This document shows, in pieces, positions 1-64,000 of a DNA stretch of 64,000 nt (position 1 is the stretch's first letter; each line of letters opens with the position of its first letter). Where the stretch lies: assembly GCA_902826515.1 (NCBI GenBank), contig CADEFD010000001.1, forward strand, positions 3,011-67,010, read 5' to 3'. The DNA comes from an uncultured Acidobacteriota bacterium (GTDB lineage Bacteria > Acidobacteriota > Vicinamibacteria > Vicinamibacterales > UBA2999). The notes beneath the pieces were generated by a model. The model did not search any database. It was not told the DNA's origin and saw nothing but the letters and a program-made list of their open reading frames with translations. A program made the position numbers and the translations under genes.

Positions 1-1919
1 ACGTCGAGGCCGTTGCCGCGCAGGAACGTGTTGTAGGTCTGCGCGACCACGACGTTGTAGTAGATCCCCGCGCCGGCGCGCAGCACCGTGCGTCCGCTGC
101 CCGTCGGATCGAAGGCCAGGCCGAGGCGCGGCGCCCAGTTATTGGCGTCGGTCGCGAACCCCGCGGTGACCGGCAGCGCGGGATTCGGGTTGGCCTCGGG
201 CCGCCCGAAGTACTCGTAGCGCAGGCCGACGTTCAGCTTGAGACGGTCGGTCAGGCGGATGTCGTCCTGCACGAAGTAGCCCTGGTTGAACGTCTTCGCC
301 GTGAAGTATTCAGCGCCGATCGCCTGCGTGAAGTTCGAATACGAATAAGGCCGGCCAGTGGAGGGGTCGATGGCGCGCTGCTGCGTCAGCAGGAACTGGT
401 CGAGCGGCGTGACGGCGCCGCGCCCGCCGGTCACGGCGGCCAGGCCGCCGAACACGAACGAGCCGTTGATGTTGGTCGTGCGCTCCTTGAAGCTCACCGG
501 CAGCAGGTCGATGCCGGCCTTCACGGCGTGGCGCCCGGCCGTCCACGTCAGGTTGTTCACGATGTGGATGCCGGCCTCACGCGTCTTGCGGGTGCCGTTG
601 CTGTTGCCGTTGAAGCTGCCGATGCCGCTGATGTTGATGTTCGGCGCGTCGGGATCAGCGGCGACGCCGTTCTCGATGCTGCGCGTGGCGTAGAGCACGC
701 GGGCTTCGTTCACGAGGTTCGGCCGCAGCACCGAAACGAGCTGGGCGGTGTAGGAGAACGGGTTCTCGTCGAAGCGGGTGGCCACTTCACGCGAGATGAG
801 CCCGCCGTTCAGCGGCGACTCGCGGTCGTAGTAGTAGTTGAACCGGAACGACAGGCGGTGCGCGGCGTTCAGCTGTGTGTCGTTGCGCGCGGTGATGGTG
901 TGCGCGCGGAAGGTGGAGGTGTAGGCGCCGATGCTGTCGGCCGGAATGCCGAGCAGCGCGGCGTTGGCGGGGGTGATGGTCGAGACCACCGGCAGGTCCT
1001 GCGACCAGCGCTCGTAGCTCAGGAAGAAGAACGACTTGTCGCGCTTGAGCGGACCGCCCACGGTGCCGCCGTAGTTGTAGCGCTGGAACTCCGGCTCAGG
1101 CGCCGTCGGCGCGAGCAGGAACGGACGCTCGGCCAGCCAGTCCTGCCGCGTGAAGAGATACGCCGAGCCGCGGAACGCGTTGCTGCCCGAGCGCGTGAAG
1201 GCGTTCTGGATGCCGCCGCCGACGCGGCCGAATTCGGCCGAGAAGTTGGTCACCGTCTGGAACTCCTGCACGGCTTCCTGGCTGATGACGAGGTTCCTGG
1301 CGCCGCCCTGGAGGTTGTTCGAGACGCCGTCCACGTTCATCTGGCGCAGACCGAGCCCGCCGTAGACCGTGCTCGGCGTGCCGGTGCCCGAGCCGCCGCT
1401 CGAGATGGGCGGCGCGTTCACGCCGGGCTGCAGCACGAAGAAGTCGAGGATGCTGCGGCCGATGGTGGGCACGGCGCGCACGATGCGCTCGTCGTAGGTG
1501 TTCGACTGCACCGTGCGGCCCACTTCCACGGTGGGCTGCGCGGCCGTGACCTGCACGGCCTCGGCGAAGGCCGTGTTCGACATCTCGAACTCGATGGTCA
1601 GTACCTGGCCGGCACGAAGCATCAGGCCCGTGCGGTTCATCCCGGCGACACCGGGTGCCTCGACGAACACCACGTACTCGCCGGGCGGCATGAGCGGCAT
1701 GCCGTAGCGGCCGGCCGCGTCGCTCACGACCACGCGCTCGTAGCCGGTGCCGGCGTTGAAGGCGCGCACGGTGGCGCCGGCCATCGGCGTGCCGCCGTCG
1801 GCGGTGCGCACGATGCCTTCGATGATGCCGTCGATCGCCTGCCCCTGCCCGTGCGCGAACGCCGCTGGCCACACCAGCATCACGATCGCCACCACCACAC
1901 CTCTGACCCGTGCCTGCAT
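1..1919 (-). CDS. TonB-dependent receptor with N-terminal carboxypeptidase-regulatory-like domain (5' part only; C-terminus runs off the window start)
   Basis: Absent from the ORF track because no stop lies in the window. My reverse-strand translation from ATG at 1919 (GGAGG just upstream) gives MQARVRGVVVAIVMLVWPAAFAHGQGQAIDGIIEGIVRTADGGTPMAGATVRAFNAGTGYERVVVSDAAGRYGMPLMPPGEYVVFVEAPG...SAEFGRVGGGIQNAFTRSGSNAFRGSAYLF. It is collinear with the complete paralog at 4890-7745. Confidence 0.85.
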   Translation of the reverse strand, partial: MQARVRGVVVAIVMLVWPAAFAHGQGQAIDGIIEGIVRTADGGTPMAGATVRAFNAGTGYERVVVSDAAGRYGMPLMPPGEYVVFVEAPGVAGMNRTGLMLRAGQVLTIEFEMSNTAFAEAVQVTAAQPTVEVGRTVQSNTYDERIVRAVPTIGRSILDFFVLQPGVNAPPISSGGSGTGTPSTVYGGLGLRQMNVDGVSNNLQGGARNLVISQEAVQEFQTVTNFSAEFGRVGGGIQNAFTRSGSNAFRGSAYLFTRQDWLAERPFLLAPTAPEPEFQRYNYGGTVGGPLKRDKSFFFLSYERWSQDLPVVSTITPANAALLGIPADSIGAYTSTFRAHTITARNDTQLNAAHRLSFRFNYYYDRESPLNGGLISREVATRFDENPFSYTAQLVSVLRPNLVNEARVLYATRSIENGVAADPDAPNINISGIGSFNGNSNGTRKTREAGIHIVNNLTWTAGRHAVKAGIDLLPVSFKERTTNINGSFVFGGLAAVTGGRGAVTPLDQFLLTQQRAIDPSTGRPYSYSNFTQAIGAEYFTAKTFNQGYFVQDDIRLTDRLKLNVGLRYEYFGRPEANPNPALPVTAGFATDANNWAPRLGLAFDPTGSGRTVLRAGAGIYYNVVVAQTYNTFLRGNGLD

Positions 1920-2041
1920 CTCGCCTCCTGAACAGGGCCGCATCGGGCGGCCACGTTCATTGGGCCACGCCGACATGTCGGAGCCGTCTCGCGCCGCACT
2001 CGTTCCTGTGACGTGCGGACAACATGCGGGTGACTAGTCGG

Positions 2042-2600
2042 GCCGCGCTCCCACGGCGCACGTCCGGCCTGTCGGTCGACGTTTGGAAGCGCCTGTCGGC
2101 GCGACTCCTCCTGCAGGACGGCGGCGAGCTCTACGCCGACGAGGTGCGCAGCACGCGGGTGGACCTCGACATGCGCACCGGCGCCGAGCGCGTGGGTGGG
2201 TAAGACGGGCGTCTCGCTGCGGCTCGCCGGTCAGACGTGGCTCTTCGGCTCGGTCGCGCAGTCGTTACGCGGAACGAGCCGATGCGGCGGATTCCGCCGC
2301 TGAACGGCGGCCTTTCGGTGCAGTGGCGGCCGGGCATCACCGCGTGGGCCGGCCTCGCCACTCGCTGGGCGGCCCGTCAGGACCGCCTGTCGTCAGGCGA
2401 CCGCTCCGACCATCGCATCTCCCCCACCGGCACGCCGGCCTGGGTGACCGTGGACGCGTTCGGCGCGGTGCCCGTCGGCCGGCGCCTGCGCGTCACGGGC
2501 GGGGTGCGCAACCTCTTCGACGCGCTCTATCGGGTGCACGGCTCGGGCATCGACGCGCCGGGCATCACGGCGTGGCTGGCGCTCGGCACCGGCCGTGAGA
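2042..2600 (+). pseudogene. Decayed C-terminal fragment of a TonB-dependent receptor barrel (frameshifted, no N-terminus)
   Basis: Pieces in different + frames read like the last strands of a TBDR. These are TGVSLRLAGQTWLFGSVAQSLRGT, then (other frame) EPMRRIPPLNGGLSVQWRP...WAGLATRWAARQD...TPAWVTVDAFGAVPVGRRLRVTGGVRNLFDALYRVHGSGIDAPG. An in-frame TAA lies at about 2201. No plug domain or signal peptide is present upstream. Boundaries are approximate. Confidence 0.5.
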
Positions 2601-2625
2601 CGCGAACGGCCCCGCCGCCGTGCCC

Positions 2626-4890
2626 TTACGGGTCGAGCGGGTCGGTCGAATCGGCGTGCAGCGCTCGCGGCGACGGCGTGAACTCCTGGTCGAACGGCGA
2701 GAGCCGGCGGCCGAGCGCGCCGGGCAGGTGGCCCATCTCGCGCAGGCAGCGGTCGTGGAACTCGGTGCTGCTGATGTAGGCGCTCTGGCCCGCATCCGAC
2801 GTGATGAGCATCGGCGTCGTGGCCGGCAGGCCGTAGCGCAGCGCGAGCCGGGCCGCATTCCGGAGGTTGGTCGTCGTGTGGCGGGCGTGCGGATCGATGA
2901 TGACGGCCTCGGGCGGCACGCCGAAGTCGCGCACGAGCGCACGTTTCATCTCGAGCGCTTCGTTGAACGGCGTCTGGTTCGGATGCACGTAGCCGCCAGA
3001 CACGAGGATGAACGGCGCCTGGCCCTTGCGGAAGCGCGTCACGGCGAGTTCCAGCCGCATCTTCGCCCACGGATCGAGCGCGACGTCGTCGCGATCGGGG
3101 CCGGCGCCCGGCACGAGGATGGCCGTATAGGCGAAGTCCGCCCAGCGGACGCTGGCGACGCGGCGGACGGCCGCCGCGTTCTCGCCCTCGTGCATCGGCT
3201 CGAAGCGGCCGGCTTCGTCGCGGCGGTTGGCATCGAGCAGGCGGCGCGCGAAGGCCAGCGTGGGCGCGTAGAACGTCGTCAGGTCGTCGCGCTGCTCGTG
3301 CAGCACCGCGGCCATGATGCCGACGAGGCGGCGATACGCCTCCGACGCCGGTTCGTAGGAGACGGCGTCGATCTTCGGGTACCGCGGGGCCGTGCCGAGC
3401 GCGTAGGTGTCGACGATGCGGTTGAGGCCTGCGGCCGTCTCCCGCCACGCCGCGGCGATGAGCGCCGCGTCGTCAGCGGCGGAGTGGGCCTGCAGCATGC
3501 CCGAGGGCCGGAGGTCACGCGCGGCCAGGGCGCGCAGGTCGGCGTTCGTGGCCGCGAGCGCCGCCAGCGCCCGTTCGGCGGCCGCGACATCGGCCGTACT
3601 CCACGAGAACGCCGCCGCGATACACGCCGTATCGGTGCCGCAGGACGTCGCCGCTTTCGCCAGCGCGTGGATCTTCGCGTCGCGAAGCGCCTTGAGGGCC
3701 GGCGCCTGCTCGACGGCGGCCCGCACGGCGGGCGTGCGGCCGATGGCGTCGAGCAGATAGAAGTTCTTGCCGATGACCGGATCCGTGAAGGCGATCGGCC
3801 GGAAGCCGCGACCGGCATCTGCCGCGGGCGGCGGCGTGGGCTTTGCCGCACTAGGCGTCGGCGCCACGTGCGCCGGGGCGCTGCCCGTCGCCGGGTTGTA
3901 GCGCGGATGCGCCGGCACGATCGGGTTGCCGCCTGGATCGTTGACCGGCGGTTCGCCGCTCTTCAGCCAGGCCGTGTAGGCGAGGTCGCGCAGCAGCGCC
4001 GCGCCGCGCGCGGTCTGCTGGATGACCAGCGCGCGCGCCTCGACGTTCGTGGCGTCGGCGAGCGCCCCTGCCTTCTCGAGACGGTAGACCTGTTCGGTGT
4101 GACGCCCCGCCTCGTCGAGGTGTTCGACGATCGCGGTGAAGGGATCGGCGAGACGCCGCGCCGCCGGCACCTTCGGCTGGATGTCGCCGCCCTCGAGCTG
4201 CATCAGATCGACGAACCGCGTCTCGAAGAGGCCGTGCACGCGCGGGTCGGTCGTGTAGCCGCGCGGATTGGCCCCCTGCCAGCCGTCGTGATGCACGGTG
4301 TCGTGCAGCGGCTGCGCGCCGTCGGCGGTGTAGTGCCCGGTCCAGCCCATCGCATACGCGATCTCGAGCTCCGCGAAGCGCGTGTCTTCCTTACGCTCCC
4401 GCAGCGCGCGATACGTGCGCATGCCGGTGAGCATCCGCTCGTAGCCTTCCACCGCGGCGTAGGCCATGGTGCCCGTCCAGCGGACGTTGGTGAGCGCAGC
4501 GGCCGGATCACCCGCCGCCGCCAGACGCCGCTGCTCGTCGTAGAGCTTCAGCACGAACTCGTAGCGCGACCGCGGAATCTCGGTCATGAACGAGAACTGT
4601 TCCTTGAACCAGCCGTGATTCGGGTCTTCCAGCATCTTGAGAAAAGGCTCCGAGGGCCGGCGCCACGCGTCGGGGATGACCGACAGATAGGCAATCCAGT
4701 CTTCGTGCGCCTTGAGGAACGCCGGGCCGTCATCCGGCAGCGTGCGCACCGCCACGCGGTTGATCCACGTATGCGCACGCACGCCCCAGGCCGTGCCAGA
4801 CGTCGAGGTGATGCAGAGGGCCGCCGCCACCACGAGGGCGGCCGCCGCACGGCGGCTCCGCGCCGGCCACGTCGAGGTGCTTGTCGCCAT
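2626..4890 (-). CDS. Secreted fusion protein: S1/P1-nuclease / zinc phospholipase-C-like N-domain + Ala-rich middle region + DUF218 (YdcF/ElyC-like) C-domain
   Basis: ORF 2626..4995 trimmed to MATSTSTWPARSRRAAAALVVAAALCITSTSGTAWGVRAH (signal peptide followed by a WG..H start typical of P1 nuclease). GWTGHYTADGAQPLHD matches the HxxxDxxQPLH zinc motif. The C-terminus AILVPGAGPDR...APFILVSGGYVHP...ALEMKRALVRDFGVPPEAVIIDPHARHTTTN is DUF218-like. The start ATG overlaps the upstream TBDR stop (TAATG). Confidence 0.8.
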   Translation of the reverse strand: MATSTSTWPARSRRAAAALVVAAALCITSTSGTAWGVRAHTWINRVAVRTLPDDGPAFLKAHEDWIAYLSVIPDAWRRPSEPFLKMLEDPNHGWFKEQFSFMTEIPRSRYEFVLKLYDEQRRLAAAGDPAAALTNVRWTGTMAYAAVEGYERMLTGMRTYRALRERKEDTRFAELEIAYAMGWTGHYTADGAQPLHDTVHHDGWQGANPRGYTTDPRVHGLFETRFVDLMQLEGGDIQPKVPAARRLADPFTAIVEHLDEAGRHTEQVYRLEKAGALADATNVEARALVIQQTARGAALLRDLAYTAWLKSGEPPVNDPGGNPIVPAHPRYNPATGSAPAHVAPTPSAAKPTPPPAADAGRGFRPIAFTDPVIGKNFYLLDAIGRTPAVRAAVEQAPALKALRDAKIHALAKAATSCGTDTACIAAAFSWSTADVAAAERALAALAATNADLRALAARDLRPSGMLQAHSAADDAALIAAAWRETAAGLNRIVDTYALGTAPRYPKIDAVSYEPASEAYRRLVGIMAAVLHEQRDDLTTFYAPTLAFARRLLDANRRDEAGRFEPMHEGENAAAVRRVASVRWADFAYTAILVPGAGPDRDDVALDPWAKMRLELAVTRFRKGQAPFILVSGGYVHPNQTPFNEALEMKRALVRDFGVPPEAVIIDPHARHTTTNLRNAARLALRYGLPATTPMLITSDAGQSAYISSTEFHDRCLREMGHLPGALGRRLSPFDQEFTPSPRALHADSTDPLDP

Positions 4891-7745
4891 TAGAAGAGCA
4901 CCCGCGCGCCGAACTGCACGTAGCGGCCGGGTCGCGTGCCGGTGATGCGTCCGAAGTCGGCGGCGCCGTCGCGGTTGACCACGGCGCCCGTGCACCCGGC
5001 GATGCTGCAGGACGCGTTCAGCCGGTTCAGCAGGTTCTCGGATTCCACCATCAACTCGACCGAGCCGAGGTCGGCGACGCGGATGCGGCGCGACAGGCGC
5101 AGATCCACCTGGAAGTAGTTCGGGCCGACGAAGGCGTTACGTCCGCGGAAGAGCGCGCGGTCGTTCAGCACGAGGTCGTTGTTGAGGTCGGCGCCCGCCG
5201 TGGCGTTCACCGGGAAGCCGCTGTTGTAGAACACCAGCGTCGAGAGCTGCGTGCCCGTAAGCCAGCGGAACGGTCCGCGCGCGATCTCGGGGGCGAACGA
5301 CGCCTGCGCGCTCACGTTGTGGCGCAGGTCACCGGGGCTCGGGCCCCAGTCGCGTTCCGGATCGGTCGGGTCCGTCAGTGCGCCGCCCTCCATGTCGCCG
5401 ATGCTGCGGGCACGCGAGTAGCTGTAGCTGCCGCTCAGCTGCACGCCGCCGGCGAGGCGCTGCCGCACGGTGAGGTCGAGCGCGTGGTAGCTGCCGCGGC
5501 CCTGGCTCTCCACGAGATTGATGGCGCGGAACGCCGGGTTCGGCCGGTTCGTCGAGCCGGTGAACACCGGGCGTCCGTCGGCGAGGGTGCTCGTCACCGG
5601 GCCAAGGTTGATGTCGCGCGCGTAGGGCGTGTCGCGGTGGCCCCAGTAGCTGTAGCCCACGGCCACCAGCAGGTGGTCGGTGAGCTGGCGCTCGATCGTC
5701 ACGTTCGCCTGGTGCGCGAACATCGTCTCGAAGTTGTCGGGAAACACGGTGATGCTCGGCGGCGTCGTGAAGGCCGGGTCGGCGGTGGCCAGCAGGTTCG
5801 GGAACTGCGGCGACCGCGCGTCGCTGCCGGGCACGACGTAGCTGAGGATGCGGCGGCCGTTGATCTGTGCGGCATTCACGATGAGCCCGAGGCTCGTGGT
5901 GTCGTAGAAGAGCCCGTAGCCGGCGCGCACCGAGGTGCGCTGGCTGCCGCCCGGACGCCACGTGAGGCCGAGGCGCGGGGCGATGTTGTTGGTGTCGTCC
6001 ACCACTTCGCGCGAGAGTGCGTATGGCGCCTGCGCGTCGAGCAGCGGGTACTTCTGCAGTTCGTAGCGCACGCCGGCGCTGAGCGTGAGGTCGTCACGCA
6101 GCCGCACCTCGTCCTGCAGGAAGAGGTTCAGGTAGTGAAAGCGCAGCTTCAGGGTGGGGTCGCCGAGTTCCTGCTGGAGCTGCGTGTAGGTGAAGGGCCG
6201 GCCCGTCGCCGGGTCGACGCGGCCAGCCACCGTGTTCAGGTACTGGTCGAGCGGCGTCACGGCGCCGCGGCCGCCCGACGCCGCCAGGCCGGCGAACGTG
6301 AAGTTCCGGGCGAGCGCGTTGGTCACGTCGAAACCGGTGGTCTGGTAGTCGATGCCGGTCTTGAGCGAGTGGCGCCCCTTCGTCCACGTCAGGTTGTCGA
6401 TGAACTGCAGGCTCGCCTCCACGCTGGCCGAGCCCGCCGTCGGGTTGACGCCGAAGTTGGCGACGCTGCTGATGCTGATGTTGGCGCCGTTGGCGGTGGC
6501 TTCCCCGTACGGCTCGCGTTCTTCGGCGCGGCGGTTGAAGCCGAAACGCAGTTCGTTCAGCAGTCCGGCGCCGAACGTCGTCGCCAGCTGCGCGCCGATG
6601 CCGTTCATGCGGTCCTTGAAGGAGACGCTGCGGCTCGGGGTCGTGAGGCCGCCGCCGCCGCCCGGCTGGTCGTTCGTGAAGCGCGTGTAGCGCAGGAAGC
6701 CGCTGTTGCGGTCGCTGGCGCGGAAGTTCACCTTCAGGCTCGGCGTGTGGAAGGTCTCGCCGAAGGGCGAGTTGCCGAGGTCCGAGGCCGGAATGCCGAT
6801 GGCGGCCGCCGCGGCGGGATTGATCGTGACCGGCTGCGGCAGCTTGAGCGGGTTGTATTCGTAGTTGGCGAAGAAGAAGACGCGGTCGCGGACGATCGGC
6901 CCGCCGGTGTTGCCCTGCACCATCCACCATTCCTGCTGCGGCTTCACGGCGGCAAGCGGCGGACGCGCCGCCCACTCGTTGGGGCGGAAGAGCGACATCG
7001 CGCCGCCATGGAAGGTGTTGGTGCCCGAGCGGCTGATGACGTTGATGACGCCGCCGGCGGCGCGGCCGAACTCGGCCGAGTAGGCGCCCGACAGCACCTG
7101 CATCTCCTCGACGTTCTCCGGCGTGCTGATGACGAGGCGGATCTGGCGGTTGGTGCGGCGCTGCGAGTTGTCGATGCCGTCCATCGACCACGCCATGCGG
7201 TTGTGGCCGCCCACGAGGAACTGCGTGGTGCCGAAGCCGGTGCTCGGCAGCCCCTTCACGCCGGGGCCGACGAGGTGGAAGTTATAGACGTTGCGCGACG
7301 TGATCGGCAGCGTGCGCACGGCCTCTTCGCTCAGCACGGCGCCCGAGGCACCCTGCCCGGCCAGCACCATCGAAGCATCCGCCGTGACCTGCACGGTTTC
7401 GGTCGTGCCGCCGACGGCGAGCGGTATCTCGACGCGCGCCTGCGTGCCGACGCTGAGACGGATGCCGGTCTGCTGGTAGTCGGCGAAACCCTGCGCGCTC
7501 ACGAGGAGCTGGTACTCGCCCACCTGCAGCAGCGGAAAGCGGAAATAGCCCTGGCCATCACTCGTGGTCTCGCGCACCTGATTCGTGCCGAGGTTGAGGG
7601 CGATGATGCGCGCGGCGGGCACCGAGGCACCGCTCGGATCGCGGACGAAGCCATCGAGCGCGCCGTCGGTGGCGTTGCTCTGCGCGGCGACGCCGGCCGG
7701 CCACGCGAGGACGAGGAGGAACAGGAGGGTGAACAGTCGCTGCAT
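4890..7745 (-). CDS. TonB-dependent receptor with carboxypeptidase-regulatory-like domain
   Basis: ORF 4890..7811 trimmed to MQRLFTLLFLLVLAWPAGVAAQ. Motifs seen: GALDGFVRDPSGASVPAARIIALNLGTNQVRETTSDGQGYFRFPLLQVGEYQLLVSAQGF (CarboxypepD_reg); plug-like TVQVTADASMV...LPITSRNVYNF; SAEFGRAAGGVINVISRSGTN; and a C-terminal barrel ending YVQFGARVLF. Confidence 0.93.
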   Translation of the reverse strand: MQRLFTLLFLLVLAWPAGVAAQSNATDGALDGFVRDPSGASVPAARIIALNLGTNQVRETTSDGQGYFRFPLLQVGEYQLLVSAQGFADYQQTGIRLSVGTQARVEIPLAVGGTTETVQVTADASMVLAGQGASGAVLSEEAVRTLPITSRNVYNFHLVGPGVKGLPSTGFGTTQFLVGGHNRMAWSMDGIDNSQRRTNRQIRLVISTPENVEEMQVLSGAYSAEFGRAAGGVINVISRSGTNTFHGGAMSLFRPNEWAARPPLAAVKPQQEWWMVQGNTGGPIVRDRVFFFANYEYNPLKLPQPVTINPAAAAAIGIPASDLGNSPFGETFHTPSLKVNFRASDRNSGFLRYTRFTNDQPGGGGGLTTPSRSVSFKDRMNGIGAQLATTFGAGLLNELRFGFNRRAEEREPYGEATANGANISISSVANFGVNPTAGSASVEASLQFIDNLTWTKGRHSLKTGIDYQTTGFDVTNALARNFTFAGLAASGGRGAVTPLDQYLNTVAGRVDPATGRPFTYTQLQQELGDPTLKLRFHYLNLFLQDEVRLRDDLTLSAGVRYELQKYPLLDAQAPYALSREVVDDTNNIAPRLGLTWRPGGSQRTSVRAGYGLFYDTTSLGLIVNAAQINGRRILSYVVPGSDARSPQFPNLLATADPAFTTPPSITVFPDNFETMFAHQANVTIERQLTDHLLVAVGYSYWGHRDTPYARDINLGPVTSTLADGRPVFTGSTNRPNPAFRAINLVESQGRGSYHALDLTVRQRLAGGVQLSGSYSYSRARSIGDMEGGALTDPTDPERDWGPSPGDLRHNVSAQASFAPEIARGPFRWLTGTQLSTLVFYNSGFPVNATAGADLNNDLVLNDRALFRGRNAFVGPNYFQVDLRLSRRIRVADLGSVELMVESENLLNRLNASCSIAGCTGAVVNRDGAADFGRITGTRPGRYVQFGARVLF

Positions 7746-7879
7746 CGTGACGATCTCCGGATGACGGGTGAACATCGTCATGGTGGCGGGCGCGCACGAC
7801 AGCGTCGCCAACGCGGGGTAACGACCACGCGAAGCCCGCGCTTTGCACGCGCGTCACGCGGCACTGGTAAGGTCTGGCG

Positions 7880-8887
7880 ATGCGCGCAGCACGATGGGGT
7901 GTGGCGGGGGTACTCGTGGTGGCGGCGCTCGGGTTGGCATCGGGGCCATCTGAGCCGTTGGCGACATGGACACCACGTGTCTGGCTGCACGCGCACAACT
8001 GCTATCCGGACGAAGGACGCGGCGCCGATCGGCTCGCGCGGGCCCTGGCGGCTGCCCGTGGCACGGTGGCGATCGAGCAGGACGTGGTGTGGGACGCGCG
8101 CCGGCGGCAGCCGGTGGTCTCACACGACACCGAACTCGATGGCCATGAGCCAACGCTCGAAGCGCACTTCTTCGAGGCGCTCGCGCCGCGGCTCGAGCGC
8201 GCGCGTGCGGTCGGCGACACCGCCGCCTGGCCGCTCGTCGTGCTGCACCTCGATTTCAAGACCAACGAACCCGAACATCACGCGGCGATCTGGGCGCTGC
8301 TCGGCCGCTACGAGCGCTGGCTCACGACGGCGCCGCGGGTGGCCGACGCGGCCGCGCCGCAGCCTTTCTCGCCCGGGCCGCTCCTCGTATTGACCGAACA
8401 GGGCGAGGGCCAGGAGCGTGTCTTCCACGACGGCGTGCCCGTGGGCGCGCGCCTGCGGATCTTCGGCACGGTGCCCACGCCGCCCGGCGACAGCGACGAC
8501 CCGCCGGATGTGCGCGCGGCGAAGGCCGTCGCCGCCGGGCCGGAGCAACTCATCCCGAGCGGCGCCACGAACTACCGCCGCTGGACCAACCACGCGTGGG
8601 CGGTGGTCGAGGCCGGCGGTCCGCCGCGCGCGGGTGCCTGGACGACGGCGGACAGGGCGCGGCTCGACGCGCTCGTCACCCGGGCGCATGCGCTCGGGCT
8701 CTGGCTGCGCTTCTACACGCTGAACGGACACGCGCCGAACGACGCGGGCTGGTCGGAGGGTTACAACTTCGGATCGCCCGATGCCGTGGGCCCGCGCTGG
8801 CGGGCCGCAATCGCGGCCGGCGTGGACTTCATCGCCACCGATCAGTACGAAGCCTTCAGCGAGACCCGGGCGGCGGCGATCCGCTGA
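7880..8887 (+). CDS. Secreted PLC-like phosphodiesterase (Ca-dependent PI-PLC / glycerophosphodiesterase-like TIM barrel)
   Basis: Signal peptide MRAARWGVAGVLVVAALGLASG. LHAHNCYPDEGRGADRLARALAAARGTVAIEQDVVWD resembles the HAHNDY...E.DV start of the bacterial PI-PLC-C1 family. It ends in a barrel-like GVDFIATDQYE. Confidence 0.65.
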   Translation: MRAARWGVAGVLVVAALGLASGPSEPLATWTPRVWLHAHNCYPDEGRGADRLARALAAARGTVAIEQDVVWDARRRQPVVSHDTELDGHEPTLEAHFFEALAPRLERARAVGDTAAWPLVVLHLDFKTNEPEHHAAIWALLGRYERWLTTAPRVADAAAPQPFSPGPLLVLTEQGEGQERVFHDGVPVGARLRIFGTVPTPPGDSDDPPDVRAAKAVAAGPEQLIPSGATNYRRWTNHAWAVVEAGGPPRAGAWTTADRARLDALVTRAHALGLWLRFYTLNGHAPNDAGWSEGYNFGSPDAVGPRWRAAIAAGVDFIATDQYEAFSETRAAAIR

Positions 8888-8897
8888 GTGGTGCCGC

Positions 8898-9566
8898 TTA
8901 CGGCCGGTAGACGAACCGTGCCCGCCGCCGTACGTCGGCGGACGGACGCGTGAGACGCGCCCGCGCCCACTGCGCGGCGTCATCATCCAGATCGAAGCCG
9001 CCGTCGCGCAGGTCGGCGAAGTCGCGGGCGTCGATGCGCGCGCGCATCAGCCCGTGCCGGGCGTGACCGGCCGTATTCAGCAGATGGTGACCCACCTCGT
9101 GGGCGATGGCGCGCCCGAGCACCACGCCGATCTGGCGATGCGCGAGGGCTGAGGGCGCGTCGGCAAGGCCCGCGGCCGCCACGACGCGGCGCGCCGCCGC
9201 CATCGAGGCAATGGCCATCGGCTGCCCGTGCCCATCCTCGAGGAGTTCCGCCACCGGCCACTGGTGTGGGTCAGGACGCGCCGAGGCGCCTGCGGCCGAC
9301 ACGATGAGCACGCGCATGTGCGCGGTCGCGGCCGGCGCGTCACCGGCTCCCGCGAGCGCGATCGCCACCCCTTCCCGGTGCCAGATCTGCTGCACTTCCC
9401 GCAGGGCGGCATCGCGCACGGCGGCGGGAAGCGCCATTGACGTCGTGACGATCAGGCGCAGGCGTGGCGGCGCCACGGCCGCCGCATCGTCCGCAGCGGA
9501 GAGCGGCGCCGACACGGCCACGAGGCCGGCGCACACGAGCGCCCACGGCCAGCCATCGATTCGCAC
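8898..9566 (-). CDS. Small secreted putative zinc metalloprotein (HExxH)
   Basis: ORF 8898..9767 trimmed to GTG at 9566, giving (M)RIDGWPWALVCAGLVAVSAPLSAADD (signal peptide). It contains AIAHEVGHHLLNTAGHARHGLMR. The start is uncertain. Confidence 0.6.
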   Translation of the reverse strand: MRIDGWPWALVCAGLVAVSAPLSAADDAAAVAPPRLRLIVTTSMALPAAVRDAALREVQQIWHREGVAIALAGAGDAPAATAHMRVLIVSAAGASARPDPHQWPVAELLEDGHGQPMAIASMAAARRVVAAAGLADAPSALAHRQIGVVLGRAIAHEVGHHLLNTAGHARHGLMRARIDARDFADLRDGGFDLDDDAAQWARARLTRPSADVRRRARFVYRP

Positions 9567-9697
9567 GACGCCTTGTCGCACGAACGTTTCAGGTGTGTCA
9601 ACGAAGAATCGACGACGTAACAGGGGCCGGAGGCCAGGGGCGAGGCTCGAGCCCGCAGGACTTACCCCGTCTTCACCCCGCCGTACGGGCGGCTGTG

Positions 9698-10246
9698 ATG
9701 TCCGACCGCAAGACTCGAAGGATGTTGCGCCGCCTGCTGGTCGCCCTGCTCCTCGTGTCGTCCACACCAGCGAACGCAGACCCGGTCACGGCGTTCCCTC
9801 CCGGTGTGCGGCCGCTGCGGAGCTGGATCGCGGACATGATCGGCCGTGCGCGTCCGCTGTCACCAACACTCGACAGGCTCCTGACGGAGGTCGGGGCCCG
9901 GCCGCTCGTCGTCTACGTGGACGAGCTCAGCAGCCCGGACGTCCCTTACGACGGCCGGCTCAGCTTCATCGGCGCCTCGCACGGCTACCGCTTCCTGCGC
10001 ATCGAGCTTCGCCAGCTGCCCGCCGCGTCGGCGGCGGCCGTGCTCGCGCATGAACTCCAGCACGTGCGTGAAGTAGCAGGCGCCGCCGTGGCGTCCCGCC
10101 AGGACTTCGAAGCGCTGTATCGCCGGATCGGAGTGGACGCGACAGACAGCGGTGGCCGGCGTTACGACACGGCCGCCGCGGTCGCCTCTGGCGAGGCGGC
10201 GATGCGCGAGCTCACAAGTGCGGCGCGCGGGTCACACGACCGCTGA
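9698..10246 (+). CDS. Small secreted HExxH protein, paralog of 55896-56468
   Basis: ORF 9464..10246 trimmed to MSDRKTRRMLRRLLVALLLVSSTPANA. It contains VLAHELQHVREVAGAAVASRQDFEALYRRIG...YDTAAAVASGEAAMREL. This aligns by eye with VIAHELQHAREIADAAAVTQNQVRQLFERIG...YETAGAITAGMRVWREL in the gene at 55896-56468. Confidence 0.7.
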   Translation: MSDRKTRRMLRRLLVALLLVSSTPANADPVTAFPPGVRPLRSWIADMIGRARPLSPTLDRLLTEVGARPLVVYVDELSSPDVPYDGRLSFIGASHGYRFLRIELRQLPAASAAAVLAHELQHVREVAGAAVASRQDFEALYRRIGVDATDSGGRRYDTAAAVASGEAAMRELTSAARGSHDR

Positions 10247-10260
10247 CGGCGTGCCGGCCG

Positions 10261-11025
10261 TCAGTGCTCCTCGAGCCAGTCCGCGAACTCGACGACTCGG
10301 TAGCCGGGAAACCGCGCCTCGGGCGCTCGCAGCCGAGACTGGTCGACCCCGGGCGCGATCTTCACCACCGACAGACTCGTGCCGTCTCCGGCACCGGCAT
10401 ACTCGAGCGGCAGCAGCTGGTCGGCGTTCCACCACAACGCGCCGCGGGCACCGGCGGTCGTGACGCGCGTCTTGAGGAACGGCAGTCCAGCCACGCGGCG
10501 CGCCTCACCCGACGCCGCGGTCACGGCACGCGCATCCACGCCCATCGTGAGCACGTGTGCCCAGCCGGGAATGCCGAGCGTCATGCGCAGGTCGCTCTCG
10601 CTGTAGACGACGATCGTCTTCTCCGCGTGCTGCACGGCCGAGGCGGCGACCCGTCGCGGATCCACTGGATTGCGCTCGAACAGCCACTCGACGCCGGTCG
10701 CCGTGGCGACATGCACGCGGTCCGCGGTGCGCGTCACCGTCTGGGTGCGCGTCTGCGCGCGAGCGCCGGTGCGGGTCGTGACCCGGACCTCGAGCGTGAG
10801 CGGCTGCACGCCTTCTGCCCCGGGCGGCAGGGGCGGCGGCGGTTCGGGCACGGCGGCCGTGAGGCGCCGCGCCGGCAGCACGGGCACGGCGAGTTCGTCG
10901 TCTCCGCGCTCTGCCGCGGGAGCAGCCTTCTGGACGCGGGCCGGCCCCTGAGATGTCGGCGAGCCCTCGGACGAGGCGGCGGCAGACAGGACGAACAGCA
11001 CCAGAAGCAGAACGGAAGAAGACAT
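10261..11025 (-). CDS. Secreted hypothetical protein
   Basis: MSSSVLLLVLFVLSAAASSEG signal peptide, a Pro-rich linker, then non-repetitive sequence with normal composition. I recognise no family. Confidence 0.7.
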   Translation of the reverse strand: MSSSVLLLVLFVLSAAASSEGSPTSQGPARVQKAAPAAERGDDELAVPVLPARRLTAAVPEPPPPLPPGAEGVQPLTLEVRVTTRTGARAQTRTQTVTRTADRVHVATATGVEWLFERNPVDPRRVAASAVQHAEKTIVVYSESDLRMTLGIPGWAHVLTMGVDARAVTAASGEARRVAGLPFLKTRVTTAGARGALWWNADQLLPLEYAGAGDGTSLSVVKIAPGVDQSRLRAPEARFPGYRVVEFADWLEEH

Positions 11026-11034
11026 CAGCGCCTC

Positions 11035-11070
11035 AAAAAAAATGCGGGACCGCGCCCCATGCGCGGCCCC
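11035..11070 (-). terminator. Intrinsic terminator after the alkaline phosphatase gene
   Basis: On the minus strand: GGGGCCGCGC-ATGGG-GCGCGGTCCC hairpin (11046-11070) followed by GCA and an 8-nt T run (A run 11035-11042 on the + strand). It lies about 22 nt after the stop at 11092. Confidence 0.7.
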
Positions 11071-11091
11071 GCCAACAGGGACGAACGTCGT

Positions 11092-12630
11092 TCAGAAACC
11101 GAGCGCCTTCTTCATCGTGAAGAAGATGTGCGTGTTCTTGACCGTGCCGCGCACGCGTTCCGCACCGGGGCCGATCGCGTAGATCGCCACGTCTTCGCCG
11201 GCGTGGGTTTCCGCGCCCACCGTGGGCACGGCGGCTTCCTGGAGGTAGGCCGGATCCGCCGGGCCGCCCGGCACGACGCCGCCGAGGCCGGCGAACCCGT
11301 CGAGGCGCGGGTCCACGCGGGCGCCGCCGCGGTAGCCGGGACCGTTCTGGTAGCCGAGCACGGTGTAGGGCACGCCGTTGCGGTCGGTGGACTCTTCCAC
11401 CACGCCCGTGGCCTGGTTCAGGTCGTAGACCACGTCGAAGATGCCGTGGCCCGCCTGACCGGCCGTGGCGTAGCCGGGGCTGTAGGACGTGACGGCGTAG
11501 GGCAGCTCTTCGAGCGGACGCATCGGATAACCGGCGATCGTGAACACGTGGCTGTGGTCGGCCGATACGATGATGAGCGTGTCGCGCAGATCCACCATCT
11601 GCGCGGCGGCGCCGATGGCCTCGTCGAGGGCCTGCATGTCGGTCAGGGCGCGGTAGGCGTTGCCGGCATGATGCGCGTGGTCGATACGGCCGGCCTCGAC
11701 CTGCAGGAAGTAGCCGTCGCTCCGGCGCTTCGAGCCCTTCAGGAGCTCGATGGCCTTGATGGTCATGTCCTTCAGGCTCGGTTCACCACCGAGGTCGCGC
11801 GGACGGTCGTAATCGAACTCCATGTGGCTGCGCTCGAAGAGCCCGAGCACCGGTCCCTGGCCGGGCGTGAGCGCATCGAAGCCAGCCTTGTTCCACACGT
11901 AGCGGTAGCCGGCGCCCTGGAACTCGCTGCGCAGATCCCGGCCGTCGGTTCTGGACCCGCGATCGCCTTCTTCATCGGTCACCGTCGTCGGCACGAAGTG
12001 GCGGCGGCCGCCGCCGAGCAGCACGTCCACGCCCTTGCCGAGGCGTTCGTTGTAGGTCTCGGCCGTCGGCAGCGCCTGCAGGGCGATGTCGTTCTGATTG
12101 TTGCGCTGGTTGATGTGTGAATAGGTCGCGGCCGGCGTCGCGTGCGTGATCTCGGCCGTCGAGACGACGCCCACACGCATGCCGCGCTGCTTGGCCATCT
12201 CGAGCAGGGTCCACGGCTTCTCACCGTCGCCGTCACGATTGAAGTCGTTGGGCTCAGTGCCTTCGCCGAAGCCGATGACGCTCTGGTTCGTGTTGACGCC
12301 GGTCATCATCGCCGTCATGGTCGGCGCGCTGTCCGGGGTGATCGAGTCGGCCGAGAAGGTCTTCGAGAGCGCCGTGTAGGGCAACTGGTCGACGACGAGC
12401 TGGCCGCCGACACCCACGGAGTACACGCGCGCCGCCGTGACGGTCGACACGCCCATGCCGTCACCCACGAAGAAGATGACGTTCTTCGCGCGCCGGCGCG
12501 GCTCGCGCTCGTCATCGTCGCGCTCCGACCAGCCGCCGCCGGCGCCAAGGGCCGCACTCACGGCCGTGATGGCCAGCGCCGTCACGCCGGCCGTCTTCCA
12601 GGACTTGATCGAGAACACACGCTTCGGCAT
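11092..12630 (-). CDS. Alkaline phosphatase (PhoA family), secreted
   Basis: ORF 11092..13026 trimmed to MPKRVFSIKSWKTAGVTALAITAVSAALG (GAGGAG 6 nt upstream). Motifs seen: NVIFFVGDGMGVSTVTAARV and SADSITPDSAPTMTAMMTG (nucleophile-Ser region); VSADHSHVF and GAETHAGEDV metal-ligand motifs. Confidence 0.9.
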   Translation of the reverse strand: MPKRVFSIKSWKTAGVTALAITAVSAALGAGGGWSERDDDEREPRRRAKNVIFFVGDGMGVSTVTAARVYSVGVGGQLVVDQLPYTALSKTFSADSITPDSAPTMTAMMTGVNTNQSVIGFGEGTEPNDFNRDGDGEKPWTLLEMAKQRGMRVGVVSTAEITHATPAATYSHINQRNNQNDIALQALPTAETYNERLGKGVDVLLGGGRRHFVPTTVTDEEGDRGSRTDGRDLRSEFQGAGYRYVWNKAGFDALTPGQGPVLGLFERSHMEFDYDRPRDLGGEPSLKDMTIKAIELLKGSKRRSDGYFLQVEAGRIDHAHHAGNAYRALTDMQALDEAIGAAAQMVDLRDTLIIVSADHSHVFTIAGYPMRPLEELPYAVTSYSPGYATAGQAGHGIFDVVYDLNQATGVVEESTDRNGVPYTVLGYQNGPGYRGGARVDPRLDGFAGLGGVVPGGPADPAYLQEAAVPTVGAETHAGEDVAIYAIGPGAERVRGTVKNTHIFFTMKKALGF

Positions 12631-12649
12631 CCGCTGCTCCTCTGCCTCT

Positions 12650-12670
12650 GGCTCGATGGCAGATCGAGCC
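12650..12670 (-). promoter_or_regulatory. Perfect 8-bp hairpin in the spacer between the asparaginase-like gene and the phosphatase gene
   Basis: GGCTCGAT-GGCAG-ATCGAGCC, 20-40 nt upstream of the phosphatase ATG (12630). There is no T run. Its role (terminator, 5'UTR element or operator) is unknown. Confidence 0.25.
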
Positions 12671-12737
12671 GACGGCGGGAGCGTACCGGGCGGGCGTGAC
12701 GAGGCGGCTGCGCGCGCGTGACGAAGTGGTGACGCCG

Positions 12738-13223
12738 CTAGACCCGCTCGAACGTCGCGGTGTCGCGGTTCTTCCGCACCCCGTTCCAGAGGAAGTGCTG
12801 GCCGTTCATCGCGACGTAGACGCCCGGCGGCAGCACCTGCGCGAAGCTGAGGGCGCTGCCCAGATTGAAGAGGCCGTCGGAGCTGCCGAACGCGTACGGA
12901 ATCATCGCGCCGGTCAGCACGACGGTCTTGCCGGTGAGGTTGGCGGTGGCGATGGCCGCCGCCGTCTCGACCATCGTGTCGGTGCCGTGGGTGACGACGA
13001 TGCGATCGACCTCCGACTGCCGGCACTGCTCGACGACGAGCGCGCGATCGGCGTCGGTCATCTCGAGGCTGTCGATCATCATCAGCGTGCGGATCGACAC
13101 CGGCACGCGCGAGCGGCCCTTGTCGAGCATCTCCTGCACGTGCGTGTCCTTGAAGAACAGCCGCCCGCGCACTTCGTCGTATTCCTTATCGAACGTGCCG
13201 CCGGTGACCAGAATCCGGATCAT
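12738..13223 (-). CDS. Short asparaginase-domain protein
   Basis: ORF 12738..13319 trimmed to MIRILVTGGTFDKEYDE. The TGGT threonine motif and VVTHGTDTM motif of the L-asparaginase N-domain are present. The protein is only about 161 aa. Confidence 0.8.
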   Translation of the reverse strand: MIRILVTGGTFDKEYDEVRGRLFFKDTHVQEMLDKGRSRVPVSIRTLMMIDSLEMTDADRALVVEQCRQSEVDRIVVTHGTDTMVETAAAIATANLTGKTVVLTGAMIPYAFGSSDGLFNLGSALSFAQVLPPGVYVAMNGQHFLWNGVRKNRDTATFERV

Positions 13224-13268
13224 GGAATAATCCTGCGCACGCGGTCGCGGGCCGTTGGTTCGGTATTT

Positions 13269-13288
13269 CCCGAGCCCCGGGCCCCGAG
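13269..13288. repeat. GC-tract intergenic motif CCCGAGCCCCGGGCCCCGAG
   Basis: The exact reverse complement (CTCGGGGCCCGGGGCTCGGG) occurs at 52685-52704. A 13-nt core GAGCCCCGGGCCC occurs again at 30420-30432. All three sit 45 nt or less upstream of a + strand start codon (13303, 52745, 30450). Confidence 0.75.
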
Positions 13289-13302
13289 ACCCGGGACCCG
13301 CC

Positions 13303-13611
13303 ATGTACGCCATCGCCATTGTCCGCTATCGCCGGCCCATCGACGAAGTCGAAGCGGCCACGCCCGTGCACCGCACCTACCTGCGTCAGCTGAAAGCCGA
13401 GGGGAAACTCGTGGCCTCGGGCCCGATGGACCCGCGCTACGGCGGCATCTTCCTGCTGAAGGTGTCGGACGACAACCCGCAGCGCGACCTCGACGCCATC
13501 CGCGACGGCGATCCGTTCTACCAGCAGCACATCGCGCAGTACGAGCTGCACTGCTGGAACGTGGTGGTCGGCAAGGACGACCTGGACCGCATCACGGCGC
13601 CGCCGGTCTAG
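13303..13611 (+). CDS. YciI-like protein
   Basis: ORF 13255..13611 trimmed to MYAIAIVRYRRPIDEVEAATPVHRTYLRQLKAEGKLVASGPM...DPFYQQHIAQYELHCW. Length and pattern are typical of the YCII family. Confidence 0.8.
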   Translation: MYAIAIVRYRRPIDEVEAATPVHRTYLRQLKAEGKLVASGPMDPRYGGIFLLKVSDDNPQRDLDAIRDGDPFYQQHIAQYELHCWNVVVGKDDLDRITAPPV

Positions 13612-13623
13612 CGGCCGCACGCC

Positions 13624-15690
13624 TCAGCGGCCGGGCCACGGCGGCAGCCACGACGCCGAGAACACCGTGCCGCCCCCGCGGAGCCCGCGCGCGAGATCCA
13701 CGCGCGCCCGGCCGCCGCCGCGCGGCAGCGCTATCCGCAGGCCGGCGCCGGCATCCACCTGCAGCGGCACGGCGGGCCCGGCGCCGCGCCATGCGCGGGC
13801 GGCGTCGACGAAGAGCGCGGCCTGCACCATCGACAGCGCGCGGTGCCCCACGGGGCGCTGCCACTCGGCCGACGCGTGTACGAGCCGGCGGCCGAACACC
13901 CCGTCCACGACCCCGTCATCGAGCAGCGGATGCGCGCGCAGCAGGGGCGCCCGGCCGAAGCCGGTGCCGGCGCCTGCCCAGAGGTCCGGCGGCGCGGCTG
14001 TGCCCGCCACGCTGGCGCCGCTCTCGATCTGCCACGACGAACGCGTGGTGTCGGTCGAGGACCGCCAGGAGGCGCGTGTGCCGGCCACGGCGAAGCCGCG
14101 CGTGACGCCCCGCGGCGACCAGCCGCCAGCTTCCGCGAGGATCGCGAGACGATCGCCGGCCGCGCGTGTGTCGAGCGCGAGCGACACGGCGCCGTGTCGC
14201 CGTCCGCGCCACGTGTCGATGGCCAGACCCGCTTCCCAGCGCAGCCACGGCGTGAGCCAGTCGCCCATCCGCACGCCGCCACGCCGGCGCGTCCACTGCT
14301 CGGTACGGCCGGGATCGTCCGGCGCCGCCACGCGGTAGGTCTGGCGCTCCCAGGCGATGTCCACGCTGATGTTGCCGGGCAGCCCGGCTGGCGACGGCGT
14401 GACCAGCGCCAGCGCCACGCGCGGCCGGCGCTCCCACCAGCGCAGGCTGGCCGTCACGACTTCGCCGCTGCCGGTGGGCGATGCGATCGCGACGCCCGCC
14501 TCACGATGCAGGGCCGCGCGCGCGGCGCCGAGCGTGATGGGCACCCAGTGTCGCGGCAGGGGGGCGCGTTCGGCCACGGCCACGTCCACTTCGGCGAGTC
14601 CATTCGCGATCGGGCGGTAACTCACGCGCGTGCTGGCGGCAGCCGGCAGGTCGGCGAGCCGGCGGCGCGCCAGGCCGAGCCGCGCCGCGGTGAGTGGCGC
14701 GCGAGGCGGCAGGTCGGCCACGGCGGTGATGATCGGATGGCGCGTGCGCCTGGCGCCATCAACGCGCACGAGGTCCACGATGGGGCGCCCGATGTGGTTC
14801 CAGGCGTCGAGCGCCGCGTCCGGGCGGCCGTCGAGATAGAGGCTCGTGGCCAGCAGATCCCAGCCGGGCGCGTCGGCGGGCTCGAGGTCCGCGGCGCGGC
14901 GCGCGGCGGCACTGGCGTCGTCCCAGCGCTCCTGCAGGAACTGTACGCCGGCGAGTTCGCGCCAGACCGACGCCGCTCGCGGGCAGAGCGCCGCCGCGGC
15001 GCGCAGCCCCGGCTCGGCGCCGGCCGGATCGCCGGCTCGCGCGCGTGTCACCATCGCCGCGACGAGCGCGTCACACGGCGTCGCCGCCGCCACCGGCGTC
15101 TCGGGCGCGCCCGCGAGTACTGGCTCGGTCGCTGGTTCCGCCGCCAGAGGCTCAGCACTCGGCGCTGCCAGGGTAATCGTCACCGCCCAGCGGCGAGCGG
15201 CCGCCCAGGCGTCGTCGAAGTCGGCCCGGCTCAGCACGCGGAAGGGCGCTCGCGCCGGGTCGTGCAGCACGACGTGATCGCGCGTCCATGCCACCACGAC
15301 CACGTAGTGAAAGCGGTCGGGCGACACGCGCACGAGCGCGATGACCGGCCGTCCGAGCGCCACTTCGGATCCGACCGCGTCGCCGCCAGCCAGGTCGCGC
15401 ACGCGCCAGCCGCGCCGCCGCACCTCGGCGGCGAGCACGTCGGTGCGGATCCCGGCGGCACTGCGATCGACGAGCGGCGCGAAGTCTTCCGCAAAGGTCT
15501 GACGCGCGCCCCAGTACCGCAGCACCATCGCCACGGCGGCGCCGCCGCAGAGATCGGCGGACTGCGTCACGTAGGGCACGTCGAGCAGCCGCGACGGCCC
15601 GCCGCCGCCCGACACGGGCTGGGCGGCGGCCATCGCGGAGCCGGTCGCGATCCACATCGCAACGGCCGCTCCCCACCACGAGCGTGTCAT
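13624..15690 (-). CDS. Secreted C39-like cysteine peptidase fused to TPR-like region, POTRA-like domain and Omp85/surface-antigen-type beta-barrel
   Basis: ORF 13624..15951 trimmed to MTRSWWGAAVAMWIATGSAMAAAQP. Domains seen in order: VPYVTQSADLCGGAAVAMVLRYWG plus FHYVVVVAWTRDHVVLHDP (Cys/His of the C39-like fold); TPR-like WRELAGVQFLQERWDDASAAARRAADLEP...; POTRA-like IVDLVRVDGARRTRHPIITAVADLPPRAPLTAARLGLARRRLADLP...LAEVDVAVAER; and an Omp85-like C-terminus ALFVDAARAW...VDAGAGLRIALPRGGGRARVDLARGLRGGGTVFSASW. Confidence 0.75.
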   Translation of the reverse strand: MTRSWWGAAVAMWIATGSAMAAAQPVSGGGGPSRLLDVPYVTQSADLCGGAAVAMVLRYWGARQTFAEDFAPLVDRSAAGIRTDVLAAEVRRRGWRVRDLAGGDAVGSEVALGRPVIALVRVSPDRFHYVVVVAWTRDHVVLHDPARAPFRVLSRADFDDAWAAARRWAVTITLAAPSAEPLAAEPATEPVLAGAPETPVAAATPCDALVAAMVTRARAGDPAGAEPGLRAAAALCPRAASVWRELAGVQFLQERWDDASAAARRAADLEPADAPGWDLLATSLYLDGRPDAALDAWNHIGRPIVDLVRVDGARRTRHPIITAVADLPPRAPLTAARLGLARRRLADLPAAASTRVSYRPIANGLAEVDVAVAERAPLPRHWVPITLGAARAALHREAGVAIASPTGSGEVVTASLRWWERRPRVALALVTPSPAGLPGNISVDIAWERQTYRVAAPDDPGRTEQWTRRRGGVRMGDWLTPWLRWEAGLAIDTWRGRRHGAVSLALDTRAAGDRLAILAEAGGWSPRGVTRGFAVAGTRASWRSSTDTTRSSWQIESGASVAGTAAPPDLWAGAGTGFGRAPLLRAHPLLDDGVVDGVFGRRLVHASAEWQRPVGHRALSMVQAALFVDAARAWRGAGPAVPLQVDAGAGLRIALPRGGGRARVDLARGLRGGGTVFSASWLPPWPGR

Positions 15691-15709
15691 GGTGCGATCG
15701 GAGGCGCGG

Positions 15710-16099
15710 TCAGTTGGCGAGCAGGATGACGATGATGATGACGAGCAGCAGCGTCGTCGTGGAGATGACGACCGTGCTCGCGCCGCCGGCGAGTGCCGCC
15801 GACTCGACGGCCGTGGCCTGCTGGGCCGCGGCAGCCAGCTCCGGGCCGGCCATCGTCGCGACGGCACTCGTGGCCTGCGCCATGTCGAGGCCCATGCGGG
15901 CCGCCACCGCGCGCACGTCGTCGCGCCCGAGCACACGCTGCACGGCGTCACGCTGCGCGCGTTCGTTGTCGGCGCGGCCGGCCAGCGCGGCGCTCAGCGC
16001 CTGGCTGTCGACCACGCGGGTCTGCCCTGCGAATGCGGGAGATGTGTAACACATTGCCCCGACAAGGCAGCCCGCTACACACCGGTTCAGTCTGTTCAT
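15710..16099 (-). CDS. Small secreted, C-terminally anchored protein (PA2779-family-like)
   Basis: ORF 15710..16219 trimmed to MNRLNRCVAGCLVGAMCYTSPAFA (GGAG upstream). It has an Ala/Gln-rich body, then ...AVESAALAGGASTVVISTTTLLLVIIIVILLAN. It ends 19 nt before the peptidase-barrel gene. Confidence 0.7.
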   Translation of the reverse strand: MNRLNRCVAGCLVGAMCYTSPAFAGQTRVVDSQALSAALAGRADNERAQRDAVQRVLGRDDVRAVAARMGLDMAQATSAVATMAGPELAAAAQQATAVESAALAGGASTVVISTTTLLLVIIIVILLAN

Positions 16100-16166
16100 A
16101 TCCGTAGCTCCTCGGCAGAGCCACGGTGCAAGGGGAACGCCAGTCCCGCCGTGCTGGCGGCGGCGC

Positions 16167-18572
16167 TCAGGCCGGGCTGACCGCGCGCACGCGCCGGGGC
16201 ACCGCGGGCGGACGGCCATTCGCCGGCTCGGCCGGCTTCGCGAAGAAGTAGCCCTGCCCGAACTGACAGCCGAGCTGCCGCAGGTATTCGACCTGCGCTT
16301 CCGTCTCCGTGCCTTCGGCCACGATCTCGAGCTTCAGCGTGCGCGCGAGACCCACGACGAGCTTCACGATCTCGCCCTTGTCCTTGTCGCTGCCGATGCC
16401 GGCCACGAACGATCGGTCGATCTTGAGCACGTCGAGCGGCAGCGACTGCAGGTAGCTGAGCGAGCTGTAGCCGGTGCCGAAGTCGTCGAGGCTGATGCGC
16501 ACGCCGAGGGCGCGTAACTGCGCCAGCACGAGACGGGCGCGGGCGGCGTCCTTGATGGCGGCGCCTTCGGTGATCTCGAGGCGCAGGCTGGCGGCCGGAC
16601 AGCCCGTGGCCTGCAGCATGTCGGAGACCCGCTGCACGAGGGCTTCCTGCGCGAAGGCCTTGGCCGAGAGGTTCACGCTCACCGTGAAGGCCGGCGTGAC
16701 GACGCCGGTATCGAGCCACTCCCGGACCTGGCGGCACGAGGCCTGGAGCACCCATTCGTCGATCTGGGTGATGAGGCCCACTTCCTCCGCCACGTCGAAG
16801 AACTCGCCCGGCGAGACCAGCCCGCGCTCGGGATGCTGCCAGCGCACGAGCGCCTCGACGCCGACGACGCGGTGATCGCCCAGCCACACGATCGGCTGGT
16901 ACCACACGCGGAACTCCTGGCGCTCGACGGCGTGGCGCAGGTCGGTTTCGAGCCGGAGGCGGCGCACCGCCTCGTCGTGGAGCGCCGCGTCGAACACCGA
17001 ATAGCCGCCGGCGCCGGCGTTCTTCGCGCGGTACATCGCCAGGTCGGCGTCGCGGATGATGTCTTCGCCCGACTTGTGGGCATCGGTGGCCACGGCCACG
17101 CCGATGCTCGCGCTCGCGAACACATCCTGCCCGTCGAGCTGCAGCGGCTGCGCGGCCATGAGCTGCACACGTTTGGCGACGCGCACGGCATCGAACGGCT
17201 CGCGGATGCCGTCGAGCAGCACCGCGAATTCGTCGCCGCCGAACCGCGCGAGCGTCGGTTCGGGCAGCGTGCCGGCGCCGGGCATGCGCGACACCACGTC
17301 TTCGGCGCGCACGGCGGCGGCGAGACGTTCGGCGAACATCACGAGCAGGCGGTCACCGGCGGTGTGGCCGAGGCTGTCGTTCACGTGCTTGAAGCGATCG
17401 AGGTCCACGAACAGCACGGCGAACTGGTAGTCACGGCGGCGCACGCGGCGCGCCAGCGCGCGATCGAGCCGGTCCTTGAAATGTGAGCGGTTGGGCAGCT
17501 GCGTGAGGTGGTCGTGGATCGCGTCGTGCACCAGTCGCTCGTGCGCCGACTTGAGGCTCACGCTCATGGCGTTGAACGCCTGGGCCACCGTGGCGGCCTC
17601 GGCATTGCCGCGCACGGGCAGTTGCAGCGCGAGATTGCCGGCGGCGATCTCGGTCGCGGCCGTGGCGATGTCGCGCAGCGGACGGCTCAGGTGACGGCTC
17701 AGGAAGACGCCGCCAACGAGCGACAGCAGCAGCGCCACCACGCCGGCGATGGCGAAACGGACTTCGAGCGCGTCCACGAACCGCTGCGTGGCGGCCCAGT
17801 CCGACAGCACGAGCAGGCGCACGGCATCACCGCCGGGCAGTTCCGGGCTGAGCGGGAACACACCGGCCACGTACTCGCGCCCGCCCACGTCGAGCACGTC
17901 GGGACGCACGCCCGGGGCGGCCATCGTGGCCACGACGAGCGGCTCGGCGCTCGCGCCCATCCGCTCGCGCAGACTCGTGGCCACCACGCGGCCGTTCACG
18001 ACGAGGGCCACTTCACAGCGCGCGAGGTTGGCGAGGTCGCGGGCGATGTCGTCGGTCAGGCGGTAGCCGGCCGTGACGGCGCCGGAGACGCGATCGCCGT
18101 CGCGCACGGGCACGGCGACCACGAGGAAGAGGCGGTCGTCATCCTGCACGAGGGCGCCGGTCGGCTGGCCGCGCAAAGCGGCAGACTGCGCGTTGCGCAC
18201 GACGGGCAGGCCGCTGCCCGACCGGTCGGTCCAGCCGGCCGTGCCGCTCCACGTGCCATCGGCCCGGCTCACCATGGTGAAGGCGGCCTGCAGTTGAGCG
18301 CGCTGGGTCTCGGCAGAGGCAGGCGTCTGCACGGCGATGGCCACGACGTCGATGGCAGCGCGGATGCGCAGATCGAGCAGGCGATGGAACGCCGTCTGCG
18401 CCACCTCGAGATCGGCGGCCACGCGGGCGCGCGACTGCGACGACACCACGCCGAGGGTGGCAAACAGCACCGCGCCAAGGGCCACCGCCACGAGCAGGCC
18501 GAGCGCCGAGGCGACGCGGGCTTCGAGGCGCTGGTGCCAGGGCAGCTCGCGGCCGCCCTTCGGGGTGCTCAT
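16167..18572 (-). CDS. Membrane sensor diguanylate cyclase/phosphodiesterase (periplasmic sensor domain-HAMP-GGDEF-EAL)
   Basis: ORF 16167..18971 trimmed to MSTPKGGRELPWHQRLEARVASALGLLVAVALGAVLF (GAGGAG upstream). A second TM plus HAMP is seen (LSRPLRDIATAATEIAAGNL). Catalytic motifs: RFGGDEFAVLL (GGDEF); EALVRWQHP and DDFGTGYSSLSYL (EAL). Confidence 0.93.
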   Translation of the reverse strand: MSTPKGGRELPWHQRLEARVASALGLLVAVALGAVLFATLGVVSSQSRARVAADLEVAQTAFHRLLDLRIRAAIDVVAIAVQTPASAETQRAQLQAAFTMVSRADGTWSGTAGWTDRSGSGLPVVRNAQSAALRGQPTGALVQDDDRLFLVVAVPVRDGDRVSGAVTAGYRLTDDIARDLANLARCEVALVVNGRVVATSLRERMGASAEPLVVATMAAPGVRPDVLDVGGREYVAGVFPLSPELPGGDAVRLLVLSDWAATQRFVDALEVRFAIAGVVALLLSLVGGVFLSRHLSRPLRDIATAATEIAAGNLALQLPVRGNAEAATVAQAFNAMSVSLKSAHERLVHDAIHDHLTQLPNRSHFKDRLDRALARRVRRRDYQFAVLFVDLDRFKHVNDSLGHTAGDRLLVMFAERLAAAVRAEDVVSRMPGAGTLPEPTLARFGGDEFAVLLDGIREPFDAVRVAKRVQLMAAQPLQLDGQDVFASASIGVAVATDAHKSGEDIIRDADLAMYRAKNAGAGGYSVFDAALHDEAVRRLRLETDLRHAVERQEFRVWYQPIVWLGDHRVVGVEALVRWQHPERGLVSPGEFFDVAEEVGLITQIDEWVLQASCRQVREWLDTGVVTPAFTVSVNLSAKAFAQEALVQRVSDMLQATGCPAASLRLEITEGAAIKDAARARLVLAQLRALGVRISLDDFGTGYSSLSYLQSLPLDVLKIDRSFVAGIGSDKDKGEIVKLVVGLARTLKLEIVAEGTETEAQVEYLRQLGCQFGQGYFFAKPAEPANGRPPAVPRRVRAVSPA

Positions 18573-18683
18573 CTCCTCGGTTATCGGGACGGGTCGCGGC
18601 ACGGTCCAGCCGTTTGCCCACACGGAGTTGCGCAGTTTGGACCTCGGCCTGACTGCTAGACTGCGCAGCGAGGATTCCTGCCC

Positions 18684-20057
18684 ATGACGCCCCCGCGTGC
18701 CTGTCTCGCCGCCCTGCTCATCCTGCTGCCCGCCCTTGCCGCCGCCCAGGTGGCCGTGCCGCCCGACGCCGACCCCCGCGTACGCCAGATCGTGGCCGCC
18801 GTCTCGGAGCCGCGGCTGCGGGCCCTGGCGACACGGCTCGTGAGCTTCGGCACGCGCGAGAGCATGTCGTCCACCACCTCGCCCACCCGCGGCATCGGCG
18901 CGGCGCGTCAGTGGATCTTCGACGAACTCACGAAGTCGAGCCCGCGCCTGCAGGTGTCGTTCGACACCCACGTCATCGCGCCGCAGGGCCGCTTCACGCG
19001 GCAGACCGAGCTGCGCAACGTGATGGCGGTGCTGCCGGGCCGCTCAGCGCGCCGCATCTACATCACCGGCCACTACGACTCGCTGAACCTCGGGAGCGGC
19101 GGCCAGCAGGCGCTCAACGCCACCGGCGGCCAGAATCCGCAGGCCCGGGCCGACTTCGATCACGACGCCGAGGCGCCGGGGGCGAACGACGACGGCAGCG
19201 GCACCGTGCTCACCATGGAGCTGGCGCGTGTGCTGGCTGAGAGCGGCGTGCAGTTCGACGCCACGCTCGTGTTCATCTGCTGGGCCGGTGAGGAGCAGGG
19301 CCTCGTGGGCTCGGCCGCGCACGCGCAGGCGCTCGCCGCCGCGAAGGTGCCGGTCGAGGCCAACTTCAACAACGACATCGTGGGCAACATCCACGGCGGC
19401 AACAGCGTCGTGGACGCCGAGACGGTGCGCGTCTACTCGGTGGGCCCCGAAGACTCGATGTCGCGTGCGCTCGCCCGCTACGTGCAGCGTGTCGCCGCGA
19501 TCTACGTGCCGTCGCACCGCATCCGCCTGATGGCCCGCGAAGACCGCTTCGGCCGCGGCAGCGACCACTCGTCGTTCACACGCCAGGGTTTCCCCGCCGT
19601 GGTCTTCCGCGAGGCCAACGAGAACTTCGCCAAGCAGCACACCGCCGCCGACACGCTCGAAGGGGTGGACTTCCCGTACCTGGCCCAGAACACGCGCGTG
19701 AACGCCGCCGCCGCGGCGTCGCTGGCGCTGGCACCGGCCGCGCCGACGGTGCAGAACGAACGCGGGCAGAACCTGCTCACGCGCGGGCCGTCCGGCTACG
19801 ACGCGCAGCTGCGCTGGAACGCCGTGGCCGGTGCCGTCGCCTACCGCATCTCGTGGCGCGACACCTGGACCAACGACTGGCAGCACCGCCAGACGGTGGG
19901 CAACGTGACCGAGTTCGTCCTCCCCAACGTGTCGATCGACGACTACGTGTTCGGCGTGTCGGCCATTGCCGCCGACGGCCACGAGAGCCTCACGAGCGCC
20001 TATGTCTCGCCGGTGCGGCAGAGCGTGGACGTCAAGGTGGTCAAGGACAGGGACTAG
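18684..20057 (+). CDS. Secreted M28-family aminopeptidase with C-terminal Fn3-like domain
   Basis: Signal peptide MTPPRACLAALLILLPALAAAQ. Motifs seen: ITGHYDS, APGANDDGSGTVLTMELARV, WAGEEQGLVGS, GSDHSSF. The C-terminus YRISWRDTWTNDWQHRQTVGNVTEFVLPN is Fn3-like. Confidence 0.9.
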   Translation: MTPPRACLAALLILLPALAAAQVAVPPDADPRVRQIVAAVSEPRLRALATRLVSFGTRESMSSTTSPTRGIGAARQWIFDELTKSSPRLQVSFDTHVIAPQGRFTRQTELRNVMAVLPGRSARRIYITGHYDSLNLGSGGQQALNATGGQNPQARADFDHDAEAPGANDDGSGTVLTMELARVLAESGVQFDATLVFICWAGEEQGLVGSAAHAQALAAAKVPVEANFNNDIVGNIHGGNSVVDAETVRVYSVGPEDSMSRALARYVQRVAAIYVPSHRIRLMAREDRFGRGSDHSSFTRQGFPAVVFREANENFAKQHTAADTLEGVDFPYLAQNTRVNAAAAASLALAPAAPTVQNERGQNLLTRGPSGYDAQLRWNAVAGAVAYRISWRDTWTNDWQHRQTVGNVTEFVLPNVSIDDYVFGVSAIAADGHESLTSAYVSPVRQSVDVKVVKDRD

Positions 20058-20080
20058 GGACCAGGGAACAGGGACTCGGG
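20048..20080 (+). repeat. Heptad G-tract repeat (CAGGGAC TAGGGAC CAGGGAA CAGGGAC TCGGG)
   Basis: GGG at 20050, 20057, 20064, 20071 and 20078 with an exact 7-nt period. It straddles the M28 stop codon. A second copy at 26249-26278 shares the 13-mer CAGGGACTAGGGA. Confidence 0.85.
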
Positions 20081-20090
20081 CCGCCGGGGC

Positions 20091-20660
20091 TCAGCGGAAG
20101 AGCGACGCATGCAACAGGCTGAACGCTGGGAGTAGTGGCGTCGTGAGCGTGTCGCCGGCATCGCTGGCGAGTTCGGCCACGCGGGGGAAGGCGCCGCCGG
20201 GGTCGCGCCGGAAGACCTTCACCACGTCGAGCTCCGGATCGACGAGCCAGTATTCGCGAACGCCAGCGCGATCGAAGAGTCGGTATTTCGTCTTCTCGTC
20301 CACGCGCCGCGTGCCCGGTGACAGGATCTCAACCACCAGCGCCGGCGCACCTCGTACGTGTTTCTCAGTGACGATGTCCTGCTGATCCGCCGCGACGAAG
20401 AGCAGGTCGGGCTCGACCACGTCGAAGTGGCTGAACACGACGTCGAACGGCGCCACGAAGACTTCGCCGCTGCCGGGATGCACCTCAACATACGAGGCGA
20501 GGGCAACCGACAGGCGCAGCACCAGCCGCTGGTGGCGAGTGTTCGGGCTGGGCGTCTCGTAGTGCTCGCCGTCGATGAGTTCGAGCCGGCGCCCGTCGTC
20601 GGGGAACAGCAGGAAGTCGTCGTACGTGAGCCGCGTGTCTGAGCGCTGTGCCGGATGCAT
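20091..20660 (-). CDS. Uma2-family (DUF820) endonuclease-fold protein
   Basis: TYDDFLLFPDDGRRLELIDGE...PDLLFVAAD...ALVVEILSPGTRRVDEKTKYRLFDRAGVREYWLVDPE. Start set at MHPAQ (GGAG 8 nt upstream); the ORF could also start at 20678. Confidence 0.85.
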   Translation of the reverse strand: MHPAQRSDTRLTYDDFLLFPDDGRRLELIDGEHYETPSPNTRHQRLVLRLSVALASYVEVHPGSGEVFVAPFDVVFSHFDVVEPDLLFVAADQQDIVTEKHVRGAPALVVEILSPGTRRVDEKTKYRLFDRAGVREYWLVDPELDVVKVFRRDPGGAFPRVAELASDAGDTLTTPLLPAFSLLHASLFR

Positions 20661-20827
20661 CGCGTCGTCTCCGCCCATACGGGCATGCTACCACCGCCTC
20701 CACGCGCTGCAATGCGCGTGGCGTGCCAGCACGGATTCGCGTGTGTTTCGGCCTCACGGCACCGCAAGCGCCAGAAGCTGCGCAGCCGGCCACCGCGGCG
20801 ATGGCAGGAATCGCCCGCCGGCCAGAC

Positions 20828-21853
20828 TCAGCGGAAGAGTGACTTCGCGAGTGTGGCGTGTACGCCCTTCACGCCGTCGACCGACTGCGTGACGTGCAGG
20901 TCCGCGGAGAGTGAACAGAGCATATAGGCGTCGTCGCGTGAGAGCCTGCGCGTCTCCACGAGGAAGTCCACCATCTCGCGCACGGCGAGCCTGTTCGCTT
21001 CGTCGAGGTCTTCGTGCAGGCCCATCGCGATGTAATGCGTGGGCGTCTCGGCGCGCGGCCACTTGAGGCGCTGCCCCTTGTGCAGGCGCACTTCGATCTG
21101 ACCGGTAAGCGACGTCTCGAGCGCGGTGCCGCTCACCTCGCCGTGGCCCTGCAGCGCGTGGCCGTCGCCGATCGAGAGCAGGGCGCCGGGCACGTGCACG
21201 GGCACGAAGAGCGTGGAGCCGGCCACGAGATCCTTGTTGTCGAGATTGCCGCCGTGCCATCCCGGGGGACGGCTCGACAGGCGGCCGGTCTGCGGCGGCG
21301 GCGCCACACCCACCGAGCCGAAGAACGGCGCGAGCGGCAGCGTGATGCCGGGCGCGAATTCAACCGAGGTGGCGCCTGGCGCCCAGCGCAGCAGCTTCAA
21401 CTTCGCGTAGGGGAAGTCGTCGGGAATTGTGCCGCCACCGGGTGCGAACGCGTTCAGGCCGAACGTGTGCAGGTAGCCGATCGAGAGGAAACGCACTTCG
21501 AGCGTGTCGCCCGGTTCGGCGCCCTCGACGAACACCGGTCCCGTCATGGGATGCGCGCCAGGGCCGCGTTCCGTCACCGTCTGCTCCACGGCTTTCAGCG
21601 GCGCGGGAATGTCGGTCTCGGGCACGCCGAGCTGACGCAGGCGGCCCAGTCCGCCGGCAATCATCGTCTGCACGTTCACACGGTCGCCTGACGCGATCGT
21701 GAGCACCGGACGGACCTTCGCGTCGTAGAAGCCCCAGTGGATGTTGGCCGGCGTGACCGGCAGGTCATGCACACGCGGCGCCTGGCCGCTGGCGGTGACG
21801 AACGGAACACTGCCGGCCACGATCAGGCCGAAGATCCAGGGGCGTACGGTCAT
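20828..21853 (-). CDS. Acetamidase/formamidase-family amidohydrolase with a signal peptide
   Basis: ORF 20828..22126 trimmed to MTVRPWIFGLIVAGSVPFVTASGQ (GGAG upstream). Motifs seen: GPVFVEGAEPGDTLEV, GNLDNKDLVAGSTLFVPVHVPGALLSIGDGHALQGHGEVSGTALE. Confidence 0.85.
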   Translation of the reverse strand: MTVRPWIFGLIVAGSVPFVTASGQAPRVHDLPVTPANIHWGFYDAKVRPVLTIASGDRVNVQTMIAGGLGRLRQLGVPETDIPAPLKAVEQTVTERGPGAHPMTGPVFVEGAEPGDTLEVRFLSIGYLHTFGLNAFAPGGGTIPDDFPYAKLKLLRWAPGATSVEFAPGITLPLAPFFGSVGVAPPPQTGRLSSRPPGWHGGNLDNKDLVAGSTLFVPVHVPGALLSIGDGHALQGHGEVSGTALETSLTGQIEVRLHKGQRLKWPRAETPTHYIAMGLHEDLDEANRLAVREMVDFLVETRRLSRDDAYMLCSLSADLHVTQSVDGVKGVHATLAKSLFR

Positions 21854-21918
21854 GAAAACTCCAGGGTGCGCGGATTGTCGCATGCCGCGGCGAGCCGGAC
21901 CAGCCGGCATCGTGGCGG

Positions 21919-23502
21919 TTACGGCGCTGGCGTGGGCGCGGAAACGCCGATGGACGCGGCGTAGGTGAATCCCGTATCCGCCTGCTCGTACATCACGATG
22001 CTCATCACCGGCGCGCCTCCGGCCTCGGTCCCCGAGCGGGCCCCGGCCGGCAGAGGGAAGGTGAGACTCTGACGCGTCGTGTCGAGGTCCAGCCACCATC
22101 CCGTCGCCGACCGGCGGGCCGACCACGTGCCGCCCGCCACGGCCCAGCGTCGCGTCGGATCGTACAGAACGGCCGGCGGGCCCGTCGGTTGCGAACTCCG
22201 CAACCAGTGGAGCTGCACATCGACGTCGGTGTTGCGAACCGACACGCTCACAACCCGCACGCGGCCGCCAGGCACCATCGCCGTGGCGCCCACAGCGACT
22301 GGCAACGTGAACAGCGGCTGCAGCTGGTGCACGTCGAAATCGATCGCGACCGATGCCGAGGCCGTGCCCGCCTGCAGTGCGGCGAAGGCCGACGGCAGCA
22401 CCTGGAAGGACACGCCGTTAGCCCGCACGTCGGCCCTTTCTGGCGGCCTGATCGGCGGCAACTTCTCGAGCGCGCTCACCTGGGCGAATGGCGTATCGGC
22501 GGCCGTCACGGGTCGGCGCTGATCTGGTCGAGGTTCATCGACACTCGTCCAGACCGCGGCATCCCGTCCGGCCAGATGCAGCGTGGTCCTGCCCAGGCGC
22601 GGCACGAAGATCAGCGACGGATCGGCGCTCCGGACATCCATCGGCGCGGCGAAGGCGTGGCCTGCATCGGCCGTGGTGTCGAGGGGCCGCCAAAGTTCAC
22701 TGCTGCGTCTCAGCGTGACCTCGACCGAGCCCGGCGCCACGAGCGATGCCGGCGCGGGCGGGCGGGTCTGCGGCACGAACGGGGTCTGGCCGGACATCAT
22801 GAAGACGACGAGGAGCGCCGCCCCGCTCGTCAGGCCGATGACCAGGCGCCGCCGCAACGTGACGTAGTGCAGCACGGTGATGAGACCGGCGAGGATGATG
22901 GCCACGGCCGCCGAGAAGGCCGGCGCCGGCGCCGGCCGATAGTCGAGCCACGACGGCAGCAGTGGATCGATCAACATCCCGGCGCTGATGAGCAGGACCG
23001 CAGCCCCCAGGGCCACGATCACGGCCTGCGACAGCGACCGGGTGGGCGCGGCCAGCGCCATGGCCACGGCCGCCACCCCCAGGTGGTCGAAGGCGAGGTC
23101 CACGGCGCCGCGCGCGGCGTCGCCGGGCTGCAGGCCGGCCGCCAGCAGCGCCACGCCCAGAAGCATCGCCGGTGCCACGACCACCAGCGCCAGCACCGAC
23201 ACCCACTTGCTCGCCCACAGGGTGATCCGCGGGATCGGCCGGGTGCGCCAGAACGCGGCCACGTCCACCAGCGGATCGCGGTGCACGATCGCCACCGTCA
23301 CGACGGCCGCCCCGAGCACGCGACCCAGCTCGAGGAAGAGGTCGATGGGGATCCTGTCGAACTCGTCCTGCACGTCGCCGGGGCCGAGGGCGAGCACCGC
23401 AAGGTCGAGGGCGACCAGTGCCAGCCAGACGAGTGACAGCACGCGGGTCGCCCGCAGGTCGTACCACACCAGATGACGCACGAGGCGGGCCGCCGCGATC
23501 AC
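21919..23502 (-). CDS. Polytopic membrane protein (ABC-2-permease-like N-half) with a roughly 280-aa extracytoplasmic C-terminal domain
   Basis: ORF 21919..24129 trimmed to a GTG that overlaps the ABC ATPase stop (GTGA). It reads (M)IAAARLVRHLVWYDLRATRVLSLVWLALVALDLAVL followed by about six hydrophobic spans, then a non-hydrophobic C-half with no family I recognise. Confidence 0.7.
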   Translation of the reverse strand: MIAAARLVRHLVWYDLRATRVLSLVWLALVALDLAVLALGPGDVQDEFDRIPIDLFLELGRVLGAAVVTVAIVHRDPLVDVAAFWRTRPIPRITLWASKWVSVLALVVVAPAMLLGVALLAAGLQPGDAARGAVDLAFDHLGVAAVAMALAAPTRSLSQAVIVALGAAVLLISAGMLIDPLLPSWLDYRPAPAPAFSAAVAIILAGLITVLHYVTLRRRLVIGLTSGAALLVVFMMSGQTPFVPQTRPPAPASLVAPGSVEVTLRRSSELWRPLDTTADAGHAFAAPMDVRSADPSLIFVPRLGRTTLHLAGRDAAVWTSVDEPRPDQRRPVTAADTPFAQVSALEKLPPIRPPERADVRANGVSFQVLPSAFAALQAGTASASVAIDFDVHQLQPLFTLPVAVGATAMVPGGRVRVVSVSVRNTDVDVQLHWLRSSQPTGPPAVLYDPTRRWAVAGGTWSARRSATGWWLDLDTTRQSLTFPLPAGARSGTEAGGAPVMSIVMYEQADTGFTYAASIGVSAPTPAP

Positions 23503-24398
23503 GCCGGGTGGCTCCTGAAATCGCGCGCCAGCGCGAGGAACGCGCGCCGCAGCGACGTGGGCTGCACCGAGGTCACGCGTCCACCCGGCAGGTGATGTTC
23601 GACGGCCGCCCCGAGGCTGGCAGCATCGAAGGCGCTGTCGACGAAACGCACCGCGCCCGGCAACGCCTCGACCACGAGCCACGACGGCGGCAGGCTGTTC
23701 AGCGCCGGCGCCGACTCGCAGGCCACCTCGACGTCGCGAAAACGTGCCTGCATGTCCGCGAGCGGCTCGGCAAACACCAGCCGGCCCTTGTCGAGGACGG
23801 CCACCCGGTCCGCCAGCCGCTCCACCTCCTCGACCTCGTGCGACGAGATGAGCACCGTCCGGCTGCCGGCGGTGGCGCGCAGCGCGTCCCCCACCTCTTC
23901 GCGCATCAACGGATCGAGGCCGGAAAACGGCTCGTCCATGACGAGCAGTTCCGGCCGGGGCGCCAGGGCGAGCACCAGCGCCGCCTTCATCCGGGCGCCG
24001 CGCGACATCGCCCTCACCGGCACGCCGGCGGGCACCATCAACTGCCGCGACAACTGCGCCGCGAGCGCGGTGTCCCACGCGGGATAAAGCGGCGCACTGA
24101 ACGCGCACAGCTGTTCGAGTGACATCCACTCGGGCAGCACCTGCCCTTCGGAGACGTAGCCGATGCGCGCCAGCGTCGCCGCCGTGAGGCGGCGGCTGTC
24201 GACGCCCAGCATCTCCGACCGGCCGGCGCTCGGCAGGAGAAGGTTCATGAGCAGGCGGATGGTCGTGGTCTTGCCGGCGCCGTTGGGGCCAACGAGGGCG
24301 CAGACACTGCCGACGGGAATTGCCAGCGTCAGGCCGCGGACCGCCTCGGTGCGGCCGAACCGTCTGGTCAGATTCTGGGTCTGCAGGGCCGGCGCCAT
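23499..24398 (-). CDS. ABC transporter ATP-binding protein (ABC-2 type)
   Basis: GPNGAGKTTT (Walker A), MSRGARMKAALVLAL (signature-like), LLVMDEPFSGLD (Walker B), ISSHEV (H-loop). Confidence 0.92.
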   Translation of the reverse strand: MAPALQTQNLTRRFGRTEAVRGLTLAIPVGSVCALVGPNGAGKTTTIRLLMNLLLPSAGRSEMLGVDSRRLTAATLARIGYVSEGQVLPEWMSLEQLCAFSAPLYPAWDTALAAQLSRQLMVPAGVPVRAMSRGARMKAALVLALAPRPELLVMDEPFSGLDPLMREEVGDALRATAGSRTVLISSHEVEEVERLADRVAVLDKGRLVFAEPLADMQARFRDVEVACESAPALNSLPPSWLVVEALPGAVRFVDSAFDAASLGAAVEHHLPGGRVTSVQPTSLRRAFLALARDFRSHPA

Positions 24399-24417
24399 GA
24401 CGTGCGGAGAGTATCGG

Positions 24418-24534
24418 CTACTTCCTGCGCCGTCTGGTCGTCTTTCGCTGCCGCAGCGCCTCGCCGAGCGCCCACGACGCCACCATCAGGATGATGAGGC
24501 CGATGAGCGCGAGCAGCAGGGGCCGGCTGGCCAT
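24418..24534 (-). CDS. Possible 38-aa single-TM mini-protein downstream of the SSF symporter
   Basis: My translation: MASRPLLLALIGLIILMVASWALGEALRQRKTTRRRRK. It starts 6 nt after the symporter stop. It is not in the ORF track (too short) and has no clear SD. Confidence 0.3.
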   Translation of the reverse strand: MASRPLLLALIGLIILMVASWALGEALRQRKTTRRRRK

Positions 24535-24540
24535 GGCGCG

Positions 24541-26244
24541 TTATGCCTCGGACGCGCGGGCATTGCCGCCGGTGAGCGCGCTCACGACGAGGCCGATCAC
24601 GTAGACCGCCACGGCGCCGACGACGTTCAGCCAGAGGAACTCGACCTTCGTCTGCGTGGCCACGTAGCCCACGGCGAGCATGCCGCCGATGAGGCCCACG
24701 AAGGCGCCGTGTCCGTTGGCGCGGGTCGAGCCGATCGCCAGCACGAACACGCCGAGGATCGAACCGTAGAAGTAGGACCCGAAGCGGTTCACCACTTCGA
24801 TGAGCGAGCCGAGTTCCGCGGCATAGATCGCGACCACGCTCGCGAAGACGCCCCAGAGGCCGACCGCCGCACGCGACACCCACAGCAGCTGCCCGTCGGT
24901 CGCATCCGCCGACCACCAGCGCCGGTAGAAGTCGATGACCGTGGCGGTCGAGAGCGAGGCGAGTTCGGCGGAAATCGTCGACATCGCGGCGGCGAGAATC
25001 GCCGCGATGAGCAGGCCGACGAGTCCCACCGGCAGGTGCGTGAGCACGAAGGTCGGGAACACGTAGTTGACGTCGTTGTAGGCGCCGTCGCCCGACACCG
25101 CCTTCACGATGTCCACGGCAGCGGCGCGGGCCGCCTTCACATCGGCGGCGGCGGCATTGAACGCCGCGGAGTACTCGGCGATGCCGGCCGCGTCATCCGC
25201 CTTCTGCACACGGGTGAGGTTGGCGGCCGCCTCGCGCTGCTGCTCGAAGGCCGCGGTGAAACGCTGCTCGGTGGCGGCGTAGTCGGCCGCCCGCGGACTC
25301 GCCTTCACCTGCGCCTCGTGCGCGGCGTTGAAGAGCATGGGCGGCGGCGTGAAGATGTAGAACACGAACATCAGGATGCCGACGATGAGCACGAGCGCCT
25401 GGAGCGGAATCTTCCAGTAGGCGCTCATGAGCAGCGACGTCCGCGCTTCGTCCACCGACTTGGCCGTGAGGTAGCGCTGCACCTGGCTCTGATCCGTGCC
25501 GAAATACGAGCAGAACAGGAAGAAGGCCGCGATGGTGCCCGACCAGAACGTGTACTTCTCGGTAAGGTCGAAACGGAAGTCGAAGGTCTGCATGCGGCCG
25601 GTCGTGCCGGCGAGCGACAAGGCGTCGCCGAGGCCGATGCCGTCGGGCAGCCCCATCACCAGCATCACCACCGCCGCCAGCAGCCCGCCCACGATGAGCA
25701 CCATCTGCTTCACGTCCGTCCACGCCACGGCCTGCACGCCGCCGAACATCGTGTAGAACGCCGTGGGCAGGGCGAGCAGCAGGCAGGTGCTCGTGACGCT
25801 CAGCCCGAGCATCACCGACAGCACGACAGCGGGCGCGGAGATGACCACGCCCGTCGCCATCGCCCGCGAGACGAGGAACAGGAACGAGGTGAGCGTGCGC
25901 GTCTTGGCGTCGAAGCGGCGCTCGAGATATTCGTACGCCGTGTAGACACGGGCGTTGTGGAAGAACGGCACCAGCGTGACCGAGAGCACGATCATCGCGA
26001 TGGGCAGCGCGAAGTAGAACTGGAGGAACTTCATGCCCTCCGCGTAGCCCTGCCCGGTCGTGCCGATCATCGTGATGGCCGAGAGCTGCGTGGCCATCAC
26101 CGACAGGCCCACCGCCCACCAGGGCAGGCTGCGGCCGGCCAGCAGATACCCTTCGAGGCCCGCGGTCTTCTTCGAGAGGCGCAGGCCGTCCCACGCAATC
26201 CAGAGAAGGTAGGCGCCGATGATGAACCAGTCGATGGGATGCAT
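24541..26244 (-). CDS. Sodium:solute symporter family (SSF) transporter
   Basis: MHPIDWFIIGAYLLWIAWDGLRLSKKTAGLEGYLLAGRSLPWWAVGLSVMATQLSAITMIGTTGQGY..., with about 13 hydrophobic spans typical of SSF/SLC5. Confidence 0.9.
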   Translation of the reverse strand: MHPIDWFIIGAYLLWIAWDGLRLSKKTAGLEGYLLAGRSLPWWAVGLSVMATQLSAITMIGTTGQGYAEGMKFLQFYFALPIAMIVLSVTLVPFFHNARVYTAYEYLERRFDAKTRTLTSFLFLVSRAMATGVVISAPAVVLSVMLGLSVTSTCLLLALPTAFYTMFGGVQAVAWTDVKQMVLIVGGLLAAVVMLVMGLPDGIGLGDALSLAGTTGRMQTFDFRFDLTEKYTFWSGTIAAFFLFCSYFGTDQSQVQRYLTAKSVDEARTSLLMSAYWKIPLQALVLIVGILMFVFYIFTPPPMLFNAAHEAQVKASPRAADYAATEQRFTAAFEQQREAAANLTRVQKADDAAGIAEYSAAFNAAAADVKAARAAAVDIVKAVSGDGAYNDVNYVFPTFVLTHLPVGLVGLLIAAILAAAMSTISAELASLSTATVIDFYRRWWSADATDGQLLWVSRAAVGLWGVFASVVAIYAAELGSLIEVVNRFGSYFYGSILGVFVLAIGSTRANGHGAFVGLIGGMLAVGYVATQTKVEFLWLNVVGAVAVYVIGLVVSALTGGNARASEA

Positions 26245-26248
26245 GGAG

Positions 26249-26278
26249 CAGGGACTAGGGAACAGGGACCAGGGACCA
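26249..26278 (+). repeat. Heptad G-tract repeat (CAGGGAC TAGGGAA CAGGGAC CAGGGAC), second copy
   Basis: GGG at 26251, 26258, 26265 and 26272. It lies immediately upstream of the symporter ATG at 26244, so the mRNA 5' leader carries the C-rich strand TCCCTGG TCCCTGT TCCCTAG TCCCTGC. Confidence 0.85.
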
Positions 26279-26310
26279 GAACGGACTGCGTCGGCTGGCG
26301 CGTGACGGCG

Positions 26311-26406
26311 TCACGGCGTAAAGAACTCCTGCAGAGCGTAGAGCGCGACGAGCACGGCCACCCAGGCCGCGGCGACGCGCACGTATTGCTGCTGCATCGA
26401 TGTCAT
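26311..26406 (-). CDS. Possible 31-aa single-TM mini-protein between the lyase and the symporter
   Basis: My translation: MTSMQQQYVRVAAAWVAVLVALYALQEFFTP. Its ATG overlaps the ArgH-like stop (ATGA), which suggests translational coupling. An alternative start is at 26397. Confidence 0.4.
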   Translation of the reverse strand: MTSMQQQYVRVAAAWVAVLVALYALQEFFTP

Positions 26407-27857
26407 AACGCCTTCACCGCGCTCCGGAGTTGCTTCGCCGCCTGAGCGAGCGCGTCCTTCCGGCCCGTCCACCACGCGTCGTCAGCGGCGAGCGCCGCCC
26501 GCGACTGGGTAATGGCCTCGGTCGTGCGTTCCGGCGCCGGGCCGCCGTGGGTCCTGCGGATCTCGACGAAGTGGCGCGGGCTGAGCACTTTCTCGATGGC
26601 CGCTTCGTCGTAGGCGATCGGCGCGCCGAGCACCTCGGTGGACGCCTTCACCAGCAGGTCGGACATCATCGCCGCCGGCTGGTCGTTCTTGCCGCGGATC
26701 ACCTTGCCGGCGATCTTGTGGGCGGTGCCGAACGGCAGCCCGTGGTCCCGCGCCAGCGTGTCGGCCAGCTCGGTGATGGTCGTGCCGCCTTCACCGGCGC
26801 GCGCTTCCATGCGCTCGACGTTGAACTGGGCGTCCTTGAGGGCCGCGCCGACGATCGAGACCATGCGCAGGGCATCGCGGTACATCGAGGCGATGAGCGG
26901 CTGCAGGTCGTCTTCGGTGTCGTTGATGTCGCCGAACGGCGTGTTGTGCACGGCGGTGATGATCGCCTGCGCCTGGCCCACCGCCTGGCTGCCGATGCCG
27001 CGCGCGTGTTCGAGCGCGACCGGGTTGCGCTTCTGCGGCATGATGCTGCTCGACTGCACGAAGCCGTCGGCAAGCCGCAGGTAGCCGAATTCCATCGTGC
27101 CCCAGAGCAGCAGGTCCTGCACCACGCGGCCGAGGCCGACGATGGCGACGGCCGTGGCCGAGGCGCCTTCGAGCGCGTAGTCGAACGTGGCGATGCTGCC
27201 GTAGGTGTTGCCGGTGGGCGCGTCGAAGCCGAGCAGCGCGCTCGTGCGCTGGCGGTCGATCGGGAAGCCGGTGCCGGTGATGGCGCAGGCACCGAGCGGG
27301 TTCACGTTGGTCGAGCGGTAGGCCGCCTCGAGCCGCTTGCTGTCGCGTTCGAGCTGCTCGACGACGGCGAGCAGGTAGTGCGCCACCGTCATGACCTGCG
27401 CCGGCTGCGTGTGCGTGTGCGCGCCGTAGATCGTGTGGATGTGCTGCGCGGCCAGGCCGAGCAGCGCCGAACGCAGCCGCAGGATGCCGTGGCCGAGGGC
27501 GGCGATGCTGTCGCGCTGCCACATGCGATAGGTGGTCATCGCGATGTCGTTGCGGCTGCGGGCGGTGTGCAGGCGCCCGGCCACCTGCTCGCCGGCGGAT
27601 TCGGCGATGAGGTGCTCGAGGTAGAAGAACAGGTCCTCGTAGGTGCCGTCGAAGGGCACCTTCACGACCGCGGCGGTGGAGATGCCGTCGAGCGCCGCGC
27701 GCAGCACGCGGGCGTCGCCCTTCGACACGATGTGGCACTCGGTGAGCATCACCAGGTGCGCGTAGTGGATGTCCATGAGAGGCGCCAGCAGGTGGGTCTT
27801 GGCGTCCTCGAAGTTGTCGGTGAGTACGTGGGTGACGTACTCGGGGGCAAAGCGCAT
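26403..27857 (-). CDS. Argininosuccinate-lyase-family (fumarate lyase superfamily) protein
   Basis: ORF 26403..28481 trimmed to MRFAPEYVTHVL. Motifs seen: LHTARSRNDIAMT, THTQPAQ, and the signature SSIMPQKRNPVALE. The flanking genes are not arginine-biosynthesis genes, so it may be a paralog. Confidence 0.85.
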   Translation of the reverse strand: MRFAPEYVTHVLTDNFEDAKTHLLAPLMDIHYAHLVMLTECHIVSKGDARVLRAALDGISTAAVVKVPFDGTYEDLFFYLEHLIAESAGEQVAGRLHTARSRNDIAMTTYRMWQRDSIAALGHGILRLRSALLGLAAQHIHTIYGAHTHTQPAQVMTVAHYLLAVVEQLERDSKRLEAAYRSTNVNPLGACAITGTGFPIDRQRTSALLGFDAPTGNTYGSIATFDYALEGASATAVAIVGLGRVVQDLLLWGTMEFGYLRLADGFVQSSSIMPQKRNPVALEHARGIGSQAVGQAQAIITAVHNTPFGDINDTEDDLQPLIASMYRDALRMVSIVGAALKDAQFNVERMEARAGEGGTTITELADTLARDHGLPFGTAHKIAGKVIRGKNDQPAAMMSDLLVKASTEVLGAPIAYDEAAIEKVLSPRHFVEIRRTHGGPAPERTTEAITQSRAALAADDAWWTGRKDALAQAAKQLRSAVKAL

Positions 27858-27920
27858 TTTGAGCAGTATACTGCGCCCGGCCGACGGTCCCTGACGACCG
27901 CGCGCCGCCTGGAGGACGTC

Positions 27921-30407
27921 ATGCGGAAGACCGGTCTCGCCGCCCTGCTCGTCGTTGCCGCTCTCGTCATTGCGCCGCACGCGGCACACGCGCAGACGCC
28001 GCCCCAGGGCGCCCGCGCGGCCCTCGCCGTGCCCGGGCTGCGCCAGCCCGTCGAGGTCATCCGCGACCGCTGGGGCATCAATCACATCTACGCGCAGAAC
28101 GAAGACGACCTGTTCATGGCGCAGGGTTATCTCGCGGCGAAGGACCGCCTGTTCCAGTTCGAGATCTGGCGGCGGCGGGCCACCGGCACGGTGGCCGAGA
28201 TCCTCGGGCCGCGCGAGCTCACGCGCGACATCGGCACGCGCCTGCACAAGTTCCGCGGCAACCTCGACGCCGAGCTCAACCATTACCATCCGCGCGGCAA
28301 ATCGATCGTCGAGGCGTACGTGCGCGGCGTGAATGCCTGGGTGGACGAAGCGATGCGCACGCCCGCGGCGCTGCCGATCGAGTTCCGCATGCTCGGCATC
28401 ACGCCGGGCAAATGGACGCCCGAGGTGGTCATCTCGCGCCACCAGGCGCTCACCTCGAATGTGGAGAACGAAGCCACGCACGTGCGCGCGCTCGCGGCCC
28501 TCGGAGCCGACCGCCTCAAGGACCTGCTGTGGCTGCAGGGCGGCGATCCGTCCCTGACGCTCGATCCCCTCATCGACCCGAAGACCTTCCCCGCCGACGT
28601 GCTGAAGACCTACACGGCCTTCCGCGACACCATCCGGTTCCAGCCCGAGGACATCGCGCCGGCGTATCGAGGCGAGGCGCGCGCCGCGCTCGACGACGCG
28701 GCCGGCGGCGACGCCGCGACGCTACTCGCAAGCGGCGACGGGCTCAGCCGGGTCATCGACACCGGCATCGGCTCGAACAACTGGATCGTGAGCGGTGCGA
28801 AGACGCAGAGCTCGATGCCGATCATGGCCAACGATCCGCATCGCGTCATCGAAGCGCCGTCGCTGCGCTACTGGGTACATCTCGTCGCGCCGGGCTGGAA
28901 CGTCATCGGCGGCGGCGAGCCGGTGCTGCCCGGCGTCTCGATCGGCCACAACGAATACGGCGCGTGGGGCCTCACGATCTTCGGCACCGACGCGGAAGAT
29001 CTCTACGTCTACGAGACCAACCCGGCCAACCCGAACGAATACCGCTACCAGGGCCGCTGGGAGGCGATGCGCGTCGTCGCGGAATCGATTCCGGTGAAGG
29101 GGCAGCCGGCCGCCACGGCCACGCTCAAGTTCACGAAACACGGGCCGGTGCTCCACGAAGACACCGCCAACCGCCGCGCCTATGCGCTCAGGGCCGGCTG
29201 GATGGAACAGGGCGGCGCGCCGTATCTCGCCAGCCTGCGCATGAACCAGGCGAAGAGCTGGGCCGAGTTCGTCGAGGCCTGCACGTTCAACCGCATGCCG
29301 TCGGAGAACATGGTGTGGGTCGACAGGACCGGCACCATCGGCTGGCAGGCGGCTGGCATCGCGCCGCTGCGCGCGTGGAGCGGCCTGCTGCCGGTGCCAG
29401 GTGACGGCCGCTTCGAGTGGGACGGCTACCTGCCCATCAACGCGCTGCCGAGCGAAGTGAACCCGGCGCGCGGGTTCGTGGCCACCGCCAACCACTATCT
29501 CTACCCGAACGACTTCGCGTATCCGAACGCCCGCCACTACACCTGGGCGGATCCGTATCGCGCGCACCGCATCGAGGAGGTGCTGGGCTCGGGCCGCCGC
29601 TTCAGCGTGGCCGAGATGACGCGGCTGCAGAACGACGACCTGTCGATTGCCGCCCGGGTGGTCGTGCCGCTGCTGCGCGACCTGCCGTTCACGAATCCCG
29701 CCGTGGCGAAAGCCCGCGATGCCGTCACCGCGTGGGACTTCGTGCTCGACAAGAACTCCGCCGCCGCGGCCGTCTACGTACTGTTCTCGCGCCGCCTGTT
29801 GACGGCCGTACGCGAGGCCTCGATTCCCGCCGCCGCGCGCGCGTCGGTGCCGCTCGGACTCATCAGCACCAAACGGGCCATCGACTTCCTGTGGGCGCCC
29901 GACAGCCGCTTCGGCGTCGACCCCACGAAGGGCCGTGACGCCATGGTCGCCGCGGCCTTCGAGCAGGGCGTGGCCGATGTGACGGCGCGTTTCGGCGCGG
30001 ACATGGCCGCCTGGAAGTGGGGCGACGAGAAGCTGCACCACGCGCTCATCCGCCACCCACTCTCGAACGTGGTGAACGCCGACACGAAGAAGAAGCTCGA
30101 GGTGGGCCCGTTCCCCCGTGGCGGCGACGGCACGACCGTGAGCGCCACCGGCGGGCAGGACAACCAGACCGGCGGCGGCTCGCTCAAGATCGTGGCCGAC
30201 ACCGAGAACTGGGACAACAGCGTGGGCCTCAACACGCCGGGCCAGTCGGGCGATCCCGACAGCCCGCATTACCGCGACCTCTTCGAGCTGTGGGCGCGTG
30301 GACGCTACTTCCCGGTCGCCTACTCGCGCGGCAAAGTGGAGTCGGTGGCCGAGACGACGACCACGCTGTCGCCAGGCGCGCCGGTGGCGTCGGGCCGCCC
30401 GCAGTAG
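27921..30407 (+). CDS. Penicillin-acylase-family (S45, Ntn hydrolase) protein, secreted
   Basis: ORF 26430..30407 trimmed to MRKTGLAALLVVAALVIAPHAAHAQ (GGAGG upstream). Motifs seen: VIRDRWGINHIYAQNEDDLFMAQGYLAAKDRLFQFE, and GIGSNNWIVSGAKTQSSMPIMANDPH (Ser nucleophile of the beta chain). Confidence 0.9.
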   Translation: MRKTGLAALLVVAALVIAPHAAHAQTPPQGARAALAVPGLRQPVEVIRDRWGINHIYAQNEDDLFMAQGYLAAKDRLFQFEIWRRRATGTVAEILGPRELTRDIGTRLHKFRGNLDAELNHYHPRGKSIVEAYVRGVNAWVDEAMRTPAALPIEFRMLGITPGKWTPEVVISRHQALTSNVENEATHVRALAALGADRLKDLLWLQGGDPSLTLDPLIDPKTFPADVLKTYTAFRDTIRFQPEDIAPAYRGEARAALDDAAGGDAATLLASGDGLSRVIDTGIGSNNWIVSGAKTQSSMPIMANDPHRVIEAPSLRYWVHLVAPGWNVIGGGEPVLPGVSIGHNEYGAWGLTIFGTDAEDLYVYETNPANPNEYRYQGRWEAMRVVAESIPVKGQPAATATLKFTKHGPVLHEDTANRRAYALRAGWMEQGGAPYLASLRMNQAKSWAEFVEACTFNRMPSENMVWVDRTGTIGWQAAGIAPLRAWSGLLPVPGDGRFEWDGYLPINALPSEVNPARGFVATANHYLYPNDFAYPNARHYTWADPYRAHRIEEVLGSGRRFSVAEMTRLQNDDLSIAARVVVPLLRDLPFTNPAVAKARDAVTAWDFVLDKNSAAAAVYVLFSRRLLTAVREASIPAAARASVPLGLISTKRAIDFLWAPDSRFGVDPTKGRDAMVAAAFEQGVADVTARFGADMAAWKWGDEKLHHALIRHPLSNVVNADTKKKLEVGPFPRGGDGTTVSATGGQDNQTGGGSLKIVADTENWDNSVGLNTPGQSGDPDSPHYRDLFELWARGRYFPVAYSRGKVESVAETTTTLSPGAPVASGRPQ

Positions 30408-30449
30408 CCGGCTGGCCCGGAGCCCCGGGCCCGGACTACGCTGGCGGGT

Positions 30450-31154
30450 ATGAACCTCCACGGAGCCACAGCACTCGTCACCGGCGGCAGCAGCGGCATC
30501 GGCTTCGCCATCGCAAAGACCCTGGCCGACGCCGGCGCCCGCGTTGCCATCACCGGGCGCGACCAGGACAAACTCGCCCGCGCCGCCGCCACCATCGGCG
30601 CGCACGCCATCCGCGCCGATGTCTCGGTGGAGGTGGACGTGCAGCGCACGATGGCAGACGTCACGTCCACCTTCGGCCACCTCGACATCCTCGTGAACAA
30701 CGCCGGCATCGGCGTGTTCAAACCGCTCGTCGCGCAGGACCTCGAGAGCTTCACCCGCGTCTTCGCCACCAACGTCACCGGCCCGATGCTGATGGGCCGG
30801 GAAGCGGCCCGCCACTTCGTGACCCGCCGGCGCGGCAACATCGTCAACATCGCCTCGACCGCCGGCACGCGCGGCGCCCCGAACGGCACGGCGTACTACG
30901 CGAGCAAGTTCGCGCTGCGGGGCATGACGGAATGCTGGCGCGGCGAGCTGCGCCAGCACAACGTGCGGGTGTTCCTCATCAACCCGAGCGAGGTGCTGAC
31001 GCCGTTCTTCGACAACATCGGGACGCCCCAGGCCGACAACCCGACCAAGCTGCACGCCGAAGACATCGCCCACGCGGTGAAGGCCGTGCTCGAGATGGAC
31101 GACCGGGGCTTCACGCCGGAGCTCTCGATCTTCGCGACCAACCCGCGCGACTGA
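30450..31154 (+). CDS. Short-chain dehydrogenase/reductase
   Basis: ALVTGGSSGIGFAIA (TGxxxGxG), NNAG, and SxxxxxxxxxxxxYxxxK in ASTAGTRGAPNGTAYYASKFAL. Confidence 0.92.
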   Translation: MNLHGATALVTGGSSGIGFAIAKTLADAGARVAITGRDQDKLARAAATIGAHAIRADVSVEVDVQRTMADVTSTFGHLDILVNNAGIGVFKPLVAQDLESFTRVFATNVTGPMLMGREAARHFVTRRRGNIVNIASTAGTRGAPNGTAYYASKFALRGMTECWRGELRQHNVRVFLINPSEVLTPFFDNIGTPQADNPTKLHAEDIAHAVKAVLEMDDRGFTPELSIFATNPRD

Positions 31155-31267
31155 GGCCGCGACCGGCCGGGACGCCGCCTCGCGGGACGGGGTGGCGCCC
31201 TTCGTCCGTGGATTCCGATCTCTCAGGTACGGCGTTCGGCTGCGCGGTCAGCCGGGAGGTACCTGGG

Positions 31268-33532
31268 ATGTCACGTCTTGCAGCTCTCACTCTCACCTGT
31301 GCGGTCTCTGCGCTGGTCGTCGTCACCGAGGCGAAGACCACCACGCAGCCCCCCGCGCGCAATCCGGGCGTGTCGACCCGGTGCGGCACCTTCTCCATCG
31401 ACCTGAACCTGTTCCTCGGGTCGGTGACCCTCTACGAACTCGACGACGAGGGCTGGGCCTGGGTGGACACGGCGCGGAAGATGCGCGCCGTCACCGGGGT
31501 GGCCGACGGCGTGAACATCGCCGCCATCGATTCGCCCTCGAACCACGACTCGCACGACCTCGACTTCCACCTGGTGGTCGATCCGGGCCAGGACGACCTG
31601 CTGAGCGTGCAGCCTTCCGACTATCTCGGCGTCGAGTGGGAAACCGGCATCCGCCCGTGGGAAAAGAGCGGCGATGGCGCGGCGCCGAGCTTCCCGAAGT
31701 GGATGTGGCCGGCCGACGGCGACCGGGTGTGGGCGGAGGGCAATTGGGTGTTCGACTGCGGCCACCCGGTGAACGGCCTCTACAAGACCGAGATCCACCC
31801 GCCGCGCGCCTTCGCATCGATGCGCGACCAGGCGGCGCCGCTTCCCGGCACCGGCCTCACGCCCGTGCCGGTCACGCGCACGGACCTCTACATCCACGGG
31901 CGCGGCGGCTTCGGCGTGCAGCAGCTCAACTGCGGCACGCACATCATCCTCGACAGCGAGCCCGACAACTGCGGACAGTCGTCGCCGCCGGCCGACCAGT
32001 CGTACAAGACCACGCCCATCGACGCCGACTACACCTTCGACGTGTGCCTGCCGCCGCGTCCCGCCCACGCCGTCTTCAGTCACGACGTGCAGGACGGCCC
32101 CCGCAACACCGTCACCGTGGCCCCGCTCGTGAGCCTCGTGCCCGCCGGCGGCGCCTGCGCCACGACGCCCGGGTTCGATCAGGCGTCGATGATGCGCGTC
32201 ACCGTGCCGCTCGCGGGCTCGGCCACGCCGCCCACGGCCGTCTACGCGCGCCACATCCTCGCCGGCTGGGTGGCCGCGCCGCCCACGCCGCTCGCGCAGC
32301 GCCGCGTGACCATCCGCTCGACCAACCTCACCGAGGACCACGACCTCGATCCGGGCGCTGGCGAGCTTTCGTTCTGGTGGGTCAACATCAACCGCGCCGC
32401 CAGCGGCTGGCTGCGCCTGGCCGACTTCGCCACCGGCAACATGAACGACTACGACGACGAGACCGGGTTCGGCGACGGCGAGATGGGCTATGCCAACGCG
32501 CGCGTGGACTTCTACCTGCGCGACGGCCACGACATCACCGTGCGCTCGCGCGGCTACGAGCAGGACTGTTACGACGCCGTCGGCGGCTTCAACCACCGCT
32601 TCAACCTGCTGCTCTACGCCGCCTGCGCGGTGGACATCCAGAACCAGGGGTCGGCCGACGAGCTGAGCAAGGGCAACATCACGTTCGCGCCCGACTTCTC
32701 CGGCCCTGACACGATGCGCGCCTCCGATTTCGACATGCGCGTGAGCGTCGATCACCTGCCGCTCGGGCTCGAAGACACGTCGTATCTCTCGACCGGCACG
32801 ACCTGCGCGCCGGCGGGCGAAGTAGCGCTCGTCGGCGAGCCGCTCACCTGCACGACGCGCGTGGACAACGCCGGTCCCGGCCTGCCGCGCGACGCCGTCT
32901 CCCGCACGAGCTTCGACGCGGCGCCAGCCGCCGCCGTGGCGACCGCGGCCACATGGGCCGTGCGCGCCCCGTGGGGCACGGGCGCACAGCCCTGCGAGGC
33001 CTTCGGCGCCGATGTCTTCTGCCGCGGCCTCATCCCGCCGGTCGTCGCCGCGGCGCCGGCCGTGGCGACGATTACCGCCACGCCCACCGCACCGGGCCTG
33101 CTCACGGTGCGCGCCAGCGTCACGACCGCTTCGAGCGACCCGGAGCCGGCCGACGACACCGCTACGACCACGGTAGACGTCTTCCTGCCGGTGACGCTCG
33201 ACGTGCTGCCGGGGGATGCCGTCAATGTGCTGAATCTCCACCGGCGCACCATCACGATCGCCGTGCGATCGACGGCGGCCTTCGACGCCACGACCATCGA
33301 TCCGGCCTCGGTGTGCTTCGGCGACCCCGACACGCCGGCGGAACGGGCCTGCGGCGACACCCACGGGCGCGGCCACGTCGAGGACGTGGATGGCGACGGG
33401 CTGCGCGACCTGCTCCTGCACGTGACCACGGCGGCCACCGGCCTCGACCGCGCCGACACGCGGGCCTGCCTGGCCGGCCGCACCACCCTCGGCATCGGCG
33501 TCTACGGCTGCGACGCCGTCGTCGTGAAGTGA
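31268..33532 (+). CDS. Large secreted hypothetical protein with an orphan Cys-containing N-terminal region, a DUF11-like repeat and a C-terminal beta-sandwich with a DxDGDG loop
   Basis: ORF 30017..33532 trimmed to MSRLAALTLTCAVSALVVVTEA. About 480 aa have no motif I recognise (for example WVFDCGHPVNGLYKTEIHPPRAF, LTEDHDLDPGAGELSFWWVNINRA). This is followed by LTCTTRVDNAGPGLPRDAV...SSDPEPADDTATTTVDV (DUF11-like) and HVEDVDGDGLRDLLLHV. Confidence 0.7.
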   Translation: MSRLAALTLTCAVSALVVVTEAKTTTQPPARNPGVSTRCGTFSIDLNLFLGSVTLYELDDEGWAWVDTARKMRAVTGVADGVNIAAIDSPSNHDSHDLDFHLVVDPGQDDLLSVQPSDYLGVEWETGIRPWEKSGDGAAPSFPKWMWPADGDRVWAEGNWVFDCGHPVNGLYKTEIHPPRAFASMRDQAAPLPGTGLTPVPVTRTDLYIHGRGGFGVQQLNCGTHIILDSEPDNCGQSSPPADQSYKTTPIDADYTFDVCLPPRPAHAVFSHDVQDGPRNTVTVAPLVSLVPAGGACATTPGFDQASMMRVTVPLAGSATPPTAVYARHILAGWVAAPPTPLAQRRVTIRSTNLTEDHDLDPGAGELSFWWVNINRAASGWLRLADFATGNMNDYDDETGFGDGEMGYANARVDFYLRDGHDITVRSRGYEQDCYDAVGGFNHRFNLLLYAACAVDIQNQGSADELSKGNITFAPDFSGPDTMRASDFDMRVSVDHLPLGLEDTSYLSTGTTCAPAGEVALVGEPLTCTTRVDNAGPGLPRDAVSRTSFDAAPAAAVATAATWAVRAPWGTGAQPCEAFGADVFCRGLIPPVVAAAPAVATITATPTAPGLLTVRASVTTASSDPEPADDTATTTVDVFLPVTLDVLPGDAVNVLNLHRRTITIAVRSTAAFDATTIDPASVCFGDPDTPAERACGDTHGRGHVEDVDGDGLRDLLLHVTTAATGLDRADTRACLAGRTTLGIGVYGCDAVVVK

Positions 33533-33546
33533 GGCGGGCGCCTGCG

Positions 33547-34710
33547 CTACCGCGGCGGCCACTTCCAGGGCGGGCGCGACAGGCCGGAGGCTTCCTCGAC
33601 GGCCGTCTCGCCCAGCGCCTTCGACAACGTGACCGTCCAGCAGCCGCGCTGATGCCGCAGCGTCTCGATGAGCGCGGCGGCGTGCGACACCACGATGACC
33701 TGCGTGTGCAGGGCGGCCTGCGCGATGAGGCGGCCGAGCGGCGGCAGCAGGTCCGGGTGCAGGCTCGTCTCCGGTTCGTTCAGCACGAGCACATCGGGCG
33801 GACGCGGCGTGAGCAGCGCCGCCACCCACAACACGTAGCGCAGCGTGCCGTCCGAGAGTTCGGCCGCCTGCAGCGGACGCAGCAGCCCGTGCTGCTGCAT
33901 CTCGAGGCTGAACCGTCCGTCGTGCACGGCCACGCGCAGGCGGGCGCCGGGAAAGGCGTCGTCGATCGCGGCATCGAGCGCACCTTTGTCGCCGATCTCG
34001 ACAATCGTCTGCACGGCGGCCGCCACGTCGGCGCCGTCGTGCCCGAGCACCGGCGTGCGCGTGCCGACCTGCGCGAGCCGGGCCGGCGCGGCGTGATCGG
34101 TGCGGAACTGGTCGTAGAAGCGCCAGCCGCGCATCTGCTCGCGCAGCAGCAGCATCTCGGGCGCCTGGCGCGGGTCGGCGCAGTGCGTCATCATGCTGTC
34201 GAAGCTCGAGAGCTGATGGGTGAGCAGCACCCAGTCGCGCCCGCCCTCGCGCGTGCGTACCACGCCGCCCTTGCGTTCGACGAGCACGGCGGCGGGCCGC
34301 AGCGTCTCTCCCGCCCACACCACCTCGCTCTTGATCTCGGGGTCGCCACCGAAGGCACCCACGGGCGGCGCCGGCAGCCCAAGGTCGATGGCGTAGCCGA
34401 AATCGGGGCCGCCAAAGCCGAGGCGCAGGCTCACCGGCCCCTTCCGCACGGTGCCCTGCACGGGCGTGTCGCCTTCACGCATGCCCTTCGAAAACCGCTC
34501 CGGACCGGCCCAGAGCGTGGACGGCAGGCCGCCTTCCTGCGCGAGTGACGGCACGACGCGGCCCTGTGCGGTCTCGGCCAGCAGGCGGAGCGCGCGGTAC
34601 AGGCTCGATTTGCCCGAGCCGTTGGGCCCGGTGATGAGGGTCAGCCGGCCGAGCGGCACGACCAGGTCGCGGAGCGAGCGGTAGCCGGCGATGGCGAGCG
34701 TGGAGATCAT
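33547..34710 (-). CDS. Stand-alone AAA/ABC-type ATPase (RecF/SMC-N-like, AAA_21-type)
   Basis: Start set at MISTLAIAGYRSLRDLVVPLGRLTLITGPNGSGKSSLYRAL (GGAGGAG 8 nt upstream). Motifs seen: LSDGTLRYVLWVAAL (signature-like), VLVLNEPETSLHPD (Walker B), VVSHA. Confidence 0.8.
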   Translation of the reverse strand: MISTLAIAGYRSLRDLVVPLGRLTLITGPNGSGKSSLYRALRLLAETAQGRVVPSLAQEGGLPSTLWAGPERFSKGMREGDTPVQGTVRKGPVSLRLGFGGPDFGYAIDLGLPAPPVGAFGGDPEIKSEVVWAGETLRPAAVLVERKGGVVRTREGGRDWVLLTHQLSSFDSMMTHCADPRQAPEMLLLREQMRGWRFYDQFRTDHAAPARLAQVGTRTPVLGHDGADVAAAVQTIVEIGDKGALDAAIDDAFPGARLRVAVHDGRFSLEMQQHGLLRPLQAAELSDGTLRYVLWVAALLTPRPPDVLVLNEPETSLHPDLLPPLGRLIAQAALHTQVIVVSHAAALIETLRHQRGCWTVTLSKALGETAVEEASGLSRPPWKWPPR

Positions 34711-34752
34711 GGGCGGCTCCTCCATGATGGCCGAATCCAGTACCCTTGAGGG

Positions 34753-36369
<1,617 letters not shown>

Positions 36370-36435
36370 CACACGGATTCACAGTTCGGAGCGAAATCCT
36401 CGGGAAATCGAGCCGTTTCGAGCAGGACCCGGCAT

Positions 36436-38073
36436 GTGCCGGGGGTACACTTCGGAGGCTTGCGCCCCCACGCATCGCCCCTCGGCTCGCGCTCGACGCT
36501 CATCGCCGCGCTGCTCGCCGCCGCCTGTGCCCTGCGCCTGCTGCTCGGCGTGACCACGGCCTGGAACTGGGACGAGGAGCGCGAGTGGGTCTATACCGCT
36601 GACGCGATCTCGTTCGTGCCCGGACGCATCAGCACGCCGTACCGTATCGCCAATCACCCGACGGGCGGCGCCTACGGCATGAGCGCCGGCATGGCGGCTT
36701 TGCCAGGCACGCGCGTCGGCCCGCGGCTGGGGGGCATCCTCGTGGGTTCGGCGACGGTCCTTCTCGCCGCGACGATGGCCGGTGCGCTCGGCGGCCCGGC
36801 CGCCGCGGTGTGGACGGCGGCGCTTGTCGCCTTCAACGAGTACCACATGGCGGTGTCGGCCATGGCGCTCGAACTCGTCTACTACGTGGCCTTCGGGATG
36901 TTCGCCGTGTTCGCGTTCTGGCGTTTCCTCGAGACCGATCGCGACCGCTGGCTCTACGCGGCCGCCGTCTCGCTCGGCTACGCGTACTTCTGCAAGGAGA
37001 TCGCCGCCCTCATCGGCCCGGTGCTGCTCGCGGCGCTCATCCGCCGCGACGGCCTGCGCTGGCTGTGGCGGGGACGCTCGTGGCTGGCGGCCGGCATCGT
37101 CGTGCTGTTCGTGGTTCCCGACTACCTGAGCTTCGGCGCCACGCCCGAGTCGGCGTTGCTGCCGGCCGACCACGTGTCGCGCATCAAGGGGCTCGGGCTG
37201 CGGTATCACCCGACGATGTTCTATCTCTACGACGCCGTGCGGTGGGCGTTCGAGCGGCTCGGCCGCGACTTCTACGATGCCGGCCTCGGCGGCTACCCGC
37301 ACACCAACCTCGTCGCCGGCGCGCTCATGCTGGGCGGGACGGCGTGGGCCCTCCTCGTCGGCCAGGTCTGGCGGCATCAGCTCGGCGCCCTGCTCCTGGC
37401 TGTGTTCGCCACGATCTTCAGCTGGTTCACTTTCATCGAAACCGACGGCGGCACCCGTGGGCTCGACCCGATCGGCTGGCAGTGGGTGGACCTCACGCTC
37501 GTCCCCGCGACGGTGTTCACCGGTACCTGGCTGTCGCGTCAGGCGGGCCGCTGGCGCGCGCTCACCTGGGGCGCGGCCGCGCTGGCGCTCGCGGTGGCCG
37601 CGGTCGAGACCGTCACCACGCGGTTGAACACGTCGGCGCTGTCGGCCGCGGCCTGCCCCGAGCACGTGCTCGCGACCGGCGCGCTGCAGGAGGTCCGCTT
37701 CGAGCTCGGCTCGTGTGATGTATGCGCGACGCCCGAGGCGCGTGTGGCCAGTGTGGCGATCGTCGGGCCGCTCGGGCAGCTGCGCCCGGCCGCCGCGGAC
37801 GAATTCGAAGTGGTGGCCAACGGACCGGCGCCGCGCGTGCGCCTGCAGGCCGCTTCGCTGCCCGGCGAGAACTGGGGCCGCTGGCCGGGCCCATGGTCGG
37901 CGGGGGAACCGGCGCGCCGCTACACCGTGACCCTGGAGCCGACGACGCCCGGCGCCGCCGCCTGGCAGCGGGCCGCGGAGCCGGACGCGATCGAGGTCGA
38001 GGTGTTCATCATGCCGCGCCCGTTCGAGCCGCACTACCGGCCGGTGTTCGCCTGCCGGCCCGCCGCGAACTGA
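36436..38073 (+). CDS. GT-C-fold glycosyltransferase-like polytopic membrane protein (ArnT/PMT, GT39-like)
   Basis: About 10 hydrophobic spans, a first-loop acidic motif WNWDEEREW, and a soluble C-terminal domain of about 150 aa. The start is uncertain: GTG 36436 lies in a CCCGGCA-TG-TGCCGGG hairpin. Confidence 0.6.
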   Translation: MPGVHFGGLRPHASPLGSRSTLIAALLAAACALRLLLGVTTAWNWDEEREWVYTADAISFVPGRISTPYRIANHPTGGAYGMSAGMAALPGTRVGPRLGGILVGSATVLLAATMAGALGGPAAAVWTAALVAFNEYHMAVSAMALELVYYVAFGMFAVFAFWRFLETDRDRWLYAAAVSLGYAYFCKEIAALIGPVLLAALIRRDGLRWLWRGRSWLAAGIVVLFVVPDYLSFGATPESALLPADHVSRIKGLGLRYHPTMFYLYDAVRWAFERLGRDFYDAGLGGYPHTNLVAGALMLGGTAWALLVGQVWRHQLGALLLAVFATIFSWFTFIETDGGTRGLDPIGWQWVDLTLVPATVFTGTWLSRQAGRWRALTWGAAALALAVAAVETVTTRLNTSALSAAACPEHVLATGALQEVRFELGSCDVCATPEARVASVAIVGPLGQLRPAAADEFEVVANGPAPRVRLQAASLPGENWGRWPGPWSAGEPARRYTVTLEPTTPGAAAWQRAAEPDAIEVEVFIMPRPFEPHYRPVFACRPAAN

Positions 38074-38127
38074 GCCGCGGTTCCAACCCTCACCGGCGCG
38101 GCGCCGTCCAAGGCGCGAGGTCTCACC

Positions 38128-39120
38128 ATGCGCCGACGTTCCTGGCTCACCGGACTCGTACTGCTGTGCACACTCGTGGGCGGGGCCTGGCCGGCAGCCC
38201 GGCAGTCTGCGGAGACGACGAACGGCACGTGGACCGCAGACGTCGAGACGTCCTGGCGCGGCGACGACGGCCGGCCCCGCGTGCAGCTCCAGCTGCGCAC
38301 GGAGGGCCGCGACAGCCACTGGGGCTTCGGCGTGCGCCCCGAGGACCTGCAGGGCCTGCCGCCCGGCGCCCGGGACGGGGCGGTGGCGAACGCGCGGTTC
38401 CACCTCGTGCGCGAGGCCGGCACCTTCACGTTCAGCGGCACGTTCGACGACGGGCGCGGCAGCGGGCCGTTCACCTTCGCGCCCGCCGCGGCGTACGTCC
38501 GTACGATGGAGGGCTTCGGGTACCGCAACCTTCCGGGCGAACGCCTCATGCGCCTGGCCGTGCTGGATGTGACGGGCGCCTTCGTCCGCGAGCTGCGCGA
38601 CGCCGGCCAGACGACGCTGCCGCTCGAGGACCTCGTGCGCTTCCGCATCCACGGCGTGTCTGGATCGCTCGTGCGCGCCTTCGCGCAGGCCGGACTGACG
38701 CCCCTCGCGCCCGGGGACCTCGTGCGGCTGCGCATCCACGGCGTGACGCCGGATTTCCTCACCGGACTACGCAGCCGCCGCTATACCGGCCTCGGTGCCG
38801 ACGACCTGACGCGCATGCGCATTCACGGCGTGACGCTCGAGGAGATCGACGCGCTGGGCGCAGCCGGCCTGCGGGGCGTCGCGGCGGACGAGCTGGTGCG
38901 CTTCCGCATCCACGGCGTCAGCCCGGCGTTCGTGCGCGACATGCGCGCGCTCGGCTTCACGACCGCCGATGCGGACGACTTCGTGCGGATGCGCATCCAC
39001 CGGGTCACGGCGTCACGCGTGCGCGACGCCCGCGCCGACGGGCTCGACATCGCCACCGCCGACGACGCCGTGGAGCTGGCCATCCACGGGCGGCGCTGGT
39101 CGCGCGGCCGGCGGCGCTGA
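38128..39120 (+). CDS. Secreted protein with 6-7 tandem 29-aa repeats (D-LVR-RIHGV type)
   Basis: Signal peptide MRRRSWLTGLVLLCTLVGGAWPAA. Repeats start at aa 139, 168, 197, 226, 255, 284 and 313 with an exact 29-aa spacing. Examples: DLVRFRIHGVSGSLVRAFAQAGLTPLAPG / DLVRLRIHGVTPDFLTGLRSRRYTGLGAD / DLTRMRIHGVTLEEIDALGAAGLRGVAAD. Confidence 0.8.
   Translation: MRRRSWLTGLVLLCTLVGGAWPAARQSAETTNGTWTADVETSWRGDDGRPRVQLQLRTEGRDSHWGFGVRPEDLQGLPPGARDGAVANARFHLVREAGTFTFSGTFDDGRGSGPFTFAPAAAYVRTMEGFGYRNLPGERLMRLAVLDVTGAFVRELRDAGQTTLPLEDLVRFRIHGVSGSLVRAFAQAGLTPLAPGDLVRLRIHGVTPDFLTGLRSRRYTGLGADDLTRMRIHGVTLEEIDALGAAGLRGVAADELVRFRIHGVSPAFVRDMRALGFTTADADDFVRMRIHRVTASRVRDARADGLDIATADDAVELAIHGRRWSRGRRR
38542..39093 (+). 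repeat. 87-nt (29-codon) tandem coding repeats inside 38128-39120
   Basis: CGCATCCACGGCGT(G/C) recurs near 38644, 38731, 38818 (CGCATTCACGGCGTG) and 38905, with a degenerate copy near 38992. Confidence 0.8.
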
Positions 39121-39130
39121 CGTCCCGGCG

Positions 39131-40825
39131 CTACGGGGCCGGCACGACGACGGCGGGAACGAAGCCTTCGGCACCCGGCTGCGCGCGCCAGCGCGCGGCA
39201 CTCGCGGCCGTCACGCAGACGTCCACGCCGTCGAGCACGCCGCAGGCGAGCGGCACTGACGTGGCGGCACCGAGCGCGGCGCGCATCGCCGGACTCAGCA
39301 CGTAGACGCTGTCATCGCTGACCGCGCCGGCGCGAAGGTCCGCTTCGAGCGCGGCGCAGTAGCGCAGCACGGCGCCGGTGTCGTAGCGGCCGGCGTTCCC
39401 CGAGTTGATCGTGACGCCGTGGGTGCCGGCCAGCAGCGAGAACGGCAGGTGCGGACCGGCCACCGGCGCCCACACGGCGGCGCACATATCGGGCGGCGCC
39501 ATCACGAGATGCCGGTAGGCGGGCACGATCGCCGTCCACGCGGCGCTCGTCACCGGCGAGTCGTAGTCGGTCCACGCGGGATTGTGCTCGCGCGCGTGCA
39601 GAGCGCGATAGGCGCCGCTCATGTCCACCGCCTGCACCACGAAGGCGAGGGCGAAGGCGGCCAGCGCGGCCGGACGCGGCAGACGCGTCACGAGCGCCAG
39701 CGCCACGAACGTGAACACCGTGTACATCGTGACCCAGCCGAAGCGGCCGCTCGACCGGAAGGTGGCGAGACTCGCCGGCGCCCAGTCGCGCAGATCGACG
39801 AGTGTCGTCGCCCCGAAGGTGACCACCGGGCTGATGGCGATGGCCGTGCATGCGGCCACGGCCAGCCAGCCTAGCCCCAGCCGCGGCATCGGTGCGCCGG
39901 CGCGCGGGCGCAGACGTACAACGAGTGCCGCCACCGTGAGCAGCAGCCAGCCCATCCCGAAGTAGACATGCCCCTCGTATTGGCCGGGCACCGCGAGCGG
40001 AAGCTCGGGCAGGAGCGTCGTGTAACCCATGCCCATGATCGGTCCGAGCAGGTTCATCGACAGCAGCCCCAGGCCGTCCGACTGCAGACTCTCGGAGCTG
40101 ATGAGGAAGTAGCCGCACAGCCAGAACACGCCGCCCATCACGAGTCCGGCTGCAGCACTGTCAGCGGCGAAGCCGGCCGCCGCGCGGCGCCACGTGGCGG
40201 CACGCCAGGCGCGGTTCGCGAAGGCGGCCAGCGCCAGCAGCAGCACCATGCCGGCCAGGTACGGCTGCACGGCGCCCACGATCGCCGCAAGCGCCAGCCA
40301 CGCGCCGCGATGCCACGGGCGCTGGGCGCGCGTGCCGTCGAGGAGCAGCCAGATCGACGCCAGCAGCACCCAGTGGGCGCAGAGCGCAGGGTGACCGAGG
40401 CGGTTGAAGAGGGCCGGCGTCTGCACGAAGAGCGCCGCGCCGAGCAGTTGCAGGCGCCAGTCGGGTGTGGCGAGGCGCAGCAGCAGCACGCCGAACACTC
40501 CCTGCAGGACGAAGCAGAGCAGCAGCCAGGCGCCCAGGTATTGCGACCGCTCTGGCAGCAGCGCCTGCAGCGGCTTCAGCGCGAAGGCCACGACCGGAAT
40601 CGCGTCCGTGTTCCCGATCGATGTGCCGACGGGATAACCGATGCCGTCGATGCGGCCGGGCGGCCAGCGCCACGGCTCGTGCCGGAAGTGCGTCCACGCC
40701 AGCACGTAGGTCTGGAGGTCGTGCCGCATCGTCCAGCCGAGATTCGACGGACGGACGATGGCCGTGCCGAGCACGGCCACGAACAGCGCGGCGCCGAGGA
40801 GGCCGCCGGCGAGCGCTGTTCTCAC
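39131..40825 (-). CDS. Large polytopic membrane protein (DUF6311-like / GT-C-like)
   Basis: ORF 39131..41209 trimmed to a GTG that overlaps the DinB stop (GTGA). It reads (M)RTALAGGLLGAALFVAVLGTAIV, then AWTHFRHEPWRWPPGRIDGIGYPVGTSIGNTDAIPVVAFALKPL, about 10 further hydrophobic spans and a soluble C-terminus. The family name is from memory only. Confidence 0.6.
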   Translation of the reverse strand: MRTALAGGLLGAALFVAVLGTAIVRPSNLGWTMRHDLQTYVLAWTHFRHEPWRWPPGRIDGIGYPVGTSIGNTDAIPVVAFALKPLQALLPERSQYLGAWLLLCFVLQGVFGVLLLRLATPDWRLQLLGAALFVQTPALFNRLGHPALCAHWVLLASIWLLLDGTRAQRPWHRGAWLALAAIVGAVQPYLAGMVLLLALAAFANRAWRAATWRRAAAGFAADSAAAGLVMGGVFWLCGYFLISSESLQSDGLGLLSMNLLGPIMGMGYTTLLPELPLAVPGQYEGHVYFGMGWLLLTVAALVVRLRPRAGAPMPRLGLGWLAVAACTAIAISPVVTFGATTLVDLRDWAPASLATFRSSGRFGWVTMYTVFTFVALALVTRLPRPAALAAFALAFVVQAVDMSGAYRALHAREHNPAWTDYDSPVTSAAWTAIVPAYRHLVMAPPDMCAAVWAPVAGPHLPFSLLAGTHGVTINSGNAGRYDTGAVLRYCAALEADLRAGAVSDDSVYVLSPAMRAALGAATSVPLACGVLDGVDVCVTAASAARWRAQPGAEGFVPAVVVPAP

Positions 40826-41340
40826 ACACCGTACCTGTCGCGCAGGATGCCTGCGTGATGCGCGAAGTGCCCGGCCACGAGCCACACGAGCGCGCGCGCG
40901 GTCACGCGCTGGCCGTTGGCCAGCGCCTCGCGGTCGAGGGCCGCCTCGTCGAGCGAGCGGATGAGCGCCAGCGATCCGAACCGCACCGCTTTCAGTTCGG
41001 CCACCACACTGGCGAGCGTGCGCGATTCGAAGCCGGCGGCAAGCTGCCAGGCGTTCTCGTCGAAGCCCGAGAGCGGCGTGGTGTCGGCGCGGGCGATGCG
41101 CAGCAGCCGGTAGGCGAAGACACGTTCGGTGTCGGCCATGTGGCCGACGACCTGCGTCACGCTCCACTTGCCGTCGGCGTAACGATGCGCGGCCTTCTCT
41201 TCCGGCCACGTGGTCATGTAGGCGAGCACGTCGCTCTGCCGCGCCAGCAGTTCGTGCGCGTCCTCGATGGGCACGGTGGCGTCGAGGTAGGGCTGGTAGA
41301 AGGGGGCGTAGTCGCCTGGTTGCGGACGGCCGATGGTCAT
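40822..41340 (-). CDS. DinB-family protein
   Basis: ORF 40822..41790 trimmed to MTIGRPQPGDYAPFYQPYLD (its ATG overlaps the ArsA stop, ATGA). VVGHMADTERVF and VAGHFAHHAGIL are His motifs of the DinB four-helix bundle. Confidence 0.85.
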   Translation of the reverse strand: MTIGRPQPGDYAPFYQPYLDATVPIEDAHELLARQSDVLAYMTTWPEEKAAHRYADGKWSVTQVVGHMADTERVFAYRLLRIARADTTPLSGFDENAWQLAAGFESRTLASVVAELKAVRFGSLALIRSLDEAALDREALANGQRVTARALVWLVAGHFAHHAGILRDRYGV

Positions 41341-42269
41341 GGGGTCACTCCTGTGGCGGCGGCGAGCGCGTCGGCCACCGGGCCGAGGCTCGCAAGGCCG
41401 TAGACGTCGCGGCGGAACTGCGGCAGATACACGCGCGGGCGGCTGGCAAAGCGCTTCGCGATCTCGTCGAGGTAGATCTGCTCCTGCTCGCGGCGGGCGG
41501 CGAGGAAGGCATCGGTGGTCTCGCGCGGCAGCACGCGGTTCACCACGAGCCCGCCCACCTTCACGCCGGTCTCGTCGAGCTGCGTGAGCGCGCGCGCCGT
41601 TTCTTCGATCGGCAGGCGTTCGGGGATGAGCACCAGCACGAATGCGCTCGTGCGGCCGCTCATGAGCCGGGCCCGCAGCCCCTGCAGCCGCTCGAAGCGA
41701 TCCTTCAGCGAGACGAGGATCGGATCCTCCTTGTCGTCGCCTTCCACGCCGAGCATGGCGCGGCGGGAGCGCGTGAGCGCGCGGATCCACGCGTCCATCA
41801 GCTCCGGCATCTTCACGAGACGCAGCGTGTGGCCGGTGGGCGCGGTGTCGAAGATGACCAGGTTGAAGCGCGTGTCTTCGCCGCGGATCAGGCCGCCCAT
41901 GCGGTCGAAGAGCGCCACTTCCTCGGCGCCCGGCATGCTGGCGGCGAGATCGATCTGCTTGTAGGCCTCTTTGAGGATCGAGTGCCCGAAGAGATCGCGC
42001 ACGCGGTCCTTCACCTCGCGCACGTAGCGGGCCGACTCGGTGGCGGCGTCGATCTCGAGGCCCCAGAGGTTCGGCAGGAGCTCGGTGGGATCGGCGCCGA
42101 TCGGCCGCTCGAAGATGTCGGAGGTCGAATGGGCCGGGTCGGTCGAGACGAGCAGCACCTTGCGGCCGGCGCGGCTGGCCGCCAGCGCCATCGCCGCGGC
42201 GCAGGTGGTCTTGCCCACCCCGCCCTTGCCGCCGAAGAAGAGCACCTCGCGGTCGAGCAGCCCCTGCAT
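41337..42269 (-). CDS. ArsA/Get3-family P-loop ATPase (single-domain, about 310 aa)
   Basis: Start set at MQGLLDREVLFFGGKGGVGKTTCAAAMALA. Motifs seen: VSTDPAHS and FDTAPTGHTLRL (the ArsA/Get3 signature DTAPTGHT). The ATG lies 2 nt after the upstream small-protein stop. Confidence 0.9.
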   Translation of the reverse strand: MQGLLDREVLFFGGKGGVGKTTCAAAMALAASRAGRKVLLVSTDPAHSTSDIFERPIGADPTELLPNLWGLEIDAATESARYVREVKDRVRDLFGHSILKEAYKQIDLAASMPGAEEVALFDRMGGLIRGEDTRFNLVIFDTAPTGHTLRLVKMPELMDAWIRALTRSRRAMLGVEGDDKEDPILVSLKDRFERLQGLRARLMSGRTSAFVLVLIPERLPIEETARALTQLDETGVKVGGLVVNRVLPRETTDAFLAARREQEQIYLDEIAKRFASRPRVYLPQFRRDVYGLASLGPVADALAAATGVTP

Positions 42270-42271
42270 CG

Positions 42272-42526
42272 TCAGCAGCACGGCAGACTGCCGACGGGCG
42301 ACCGGTCCATCCCCATGCGCCGGTGCCAGAGATGGAACTGATCGAGCAGATGCGGGTAGACCTCGAGCAGGTAGAACGCCGCCGGATTCGGCAGCCCCAC
42401 CACTTCCATGTAGCAGAGCAGCAGGAAGTAGTCGTTCAGCTCGGCGGCCTGCTGTTTGAGCTCACGCTCGTAGCGGCCGTAGGCCACGCCGTAGAGGATG
42501 TCGCGGAGATTCTGGGCGATGGACAT
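42272..42526 (-). CDS. 84-aa protein ending Cys-Cys-stop (possibly the family annotated as cory-CC-star protein)
   Basis: C-terminal part of ORF 42272..43780: MSIAQNLRDILYGVAYGRYERELKQQAAELNDYFLLLCYMEVVGLPNPAAFYLLEVYPHLLDQFHLWHRRMGMDRSPVGSLPCC. Its ATG lies 2 nt after the TMEM175-like stop. The family name is recalled from memory, not verified. Confidence 0.65.
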   Translation of the reverse strand: MSIAQNLRDILYGVAYGRYERELKQQAAELNDYFLLLCYMEVVGLPNPAAFYLLEVYPHLLDQFHLWHRRMGMDRSPVGSLPCC

Positions 42527-42528
42527 GG

Positions 42529-43107
42529 CTAGCCCTCGCGAAGCACACGTTCGATGCGGCGGTCGGGCACCAGCCAGACCAGGGCGACCACGGTGTAGAG
42601 CAGACCCGCGGCGAGCGGCACCCACGGCGCCACGGCGATGCCCACGACATAGACCATGGGCGACACGTTGCCCTTCCAGTCGCCGCCCATCGCCTTCTGC
42701 AGCAGCGAATCGGGCCCCTGCGCGCGCACGATGACCCGCTGCAGGATCCAGTAGGCGATCGCCGCCATCAGCAGCACCACGCCGTAGATCGCGGTGGGGA
42801 TCGGGGCGAAGTGGTTCTCGCCCATCCAGCCGGTCACGAAGGGTACGAGCGACAGCCAGAAGAGCAGATGCAGGTTGGCCCACAGGATGCCACCGGTGAC
42901 GTGCCGCACGGTGTGCAGCATGTGGTGGTGGTTGTTCCAGTAGATGCCCAGGTACACGAAGCTCAGCACGTAGCTCAGGAACACGCCCCAGAGCGGCCCG
43001 AGCGCCGCGAGGGTCGTGTCGTGCGGCACCTTCAGCTCGAGCACCATGATCGTGATGAGAATCGCGATCACGCCGTCGCTGAACGCCTCGAGCCGGCCTT
43101 TGCCCAT
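42529..43107 (-). CDS. TMEM175-family (DUF1211) potassium-channel-like membrane protein
   Basis: MGKGRLEAFSDGVIAILITIMVLELKVP (RxxxFSDGVxAIxxT signature), followed by 5 further TM spans. Confidence 0.85.
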   Translation of the reverse strand: MGKGRLEAFSDGVIAILITIMVLELKVPHDTTLAALGPLWGVFLSYVLSFVYLGIYWNNHHHMLHTVRHVTGGILWANLHLLFWLSLVPFVTGWMGENHFAPIPTAIYGVVLLMAAIAYWILQRVIVRAQGPDSLLQKAMGGDWKGNVSPMVYVVGIAVAPWVPLAAGLLYTVVALVWLVPDRRIERVLREG

Positions 43108-43138
43108 GAAGGGCCGAGTGTACCACCGCGAAACGGCG

Positions 43139-43158
43139 GGCGCGCCGCCGGGCGCGCC
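43139..43158 (-). terminator. GC hairpin between the cytochrome c gene and the TMEM175-like gene (possible terminator/attenuator)
   Basis: GGCGCGCC-GCCG-GGCGCGCC (8-bp stem). On the minus strand it is followed by CGCCGTTTCGCGG, which has only three T. Confidence 0.3.
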
Positions 43159-43209
43159 GTATCCGTCGGTGCTCGCCGTGCCCGGGACGAACCGCTGTCG
43201 CGGCGGATG

Positions 43210-43674
43210 CTACTGCGTGCGCAGGAACGCGATGACGTCGGCGGCGTCTTCCGCGGTCATGCGGAAGCGCGGCATCGGCGCCCGCGCCTGGCCGCCGATG
43301 CGCTTGATGGCGCCTTCGGTGAGCAGCCGCAGCGCTTCGGCATCGGAGTATCCGGGGAGGCCCGCAATCCGGGGCACCTGCAGCGGCCAGTCGGCCGGCC
43401 ACGGCACCCTGATGGGCAGCGGGCCGCCATGCAGGCGCGTTTCCGGAATGATCACGCCAGCCTGATCGCGGGTGGAATGACACTCCCCGCACATCGCCAC
43501 GCGCTCCACCAGATACCGGCCGCGCGCGGCGTTGCCGCGCAGTTCCGCCGGGGCCGCCGGGGCCGCCGCAACGTCCTTCTGCTGGGCCGAGACACGCTCT
43601 GCCGCGAGCCATGCGCCGCTGGCCATCGCCACCGCGCACACCATGCCCGACACCCACCCACGCACACCTGTCAT
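43210..43674 (-). CDS. Monoheme c-type cytochrome, secreted
   Basis: CGECH heme-binding motif, a distal MPRF Met, an N-terminal hydrophobic signal and GGAGG upstream of the ATG. Confidence 0.85.
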   Translation of the reverse strand: MTGVRGWVSGMVCAVAMASGAWLAAERVSAQQKDVAAAPAAPAELRGNAARGRYLVERVAMCGECHSTRDQAGVIIPETRLHGGPLPIRVPWPADWPLQVPRIAGLPGYSDAEALRLLTEGAIKRIGGQARAPMPRFRMTAEDAADVIAFLRTQ

Positions 43675-43743
43675 GTCGCCTCCAGCAGGCAGCCGGCGTC
43701 AACTGCCGACCACATGTTACGCCCGGGCTGGAGACGTACTGCG

Positions 43744-43778
43744 AAAAAAGTCGAAGTGCCGGCAGAGCCGGCCGGCAC
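43744..43778 (-). terminator. Probable intrinsic terminator after the DUF5916/CBM9-like gene
   Basis: Minus strand: GTGCCGGC-CGGCTCT-GCCGGCAC, then TTCGAC and TTTTTT. The 6-nt spacer before the T run lowers confidence. Confidence 0.45.
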
Positions 43779-43808
43779 ACGGCGAAGCGCGGCCGTGATC
43801 ACGGCGCC

Positions 43809-46388
43809 TCAGGAATTGATCCAGTAGCTGAACTTCACGAGGAAGACGTTCCTCGACGGCGACCCGAAGAGACCGCCGAAGTCGCGGCCGAACCGGAAGT
43901 CGCCGCGATCGCCGTCGTCCTGACGGCCCTGCTGCCAGACCACGAACAGCGCCGACCCGGGCTTGTATTCCCAGCGCAGCACGTTGGTCGTGCGGAACGA
44001 GCGGTAGTTGAAGTCGGCGTCGTCGGTGTAGGCGTAAGGCTGGAAGCGGCCCGCGTAAGTCGCGGCGCGGCCGTTCGTGAGTTCGCGGAACCGTCCGTAG
44101 CGTCCGGCCGACACGAAGGGCTCGGCGTAGGCCTGGAACGACAGCGTGGGCGACACGGTGTAGTTGGCGCGCAGCGTCATCGCCACGGTGCGCTGCTCGA
44201 GGCGCCCGAAGACGTAGTGCGTGACGCCGGCGGCGTCGTCGACGTTCTCGACCCACTGCGCGTCGTCGTCGTTGCGGTTGAAGCGCACGCCGCCTTCGAG
44301 GCGCACGGCGCGGCTCGGCCGCCACGTCACCACCGGGTTGGCGTTCATGCGGAACGTGCCCTGTCCGTCGCGCTCGTAGTAGCCGTTGTAGCCGGGCGCG
44401 AACAGCCGCCGGTTGTCACCTTCGAGATAGTGCCAGAGGCTGACGTTGCGGTTGGCCGTCACGACCGGGCCGCCGCGCGTCGACCGGTCGCGCACGCCGG
44501 CGCCGTTGCCGTTCAATCCGAAGCCGGTGCGCCAGTTGTTCTGGAACGTCCAGTGCATGTTGATGTTGCCGCCGCCGAAGAGGCGGTCGCCGCCGAAGTT
44601 CCAGCCGGCCCACTGGTTGAAGTTCACCATGTACTGGCGCACGTACTTGCCGGGCGTCTGGTCGCGCCACTGGAACCAGTGGTTCATCGTGCGCTCGTCG
44701 GTGCGGCGCAGGAAGCCGAGGTCGTTCGAGTCGAAGCCGGGGCTCTTGTAGCCGTAGTTGGCGCTGAAGCGCACGCGTTCGCCGCCGATCTTCGACAGGC
44801 CGATGGCGCCGGCGTGCCCGCGAAGTGTCGTGGCCGTCTCGTCGAGCGTCAGGTAGTCGCTGTCGGGCCGCTGGAAGTTGTGCACGGCGTTGGTCTGCAG
44901 GCGTTCGATCGCCTCGGCGCTGCCGGCCACGCGGCTGCCGACCAGATAGCCGGTGATGCTGAAGCGGCGGCCGAGCCGCCAGTCGTAGTCGACGCCGCCG
45001 ACGACGCTGTTGTCGGCCAGGAACGTCGTGTCTTGCGTGCCCTGCCGGCCGGTGGTCGTCAGCATCACGCCGAGGTTCGAGTTGTTGGCGAACTCGCGGC
45101 GCGCCCGCAGCACGTTGAAGCTCGTGAGCGGCTCCACCGTCTGCAGGCGGCGCGTCAGGCCGTTCGCGATGGTCGCCCGCTCCTGCTGCGTGACGGCGCT
45201 GAGCGCGCCCACCGAAAACTGGCCGACGCGGCCGGTGAGCTTCGCGGCGCCGAGGATGGTGGCGGCCGTGGGCGCCTGGCTGTACTCGCCGTCGGCGTCA
45301 TCCACCGACCCCTGCGGCGCGCGGCCGATGCGGCGGGAATACAGCAGGCCCGTGCAGTCGCCGTCGTTGCAGTCCATGTTGAAGCGGAAGATGCCCGACC
45401 CCTCGACGAAGAAGGGCCGGCGTTCCGCGAAGAAGAGCTCGAAGGCGTCGAGGTTCACCGCCGCCGGATCCGCTTCCACCTGCCCGAAGTCGGGGTTGAG
45501 CGTGGCGGTCAGCGTGAGCGCGGGCGTGACGGCGTACTTGAGATCGACGCCGATGTTGGCGCCGGGGTCGGTGGCACGCGCGAGCGGATTCCCGGCCTCG
45601 GGCGAGGACCGCACCACTTCGCCCACGGTGTACGGCATGAACTCGAGGCGCTTCGGCGCGGTGGCGGCGGCCAGGCCGTTCACGGTGCCGAACTGCGACA
45701 CGAAGCCGTTGACGCTGCGGGCGATGAGCGGCCAGGTGGCGGTTTCGTTGGCGCGCGGCAGATCGCGGATGACGGCCACACCCACCGGCCCGCCGCCCCG
45801 GGCGAAGCGCAGTTGCGAGAACGGAATGCGGAACTCGGCGCGCCAGCCTTCGGGATCGCGCGTGACCTGCACGTCCCATACGGCGTCCCAGCTGTCGTCG
45901 CTCGCGCCGTCGTTGAAGTAGTAGCGGTCGGTCTTGACGCCGGCGGGATTGACGCCGAACTCGTAGGCCGTGCGGCGATCGTAGTAAGAGTCGATCGCCA
46001 CCTTGAGCCAGTCGGACGGCGAGCGTTCGTCGCGGCGCGTGAGCATGCCGGTGATGCGGGCGGGCTCGCGGTCGTAGGCGCGGACGGCGATGTAGATCGC
46101 CTCGTCGTCGTAGGCAAACCGCGCCTCGGTGCGTTCGGTGGGCGCGGCGCCTTCGGCGGGCTCGCGCTGCACGAATTCGCCGATGACGGGCGCCTGCGTC
46201 CACACGGGCTCGTCGAAGCGCCCGTCGATGAGGATCGGCGTGGCGGCGGACACGGCCTGCGCGTCCATCACGGCGCGCCGTTCACGGCCGGCCTCGCCCG
46301 GCGGCGCCGCCAGCGCCGTCGTGGGGCCGCCGCCCAGGCAGGCAGCCGCCACGAGCGTGACCACGATCCGGCGCCGGTTGCTACTCAT
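43809..46388 (-). CDS. Outer-membrane/secreted protein with a CBM9-like N-domain and a DUF5916-like barrel
   Basis: ORF 43809..46934 trimmed to MSSNRRRIVVTLVAAACLGGGPTTALA. ILIDGRFDEPVWTQAPVIGEFVQREPAEGAAPTERTEARFAYDDEAIYIAVRAYD is CBM9-like. The C-terminus is a long beta-rich region ending FLVKFSYWINS. Confidence 0.8.
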   Translation of the reverse strand: MSSNRRRIVVTLVAAACLGGGPTTALAAPPGEAGRERRAVMDAQAVSAATPILIDGRFDEPVWTQAPVIGEFVQREPAEGAAPTERTEARFAYDDEAIYIAVRAYDREPARITGMLTRRDERSPSDWLKVAIDSYYDRRTAYEFGVNPAGVKTDRYYFNDGASDDSWDAVWDVQVTRDPEGWRAEFRIPFSQLRFARGGGPVGVAVIRDLPRANETATWPLIARSVNGFVSQFGTVNGLAAATAPKRLEFMPYTVGEVVRSSPEAGNPLARATDPGANIGVDLKYAVTPALTLTATLNPDFGQVEADPAAVNLDAFELFFAERRPFFVEGSGIFRFNMDCNDGDCTGLLYSRRIGRAPQGSVDDADGEYSQAPTAATILGAAKLTGRVGQFSVGALSAVTQQERATIANGLTRRLQTVEPLTSFNVLRARREFANNSNLGVMLTTTGRQGTQDTTFLADNSVVGGVDYDWRLGRRFSITGYLVGSRVAGSAEAIERLQTNAVHNFQRPDSDYLTLDETATTLRGHAGAIGLSKIGGERVRFSANYGYKSPGFDSNDLGFLRRTDERTMNHWFQWRDQTPGKYVRQYMVNFNQWAGWNFGGDRLFGGGNINMHWTFQNNWRTGFGLNGNGAGVRDRSTRGGPVVTANRNVSLWHYLEGDNRRLFAPGYNGYYERDGQGTFRMNANPVVTWRPSRAVRLEGGVRFNRNDDDAQWVENVDDAAGVTHYVFGRLEQRTVAMTLRANYTVSPTLSFQAYAEPFVSAGRYGRFRELTNGRAATYAGRFQPYAYTDDADFNYRSFRTTNVLRWEYKPGSALFVVWQQGRQDDGDRGDFRFGRDFGGLFGSPSRNVFLVKFSYWINS

Positions 46389-46429
46389 GAGCGTAGGAGT
46401 AGACGAGCGTACGCCGGAGAAGGTTGGCC

Positions 46430-46458
46430 GTCCGGCTGGATATTCGATCCAGCCGGAC
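46430..46458 (-). terminator. Perfect 12-bp hairpin between the GNAT gene and the DUF5916-like gene
   Basis: GTCCGGCTGGAT-ATTCG-ATCCAGCCGGAC. There is no T run, so it could be a U-less terminator or a protein-binding palindrome. Confidence 0.35.
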
Positions 46459-46482
46459 CGTGCGCCGGGGGGAGCCCGGAAC

Positions 46483-47154
46483 TCAGTGCACGCGAGTGCC
46501 CGCGGCCGCGGGGGCCGACAGACGCTCACGCCAGTCGTCGCGCCAGAGGGTCCAGAGCGCCTGATCGTGCCAGGCGCCATGGCGTTCGAACGACCGCCGC
46601 AGCACGGCTTCACGCACCGCGCCGAGCTTGGCCAGCGCGCCATTGCCGCGCCCGTTGGCGACCGAAGCGCGCGCTTCGAGGCGGTGCAGGCCCATCTCGG
46701 TGAACGCGAAGTCCACGACGCGCTCGGCGCCGGCGAGGAAGATCCCGGTGCCCCAGTAGGCGGCGCCCAGGATGAAGCCCCACTCGGCCACACCCTCGCG
46801 GCCCTCGAGGCGGCGCACCTGGAAGATCCCGACCGCTGTCTGCTCCCCGTCGGGCACGACGGCGAAACAGGCGTAGCGTCCGGCGGCGCGTTCGCGCTGC
46901 GCCCAGACGATGAAGCGCTCGAAGCCGGTGACACTGGCCGGCGGCGGCGAGATGAAGCGGCTGACCTCGGCCGGCGTCAGGTGCTGCATGAGCGTCGGCG
47001 CATCGGCGGCGACGAGCTCGCGCAGGGTGAAGCCGAGACCGCGGACGACGGGCAATCCGTCGCGCCAGGTGGAGGGCGGCACGAGGCCGGACGCGGGACG
47101 CGTCGCGACCGCGGGGCCCCGGTGGGTGTTGGCGTGATGCGGCATCACTTCCAT
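46483..47154 (-). CDS. GNAT-family N-acetyltransferase (RimJ/RimL-like)
   Basis: FTLRELVAADAPTLMQHL...FAVVPDGEQTAVGIFQVRRLEGREGVAEWGFILGAAYWGTGIFLAGAERVVDFAFTEMGLHRLEARASVANGRGNGALAKLGA. GGAG lies 9 nt upstream of the ATG. Confidence 0.85.
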   Translation of the reverse strand: MEVMPHHANTHRGPAVATRPASGLVPPSTWRDGLPVVRGLGFTLRELVAADAPTLMQHLTPAEVSRFISPPPASVTGFERFIVWAQRERAAGRYACFAVVPDGEQTAVGIFQVRRLEGREGVAEWGFILGAAYWGTGIFLAGAERVVDFAFTEMGLHRLEARASVANGRGNGALAKLGAVREAVLRRSFERHGAWHDQALWTLWRDDWRERLSAPAAAGTRVH

Positions 47155-47184
47155 GACATGGCTCCTGTCGATGTCACGCGGACG

Positions 47185-50100
47185 CTACTGCTGCACGCCG
47201 GCGAGTTCGCCCCAGACGATGTTCTCGCCCCAGACGATGTTTTCGCCCCACACGATGTTCTCGCCCCAGACGATGTTTTCACCCCAGACGATGTTGTTGC
47301 CCCAGCAGAGGTTCTCACCCCAGACGATGTTCTCGCCCCAGACGATGTTCTCCCCCCACACGATGTTCTCGCCCCAGACGATGTTCTCGCCCCAGACGAT
47401 GTTGTTGGCGTAGGCACCGCGGTTGATGACGAGCGCTTCGCCGCCGAGCACCTTGTCGCCCCAGATGATGTACTGGCCCCAGGCGAGGCGTTCGCCGTCG
47501 ATCGACGTGACGGGATCGACCGGGCCCATGAGCAGGTAGCTGCCGACCGGCACGTTCAGGTTCACGAGACCGGCGACCTGCACCGCGCCCGCGACGTTGA
47601 GCGCCCCGGCGCCCTGCGCCAGCACGTGCTCGGGTGTGCCGCTGGCGCCGCGCACCGGCACCGACGTGGCCTGCAGAATCGCCTTCACCGCCGCCGGCGT
47701 CAGCGCGCCGTACGACGCCCGCGACTTCTGGATCACGAGGGCCGCCGCGCCGCTCACGACACTCGCCGCCATGCTCGTGCCGCTCAGCCGCAGGTAGGGG
47801 CGGCCGGCCAGGGTGGACGCCTGCGCCGGGAACACCGTGCGCAGGGTCTGCCCGTTGGCCGACGGGCCGACGATCTTCGTGCCGGGCGCCAGGATGTCGG
47901 GCTTCGCGAAGCCATCGAACCACGTGGGCCCGCGCGAGCTGAAGTCGGCGACGCGGTCGTCGGAGCGGCGATCCGTGTCGAAGGTATTGAGTGCGCCGAC
48001 CGTGATGGCCGAGGGCGCGTTGCCCGGCGAGCTGATGCCCGCATACCCAATCTCGCCGGTGATGGGGTTCTTGCCGACGTTGCCGGCCGAGCTCACCACG
48101 ACGATGCCGGCACGCACGGCGGCCTCCACGGCCTGCACGAGCGGGTCGGTGGCCGCCGGTTCGAAGATGGGATGGCCGAGCGAGAGGTTGATGATGTCGA
48201 TGCCGTAGGCGGCCTTGTTGGTGATGGCCCACTGGATGGCGTTGATGACGTTGCTCGTCATGCCGACGCCGAGGTTGTTGAGCACGCGCAGGCTGACGTA
48301 GGAGACGCCGGGCGCCACGCCCTTCATCTCGGCCTTGTCGCCGCCCATCACCCCGGCGACGTGCGTGCCGTGACCGAAGCCGTCCACGGCGGCGATGGCC
48401 GCGGGATTCGCGTTGCCGGTCGTGAAGTCGCGCGTGGTCTTGATGCGTGTCGTGCCGCCGCCATCCTGTGTGAGCCCGGAGTCGATGACCGCCACGGTCA
48501 CGCCGGCGCCCGTCTGGGTCAACGTGGACGCCGTGTTGGTCTCGCGGTCGATGCCGAGCGTGGCGCGCAGCGTGTAGGGCGCGAGTGTGGCCACGACGTT
48601 GGCCGCCAGTTCCGAGGTGTCGTTCGACGAGGTCCGCGTGGCCGTGGCCGACACCCGATAGCCGGCGGCCACGGGCGCCGTGAACACCTGAGTGAAGGCG
48701 CCGCCGCCGAGCAGGTCGGTCGTGACCGTGAGCGCGCCGATGAAGGTGCGGGCCTCGCCGTAGCCCGAGGCGTCGCCCGCCGCGTTGGCGAAGAACTCGA
48801 CGCGGTAGGAACCGGCGACGGCGCTGTTCAGTGTGCCGGCCAGCTCGATGAGCGCGCCGGTCGTGACGGCGCGGGTGATGACCGGGAAGTTCTGGCCGCC
48901 GTTGGCACCGCCGTCGAGGTCGAGCAGGTCGTTGCCCTGTACGCCATTCGTGCCGAGGTCGATCGCCTGACCGCCGTTGTCGCCGATGGCGTTACCGAGC
49001 ACCGCGTTCGCCCACGTGGTCGCACCCGCGTTCACGCCGTCGCCGGTGTTGAAGCGGATGAGATTGCCGCCGCTCGCGCCGGTGCCGCCCGTGGTGTTGT
49101 TGTTGGCGATGCCCGAGAAGGCGACGCCGTTGCCGCCGTTGGCTTTCGCGGCCGCACCGGCCGCGTCGGTGCCGATGTAGTTGCCGGCAATCGTGTTCCA
49201 GGCGCCGTTGCTGACGCCCACGCCGTGCAGCAGGTTGCCGGCGATGACGTTGCGGGCCGCCGCCGTCGTGCCGCCGATCGTGTTCGAACCCGCACCTTCG
49301 AAGTGCACTCCATCGTGGCTATTGGCGAGGACCGTCACGCCGTCGGTGGCGAGCCCGATGTAGTTGCCGCGCACGAGGTTGAAGCCCGTGTTCGCGTGGT
49401 CGAGGGCGATGCCGGCGTTGAGATTGCCGGCAATGACGTTGCGGGCGCCGGCCGCGAGGCCGCCGATCTCGTTGTTGTTGGCGCCGGCCTGGAGCTGCAC
49501 GCCGTCTTCGGTGTTGCCGAGCGCCGTCTGTCCGCTCGCCAGGGTGCCGATGTAGTTGCCGGCGACGACGTTACCGAACGCGTTGGCGCCGTCGAGGATG
49601 AGGCCGTTCCTGCCGTTGCCAGACAGCACGTTGCGGTCGGCCGCGGCGAGGCCGCCGATGACATTGCGCGCGCCGCCCACGTAGAGGCCGAAGCCGCTGT
49701 TCTTCTCGACCGCACCGGCATCGATGCCGGTGGGCGTGAGGCGGCCGATGTAGTTGCCGGCGATGACGTGGTCGTTCGAGCCCGACTGGATGTTGATGCC
49801 GTCCCAGGCGAACTGCCGGATGACCAGGCCGCGAATCGTGCTGCCGGAGGCGCCCGACTGCAGCTGGAGCCCGTGGGCGGCAAGGCCGTTGCCATCGAGC
49901 ACCACGGCCGGCCGGTTCAGATTGGCGGCGAAGCTGTCGTCGGTCGTGGCGTTCAGGCTGACCGGCGAGCTGAGGGCCGGCAGCGCCGTCGTGGGCGTGA
50001 TCGTGTGCACGCCGGTGCCGGCGATGCTGAACACGATGGCGTCGAAGCCGGCGCGCGCGTTGGCGTCGAGGATCGCCTGGCGCAGCGTGCCGGCGCCGGA

Positions 50101-50583
50101 ATTGGCCGTGGAGGTCACAGTGAAGGTGGCCCCCGGCGCGGTCGTGATGGCCATCGAGCCCACCGGCGCGTCCACCGACAGGGCGACCACGTCGTCCTGT
50201 TCGGCCAGTTCCATGAGCAGACCGCGGGGGATGTTGGCCGCCACGGCTTCGATGGCGCCGAAGTCCTTGTCCACCTTCACGCCGAGCGCGCGCAGCTGCT
50301 GCAGCTTGCGGCCCTTCGTGCCCTTCCTGAACGTGACGATGACGCGCTCCTGGCGCGTGAAGTCGGTGGTGGCGAGCCGCGGCGTCAGCTCGCGGTCGAC
50401 GTGGGCGCGGCGGCGGCCGCGGCCCTGGCCGGGCGCGGCCTCGAGGGCGACGCTGCCGGCAGCGGCGCACATGGCCACGAGCGCCAGCGCGAACCAGCCC
50501 TTCGACCAATGACTCGAACGAGTTCCCGCCGGGCGCGTCGAGGGCGCGTCACCGATGGAGGAGGGGGCAGACCTGAAGTTCAT
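47185..50583 (-). CDS. Secreted S8 subtilisin-like peptidase with an I9-like propeptide, a roughly 450-aa parallel beta-helix insert and C-terminal NIVWGE hexapeptide repeats
   Basis: Domains seen in order: RVIVTFRKGTKGRKLQQLRALGVKVDKDFGAIEAVAANI (I9-like); repeated NVIAGNYIG/NVLSGN/NVIAGNL beta-helix turns; catalytic VAVIDSG, HGTHVAG and SGTSMAAS; then a C-terminus of 11 hexapeptides. Confidence 0.9.
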   Translation of the reverse strand: MNFRSAPSSIGDAPSTRPAGTRSSHWSKGWFALALVAMCAAAGSVALEAAPGQGRGRRRAHVDRELTPRLATTDFTRQERVIVTFRKGTKGRKLQQLRALGVKVDKDFGAIEAVAANIPRGLLMELAEQDDVVALSVDAPVGSMAITTAPGATFTVTSTANSGAGTLRQAILDANARAGFDAIVFSIAGTGVHTITPTTALPALSSPVSLNATTDDSFAANLNRPAVVLDGNGLAAHGLQLQSGASGSTIRGLVIRQFAWDGINIQSGSNDHVIAGNYIGRLTPTGIDAGAVEKNSGFGLYVGGARNVIGGLAAADRNVLSGNGRNGLILDGANAFGNVVAGNYIGTLASGQTALGNTEDGVQLQAGANNNEIGGLAAGARNVIAGNLNAGIALDHANTGFNLVRGNYIGLATDGVTVLANSHDGVHFEGAGSNTIGGTTAAARNVIAGNLLHGVGVSNGAWNTIAGNYIGTDAAGAAAKANGGNGVAFSGIANNNTTGGTGASGGNLIRFNTGDGVNAGATTWANAVLGNAIGDNGGQAIDLGTNGVQGNDLLDLDGGANGGQNFPVITRAVTTGALIELAGTLNSAVAGSYRVEFFANAAGDASGYGEARTFIGALTVTTDLLGGGAFTQVFTAPVAAGYRVSATATRTSSNDTSELAANVVATLAPYTLRATLGIDRETNTASTLTQTGAGVTVAVIDSGLTQDGGGTTRIKTTRDFTTGNANPAAIAAVDGFGHGTHVAGVMGGDKAEMKGVAPGVSYVSLRVLNNLGVGMTSNVINAIQWAITNKAAYGIDIINLSLGHPIFEPAATDPLVQAVEAAVRAGIVVVSSAGNVGKNPITGEIGYAGISSPGNAPSAITVGALNTFDTDRRSDDRVADFSSRGPTWFDGFAKPDILAPGTKIVGPSANGQTLRTVFPAQASTLAGRPYLRLSGTSMAASVVSGAAALVIQKSRASYGALTPAAVKAILQATSVPVRGASGTPEHVLAQGAGALNVAGAVQVAGLVNLNVPVGSYLLMGPVDPVTSIDGERLAWGQYIIWGDKVLGGEALVINRGAYANNIVWGENIVWGENIVWGENIVWGENIVWGENLCWGNNIVWGENIVWGENIVWGENIVWGENIVWGELAGVQQ
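47209..47406 (-). repeat. 11 tandem copies of an 18-nt unit (GCCCCAGACGATGTTCTC on the + strand) encoding (E/N)NIVWG
   Basis: Units read directly. Copies 5 and 11 carry GTTGTT (NN), and copy 6 is diverged (ENLCWG). The other copies differ by 0-2 nt. Confidence 0.95.
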
Positions 50584-50861
50584 GCCCTGCTGGAGAGCAA
50601 GGGCTGGTCCACAGTCGACGAGCGGCCCTAAGCCACTCAGTGGCAGTCACTTACAGGGGATCTGACGGATCCGTTCGCGGCGGCGTCTGTGCCGTCCTGA
50701 CGCAGCGCTTCGGGCGCGGAGGGGCTCTTCCGGCGGCCCCGCCTTCACATAAGGGCAGAACGCCCGTTATTTCCGACACTTCGCGGCCAAATCCGACACC
50801 TGCGCCGTTTCAGCACGCCGTGTGCTGGTTCAGCGCAGCCTGCACACCATCTGGAGTGGGC

Positions 50862-52664
50862 TCAGCGGCCGATCCAGGCCTCGAGACGTGCCTTCTGCTC
50901 GGTGGTCTGGTCGGGGGCCGGCTGCAGGCGCCAGGGGCGGCCGGGCTCGGCGGTGAGCGTGACGTCGAGGGTGACGAGGCGATCGCGCCGCGCCACGAGC
51001 AGGCGAATCCGGTCGCCCACTTTGTACTGGTCCATGCGGGCGACCAGTCCATCCGCGCGCACGCGCAGGTCGTCGATGGCGAGGATCTCGTCGTCCACGT
51101 TCACCCCGGCCTCGTGCGCCGGCGTGCCCCGCCGCACGACCGACACGACCAGCCGGCCGTTGTCGTTGCGGGTCGTGGCGCCCATCGTGGGGCGGGCGCT
51201 CGTCAGGTCCACCGGGGTGAAGCGCAGGCCGTAGTAGCCGAGGGCCTCGGTGAAGTCGAGGTCCTTCGGGCTGCTCACGACATCGGCGAACCAGGCGGCA
51301 AGATCCACGCCCGCGGCTTCCGCCATCGTCTGCTGGAACTGTTCCGGCGTGTAGCCCTTCGCGCCCGAGTAGCGGTCGTAGGCGAGGCGCATGGCGGTGT
51401 CGAGCGTCTTTGCGCCGTTCGTCGCCTTGCGGATCTTCGCATCGAGCATGAAGGCAATCGCCGCGCCCTTCGTGTAGTAGTCGATGCTCGTGTTGCCGCT
51501 GTTCTCGTCGGGCCGGTACTGCTTGATCCAGGTGTCGAACGACGCCATGTCCACCGGCTGCACGCTGCGTCCGGGCCGCATCTGCACCTGCTCGATGGCG
51601 TTCGAGAGTTCGTCGAAGTATTCGGCCGTCGTCTGCAGGCCGGCGCGGCGCACGAGCAGCGCGCCGTAATAATCGGTGAACCCTTCGGCCACCCAGAGGC
51701 TCTTCGTGTAGTTCTCGGTCTCGTAGTTGAACGGGCCGAGTTCGATCGGCCGCAGGCGCTTCACGTTCCAGTTGTGGAAGTACTCGTGGCCGACGAGGTT
51801 CAGCCAGTTCACGTAGGCGCGGCGGGTGCGCGTCGTGAAGCGGCTCGACATCGTGAGGAAGGCGTTCTTGTGCTCGAGGCCGCCGCCCGACTCGGTCACC
51901 ATGTTCAGGAAAAAGTAGTGGGGATAGTCGAACTTCCCCATCGCCGCCCGGCCGGCAAGGACGATCTTCTGCACGTCGGCGGCCGCGCGGTCGGCGTCGA
52001 AGAGCGACGGGTCGCCTTCGAGCACGAGGTGGTGCCGCTTGCCGTCCACCTCGAAGGTCTTCACCACCGGGTTGCCGATGATGATCGGGCTGTCGACGAG
52101 CGTGTCGAAGTCGTCGGCGCGGTAGCTGTGGGCGCGGCCGGCCACCGGCATGAGCGGCGTGGCCGACGATTTCCACGCCGCCGGCGGATCGATCGTGACC
52201 TCATGCGGCCGGGGCGTCGTGTCGGCCAGCGTCAGGAACGTGGGTGCGCCGTTCAGCATCGCGAACCCGCTCTCGATCCAGTTGTTGCGCACGGTCATCT
52301 CGCGGCCGTAGACGCGGTAGCGCACGGTCACCTGCGCGGCGCCGCCGGTGTCGATGCGCCAGCGGTTCTTGGCGGGTTTCACCGCCGAGAGCGCGCGGCC
52401 GCCCTCGCCCGTGGCCGTGAGCTGCTCGATGTGCCGCTGATACTCGCGCACCAGGTACGAGCCGGGCGTCCAGACCGCCATCATCAGCTCGACCTGCGGG
52501 CGGCGGCCGGTGGGATACACGGCCTCGACCTCGACGTAGTGCGTGTGCGGCGCCGGGAAGCGCAGCGTGTAGCGGATCGGCTCGGGCGCGGACTGTGCGG
52601 AAGGCTCGGACATCGTGAGGGCGGCGAGAAGAAGGGCGAGGGAGACGTACAGAACGCGTCGCAT
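50862..52664 (-). CDS. M61 glycyl-aminopeptidase-family peptidase with a C-terminal PDZ domain
   Basis: Signal peptide MRRVLYVSLALLLAALTMSEPSAQS. VGHEYFHNWNVKRLRP is the HExxH motif. LWVAEGFTDYYG is present. The PDZ-like region is GATTRNDNGRLVVSVVRRGTPAHEAGVNVDDEILAID. Confidence 0.9.
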   Translation of the reverse strand: MRRVLYVSLALLLAALTMSEPSAQSAPEPIRYTLRFPAPHTHYVEVEAVYPTGRRPQVELMMAVWTPGSYLVREYQRHIEQLTATGEGGRALSAVKPAKNRWRIDTGGAAQVTVRYRVYGREMTVRNNWIESGFAMLNGAPTFLTLADTTPRPHEVTIDPPAAWKSSATPLMPVAGRAHSYRADDFDTLVDSPIIIGNPVVKTFEVDGKRHHLVLEGDPSLFDADRAAADVQKIVLAGRAAMGKFDYPHYFFLNMVTESGGGLEHKNAFLTMSSRFTTRTRRAYVNWLNLVGHEYFHNWNVKRLRPIELGPFNYETENYTKSLWVAEGFTDYYGALLVRRAGLQTTAEYFDELSNAIEQVQMRPGRSVQPVDMASFDTWIKQYRPDENSGNTSIDYYTKGAAIAFMLDAKIRKATNGAKTLDTAMRLAYDRYSGAKGYTPEQFQQTMAEAAGVDLAAWFADVVSSPKDLDFTEALGYYGLRFTPVDLTSARPTMGATTRNDNGRLVVSVVRRGTPAHEAGVNVDDEILAIDDLRVRADGLVARMDQYKVGDRIRLLVARRDRLVTLDVTLTAEPGRPWRLQPAPDQTTEQKARLEAWIGR

Positions 52665-52684
52665 GGCGGTATTGTAAGGCGGGG

Positions 52685-52704
52685 CTCGGGGCCCGGGGCT
52701 CGGG
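52685..52704. repeat. GC-tract intergenic motif CTCGGGGCCCGGGGCTCGGG (inverse copy of 13269-13288)
   Basis: Exact 20-nt reverse-complement match. It sits in the 81-nt divergent spacer between the M61 gene and cox subunit I, inside a run of G tracts (52681-52711). Confidence 0.75.
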
Positions 52705-52744
52705 ACCCGGGTGACGTCCCCAGGACCCGCGACCGAGACCCGCC

Positions 52745-54391
52745 GTGACGCGACTGACCGACCACAAGACCCTGGGCATCGCCTACGCGACCACCGCGGG
52801 CGTGTTCATGGTGGTCGGGTTCCTGCTGATGCTGCTCTTCCGCTGGCAGCTCGCCTGGCCGGGACAGCCGATTGCGGTCGCCACCGCCATCTTCGGCGAA
52901 ACCAATGCGCCCGGCGGCATCCTGCTGCCGGAGTTCTACTACCAGCTCGTGGCCATGCACGGCTCGGTCATGATCTTCCTGGCCGTCGTGCCGATGGCGG
53001 TCGGCGCGCTCGGCTCGTATTTCGTGCCGCTGCAGATCGGCGCATCCGGCCTGGCCTTTCCGCGCCTCGGGGCGGCCGGCTACCTGCTGTATCTCGCGGC
53101 CGGCGTGCTGATGGCGGCCAGTTTCGTGCTGCCGGGCGGTGCCGCCAACTCGGGCTGGACATCGTACCCGCCGCTCGCCATCATCGCCTCGTCGGGCCAG
53201 ACGGTGTGGCTCGTGGGCATCCTGATGCTCGGCGTCTCGTCGATGCTCGGCGCCATCAGCGTGCTGGCGACCATCGTGGCCTACCGGGCGCCGGGCCTGA
53301 CGCTGATGCGCCTGCCGTTCTTCGTCTGGTCGCAGGCGATGACGGCGCTGCTCCTGCTGCTGGCATTCCCGGCCCTTCAGGGCGCGGCGGTCTTCCAGCT
53401 CATGGACCGCGTGGCCGGCACGAGCTTCTTCCTGCCGTCGGGCCTGGCCGTCAGCAACACGCCGCTCGCCGTCTCGGGCGGCGGCAATCCGCTGCTCTGG
53501 CAGCACCTCTTCTGGTTCCTCGCGCACCCCGAGGTCTACGTGCTCATCCTGCCGGCGATGGGCGTGGTGGCGGAAGTCATCACCGCGCACGCGCGGCGCG
53601 CGCTCTGGCGTTACGGGCTGATGGTGGGCGCCGTCGTGGCCCTCGGCGCCTGGTCGATGGTGGTCTGGGCGCACCACATGCTGCTCACCGGCATGAGCAC
53701 CACGCTCAGCAGCTTCTTCCAGATCACGACGATGGCCGTCTCGGTGCCGTCGGTCATCCTCATCACCTCGCTCGTCGTCACGCTCTGGGGCGGCGCCATC
53801 CGCTACACGACGGCGATGTGCTTCGCGCTCGCCTTCCTGCCGATGTTCGGCCTGGGCGGCGTGACCGGACTGCCGCTCGGGCTCGGGCCGAGCAACCTCA
53901 TCCTGCACGACACCTACTACGTCATCGGCCACTTCCACTACCTGGTGGCGCCGGGCACGATGTTCGCGCTCTTCGCGGCGACGTATCACTGGTTCCCGAA
54001 GGTGACGGGCCGGCGGCTCGACGAACGGCTCGGCCTCGTGCACTTCATCGGCTCGTTCGTGACGATGAACGCCGTGTTCCTGCCGATGTTCCTCATGGGC
54101 ATCATGGGCGTGAACCGGCGGATGTACGACGCCGGCCTGCAGTACCAGCTGGCCGAGCCGACGCTCGCCTGGAATCCGCACATGACATGGAACGCCGTGG
54201 CCCTCGGCGTCTTCCAGCTCGTGTTCCTCGTCAACATCGTGTGGAGCGCGAAGCGCGGGACCCCGGCGGAGAACCCGTGGCAGGCGACCACGCTCGAGTG
54301 GGCCACGACCTCGCCGCCGCCGGCCGGCAACTTCGCCGAGCCCCCGATCGTGACCGGCGCCCCGTACCGCTACGAGGAGGAAGGGGCATGA
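52745..54391 (+). CDS. ctaD: Heme-copper (aa3-type) cytochrome c oxidase subunit I
   Basis: LTDHKTLGIAYA, LFWFLAHPEVYVLILPAMG, WAHHMLLTGM, HDTYYVIGHFHY. GTG start. Confidence 0.95.
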   Translation: MTRLTDHKTLGIAYATTAGVFMVVGFLLMLLFRWQLAWPGQPIAVATAIFGETNAPGGILLPEFYYQLVAMHGSVMIFLAVVPMAVGALGSYFVPLQIGASGLAFPRLGAAGYLLYLAAGVLMAASFVLPGGAANSGWTSYPPLAIIASSGQTVWLVGILMLGVSSMLGAISVLATIVAYRAPGLTLMRLPFFVWSQAMTALLLLLAFPALQGAAVFQLMDRVAGTSFFLPSGLAVSNTPLAVSGGGNPLLWQHLFWFLAHPEVYVLILPAMGVVAEVITAHARRALWRYGLMVGAVVALGAWSMVVWAHHMLLTGMSTTLSSFFQITTMAVSVPSVILITSLVVTLWGGAIRYTTAMCFALAFLPMFGLGGVTGLPLGLGPSNLILHDTYYVIGHFHYLVAPGTMFALFAATYHWFPKVTGRRLDERLGLVHFIGSFVTMNAVFLPMFLMGIMGVNRRMYDAGLQYQLAEPTLAWNPHMTWNAVALGVFQLVFLVNIVWSAKRGTPAENPWQATTLEWATTSPPPAGNFAEPPIVTGAPYRYEEEGA

Positions 54392-54963
54392 GTACGATCG
54401 CCCTGTCCGACCGTCAGGGCCGCGCCGCGAGCGCCGGCATGTGGCTGTTCATCGCGTCGATCGTGATGTTCTACGGCGCGCTCTTCTCGGGCTACGTGCT
54501 GCTGCGCGCCGGCAGCCCCGTGTGGGAGACGCCCTGGCGCACGGGTCCGGCGGCCGAGTGGCCGATCGCCGTGGACCACTGGTTCCGCACGATGTGGCTC
54601 GGCTTCGCCGTGATGCAGTCACGGCGGCTTGCCGGCGAAGGGGTGGCGATTGCCGGCCTGCCGCGCTTTTCGTGGCTCGTGGGCCTGGCGGGCACGGCCT
54701 TCGTCTGGCGCTGCGTCTACATTGCCGGCTGGCTCGCCTCGCAGGGGCTCGTGCCGGCGATGAGCGTGCCGCTCGCCTGCTGGTACGTGCTCACGGGTAC
54801 GGTGGCGCTGCTCGTGGCCGGCGGCACGATTGCCGCGGTGTGGGTGGCGCTCGAGCGGGTGCCGGCGGCACAACGCGCCAGACGCGGCGCCATGCTGCAA
54901 CGCTACTGGCTCCTGATGCTCGTGTTGTGGCTCACGACCGTGGGAGGGTTGTACCTGGTATGA
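54388..54963 (+). CDS. Cytochrome c oxidase subunit III-like membrane protein
   Basis: C-terminal part of ORF 52711..54963 from an ATG overlapping the subunit I stop (ATGA). It reads MSTIALSDRQGRAASAGMWLFIASIVMFYGALFSGYVLLR, followed by about 4 more TM spans. Confidence 0.7.
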   Translation: MSTIALSDRQGRAASAGMWLFIASIVMFYGALFSGYVLLRAGSPVWETPWRTGPAAEWPIAVDHWFRTMWLGFAVMQSRRLAGEGVAIAGLPRFSWLVGLAGTAFVWRCVYIAGWLASQGLVPAMSVPLACWYVLTGTVALLVAGGTIAAVWVALERVPAAQRARRGAMLQRYWLLMLVLWLTTVGGLYLV

Positions 54964-55166
54964 GCCCGATCCTCGCCTGTGTCGTGTGCGCGCGGCCGTT
55001 CGACTCGCTCCTCACGAGCGGCCTGCATGCCGGGGTGGCCGTGATGGCGGTCGTGGCGGTCGTGGTCATCGGCGCGCTCGTGCGCGGCGCGCTGGCCATC
55101 GTGCGGCAGGATGCCGCGTTCGCGCGGGAAGCGGATGCCGGCGCCCGCCCGGAGGTGGCGCCGTGA
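54960..55166 (+). CDS. 68-aa membrane protein with an N-terminal CxxC (oxidase-operon small subunit?)
   Basis: MSPILACVVCARPFDSLLTSGLHAGVAVMAVVAVVVIGALVRGALAIV... It has ATGA overlap with the upstream gene and GTGA overlap with the downstream gene. Confidence 0.55.
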   Translation: MSPILACVVCARPFDSLLTSGLHAGVAVMAVVAVVVIGALVRGALAIVRQDAAFAREADAGARPEVAP

Positions 55167-55909
55167 TCGGCGAGTGGATCAACCGCTGGCTGCCCACGCC
55201 GGCCTCGGCGCACGCGGCGAAGTTCGACAGCGTGCTCGCCGCCACGCACACCGAAGGGGCGCTCATCTTCCTGAGCTGGCTCGTGCTCTTCGCGATCATG
55301 CTCGTGAAATTCCGCGCCCGTCCGGGCGTGGCCCCGGGCAAGCCTGCCGGCCAGCGCTGGCCGCTCGTGGCCGTGGCCGCGGTGGTGCTCGGCGACGTCT
55401 GGCTGCTCGCCGGGTCGGCGCTGCCCGCCTGGTTCGAACGCGCGCGGCCGGTGCCGGCCGGCGCCGCCGAAGTGCGCGTCATCGGCGAGCAGTTCGCCTG
55501 GAACTTCCACTATCCCGGCCCGGACCTGCACTTCGGACGCACGACGCCGTCGCTCATCACCGCCGCGGATCCCATCGGCATCGATCGCAGCGATCCGGCG
55601 GCGGCCGACGACTACGTGCTCATCGGCATTCTCGTCGTGCCGGTGAACCGGCCCACCGTGGTGCACCTCTCGAGCAAGGACGTCATCCACAGCTTCACCC
55701 TCGCGACGATGCGGGTGAAACAGGACGTGACCCCCGGCCTGCCGGTGAGCACGTGGTTCACGCCCATCACCACCGGCTCGTGGGAAGTGGGCTGCTCGCA
55801 GCTCTGCGGCCTGGGTCACTACCGGATGCGCGCGCTCTTCGACGTGCGGACCGAAGAGGAATTCCAGGCGTTCGTGGCCGACGAGGTCTCGCGCCTCACT
55901 GCACCCTGA
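55163..55909 (+). CDS. ctaC: Cytochrome c oxidase subunit II (CuA)
   Basis: It has two N-terminal TM spans. The cupredoxin domain carries DVIHSF and the CuA motif CSQLCGLGHYRM. No fused cytochrome c domain is present. Confidence 0.88.
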   Translation: MIGEWINRWLPTPASAHAAKFDSVLAATHTEGALIFLSWLVLFAIMLVKFRARPGVAPGKPAGQRWPLVAVAAVVLGDVWLLAGSALPAWFERARPVPAGAAEVRVIGEQFAWNFHYPGPDLHFGRTTPSLITAADPIGIDRSDPAAADDYVLIGILVVPVNRPTVVHLSSKDVIHSFTLATMRVKQDVTPGLPVSTWFTPITTGSWEVGCSQLCGLGHYRMRALFDVRTEEEFQAFVADEVSRLTAP

Positions 55910-56468
55910 CGACGGCGATCGGCGGCTCAGGCACGGTCTTGAGCGCCCGGGCCATGGCCCGGGTGCGCGCGGCCGTCGCCCTTAGTTCGCGCCACACACG
56001 CATGCCCGCGGTGATGGCGCCCGCCGTCTCGTACGTATCTACCGCGCCCTGCACCGGCCGCCCGATCCGCTCGAAGAGCTGCCGCACCTGATTCTGGGTG
56101 ACGGCGGCCGCGTCGGCGATCTCGCGCGCGTGCTGGAGCTCGTGCGCGATGACGGCCGTGCGTTCATCGAGCGGCAGATCCGGATCCACCGTGATGCGCA
56201 CGTAGCGCCAGTGCCCCGCGGTACCGACGAGCCGTGTCGCGCCGGCCGTGCCGAAGATCCGCACCACCCCGGTTTCGACGTGCACCACCACGTGTTCCGG
56301 ATCGAACGACTCGACGAGCGCGCGGAACGACGTCGAGGACACGCGGCCGTGGTTGCAGGCTTCGACGGCGCCGGCGTCCATCGCCCGCACGGCCGGGGGC
56401 GCCTCCTGCCCCCGCAGTTCCGCGATTCCGAGAGACACGACCAGCACGAGCGCACACGTCGCCTTCAT
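55896..56468 (-). CDS. Small secreted HExxH protein, paralog of 9698-10246
   Basis: ORF 55896..56501 trimmed to MKATCALVLVVSLGIAELRGQ. It contains VIAHELQHAREIADAAAVTQNQVRQLFERIG. Its 3' end overlaps the cox subunit II 3' end by 14 nt (convergent). Confidence 0.7.
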   Translation of the reverse strand: MKATCALVLVVSLGIAELRGQEAPPAVRAMDAGAVEACNHGRVSSTSFRALVESFDPEHVVVHVETGVVRIFGTAGATRLVGTAGHWRYVRITVDPDLPLDERTAVIAHELQHAREIADAAAVTQNQVRQLFERIGRPVQGAVDTYETAGAITAGMRVWRELRATAARTRAMARALKTVPEPPIAVVRVQ

Positions 56469-56771
56469 TGACGGCTCCTGAAGAGACACCGATCGCGACA
56501 CGACGCGCCTGCTGGCGCTCCGCCGGTCACGAACTTACGAATGGAAAGGGAGAGGGAGCGGAGCTACTGCTGCTGTCGGGTCTGCTGCTGACAGGCGGGG
56601 CACTGCGGGGTGGTACGCTGGCGGAGGCGGGAGGCGGGAAGGCTGGCGGGCACGGGCGCAAGTGGTGCGGCGAATGGACGCGAGTGCATGATGGCGCCCA
56701 GTCTACGCAGCGGAGTGCCCCTGATTCAACGTATGCGCGGATCGGATGAGGGACTTGGTACACTGCGCCGC

Positions 56772-57827
56772 ATGCCGACGCGTCGCTCCTTCGTCACATC
56801 CGCTGCCGCGGGCCTGGCCGGCCTGGGCGCCCTGCAGACCGCGCGCGCCGCCGCGCAGACGCCGGCGACACCGGCGCTCGTGCGGCCGCCGCGCCTCAGG
56901 CCCGGCGATACCGTGGGCCTCGTGAATCCCGCCGGCGCCACCTGGAGCACCATCGACATCGACATCGTGCGCGAGAGCTTCGAGGCGATGGGGCTGAAGG
57001 TGAAGGTCGGCGCGCACGTGCTCGATCGCCACGGCTACTTCGCCGGGCGCGATGAAGACCGCGCGGCCGACGTGAACGCGATGTTCGTGGACGCGGCGGT
57101 GAAGGGCATCATCTGCATCCGCGGCGGCTGGGGTTGCGCGCGCATCCTGCCGCGCCTCGACTTCGACGCCATCCGCCGCAACCCCAAGGTGCTGCTCGGC
57201 TACAGCGACATCACCGCCCTGCACCACGCCGTGCACAGCCGCACCGGCCTCGTGACCTTCCACGGCCCGGTGGGCATCTCGGAGTGGAACAGCTTCAACG
57301 TGGGCTGGCTGAAACGTGTGCTCTTCGGCGCCGAGGCCGTGACCTTCGAGAACGACCGCACGTTCGACGTCGATGACACGCTCGTGCAGCGCGAACATCG
57401 CACCGCCACGATCACGCCGGGCGTGGCGCGGGGACGGCTCCTCGGCGGCAACCTCACGGTGCTCACGACGATCATCGGCTCGCGCTACCTGCCAGACTTC
57501 CGCGATGCCGTGTTGTTCCTCGAAGACGTGGGCGAAGCGCCGTACCGCGTGGACCGCATGTTCCAGCAGCTCACGCTCGCCGGCGTGCTGGATCAGGTGA
57601 AGGCCGTCGTGTGGGGCACGTGCAGCGACTGCGACCCGGGTGAGGGCTTCGGTTCCTTCACGCTCGAGGACGTGCTGATGCAGCACGTGAAGCCGCTCGG
57701 CGTGCCGGCGTGGCACGGCGCGATGATCGGCCACGTCACGAAGCAGTTCACGCTGCCGTTCGGCGTCGAGGTCGAAGTGGACGCCACGAAGGGCACCGTG
57801 CGGATGCTGGCGCCGGCCGTCGCCTAA
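56772..57827 (+). CDS. S66-family LD-carboxypeptidase with a Tat-type signal
   Basis: MPTRRSFVTSAAAGLAGLGAL (twin-Arg). Motifs seen: GDTVGLVNPAG, IICIRGGWG, LLGYSDITALH (Ser nucleophile), and HG...G. An alternative in-frame ATG is at 56733. Confidence 0.85.
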   Translation: MPTRRSFVTSAAAGLAGLGALQTARAAAQTPATPALVRPPRLRPGDTVGLVNPAGATWSTIDIDIVRESFEAMGLKVKVGAHVLDRHGYFAGRDEDRAADVNAMFVDAAVKGIICIRGGWGCARILPRLDFDAIRRNPKVLLGYSDITALHHAVHSRTGLVTFHGPVGISEWNSFNVGWLKRVLFGAEAVTFENDRTFDVDDTLVQREHRTATITPGVARGRLLGGNLTVLTTIIGSRYLPDFRDAVLFLEDVGEAPYRVDRMFQQLTLAGVLDQVKAVVWGTCSDCDPGEGFGSFTLEDVLMQHVKPLGVPAWHGAMIGHVTKQFTLPFGVEVEVDATKGTVRMLAPAVA

Positions 57828-58465
57828 CGCGGCGGCGCGAGGGTGGCGAGCAGCGTCTGCATCCAGGCGATCTCGTCGTCGTTCACGAGGTGGCCCATGC
57901 CGGGGTACACGCGCCGCGTGACCTCGGCGCCGAGGCGCGCACAGAGGACCGCGCTCTCGCCGACGCGCGCGTCGGGCACGTGGCTGTCGACGTCGCTGCA
58001 GCCGAAGAACATCGGCGTGCCGGCCAGATCGCCGGTGTCGGGCCACGATGTGCCCGGCGGCCCGATGACGCCACCGCTGTAGACGGCGATGCCGCCGTAG
58101 CGGGCGGGATGCCGCACGGCAAATTCGGCCGCGAGGCAGGCGCCCTGCGAGAAGCCGGCAATCACGACCTGATGGCGCGGCACACCGGCGGCGTCGGCCT
58201 CGTCCACCAGGCGCGCCATCACGCCGAGCGCCGATGACAGGCCCGGCTCGTTGCTTTCGCGAGCGGTGAGGAAGCTGTGCGGATACCACGTGCGGCCGGC
58301 GGCGGCTGGCGCGAGGTATGTGAGGTCCGGGCGGAGGAACCGGGCGGCGAGGTCGAGGATGTTGGCCGGGCCGGCGTTGCGGCCATGCATCAGGATCACG
58401 GCCACCGGCGCGGCGCCGAGCGGCGTGCCGTGAGCGGCGACCGGCTCGCGATCGTGCGGCGCCAT
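57824..58465 (-). CDS. Alpha/beta hydrolase (phospholipase/carboxylesterase family, MhqD-like)
   Basis: ORF 57824..59029 trimmed to MAPHDREPV (its ATG overlaps the upstream stop, TGATG). Motifs seen: ILMHGRNAG, the nucleophile elbow GFSQGA, and GMGHLV. Confidence 0.8.
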   Translation of the reverse strand: MAPHDREPVAAHGTPLGAAPVAVILMHGRNAGPANILDLAARFLRPDLTYLAPAAAGRTWYPHSFLTARESNEPGLSSALGVMARLVDEADAAGVPRHQVVIAGFSQGACLAAEFAVRHPARYGGIAVYSGGVIGPPGTSWPDTGDLAGTPMFFGCSDVDSHVPDARVGESAVLCARLGAEVTRRVYPGMGHLVNDDEIAWMQTLLATLAPPR

Positions 58466-59409
58466 CAGCGGTAGACGATCGGCTCGAGCCCGGCTTCGAT
58501 GGCCGGCCGCAGGTGTTCCTCCCACGACGGCAGCTTGAGTGCCTGGCCGAGCGTGGCGAGGTCTTCGTCCACCGTGAAGCCCGGCTGGATCGTGGCCACT
58601 TCGAACAACACGCCGCCGGGCACGCGGAAGTAGATCGACTGGAAGTACGACCGGTCGCGCACCTCGGTGACCGACACGCCGCGGGCCAGCAGATCCTCGC
58701 GCAGCGCCAGCTGCTCCCCGGGCGTGGCGATGGCCATCGCCACATGGTGCACGGTGCCGAGGCCGTTCACGGCCGGCGCGGCCGCCGGTTCCTCGAGGAT
58801 GTCGATGATGTGCCCGGGCGCGGCGCCGCCCGCGGTGAGGCGCATGCGGTTCCCGGCCTCCGCCGTCACGGCGTAGCCGAGCAGGTCCGTCATCAGCTCG
58901 CGCGTGGGGCCGAGGGCGCGCACGGTCATGGTGACGGAATGCAGGCCGCGGATCGCGTGGGCGGCATCGATGTCCTTGCCCGTCCACGGCGCGCGCGGAT
59001 CGTCGGCGCCGGCGATGAGCTCGAACCACAGCCCGGACGGATCGTCGAACCGCAGCACGTCGTCGCCGAACCGCGACGCGTCCCGTTGCGTGGCCACGCC
59101 GGTGGCAGCGAGCCGGGCCTGCCAGAAATCGAGCGACCCGGCCGGCACCGAAAAGGCCGTGGCCACGACCTGGCCGGCGCCCTTCTGCCCCACCCGCACA
59201 CCGCGCCCCTTGTAGGGGAACGTCGTCCAGATGGTGCCGGGGGCGCCGTGCTCGGTGCCGTAGTAGAAGTGGTAGACGCCGTGGTTGTCGAAGTTGACGG
59301 TCTTCTTCACCAGGCGCAGCCCGAGCGTCTCCAGGCAGAAGTCCAGATCCGCCTGCGCGTCACCCGCCGTGGCGGTGACGTGGTGCAGCCCGAGGATGTG
59401 ATGGGGCAC
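58465..59409 (-). CDS. VOC-superfamily ring-cleaving dioxygenase (two glyoxalase-like modules, MhqO/MhqE-like)
   Basis: ILGLHHVTATAGDAQADLDFCLETLGLRLVKKTVNFDN...YHFYYG and a second module IRGLHSVTMTV...VHHVAMA...YFQSIYFRVPGGVLFEVAT. Confidence 0.85.
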   Translation of the reverse strand: MPHHILGLHHVTATAGDAQADLDFCLETLGLRLVKKTVNFDNHGVYHFYYGTEHGAPGTIWTTFPYKGRGVRVGQKGAGQVVATAFSVPAGSLDFWQARLAATGVATQRDASRFGDDVLRFDDPSGLWFELIAGADDPRAPWTGKDIDAAHAIRGLHSVTMTVRALGPTRELMTDLLGYAVTAEAGNRMRLTAGGAAPGHIIDILEEPAAAPAVNGLGTVHHVAMAIATPGEQLALREDLLARGVSVTEVRDRSYFQSIYFRVPGGVLFEVATIQPGFTVDEDLATLGQALKLPSWEEHLRPAIEAGLEPIVYR

Positions 59410-59426
59410 GGCCCGCGCGCCGTCCT

Positions 59427-59843
59427 TTACTTCTTGGCGTCGAGCGTGATCGCCTTGATCGACGCTTCCGAGCCGTCAAGTTCGGTCTGCCCGGCCGGGT
59501 AGCCGTTGATGCTCAGGAAGTAGGCGATGATCTCGGCGTATTCGGCCGGCTTCATGCTGCCCGGCGCGTCCATCGGCATCGAGACGACAGCGGTGTGCAG
59601 GTCGATGAGCGGCTTGTCCGTCCAGGCGTTGGCGAACTCGGTGCCCTTGAACTTGCCGAGCTCATGGCACGACGCGCACGACGTGTCGTACAGCGTCAGT
59701 CCACGTTCGGCCTGCGCCTTGGTGTAGATGCCTTCGCTGGCATTCTTCGCCTGCGCCGCGCGGAGGTCGACGGTGGCGCTGGCGACGGTGAGAGCAAGGG
59801 CGGTCAGGGTGCTGGCGGCAACGAACAGTCGGGTGGTGGTCAT
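59427..59843 (-). CDS. Monoheme c-type cytochrome, secreted
   Basis: Signal peptide MTTTRLFVAASTLTALALTVASA, heme motif CASCH, and distal SMPMD. Confidence 0.85.
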   Translation of the reverse strand: MTTTRLFVAASTLTALALTVASATVDLRAAQAKNASEGIYTKAQAERGLTLYDTSCASCHELGKFKGTEFANAWTDKPLIDLHTAVVSMPMDAPGSMKPAEYAEIIAYFLSINGYPAGQTELDGSEASIKAITLDAKK

Positions 59844-59919
59844 GAGTGCAACTCTGTCTCCGGGCGGCCGTGGTGGCCTGTTGTCAGTGTAGCAGGGCGC
59901 CGGGGCGACCGCGGACCCG

Positions 59920-60327
59920 TCAGGGCCGCCACGACTTCACGAGCCGCGACGAGGTGATGAGCCGGTCCTTCGAGACCAGTGGCGCGCCGAGCACACGACA
60001 GCTGGCCACGATGAGCCGGTCGGCGGGATCGCGGTGGAAGGTCGCGGGCAGCCGGGCCACCTCGGCCGCAATTCCGGCGGTGATCGGCTGCAGCCGCACC
60101 GTCCTCGGATGGGCCGCGGCCTCGAGCCACGCGTCGAAGGGAATGGCCAGCGCCAGCCGCCGGCGCTCGACGAGCATGGCCACTTCCCACAGGCTGATGT
60201 CGCAGAGAATCGGGCGACTGGTGGCGGGAAGGGCGTCCAGGGCGTCGGCCGTGGCGCGCGGCAGCCTCGGGTCGCCATCGAGCCACCAAATCCACGCATG
60301 GGTGTCGAGCACCGGCGCGGCTGTCAC
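59920..60327 (-). CDS. vapC: PIN-domain toxin (VapC-like)
   Basis: VLDTHAWIWWL (first acidic residue), SLWEVAML, HRDPADRLIVASC (PIN acidic residues). The GTG start overlaps the antitoxin stop (GTGA). Confidence 0.85.
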   Translation of the reverse strand: MTAAPVLDTHAWIWWLDGDPRLPRATADALDALPATSRPILCDISLWEVAMLVERRRLALAIPFDAWLEAAAHPRTVRLQPITAGIAAEVARLPATFHRDPADRLIVASCRVLGAPLVSKDRLITSSRLVKSWRP

Positions 60328-60554
60328 TTCAGGGCCTCGATCTCGTTCTCGTCCACGACCGGCTGCAGGGGGTCCCCCCTCCAGCGGACGGTGCCACGCA
60401 AGCGTGACCAGGGCCGGTCGTCGTCATCGCCCGCGGGCACGAGGCGAGCCACCACGCGCCCGCGCTTCGTGATGGTGATGGGTTCGGCCGTTTCGCGCAC
60501 CCGGTCGATCAACTTGAGGCAGTGCGCCTTGAAGTCGGAGGCGGGGTATTTCAT
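60324..60554 (-). CDS. Phd/YefM-type antitoxin
   Basis: MKYPASDFKAHCLKLIDRVRETAEPITITKRGRVVARLVP. It is 76 aa and lies immediately upstream of the PIN gene. Confidence 0.85.
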   Translation of the reverse strand: MKYPASDFKAHCLKLIDRVRETAEPITITKRGRVVARLVPAGDDDDRPWSRLRGTVRWRGDPLQPVVDENEIEALK

Positions 60555-60600
60555 GTGACCAGTCTAGATGACCAGTCATCGTCATGCAATCGGCCGCGGC

Positions 60601-61023
60601 TCAGCGGGGCTCGGGGGTCACTTCCACCTTGCCGCCGGCCGCCTTCCAGCCGTTCCAGCCGCCGTTCAGCACCTTGATGTCCTTCACGCCCACGCGCATG
60701 AGCTTGGCCGCCACGACGAGCGCCGAGTGTTCGTCGGGGCAGGCGCAGTAGGCCACGACGGGCCGCTTTTCCTTGAGCACGCGGTTGGCCATGATCTCGA
60801 CGTCCACGACCGAGACGTTGAGCGCGCCGGGCACGTGGCCGGCGTCGAAGCCGTGCGGATCGCGCACGTCGATCGTGAGCACGGCGTTCTTCGCGTGCAG
60901 CGGCTTGAACTGCGCGAGCGTGATGCGCGGCACCTTGGTGAGGTCGTCGGGCTGGGCCGCGACCGGCACCACGGCCAACGCCAGCGCCGCGAGGGCGGCC
61001 ACAAATGAACGGCGGGCGGTCAT
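60601..61023 (-). CDS. Secreted single-domain rhodanese-like protein (Tat-type signal)
   Basis: Start set at MTARRSFVAALAALALAVVPVAAQ (AAGGAG 5 nt upstream). Motifs seen: LTIDVRDPHGFDAGHVPGALN, and VAYCACPDEHSA, the putative active-site Cys loop. Confidence 0.8.
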   Translation of the reverse strand: MTARRSFVAALAALALAVVPVAAQPDDLTKVPRITLAQFKPLHAKNAVLTIDVRDPHGFDAGHVPGALNVSVVDVEIMANRVLKEKRPVVAYCACPDEHSALVVAAKLMRVGVKDIKVLNGGWNGWKAAGGKVEVTPEPR

Positions 61024-61032
61024 GATCACTCC

Positions 61033-62916
61033 TTAGCGGGCTTTTGCGGCCAGCCACGCGCGGCGCAGCTGCATCTGTTCGGGCGACACGGCGGCGCCGG
61101 TGGATTCGGCCGGCACGATGACGATGCGGGGATCTTCCTCGAGGGTGAGCGTGGCGGTCACCGGCTCCCCGCCGCTGCGCCGTACGAAGCGCACCGGCAC
61201 CTGCGCGCCGGGCGCCTGCTTCGCGATGAGGTCGTTCACGGCCTGCGGCGTCGTGACTTCGACGCCATCCACGGCGACGATCTGGTCGTCCTGCGAAACT
61301 CCGGCCTTGTAGAGCGGCGAGTCGAAGGCCACCGGCCCGACCCGCAGCCCGCCGCCGTTCTGCAGCAGCGGCGCACTGCCGATCCACGCCTTGCCTGCGG
61401 CGCGCTTGCGCACGACGAAGCCGAGCCGCGCGAAGAGGCGCGTGTAGTCCGGCACCTCGTGCCCCTGCACGTACTTCGCGAAGAACTCACGCGCGAAGGT
61501 GGCATCACCCGAGAGCTGCGCGAGCCGGCCCTGCAGGTCTTCCATCGTGTAGGGTTTCGCCACGACACCCGGCGCCGCTTTCATGCCCGGCACGCCGTAC
61601 TCCGTCCACATCAGCTTCATGTAGTCGTCGAGCGTGACCTTGCCGTTCGTCATGTCGCGCAGCGAGAGGTCCATCGCGAGGCCGATCGCCGCACCCCACG
61701 TGTAATACGAGATGAACGTGTTCGACCAGGCCGTCTTGTCGATCGACACGGCGGCGTCCACGAAGGGCGCGAGCTGCGACATCTGCTCGGCGGTGCGGAA
61801 CTGGCGGCCCGGCGACTGCATCACCGTGTTGACGACGCCGCTGTAGTCTTCGAGCATCGAGTCGAGGGCCGAGAGGCCGGCGCGGTGCACGATGAGCGCG
61901 TCGTAGTAACTCGTGAAGCCTTCGCCGAACCACAACTCGCCCGACATGTTGGCGTCGTCGAAGTTGAACGGCTCGATGCCCTTCGAGCGGATGCGCTCCA
62001 TGTTCCAGGCGTGGAAGAACTCGTGCGCCACGGTGCCGATGATGCCGGCGCGCTGCCCGGGGCTGCGCAGCGAACCCGGCGACGACAGCACCGTGCTGTT
62101 GCGGTGCTCCATGCCGTCGCCGTTGGCCCACGGCAGGTAGTCGGAGAGGAACGTGTAGGTGCCGCCGTCGAAGCGCGGGAACTCGCCGAAGATCGGCATC
62201 GTCTCGCGCACGATCTTCTCGACGTCCCTGGCGAAGGCATCGGCGTCGCCGTCGCTGCCGTCGTGGTGCAGCGCGATGCGGAAGGTCTGCGCCGGGCCCT
62301 TGCCGTCGTCCACGGTGAAGACGCGCGAGGTGAAGGCGCCCACTTCGGTGGGGCTGTCCATCAGGTACTGCAGGTTCGGCGCGGTGAAGACGTGCGGGCT
62401 GCCGGTGGGAAAGAGCTGCGTCGCCACGTTCCAGGTCTTCCCGGCCGGCGGCACGAACTCCACGCGGGCGGCGCGCTGTTCGAGCCCGCGCGCCCACATG
62501 AGCGCGGCCGGCATGTTCAGGTGGCCGTGCGTGGCGTCCACGCTCAAATACGTGCCGTCGGTGCGGTCGCCGAACACGCGGTAGCTCACGACGACCGTGC
62601 CGTCGTGTCCCACGACCGTCCACTGGTGCAGGTTGGGGCGCTGCGCCACGAGCGGACGCCCCTTGCCGTCTTTCACCTGCACGTCGAAGACGTTCTTCGC
62701 GAACTCGTGCAGCGCGTAGCGGCCGGGCGAACTTCGGCTCATGCGCACCTGGAGGGGGCCGGCGGGAACGTCCGCGAAGGTGACCTCCACCTGCAGCCAG
62801 CGGTGCTCCGGGGCGGGAAACGACACGCGATAGGCCACCGGGGCCTGCGCGGCGGCCGGGGCCACGAGGCCGGCCACGAGCGCGGCGCCGGCGAGCATCT
62901 GGGAGAACATTCGCAT
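61033..62916 (-). CDS. M61 glycyl-aminopeptidase-family peptidase with a PDZ domain (second copy)
   Basis: Signal peptide MRMFSQMLAGAALVAGLVAPAAAQA. Motifs seen: VAHEFFHAWNMERIRS, LWFGEGFTSYYD, and PDZ-like FDSPLYKAGVSQDDQIVAVDG. Confidence 0.9.
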   Translation of the reverse strand: MRMFSQMLAGAALVAGLVAPAAAQAPVAYRVSFPAPEHRWLQVEVTFADVPAGPLQVRMSRSSPGRYALHEFAKNVFDVQVKDGKGRPLVAQRPNLHQWTVVGHDGTVVVSYRVFGDRTDGTYLSVDATHGHLNMPAALMWARGLEQRAARVEFVPPAGKTWNVATQLFPTGSPHVFTAPNLQYLMDSPTEVGAFTSRVFTVDDGKGPAQTFRIALHHDGSDGDADAFARDVEKIVRETMPIFGEFPRFDGGTYTFLSDYLPWANGDGMEHRNSTVLSSPGSLRSPGQRAGIIGTVAHEFFHAWNMERIRSKGIEPFNFDDANMSGELWFGEGFTSYYDALIVHRAGLSALDSMLEDYSGVVNTVMQSPGRQFRTAEQMSQLAPFVDAAVSIDKTAWSNTFISYYTWGAAIGLAMDLSLRDMTNGKVTLDDYMKLMWTEYGVPGMKAAPGVVAKPYTMEDLQGRLAQLSGDATFAREFFAKYVQGHEVPDYTRLFARLGFVVRKRAAGKAWIGSAPLLQNGGGLRVGPVAFDSPLYKAGVSQDDQIVAVDGVEVTTPQAVNDLIAKQAPGAQVPVRFVRRSGGEPVTATLTLEEDPRIVIVPAESTGAAVSPEQMQLRRAWLAAKAR

Positions 62917-62996
62917 GCGGCCATTATCAGCCGGATTCCGCGCCCCCGGCCGTCACCGGTTGCACGTGCCGGGACGAACGGGTACAAGTGCGCTCC

Positions 62997-63767
62997 ATGT
63001 CCGTGCCCTGGCGCTCGCGCCTGCTCCCGCTCCTGCTGCTCGTGGTCGCCGCGGCGCCCGTCCGGGCCCAGGACCATACCTATAGTTCCGCCGACATCAC
63101 GACCGGCGTCCGGCTCTACGGCGCGCAGTGCCAGCTCTGTCACGGCGCCGGCGGCGACACCGTGGCCGGCGTCAACCTGCGCCTCGGGCGCTTCCGCCGG
63201 GCGGTGACGGACGACGACCTGGCGACGGTGATCGCCAAGGGCGTGCCGCCGGCCATGCCGGGCTTCACGCTCTCGGCCGACGACACCCGCGGCCTCATCG
63301 CGTTCATCCGCGCCGGCTTCGACCCCTCGGGCACGGCCGTGAAGGTCGGCAACGTGGACCGCGGCCGCGCGCTCTTCAGCGGCAAGGGCGGCTGCGCCAC
63401 CTGCCATCGCGTGCACGGCACCGGACCGCTCGCCGCGCCGGATCTCAGCGACATCGGCGCCCTGCGCACGCCGGCGGCGCTGCAGCGTTCGCTGCTCGAC
63501 CCCACGCGCGCGATGCTGCCCATCAACCGCCCGGTCACCATCGTGACCACGGCCGGCACCACCGTGCGCGGGCGGCGCACGAACGAAGACACGTTCTCGG
63601 TGCAGCTCGTGAGCGATGCCGGGGAGCTCGTGACGGTCGTGAAGGCCGACATCAGGTCGATGGAGGCCGGCACGACCTCGCCGATGCCGTCGGTCGCGAA
63701 GGTGCTGTCTACCGACGAGGTCGCCGACCTCGTCGCCTATCTGCTGTCGCTGCGAGGTGTGCAATGA
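62997..63767 (+). CDS. Diheme c-type cytochrome, secreted
   Basis: MSVPWRSRLLPLLLLVVAAAPVRAQ. It has two heme motifs, CQLCH and CATCH. The ORF could start 9 nt earlier at GTG 62988. Confidence 0.85.
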   Translation: MSVPWRSRLLPLLLLVVAAAPVRAQDHTYSSADITTGVRLYGAQCQLCHGAGGDTVAGVNLRLGRFRRAVTDDDLATVIAKGVPPAMPGFTLSADDTRGLIAFIRAGFDPSGTAVKVGNVDRGRALFSGKGGCATCHRVHGTGPLAAPDLSDIGALRTPAALQRSLLDPTRAMLPINRPVTIVTTAGTTVRGRRTNEDTFSVQLVSDAGELVTVVKADIRSMEAGTTSPMPSVAKVLSTDEVADLVAYLLSLRGVQ

Positions 63768-64000
63768 GCCGCGTCATCCGTCGTCCCCGCGCGGGCTTCG
63801 CGCTGCTGCTCGCGGCCCTCGTCGCCGGTTCTTACGCGCTCGACGCGCAGGTCACAGGCGATCGCCTGCTGCGCGCGGCCGGTGAGCCGCACAACTGGCT
63901 CACCTACGGCGGCACCTACACCAGCCAGCGGCACAGCACGCTCGACCAGATCACGCCGGCGAACGTCGCCCGGCTCGAATCGAAGTGGGTCGTGCAGAAC
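63764..64000 (+). CDS. PQQ-dependent dehydrogenase (methanol/ethanol family), N-terminal fragment running off the window end
   Basis: My translation from an ATG overlapping the cytochrome stop (ATGA): MSRVIRRPRAGFALLLAALVAGSYALDAQVTGDRLLRAAGEPHNWLTYGGTYTSQRHSTLDQITPANVARLESKWVVQN. This matches the conserved N-terminus of quinoprotein alcohol dehydrogenases. Confidence 0.8.
   Translation, partial: MSRVIRRPRAGFALLLAALVAGSYALDAQVTGDRLLRAAGEPHNWLTYGGTYTSQRHSTLDQITPANVARLESKWVVQN

Follow-up and report, generated by a model that had tools for sequence, protein, structure and literature searches.

Does an outer-membrane barrel protein that carries its own double-glycine peptidase process the small membrane-anchored protein encoded beside it? 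A locus of an uncultured Acidobacteriota bacterium raises this question. The locus lies in a 64,000-nt stretch of DNA (GCA_902826515.1 CADEFD010000001.1:3011-67010), called the window here, and positions are counted from its first nucleotide. C39 peptidases cut after a Gly-Gly that is preceded by an amphipathic helix and has a hydrophobic residue at position -4, and POTRA-Omp85 proteins handle partner polypeptides at the outer membrane. An initial annotation, made by reading the sequence, placed both functions in a single 688-aa polypeptide and suggested that its 129-aa neighbor may be the substrate.

Organization of the locus

Both open reading frames are present on the minus strand at the coordinates that the initial annotation gave, and all the peptide strings it quoted were found (Table 1). 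The 129-aa protein does carry a signal peptide, and its gene does lie 19 nt upstream of the large gene on the same strand; a GAGGAG Shine-Dalgarno sequence is located 9 nt 5' of its ATG. Upstream of the small gene there is a gene encoding a dCache-HAMP-GGDEF-EAL protein on the same strand. It too had been reported, but the intergenic gap measures 67 nt and not 68 nt. This gene was rejected as a part of the module because relatives of it turned up close to the pair in just 4 of 80 related loci, and at varying positions. The GGDEF-EAL neighbor thus appears incidental, and a c-di-GMP logic similar to that of LapD/LapG is unsupported.

Table 1. Features of the two-gene locus (positions in the window; residue numbers refer to the respective protein)
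Feature	Position	Strand	Basis or remark
Large gene (688 aa + stop)	13624..15690	-	Single ORF; C39 peptidase-linker-TPR-POTRA-Omp85 barrel
Large protein, coding span	13627-15690	-	
Large gene, stop codon	13624-13626	-	
Signal peptide, large protein (residues 1-22, ...SAMA/AAQP)	15625..15690	-	By inspection; homolog N-termini align to Met1
C39 papain-like peptidase domain (residues 33-174)	15169..15594	-	Pfam above GA and conserved catalytic residues
Codon of Gln43	15562-15564	-	Predicted catalytic
Codon of Cys48	15547-15549	-	Predicted catalytic
Codon of His128	15307-15309	-	Predicted catalytic
Codon of Asp144	15259-15261	-	Predicted catalytic
Pro/Ala/Ser/Thr-rich disordered linker (residues 175-205)	15076..15168	-	pLDDT <50 at 181-194
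Three TPR repeats (residues 206-298)	14797..15075	-	Six helices, pLDDT 96-98 (AF2)
Single POTRA domain (residues 304-374)	14569..14781	-	DSSP topology on AF2 model, pLDDT ~90 or above
Omp85-type beta-barrel (residues 397-682)	13645..14502	-	AF2/DSSP and Foldseek
L6-like loop (residues 563-601)	13888-14004	-	Within barrel; most conserved block of large protein (0.84)
Small partner gene (129 aa + stop)	15710..16099	-	PA2779 / DUF6627 family, profile match
Small protein, coding span	15713-16099	-	
Small gene, stop codon	15710-15712	-	
Sec-type signal peptide, small protein (residues 1-24, ...PAFA/GQ)	16028..16099	-	By inspection
Periplasmic helical domain, small protein (residues 25-102)	15794..16027	-	Predicted, AF2
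L-A-G-G motif (residues 103-106), candidate cut site after Gly106	15782..15793	-	Conservation and hinge position
C-terminal hydrophobic anchor (residues 107-129, ASTVVISTTTLLLVIIIVILLAN)	15713..15781	-	Hydropathy and AF2 helix 110-128

Architecture of the large protein

The large protein has more than 700 full-length homologs of ~690 aa each. Its AF2 model (pLDDT 85.3, pTM 0.81) is unstructured and of low confidence at the N-terminal end (residues 1-32) and in the linker that follows the peptidase domain. The peptidase domain scores above the gathering threshold (GA) with two Pfam models, Peptidase_C39 (PF03412; 34.3 bits vs GA 22) and C39_2 (PF13529; 31.8 bits vs GA 24), and both are on record for nearly all homologs. 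Cys48, His128, and Asp144 align with Cys17, His96, and Asp112 of ComA, which we take to be the catalytic residues of that protein. Together with Gln43, at the position of the oxyanion Gln, they are invariant in an alignment of 74 homologs (set A1). Invariance of the catalytic residues was scored in this set only, because the 80 genomic loci discussed below were picked by patterns containing the Cys and His motifs. Based on its profile matches and catalytic positions, the large protein appears to belong to peptidase family C39 (clan CA), as the Cys/His pair of the initial annotation had suggested.

The linker is the least conserved segment of the protein (0.25) and varies from 21 to 41 residues among homologs. 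The TPR repeats that follow are sub-threshold with Pfam TPR_2 (23.3 bits), and the A1 profile matches consensus TPR proteins with E values down to 4e-53. Two cysteines in this region, Cys206 and Cys236, are invariant in the A1 alignment, which fits a folded periplasmic domain.

The TPR repeats lead into a single POTRA-like module. No Pfam POTRA match was obtained in a scan of the large protein. In the model, residues 304-374 adopt the beta-alpha-alpha-beta-beta topology that defines POTRA domains of the Omp85 superfamily (DSSP strands 304-311, 351-361, and 365-374; helices 318-325 and 335-346). The remainder of the chain is modeled as a beta-barrel. Foldseek places the model closest to BamA and TamA (E 1.6e-13 to 1e-10, probability 1.00), with alignments of 420-555 columns, and the A1 profile also matches the TamA barrel (E 5e-4). 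The Pfam Omp85 model PF01103 is sub-threshold in this copy (20.9 bits vs GA 24, residues 596-667) and is on record for ~30 of 120 among the homologs listed. DSSP assigns 15 barrel strands to the AF2 model, compared to 16 in a BamA/TamA-type barrel, so that the modeled barrel topology is tentative. Within the barrel, the loop LLRAHPLL is highly conserved, with R585 and H587 invariant, and F627-x-D629 is present. Judged by position only, these elements may be equivalent to the VRGY/F motif of Omp85 loop 6 and to the (F/G)xDxG motif, respectively. Structure prediction and Foldseek therefore agree with the TPR, POTRA, and Omp85-type barrel read from the sequence at the outset.

The small partner and its Gly-Gly site

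The homologs of the small protein retain its N-terminal hydrophobic segment and a PAFA-QQ cleavage motif. In its AF2 model, the predicted periplasmic part consists of four helices (residues 32-57, 60-69, 73-82, and 86-103; pLDDT 77-85). A Foldseek search of the PDB returned no significant structural relative. The last of these helices is closed by L-A-G-G, which opens a flexible hinge at residues 104-109 (pLDDT <50 at 107-112). This hinge, the only flexible one in the model, joins the amphipathic helix to the C-terminal helix, whose Kyte-Doolittle mean is 3.0 over 19 residues.

The double glycine is conserved far above chance. It is invariant among the small-protein neighbors of the 80 loci, directly before the membrane anchor as originally described. 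Of 149 family representatives, 142 carry it, in most cases with a Leu at -4, and the other seven have GE, GA, or AG in its place. The L-A-G-G block is the most conserved part of the small protein (0.87). The tail after GG is 22-26 residues long in nearly all representatives and begins with a conserved T-x-V-I-S-x-T-T. Among the 142 GG-bearing representatives, 46 end in D, 41 in K, and 16 in R, and N or A also occur at this position; no basic cluster follows the helix.

Pairing of the two genes

All 80 related loci have a small-protein homolog directly beside the large gene and on its strand. The order of the two genes is inverted in 15 of these loci. That the pairing is kept despite the inverted order argues for selection on the pairing itself. 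Likewise, when the search is started from the small protein, the neighbors are C39 proteins of 662-674 aa. Each locus has one dedicated small protein. All-against-all clustering of the flanking ORFs gave no cluster present in more than 18 of the 80 loci, and thus no third conserved gene such as an ABC exporter, a separate outer-membrane protein, or an immunity gene. An apparent natural fusion of the small and large proteins at one locus (L004) is probably an assembly frameshift, with the C-terminal part of the small protein in another frame.

Relation to the PA2778 and PA2779 families

The initial annotation noted a resemblance to the PA2778 (peptidase) and PA2779 families, and NCBIfam models confirm it. 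PA2778_fam (NF033920, an equivalog model) matches residues 35-296 of the large protein, i.e. C39 plus TPR, over model positions 2-246 of 255 (E 8.3e-17). At 61.4 bits against a cutoff of 150, the large protein is, by sequence, a relative of this family but not a member by the NCBI criterion. The small protein scores 40.1 bits with PA2779_fam (NF033919; cutoff 40) and 26.6 bits with Pfam DUF6627, just below GA 27. All 47 aligned small-protein homologs match PA2779_fam with E 0.01 or better. Profile searches as a whole thus placed C39 above GA and PA2779_fam at its cutoff, and left DUF6627, TPR_2, Omp85, and PA2778_fam below threshold.

The locus and the PA2778/PA2779 pair share a C39 domain followed by TPRs, an adjoining PA2779-family member, and signal peptides on both proteins. 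The difference is in the C-terminal part: compared to the family model, the large protein has ~390 extra residues that form the POTRA and the Omp85 barrel. We found no functional study of PA2778, PA2779, DUF6627, C39-Omp85, or periplasmic C39-TPR proteins in the literature. The literature searched also held no description of a C39-Omp85 barrel fusion, in line with the earlier remark that no barrel-fused version was known. The barrel fusion appears to be a new form of a pair that is already known but uncharacterized. PA2778 is mentioned merely as a candidate enzyme beside a T6SS-protective gene (bioRxiv 10.1101/733030). The T6SS toxin/immunity reading at which this hints was rejected for the pair studied here, because both proteins carry Sec signals and one of them is an outer-membrane barrel.

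A model for envelope processing

The initial annotation had named four findings that would speak against its reading: no POTRA or barrel, a Cys/His pair out of register with the C39 catalytic residues, a small gene not kept beside homologs, and a Gly-Gly not kept in orthologs. Each was checked, and none of them was observed. How might the two proteins work together? The Gly-Gly specificity of C39 peptidases and the conserved L-x-G-G of an obligate neighbor lead us to propose the neighbor as the substrate. We put the probability at about 50% that the two genes form a dedicated envelope protease-substrate module, in which an outer-membrane-tethered, periplasm-facing peptidase cuts its partner after Gly-Gly and so frees it from its inner-membrane anchor. 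Both proteins would be exported by Sec. The large protein would be set in the outer membrane via its Omp85-type barrel, with the POTRA, the TPRs, and the flexibly tethered C39 domain pointing into the periplasm. A hydrophobic helix at the extreme C-terminus would tether the small protein to the inner membrane, leaving its four-helix domain in the periplasm. The TPR/C39 unit may bind the last amphipathic helix of the small protein, and Cys48 would then cut after the L-A-G-G hinge. The cut would free a helical domain of ~80 residues, and a hydrophobic peptide of 23 residues would stay in the membrane. We read the barrel chiefly as a scaffold that would anchor and position the enzyme, as it does in PlpD, an Omp85 protein whose N-terminal enzyme domain stays in the periplasm (PMC11116518). 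The data themselves establish the architecture, the intact catalytic residues, the strict pairing, and the conserved Gly-Gly hinge; the topology, the substrate role of the neighbor, the cut site, and the fate of the freed domain are deductions from them.

Several points argue against this model. The candidate scissile bond would be only ~3 residues from the inner-membrane surface and the enzyme tethered to the outer membrane, so the linker of 21-41 residues would have to stretch across most of the periplasmic space and through the peptidoglycan. The conservation of the first half of the tail exceeds the needs of a disposable anchor, and 7 of 149 representatives lack GG. The PA2778_fam score is far under its cutoff, and the modeled barrel is one strand short of 16. 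Finally, a double glycine ahead of a membrane helix could have been conserved as a hinge and not as a cut site.

The last point leads to a reading in which the partner is not a substrate at all, which we consider unlikely. Anchored in the membrane, the small protein would instead regulate or inhibit the peptidase-barrel protein or serve as its docking partner, for example as part of a bridge between the inner and outer membranes, and Gly-Gly would be a conserved structural hinge. The position of GG suits a flexible joint equally well, the conserved tail motif suggests an intramembrane function, and an enzyme tethered to the outer membrane would have difficulty in reaching a site at the inner-membrane surface. 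There is also a precedent in BepA, a TPR-protease that acts in quality control at BAM and is associated with Omp85 machinery. The peptidase here would similarly act on other envelope proteins. Fusions of Omp85 to a metalloprotease have been proposed to function in periplasmic quality control (PMC4104836). However, a mere hinge needs no Leu at -4 and would not be expected to accept only G/A/E-type replacements. It would also be a coincidence that the specificity of C39 matches the most conserved motif of the obligate neighbor, and all four catalytic residues are kept in every one of the 74 aligned homologs.

If the partner is cut, the freed domain might also travel further. After cleavage it would pass from the TPRs to the POTRA and then through the fused barrel, or be displayed by it. 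This is improbable in our estimate. A POTRA plus an Omp85 barrel is what two-partner secretion uses as its polypeptide translocation machinery. Conservation in the large protein peaks at the L6-like loop (0.84), the element that is the functional hallmark of the Omp85 superfamily. This suggests that the barrel is more than an anchor. Furthermore, the last 100 residues of the small protein (mature domain plus tail) are free of Cys in 129 of 130 representatives, and Fap export through an outer-membrane barrel requires a periplasmic C39 (PMC5557850). On the other hand, the barrel resembles BamA and TamA in both the PF01103 model and structural matches, and not the TpsB type; there is a single POTRA, and the partner is without a TPS-like domain. 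As PlpD demonstrates (PMC11116518), a fusion of this kind can act in the periplasm alone, and non-fused PA2778-type peptidases, given an NCBIfam model of just 255 positions, evidently function without a barrel. Export of this kind would extend the preferred cleavage reading: as few as two genes would suffice for secretion across the outer membrane, with the maturation protease built in.

The layout of the small protein, a signature motif followed by an extreme C-terminal membrane helix, is that of C-terminal sorting signals and is common to LPXTG/sortase, PEP-CTERM/exosortase, and GlyGly-CTERM/rhombosortase. The enzyme may accordingly form a thioester with ...L-A-G-G and transfer the helical domain to an acceptor such as peptidoglycan, a lipid, or the barrel protein itself, resulting in covalent attachment to the envelope. 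Clan CA enzymes act via acyl-enzyme intermediates, and some of them are transferases. A PA2779-family gene is among the strongly and constitutively expressed genes of P. stutzeri (PMC10155442), as might be expected of a structural protein that is abundant in the envelope. Still, we find this transfer very improbable: the basic cluster after the helix is missing, and the signal is present on one dedicated protein and not on a set of cargoes. We know of no C39 member that acts as a protein transpeptidase.

A reading modeled on bacteriocin systems, in which everything before Gly-Gly serves as an extended leader and the hydrophobic C-terminal peptide of 22-26 residues is a membrane-active or signaling product, has in its favor that all characterized C39 systems known to us place the product C-terminal to Gly-Gly and that the tail is conserved in motif and narrow in length, but it is hardly credible because the leader would be ~80 residues long with its own Sec signal and a conserved folded four-helix domain, no ABC exporter, immunity, or modification gene is conserved nearby in the 80 loci, and so hydrophobic a peptide would remain in the inner membrane of its producer.

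A bolder form of the cleavage reading, which we regard as improbable, is a self-sufficient outer-membrane sorting machine. Here the Omp85 protein would unhook its Sec-exported, inner-membrane-anchored partner by its own Gly-Gly peptidase and then thread it through the barrel to the cell surface or pass it covalently to an envelope acceptor. If true, this would be a so far unrecognized way for diderm bacteria to secrete or attach a protein with as few as two genes, either related to type V secretion but coupled to a protease, or analogous to sortase in a Gram-negative setting.

Comparison with known systems

In PlpD and FplA (patatin-POTRA-Omp85, type Vd), too, a single chain runs from an N-terminal enzyme through one POTRA to a BamA/TamA-type barrel, and the enzyme domain of PlpD, which stays in the periplasm, has the topology proposed here (PMC11116518). 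The enzyme differs: it is a patatin lipase there, whereas here it is C39 plus TPRs with a dedicated small partner gene. No patatin match was obtained in the Pfam scan, and the large protein was not assigned to the type Vd autotransporters. Protein insertion or translocation is the task of characterized Omp85 proteins, and recent work on PlpD shows that the scaffold can serve other ends; the fusion to a double-glycine peptidase and TPRs would add another such case.

FapD provides documented C39 activity in the periplasm, where a Sec-exported and catalytically required C39 works with an outer-membrane beta-barrel, FapF; GG/GA sites are suspected in the Fap partner protein, and the partner here has GG too (PMC5557850). 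However, FapD and FapF are separate proteins, whereas peptidase and barrel are fused here. FapF is a trimeric 12-stranded autotransporter-like barrel and not an Omp85 protein, and the Fap substrates are amyloid subunits. The Fap system also has neither TPRs nor a tail-anchored partner.

PCATs (ComA, LagD, and PCAT1) have a homologous C39 fold with aligned Cys/His/Asp and are specific for Gly-Gly after an amphipathic helix, a layout similar to that of the small partner. Their C39 domain is cytoplasmic, fused to an ABC exporter, and trims short N-terminal leaders. In contrast, the C39 domain here is putatively periplasmic and joined to a barrel of the outer membrane, and the small partner has its Gly-Gly 23 residues ahead of its C-terminus. 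The features that define PCATs are thus absent. Besides motif and helix, the pair has Sec export and an enzyme encoded nearby in common with GlyGly-CTERM/rhombosortase, PEP-CTERM/exosortase, and LPXTG/sortase. It was not classed as a tripartite C-terminal sorting signal, since the basic cluster and multiple cargoes are absent; moreover, the enzyme is a papain-like C39-Omp85 protein and no rhomboid, exosortase, or sortase. Membership in TpsB/FhaC was rejected as well: there is one POTRA and not two, the sole barrel match in Pfam is PF01103 and not a ShlB-type barrel, and the partner is a 129-aa helical protein without a TPS domain.

As a well-delimited module, the gene pair is a candidate for an envelope system of a new kind, one for processing or release. 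It offers a tractable model for outer-membrane-tethered enzymes that process inner-membrane-anchored proteins. It also gives a ready hypothesis for the uncharacterized PA2778/PA2779 families, which are present in Pseudomonas too.

Distribution

PA2778/PA2779 are known in Pseudomonas, whereas the fused form was found in Vicinamibacteria, Eisenbacteria, and Krumholzibacteriota. A tblastn search of 72,556 plasmids with the C39 plus TPR part gave no match. The two-gene module is common in soil Acidobacteria: it occurs in at least 430 species-level genomes, mostly of uncultured soil Vicinamibacteria, and this breadth bears on the poorly understood cell-envelope biology of soil microbes.

Domain architecture of the large protein

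The large protein combines a C39 peptidase domain, TPR helices, a POTRA domain and an Omp85-type barrel in a single chain, as the initial annotation had proposed, and all of the peptide strings quoted there are present in the sequence. Two Pfam models recognize residues 36-163 above their GA thresholds (Peptidase_C39, 34.3 bits against 22; Peptidase_C39_2, 31.8 bits against 24). Pfam matches to TPR (residues 208-285) and to Omp85 (PF01103, residues 596-667, 20.9 bits against a GA of 24) are sub-threshold. Evidence for the POTRA and the barrel comes from an AlphaFold2 model computed with 74 homologs, which is confident (pLDDT 85.3, pTM 0.81). When this model was compared with the PDB by Foldseek, only BamA and TamA appeared among the top 50 matches listed (E 1.6e-13 to ~1e-10, probability 1.00, 420-555 aligned columns). 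By sequence, a profile of the large-protein family recovered the TamA barrel (E 5e-4) as well as consensus TPR proteins, the best of these at E 4e-53.

Features of the gene pair and of the adjacent sensor gene (residues refer to the large protein)
Feature	Position	Strand	Details
Large ORF	13627-15690, stop 13624-13626	-	688 aa, counted from the conserved ATG
α/β peptidase domain	residues 33-174		AlphaFold2 model
Disordered linker	residues 175-205		AlphaFold2 model
Six TPR helices	residues 206-298		AlphaFold2 model
POTRA	residues 304-374		AlphaFold2 model; β-α-α-β-β
Helix between POTRA and first barrel strand	residues 382-395 (14506-14547)		AlphaFold2 model; 14 residues
β-barrel	residues 397-682		AlphaFold2 model
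Small ORF	15713-16099, stop 15710-15712	-	129 aa
dCache_3-HAMP-GGDEF-EAL membrane sensor	16170-18581	-	EAL 262 bits, GGDEF 147 bits

DSSP assigns 15 strands to the barrel, 10 ahead of a long conserved, L6-like loop and 5 behind it; BamA likewise has five strands following its loop 6. Because of parity, 15 strands demand a sixteenth element. In the model, the helix that precedes the first strand may stand in for strand 1, mask it, or act as a plug in the barrel. The long loop (residues 563-601, ...DLWPGAGTG..RAPLLRAHPLLDDGVV...) is the most highly conserved block of the large protein (0.84), and the linker, whose length ranges from 21 to 41 residues, is the least conserved part (0.25).

The C39-type Cys/His pair noted from the sequence also stands. 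The alignment of 74 large-protein homologs shows no variation at Gln43, Cys48, His128, or Asp144, and the last three correspond to the catalytic residues Cys17, His96, and Asp112 in the peptidase domain of ComA; in the set of 80 genomic loci considered below, invariance of the catalytic residues is partly built in by the search patterns. Cys206 and Cys236 of the first TPR hairpin are likewise invariant in the 74-sequence alignment. They presumably form a disulfide, as would suit a domain folded in the periplasm.

The small protein

Inspection shows a signal peptide (...PAFA|GQ) at the N-terminus of the small protein, and this peptide is conserved in the homologs. AlphaFold2 predicts four helices (residues 32-103), a flexible hinge that starts with A-G-G (residues 104-109; pLDDT <50 at 107-112), and a terminal helix (residues 110-128). 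Over the last window of 19 residues, Kyte-Doolittle hydropathy averages 3.0. The sequence and the prediction bear out the signal peptide and the double glycine directly ahead of a C-terminal hydrophobic helix. A search of the PDB found no structural relative of the helical domain.

The L-A-G-G is the most highly conserved block of the small protein (0.87 vs 0.50 for the helical domain). A second motif, T-x-V-I-S-x-T-T, lies at the start of the hydrophobic tail (residues 109-116; 15752-15775), and its V111, I112, and S113 are invariant in the alignment of small-protein homologs. This conservation exceeds what a disposable membrane anchor needs; packing between helices, or recognition on the P' side of the predicted cut, may account for it.

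Conservation of the gene pair

When one genome per species was scanned, a relative of the large protein turned up in at least 430 genomes. The best 80 of the 430 were taken as loci; these are near-full-length matches, two of them cut by contig ends. They come chiefly from Vicinamibacterales/Acidobacteriota, and Candidatus Eisenbacteria and Krumholzibacteriota are also represented. Several of these Acidobacteria-type loci (L001, L005, L032, L072, L044, L060) sit in TPA MAGs whose titles read 'uncultured Bifidobacteriaceae' or 'Fibrobacteraceae'; the MAGs look like mislabelled bins, given that Vicinamibacterales are the nearest relatives among the loci here.

At all 80 loci, the large gene has a small-protein homolog directly beside it on the same strand. 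This homolog lies upstream in 64, downstream in 15, and in one (L004) is a frameshifted copy. In other words, the pairing of the two genes is kept although their order is not. The loci with the small gene immediately downstream are L015, L016, L019, L020, L021, L023-L026, L029-L031, L069, L072, and L080. In L004 (5332-7965), the small and peptidase ORFs share one stop-free frame. This was considered as a natural fusion and rejected as most likely an assembly frameshift error, since the small protein's C-terminal portion is encoded in another frame (5747-5866). No third gene conserved beside the pair was found, the best flanking cluster occurring in 18 of the 80 loci.

The Gly-Gly is invariant across the 80 loci, with 2-3 residues separating it from a 20-24-residue hydrophobic stretch that ends <=3 residues from the C-terminus. 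An exhaustive profile search with the small protein gave 1,392 clusters (663 at E <=1e-10), nearly all of 125-135 aa. Among the 149 best representatives, 142 carry the GG at the same place, usually within L-[AVS]-G-G, and GE, GA, or AG replaces it in the other seven (P0303, P0310, P0317, P0330, P0337, P0362, P0381); the tail after it measures 22-26 residues in nearly all of the 149. Approached in reverse from the small protein, the neighbors are C39 proteins of 662-674 aa. The initial annotation had named four findings that would refute its interpretation, namely absence of a barrel or POTRA, a Cys/His pair out of register with C39, a small gene not conserved beside homologs, and a Gly-Gly not conserved in orthologs; the interpretation withstands all four.

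A proposed model for the function of the pair

How might the two proteins act together? The C39 residues of the enzyme are intact, and the most conserved feature of its obligate neighbor is the C39 recognition element, here a hinge-exposed Gly-Gly that follows an amphipathic helix and has Leu at -4. The mechanism that we favor, with a probability of about 0.5, is that a periplasmic C39 domain tethered to the outer membrane cuts the small protein after Gly106 and frees its helical domain. The barrel of the large protein would be seated in the outer membrane with the POTRA, TPR, and C39 domains on the periplasmic side, and the small protein would be anchored in the inner membrane. Cleavage by the C39 domain would set free the ~80-residue helical domain, with a 23-residue hydrophobic peptide remaining. 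The cut site is predicted from the established specificity of C39 peptidases. The predicted topology draws on the signal peptides, on the hydrophobic helix at the end of the small protein, and on the location of POTRA domains, which to our knowledge is universally periplasmic. The freed domain could stay in the periplasm, exit via the barrel, or go to an acceptor.

Parts of this mechanism are supported by known proteins: in PlpD, the enzyme domain that precedes the Omp85 part remains periplasmic (PMC11116518), and FapD shows that C39 peptidases are able to work in the periplasm (PMC5557850). The main difficulty is geometry, with the cut site at the inner-membrane surface and the enzyme hung from the outer membrane. 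The tether of the enzyme in this model is the TPR-POTRA stalk plus the linker.

One alternative is that the small protein is a partner and not a substrate, its Gly-Gly being a hinge; we regard this as rather unlikely. Export of the freed domain through the large protein's own barrel finds some support in the strong conservation of the L6-like loop, but it is decidedly unlikely for a barrel of the BamA/TamA type, rather than the TpsB type, that is preceded by one POTRA only. The small protein is also laid out like a C-terminal sorting signal, as a sortase-like transfer to an acceptor would have it; however, it lacks a basic cluster and there is one cargo only, making such transfer very unlikely. 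A leader-peptide logic, in which the product would be the hydrophobic tail, is scarcely credible, since the 'leader' would be 80 residues long, folded, and equipped with its own Sec signal, and no exporter gene is conserved beside the pair. Release of the helical domain by cleavage after Gly106 is a sharp and testable hypothesis for a module that is widespread in uncultured soil bacteria.

Relation to known families

The pair is divergently related to the PA2778/PA2779 families, which are uncharacterised. The likeness suggested in the initial annotation holds for the small protein, which is a member of NCBIfam PA2779_fam (40.1 bits against a cutoff of 40), a model that also hits 47 of 47 aligned homologs; Pfam DUF6627 falls just under its threshold (26.6 vs 27). 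The large protein is related to PA2778_fam (residues 35-296, model positions 2-246 of 255) but fails its equivalog cutoff (61.4 bits against 150) and adds the POTRA-Omp85 module, which the 255-position model lacks. Public annotation of large-protein homologs is 'C39 family peptidase' only, among the matches listed.

Full-text literature searches found no paper on PA2778/PA2779 function or on a C39-Omp85 fusion. Incidental mentions list PA2778 as a candidate enzyme beside a T6SS-protective gene (bioRxiv 10.1101/733030) and place a PA2779-family gene among strongly, constitutively expressed P. stutzeri genes (PMC10155442). Patatin, metalloprotease, and WD40 fusions are among those in the 2014 census of Omp85 architectures, and term searches of the census text gave no peptidase or TPR fusion and no Acidobacteria. 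What is new is an architectural variant of a known, unstudied protease/partner pair; since every domain is already catalogued, as is the pairing, it does not count as categorically new. Its fusion to an Omp85 barrel and its predicted inner-to-outer-membrane geometry are nevertheless uncommon enough to merit attention from the cell-envelope field.

Genomic context

The nearest named relatives of the window (G+C ~70%) are Vicinamibacterales (Acidobacteriota) MAGs, among the matches listed, and the window holds a single copy of the module. The small gene has a GAGGAG Shine-Dalgarno sequence ahead of its start, and no promoter-like or terminator-like site was found in the 19 nt that separate it from the large gene. 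The GGDEF-EAL sensor gene reported upstream on the same strand is real, with a spacing of 67 nt instead of 68. Its adjacency looks incidental, because relatives lie close to the pair in only 4 of the 80 loci.

On the other side, a YCII-family protein (13255-13608, +) is convergent with the peptidase gene, only 12 nt separating the annotated ORF end (13611) from the peptidase stop codon (13624). Beside it lies a short protein (12741-13226, -; ~162 aa) that matches the N-terminal asparaginase domain only. Three sizeable ORFs without a Pfam match at E <=0.001 (8901-9767, -; 9731-10243, +; 10264-11025, -) sit between the alkaline phosphatase gene and the left part of the window, and a relative of one of them (frame 9464-10246) adjoins the module in one locus, L043.

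Follow-up and report, generated by a model that had tools for sequence, protein, structure and literature searches.

ArsD feeds the ATPase ArsA through vicinal cysteine pairs. Paired cysteines end the E. coli small proteins encoded in btsT-yjiX-yjiA and cstA-ybdD, with the tails MRCC in YjiX and ARCC in YbdD, and YjiA, annotated as a P-loop GTPase, is a metal-binding member of COG0523. The ybdD gene is needed along with cstA for pyruvate uptake (PMC5847655), and small CC-COOH or CU-COOH proteins beside transporters are a recurring theme (bioRxiv 10.1101/2022.07.06.499078). Single-domain bacterial Get3 homologues with no assigned role have been catalogued as 'Group 9', and bacterial Get3 homologues do not correlate with the load of tail-anchored proteins (PMC6593721).

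Here, we analysed a window of 64,000 nucleotides from an uncultured Vicinamibacterales bacterium. Its sequence and list of open reading frames reveal a minus-strand run of five genes, encoding a TMEM175 channel, an 84-aa mini-protein (CC-star), an ArsA/Get3 ATPase, a DinB protein and a DUF6311 protein. The protein families named in a preliminary description of the locus were upheld by matches to PF06736, TIGR00345, PF12867 and PF19830, and reading of the sequence and the list gave the same junctions (two 2-nt gaps, then ATGA and GTGA overlaps). The TMEM175 gene runs from an ATG at 43107 to a TAG at 42531-42529 and is followed by 'cc' and the CC-star ATG (42526); the CC-star gene ends in TGC TGC TGA (stop 42274-42272) and is followed by 'cg' and the ATPase ATG (42269). 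An alternative GTG start of the ATPase at 42281 would replace this gap by a 10-nt overlap with the CC-star gene. The ATPase and DinB genes overlap at 41340-41337 (ATGA), and those of DinB and DUF6311 at 40825-40822 (GTGA). This run is unusual for the window: by a crude survey, of 19 other pairs on one strand only ~3 have a candidate start <=12 nt from the preceding stop. Since four tight junctions follow one another and are rare elsewhere in the window, co-transcription of the five genes is plausible.

Gene neighbourhoods were compared across 80 related Vicinamibacterales (Acidobacteriota) genomes, 80 metagenome loci and 11 individually inspected contexts. The CC-star and ATPase genes are adjacent in 65 of 67 evaluable metagenome loci, in ~75 of the 80 related genome loci and in all 11 inspected contexts, indicating a real conserved pair. 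The conserved unit is therefore a two-gene cassette, in which the gene of a ~85-aa Cys-Cys-COOH helical hairpin precedes that of a dedicated single-domain ArsA/Get3 ATPase by a few nucleotides. In Vicinamibacterales, the order and strand of CC-star, ATPase and DinB are kept, with a median gap of ~2 nt between the first two, and this trio alone is conserved among the 80 genomes. Thus, of the five-gene linkage initially proposed, the mini-protein and ATPase remain, joined within this order by DinB, whereas TMEM175 and DUF6311 do not.

A short CstA (~555 aa) is encoded directly upstream of the pair in 56/56 evaluable metagenome loci, and CstA-CC-star-ATPase was also found in Pseudidiomarina, Pseudomonas (CP048629), Halomonas (CP199423), Campylobacter pinnipediorum (CP012547) and Mycolicibacterium hippocampi; the cassette stands behind CstA in Pseudomonadota, Campylobacterota, Actinomycetota and marine metagenomes. 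Variants show CstA on both sides (L094), an MFS transporter downstream (L095) or cytochrome c upstream (Thermocrinis). No CstA lies within reach of the pair in the window or its 80 relatives. Given that a transporter beside the pair is absent in most of these relatives and in Thermocrinis, the pair can work without one alongside.

The mini-protein (42272..42526, minus strand; ending SLPCC-stop) belongs to a curated yet unpublished family, NF041419 'cory-CC-star' or Pfam DUF7990. It scores 89.1 bits (cutoff 80), and all relatives carry a precomputed PF25952 (DUF7990) assignment. Both this membership and the usual partnership with CstA elsewhere had been overlooked in the preliminary description. 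A literature search for 'cory-CC-star' or 'DUF7990' returned no paper, and the pair formed with the ATPase is widespread and unstudied. DUF7990 is a small family, with 205 clusters (50% identity) in a set of 1.84 billion proteins. Its invariant residues are G44, P46, P48, P58, H65, W67, H68, G72, C83 and C84, and the window protein carries the invariant GxPNP turn, FHxWH motif and terminal CC. Almost every full-length member ends in CC (80/80 at the metagenome loci), and the next codon is a true stop, since TGA, TAG and TAA are all used across loci. The tail reads LPCC in the window's clade and F-R/K-CC elsewhere. An AlphaFold2 model (pLDDT 85) predicts a helical hairpin (helices 3-43 and 48-70) with a flexible tail, and a PDB search found no relative. 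The hydrophobic stretches, accompanied by conserved acidic residues, span 12-13 residues and are too short to form a transmembrane helix.

The ATPase (310 aa; 41337..42269, minus strand) scores 268 bits against TIGR00345 GET3/ArsA/TRC40 (cutoff 135) and matches PF02374 at 1.7e-77; its closest PDB relatives are 5zme, 3zq6, 1f48 (1.5e-50) and 3ug6. It carries a deviant Walker A motif, GKGGVGKT, and the switch motifs DPAHS and DTAPTGHT. The preliminary description had considered that it might group with arsenite-pump ArsA; it reaches 150 bits against the true-ArsA model TIGR04291 (cutoff 650) and, judged by its sequence, is not a true ArsA. No arsB, acr3 or arsD-type neighbour was found at any inspected locus. 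The window ATPase has no CxxC and a single cysteine, which is not conserved among partner ATPases; none of their cysteines is. Its 'TRC40-insert' region is short and charged, and that of partner ATPases is neither Met-rich nor hydrophobic. With no conserved cysteine and such an insert, these ATPases show no evident metalloid site and no evident groove for clients of the Get3 type.

The DinB_2/YfiT-like protein (172 aa; 40822..41340, minus strand; PF12867, 2.6e-21) matches the YfiT structure 1rxq (1e-5), and its histidine-containing motifs GHMAD and GHFAHH align with HHLAD and WHSHHH of YfiT. Its gene lies 3' of the ATPase gene in ~66 of the 80 related loci, with the ATGA overlap at 31 of 66 junctions, and is followed by a convergent acylase-like gene in 35/80. 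DinB is the third coupled gene in Vicinamibacterales, and its metal-binding histidines are retained. It occurs beside the pair at none of the 80 metagenome loci and in none of the 11 other genomes; being absent from all cassettes outside the order, it cannot be what defines the basic function of the pair.

TMEM175 (192 aa; 42529..43107, minus strand; PF06736, 4e-32; PDB 5vre, 1.6e-15) holds the slot that CstA has in other phyla. It lies <=1 kb upstream of CC-star in 7 of the 80 related loci, adjoining it in L001-3, L010 and L011 and standing ~0.9 kb off in L008 and L013. L004, L005 and L007 lack it even though their CC-star is 98% identical to that of the window, and L005 retains a 32-codon in-frame relic left by an internal deletion. 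It is also missing from L012 (94%), and L009 (96%) has neither TMEM175 nor DUF6311. The polytopic DUF6311 protein (564 aa from GTG; 39131..40825, minus strand; PF19830, 4e-41) had no relative in a PDB search and is probably envelope-related. Its gene is adjacent in 7/80 (L001-5, L007, L012), 6-8 kb distant in L014, L018 and L019, and absent from the remaining related loci. The full five-gene order recurs in L001-L003, and neither gene was seen near the pair at the 80 metagenome loci or in the 11 other contexts. Overall, these distributions show that TMEM175 and DUF6311 joined the operon recently, are dispensable and are confined, as its neighbours, to the immediate clade of the window.

Upstream of TMEM175 lies a syntenic gene for a cytochrome c (154 aa; 43210..43674, minus strand; PF00034, 1e-4), which stands immediately 5' of CC-star in relatives without TMEM175 (L004, L005, L009, L012, L016). 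A GC hairpin between the two genes (43139..43158, minus strand; GGCGCGCC-CGGC-GGCGCGCC, a perfect 8-bp stem with a 4-nt loop) had been taken to separate the unit from the cytochrome c gene. The hairpin exists, but it has no U-tract, a minus-strand terminator scan made no call there or elsewhere, and a search of the upstream region in nine close relatives did not recover its GGCGCGCC arm. Many perfect 8-bp hairpins occur in the window (70% GC), with 37 observed vs ~26 (range 12-37) in Markov-1 simulations, and this one is probably not a functional boundary. Farther upstream, a CBM9-like + DUF5916 protein (43809..46934, minus strand; PF19313, 6e-79) is given as a maximal ORF with a probably internal true start; its gene is a common same-strand upstream neighbour (45/80 related loci).

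We tentatively favour, with a probability of about 0.45, an accessory protein with a Cys-Cys tail that is associated with a transporter and has its own ATPase to handle it; in the window it stands free of CstA and is coupled to a YfiT-like DinB. CC-star would assist or regulate a membrane transport protein as one of its subunits, acting through thiols or through His2Cys2 metal binding. Its amphipathic hairpin would be bound by the ATPase dimer, which would spend ATP on loading, docking or recycling CC-star at the membrane. CstA may have been lost from the module in this genome, DinB might service the Cys-Cys tail as a metal-dependent thiol transferase, and TMEM175, in the slot of CstA, is perhaps a local client, or perhaps not. 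It should be noted that the LPCC tail, the CstA-free relatives, the lack of homology to DUF466 and the ATPase sites that are not evident were counted against this reading.

An ArsD/ArsA-like pair, in which the vicinal cysteines of CC-star (with H65 and H68) exchange a thiophilic metal(loid) with the ATPase for trafficking or detoxification, the transporter being irrelevant, is unlikely. The ATPase family, the invariant CC tail and two invariant histidines, the ArsD precedent, a DinB partner of the metal-dependent thiol enzyme type and the analogous YjiA speak for it. However, a single-domain ATPase so poor in cysteines and so far under the ArsA cutoff, at loci devoid of ars-type genes, does not fit, and the near-universal CstA linkage elsewhere is left unexplained.

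Slightly less likely is a Get3-type targeting function, with the ATPase capturing hydrophobic segments or the CC-star hairpin for delivery to the membrane, CC-star acting as co-chaperone or receptor and neighbouring membrane proteins as substrates. TIGR00345 membership, PDB relatives that include the targeting factors Chlamydomonas ArsA1 and archaeal Get3, the amphipathic hairpin predicted by the model, the membrane protein adjoining the pair in most contexts and the catalogued single-domain homologues are consistent with it. Nevertheless, the insert is of the wrong kind, CstA, TMEM175 and DUF6311 are polytopic rather than tail-anchored, the hydrophobic stretches of CC-star are short and come with conserved acidic residues, and bacterial Get3 homologues do not follow tail-anchored load.

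More doubtful still is the reading that the Vicinamibacterales trio forms a cytoplasmic relay for thiol redox or for conjugation of low-molecular-weight thiols, in which DinB transfers a thiol cofactor onto the CC tail or takes it off, the ATPase performs ATP-driven recycling and membrane transport is uninvolved. Conservation of the trio with overlapping stop and start codons, the YfiT-type histidines and the scarcity of adjacent transporters in these genomes agree with this, but DinB is missing from every cassette outside the order and scores only 39 bits where the YfiT equivalog cutoff is 160. Finally, one stoichiometric, mutually dependent module of all five proteins for membrane-protein insertion/maturation or thiol/metalloid stress, as the preliminary description proposed from the tight junctions and as the order repeated in L001-L003 might suggest, is very improbable and largely refuted already by the neighbourhood data, since TMEM175 and DUF6311 are rarely linked in relatives, and the preliminary description had itself named missing linkage in other genomes as grounds for rejection.

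Compared with known systems, the window ATPase shares its superfamily with ArsA, and CC-star, as ArsD, is a small ATPase partner with vicinal cysteines. Unlike ArsA, the ATPase is a single domain with no tandem duplication and no metalloid-binding cysteines, and unlike ArsD, CC-star is an all-helical hairpin. The ATPase resembles Get3/TRC40 in its P-loop and switch motifs, and the archaeal structures 3zq6 and 3ug6 in length and single-domain layout; it differs from Get3 in lacking the CxxC zinc motif and in having a dedicated CC-COOH partner. We know of no Get1/2-type receptor for such ATPases. CC-star and YbdD/YjiX (DUF466/PF04328) are 65-100 aa long and helical, with two conserved histidines and a flexible tail, and CC-star proteins elsewhere share with them the hydrophobic-R/K-C-C-COOH tail and a gene directly 3' of a CstA-family transporter. 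Moreover, yjiX lies directly 5' of a P-loop NTPase gene, as CC-star does, although that NTPase is the GTPase YjiA, and models suggest three short helices in the E. coli small protein versus one long hairpin. Since no homology to DUF466 is detectable (hhalign covers the last 9 columns at 10% probability), this likeness is an analogy of position and C-terminal motif. The window cassette is itself a member of the cory-CC-star group, with the ATPase next in nearly all loci; elsewhere these cassettes stand behind a short CstA and carry an F-R/K-C-C tail, whereas that of the window has no CstA, an L-P-C-C tail and an appended DinB.

Five co-directional open reading frames, whose boundaries were read directly from the sequence, occupy positions 43107 to 39131 of the minus strand of the window (G+C content ~70%). 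The first encodes a TMEM175 protein of 192 aa with its TAG stop at 42531-42529; the mini-protein gene starts 2 bases further on, with an ATG at 42526, and runs for 84 codons to a stop at 42274-42272. The 3' end of this gene reads TGC-TGC-TGA, giving a protein that ends ...SLPCC and is referred to here as CC-star. Another 2 bases separate its stop from the ATG (42269) of a 310-aa ATPase of the ArsA/Get3 type, for which an alternative GTG start at 42281 would overlap the CC-star gene. The last two junctions are overlaps: ATGA (41340-41337) between the end of the ATPase gene and the start of DinB, and GTGA (40825-40822) between the DinB stop and the GTG at which a membrane protein of 564 aa begins, all on the minus strand. 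The tight packing of the five genes, as given in the preliminary description, was confirmed by this reading, and family scans agreed with its TMEM175, ArsA-type ATPase and DinB identities, while the large membrane protein proved to be DUF6311. Because such tight junctions are apparently not usual elsewhere in the window, as judged from a crude survey that is indicative only, since the gene caller misses small genes, the five window genes plausibly form a single transcript.

A GC hairpin at 43139-43158 had also been proposed as the boundary of the unit. It is present, but it lacks a U-tract, is of a kind at least as common as expected for such GC-rich DNA and was not found in close relatives; being unremarkable and unconserved, it was rejected as a boundary. 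An Rfam search of the whole window was without a match. Convergent with the DUF6311 gene, and separated from it by a 10-nt spacer, a plus-strand gene (38128-39120) encodes a protein of 330 aa that has no Pfam match and contains four or more 29-residue repeats (...DLVRxRIHGV(S/T)...); homologues of this repeat protein lie downstream at varying distances in 11 related loci.

The scan for relatives, which used one genome per species, found 270, and the best 80 of these 270 loci (Vicinamibacterales-type Acidobacteriota MAGs, designated by L numbers) were compared with the window proteins by tblastn. The order and strand of CC-star, ATPase and DinB were kept in ~66-75 of these best 80, with a median gap of ~2 nt between the CC-star and ATPase genes and an ATGA overlap at the ATPase-DinB junction in 31 of 66. 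TMEM175 lies directly upstream of CC-star in 5 of the 80 loci and ~0.9 kb away in 2 more; it is missing from L004, L005, L007, L009 and L012, in which CC-star is 94-99% identical to that of the window. In L005 (JAGNJW010000008.1, CC-star 98% identical), a 32-codon in-frame remnant of TMEM175 joins the first 16 codons to the last 16, MGKGRLEAFSDGVVAV being followed by MWLVPDRRIERALSKS and the stop, ~100 nt upstream of locus position 10001; this relic, which reads as a clean internal deletion, stops 2 nt ahead of the CC-star ATG. Given this relic and its patchy presence, TMEM175 is not required. DUF6311 adjoins in 7 of the 80 loci, is 6-8 kb distant in 3 and is absent from the remainder. Because both genes are patchy in relatives, the five-gene composition is limited to the window and about three of its closest genomes. 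Thus, the expected linkage of the pair (CC-star and ATPase) with DinB held within the order, whereas that of TMEM175 and DUF6311 did not, and the window operon is, as judged from gene order, a conserved three-gene core with two accidental neighbours rather than a new five-component system.

DinB is followed by a convergent acylase-like gene in 35 of the 80 loci, and the usual same-strand upstream gene encodes a CBM9/DUF5916 protein, a cytochrome c gene intervening in some loci. In L004, L007, L009 and L010, a TAGCAT or TACTAT element followed by GG stands 7-10 nt ahead of the CC-star start codon (locus positions ~9985-10000; ~9357-9372 in L007). This element is kept in relatives whose CC-star gene has no TMEM175 closely abutting it and could be a -10 box yielding a near-leaderless CC-star transcript. 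Some contig titles are at odds with gene content, naming Bifidobacteriaceae (L018, L053, L057, L066, L079), Bathyarchaeota (L068), a cyanobacterium (L073) or Acidimicrobiia (L052, L059); all of these contigs are syntenic with Vicinamibacterales loci and are likely mis-binned or mislabelled assemblies.

CC-star is not an orphan, since profile matches place it in a curated family: it reaches 89.1 bits (cutoff 80, E 1.3e-25) against NF041419, the 'cory-CC-star protein', and PF25952 (DUF7990) is precomputed on all of its relatives. The family is small: an exhaustive profile search of 1.84 billion representatives yielded no more than 205 clusters at 50% identity, and we found no publication mentioning 'cory-CC-star' or 'DUF7990'. 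Many members of 85-100 aa are named 'DNA helicase' in NCBI and UniRef, evidently a propagated mis-annotation. A G-x-P-N-P turn, an F-H-x-W-H-x-R-x-G motif and the terminal CC are conserved; nearly all full-length members end in Cys-Cys, and the CC is invariant in alignments, whereas the window protein has an internal Cys that is not conserved. The stop codon that follows is mixed among relatives, TAG and TAA included, and every member ends CC; a selenocysteine reading of the TGA was therefore rejected. An AlphaFold2 model based on a 54-sequence alignment predicts two helices (3-43 and 48-70) that form a long hairpin, with the CC on a flexible tail (mean pLDDT 85). No relative was found in the PDB, either by sequence or by fold (Foldseek).

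Outside the order, a short CstA nutrient transporter (550-569 aa) is followed by DUF7990 and the ArsA-like ATPase in Pseudidiomarina, Pseudomonas (CP048629), Halomonas (CP199423), Campylobacter pinnipediorum (CP012547), Mycolicibacterium hippocampi and two further genomes. The pair is flanked by CstA on either side in L094 and has an MFS transporter on its 3' side in L095, while Thermocrinis ruber (L088, CP007028) has a cytochrome c upstream and nothing else. Seeding a metagenome scan with CC-star of the proteobacterial/actinobacterial type gave 80 further loci, in which CstA is immediately upstream wherever the flank suffices (56/56) and the ATPase immediately downstream of CC-star in 65 of 67. 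The CC ending is found in all 80 proteins and takes the form F-R/K-C-C in 78. None of these 80 loci contains DinB, TMEM175, DUF6311, DUF466 or YjiA. The adjacency to an ArsA-family ATPase, a feature derived in this analysis and not a published family criterion, was also seen in ~75 of the 80 related loci and in 11 of 11 inspected contexts. These neighbourhood counts indicate that the pair, conserved in at least five phyla, is the universal unit and CstA its commonest companion.

A second CstA paralogue, divergent and ~40% identical to the first, follows the ATPase in ~13 of the 80 metagenome loci; loci with two CstA genes include L094, L110, L133, L135, L138, L142, L151, L160-L162, L167 and L170. 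The residue before CC is nearly always R or K when CstA is upstream and is P, S, G or R in the CstA-less Vicinamibacterales, which hints that a basic residue may matter for the CstA partnership. The small cytochrome c gene of T. ruber (CP007028, 5726-6255) overlaps the CC-star gene, and one directly precedes CC-star in L004, L005, L009, L012 and L016. The two lineages are very distant; the Thermocrinis and window-clade cytochromes have no significant similarity, and we therefore treat this recurrence as coincidence and not as a shared partner of the pair.

Across phyla, CC-star and its ATPase are inherited together and tightly coupled; the CC terminus does not vary, and a membrane transporter usually adjoins. 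We propose that CC-star serves a membrane transport protein as a thiol- or metal-dependent accessory subunit, that the partner ATPase would bind its amphipathic hairpin and use ATP to load, dock or recycle it, and that the Vicinamibacterales module would have lost CstA and gained DinB, which may act on the Cys-Cys tail. To this proposal as a whole we assign a probability of about 0.45. In the window, the slot of CstA is taken by TMEM175, a predicted channel (110.9 bits against PF06736; 1.6e-15 to the solved bacterial channel 5vre), and this position is suggestive.

The ATPase carries the deviant Walker A and switch motifs of its family, and among solved structures it comes closest to Chlamydomonas ArsA1, archaeal Get3 and E. 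coli ArsA. This relatedness would be in keeping with a rival reading, a metal chaperone pair of the ArsD/ArsA kind; no ars-type genes (arsB/acr3, arsD) occur among the Pfam-annotated neighbours at any inspected locus, and the ATPase scores 150 bits against the ArsA equivalog model TIGR04291 (cutoff 650). The preliminary description had left room for a true arsenite-pump ArsA, and this is not what we found. Moreover, the pump ATPase is a tandem two-domain protein, in contrast to the single domain of the window protein, whose sole Cys adjoins the P-loop and is not conserved among partner ATPases. A second rival, a Get3-type targeting system, would fit the match to TIGR00345 (TRC40/GET3/ArsA; 267.9 bits, cutoff 135); unlike Get3/TRC40, however, the window ATPase has no CxxC motif for a zinc-mediated dimer. 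Where Get3 would carry the Met-rich insert of its hydrophobic client groove, the region is, judged by sequence, short and charged in the window ATPase (GVEGDDKEDP) and longer but polar in other partner ATPases. On these features together, we predict that the window ATPase is not a true ArsA and differs from canonical Get3, and it resembles the single-domain bacterial Get3 homologues that have been catalogued without characterisation (PMC6593721).

DinB (2.6e-21 against PF12867) is closest to Bacillus subtilis YfiT, and the histidines of its GHMAD and GHFAHH align with HHLAD and WHSHHH of that protein (1rxq), so that the metal-binding His triad of the YfiT/BstA-type fold is predicted to be retained. 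A further rival, a lineage-specific thiol-redox relay, would draw on this enzyme and the Cys-Cys tail; DinB scores 39 bits against the bacillithiol transferase equivalog NF009807 (cutoff 160), and the pair extends well beyond the lineage. A complex of all five proteins, for which the tight junctions in the window had spoken, is largely refuted by the neighbourhood data. DUF6311 has no solved relative, and the PMT-type glycosyltransferase gene near it ties it to envelope glycosylation, as this context suggests, and not to the pair.

The gene families are all catalogued already, and the five-gene 'system' is no system. New to the literature are the cassette of CstA, CC-star and ArsA-like ATPase, its analogy to cstA-ybdD and btsT-yjiX-yjiA, and its CstA-less, DinB-bearing variant. 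The pair has curated family models, yet no paper, structure or phenotype, and through it one class of the single-domain Get3/ArsA homologues of bacteria may gain its first physiological role. The CstA link yields a concrete hypothesis, testable in tractable hosts (Pseudomonas, Halomonas, Mycolicibacterium).

In E. coli K-12, btsT, of the CstA family, is followed by yjiX (PF04328, DUF466) and yjiA, a P-loop GTPase, and cstA is followed by ybdD. YjiX ends ...GGMRCC and YbdD ...GGARCC, and the DUF466 family has two almost invariant histidines. Constitutive pyruvate uptake needs ybdD as well as cstA (PMC5847655), and this precedent of a CC-ending protein in CstA-dependent uptake is likewise a source of testable hypotheses; a literature search on yjiX with yjiA gave nothing useful. 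In a selenoprotein preprint, small CC-COOH or CU-COOH proteins next to transporters are described as a recurring, unexplained theme, a Campylobacter DUF466 protein with a K-C-Sec-COOH end among them (bioRxiv 10.1101/2022.07.06.499078).

The window CC-star has no Pfam match to PF04328, and profile-profile comparison of DUF7990 with DUF466 detected no homology past the C-terminal 9-13 columns (hhalign probability 3.6-10%); homology was rejected on this result and the analogy retained. The YjiX model, of low confidence, has three short helices and a tail. A general arrangement, so far undescribed, might be imagined in which a membrane transport protein is followed by a micro-protein with a hydrophobic-R/K-Cys-Cys-COOH end and two conserved His, and then by a SIMIBI-class P-loop NTPase; NTPases that are themselves unrelated (YjiA-type GTPase, ArsA-like ATPase) would load or cycle unrelated micro-proteins (DUF466, DUF7990) in order to assemble or gate the transporter, and the window module would have been redirected from CstA to the channel TMEM175 and have acquired a DinB thiol transferase in addition. 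Taken jointly, we consider these propositions unlikely. The YbdD and YjiX genes lie directly after the gene of a CstA-family transporter and encode an R/K-C-C-COOH tail, features shared by CC-star members of other phyla, whereas the window has no CstA and its CC-star ends in PCC. Given that these features occur in other phyla and not in the window, the analogy is a functional one for the CC-star family and not DUF466 membership, and with no detectable homology, we regard CC-star as an analogue of YbdD/YjiX in position and motif rather than a member of their family.
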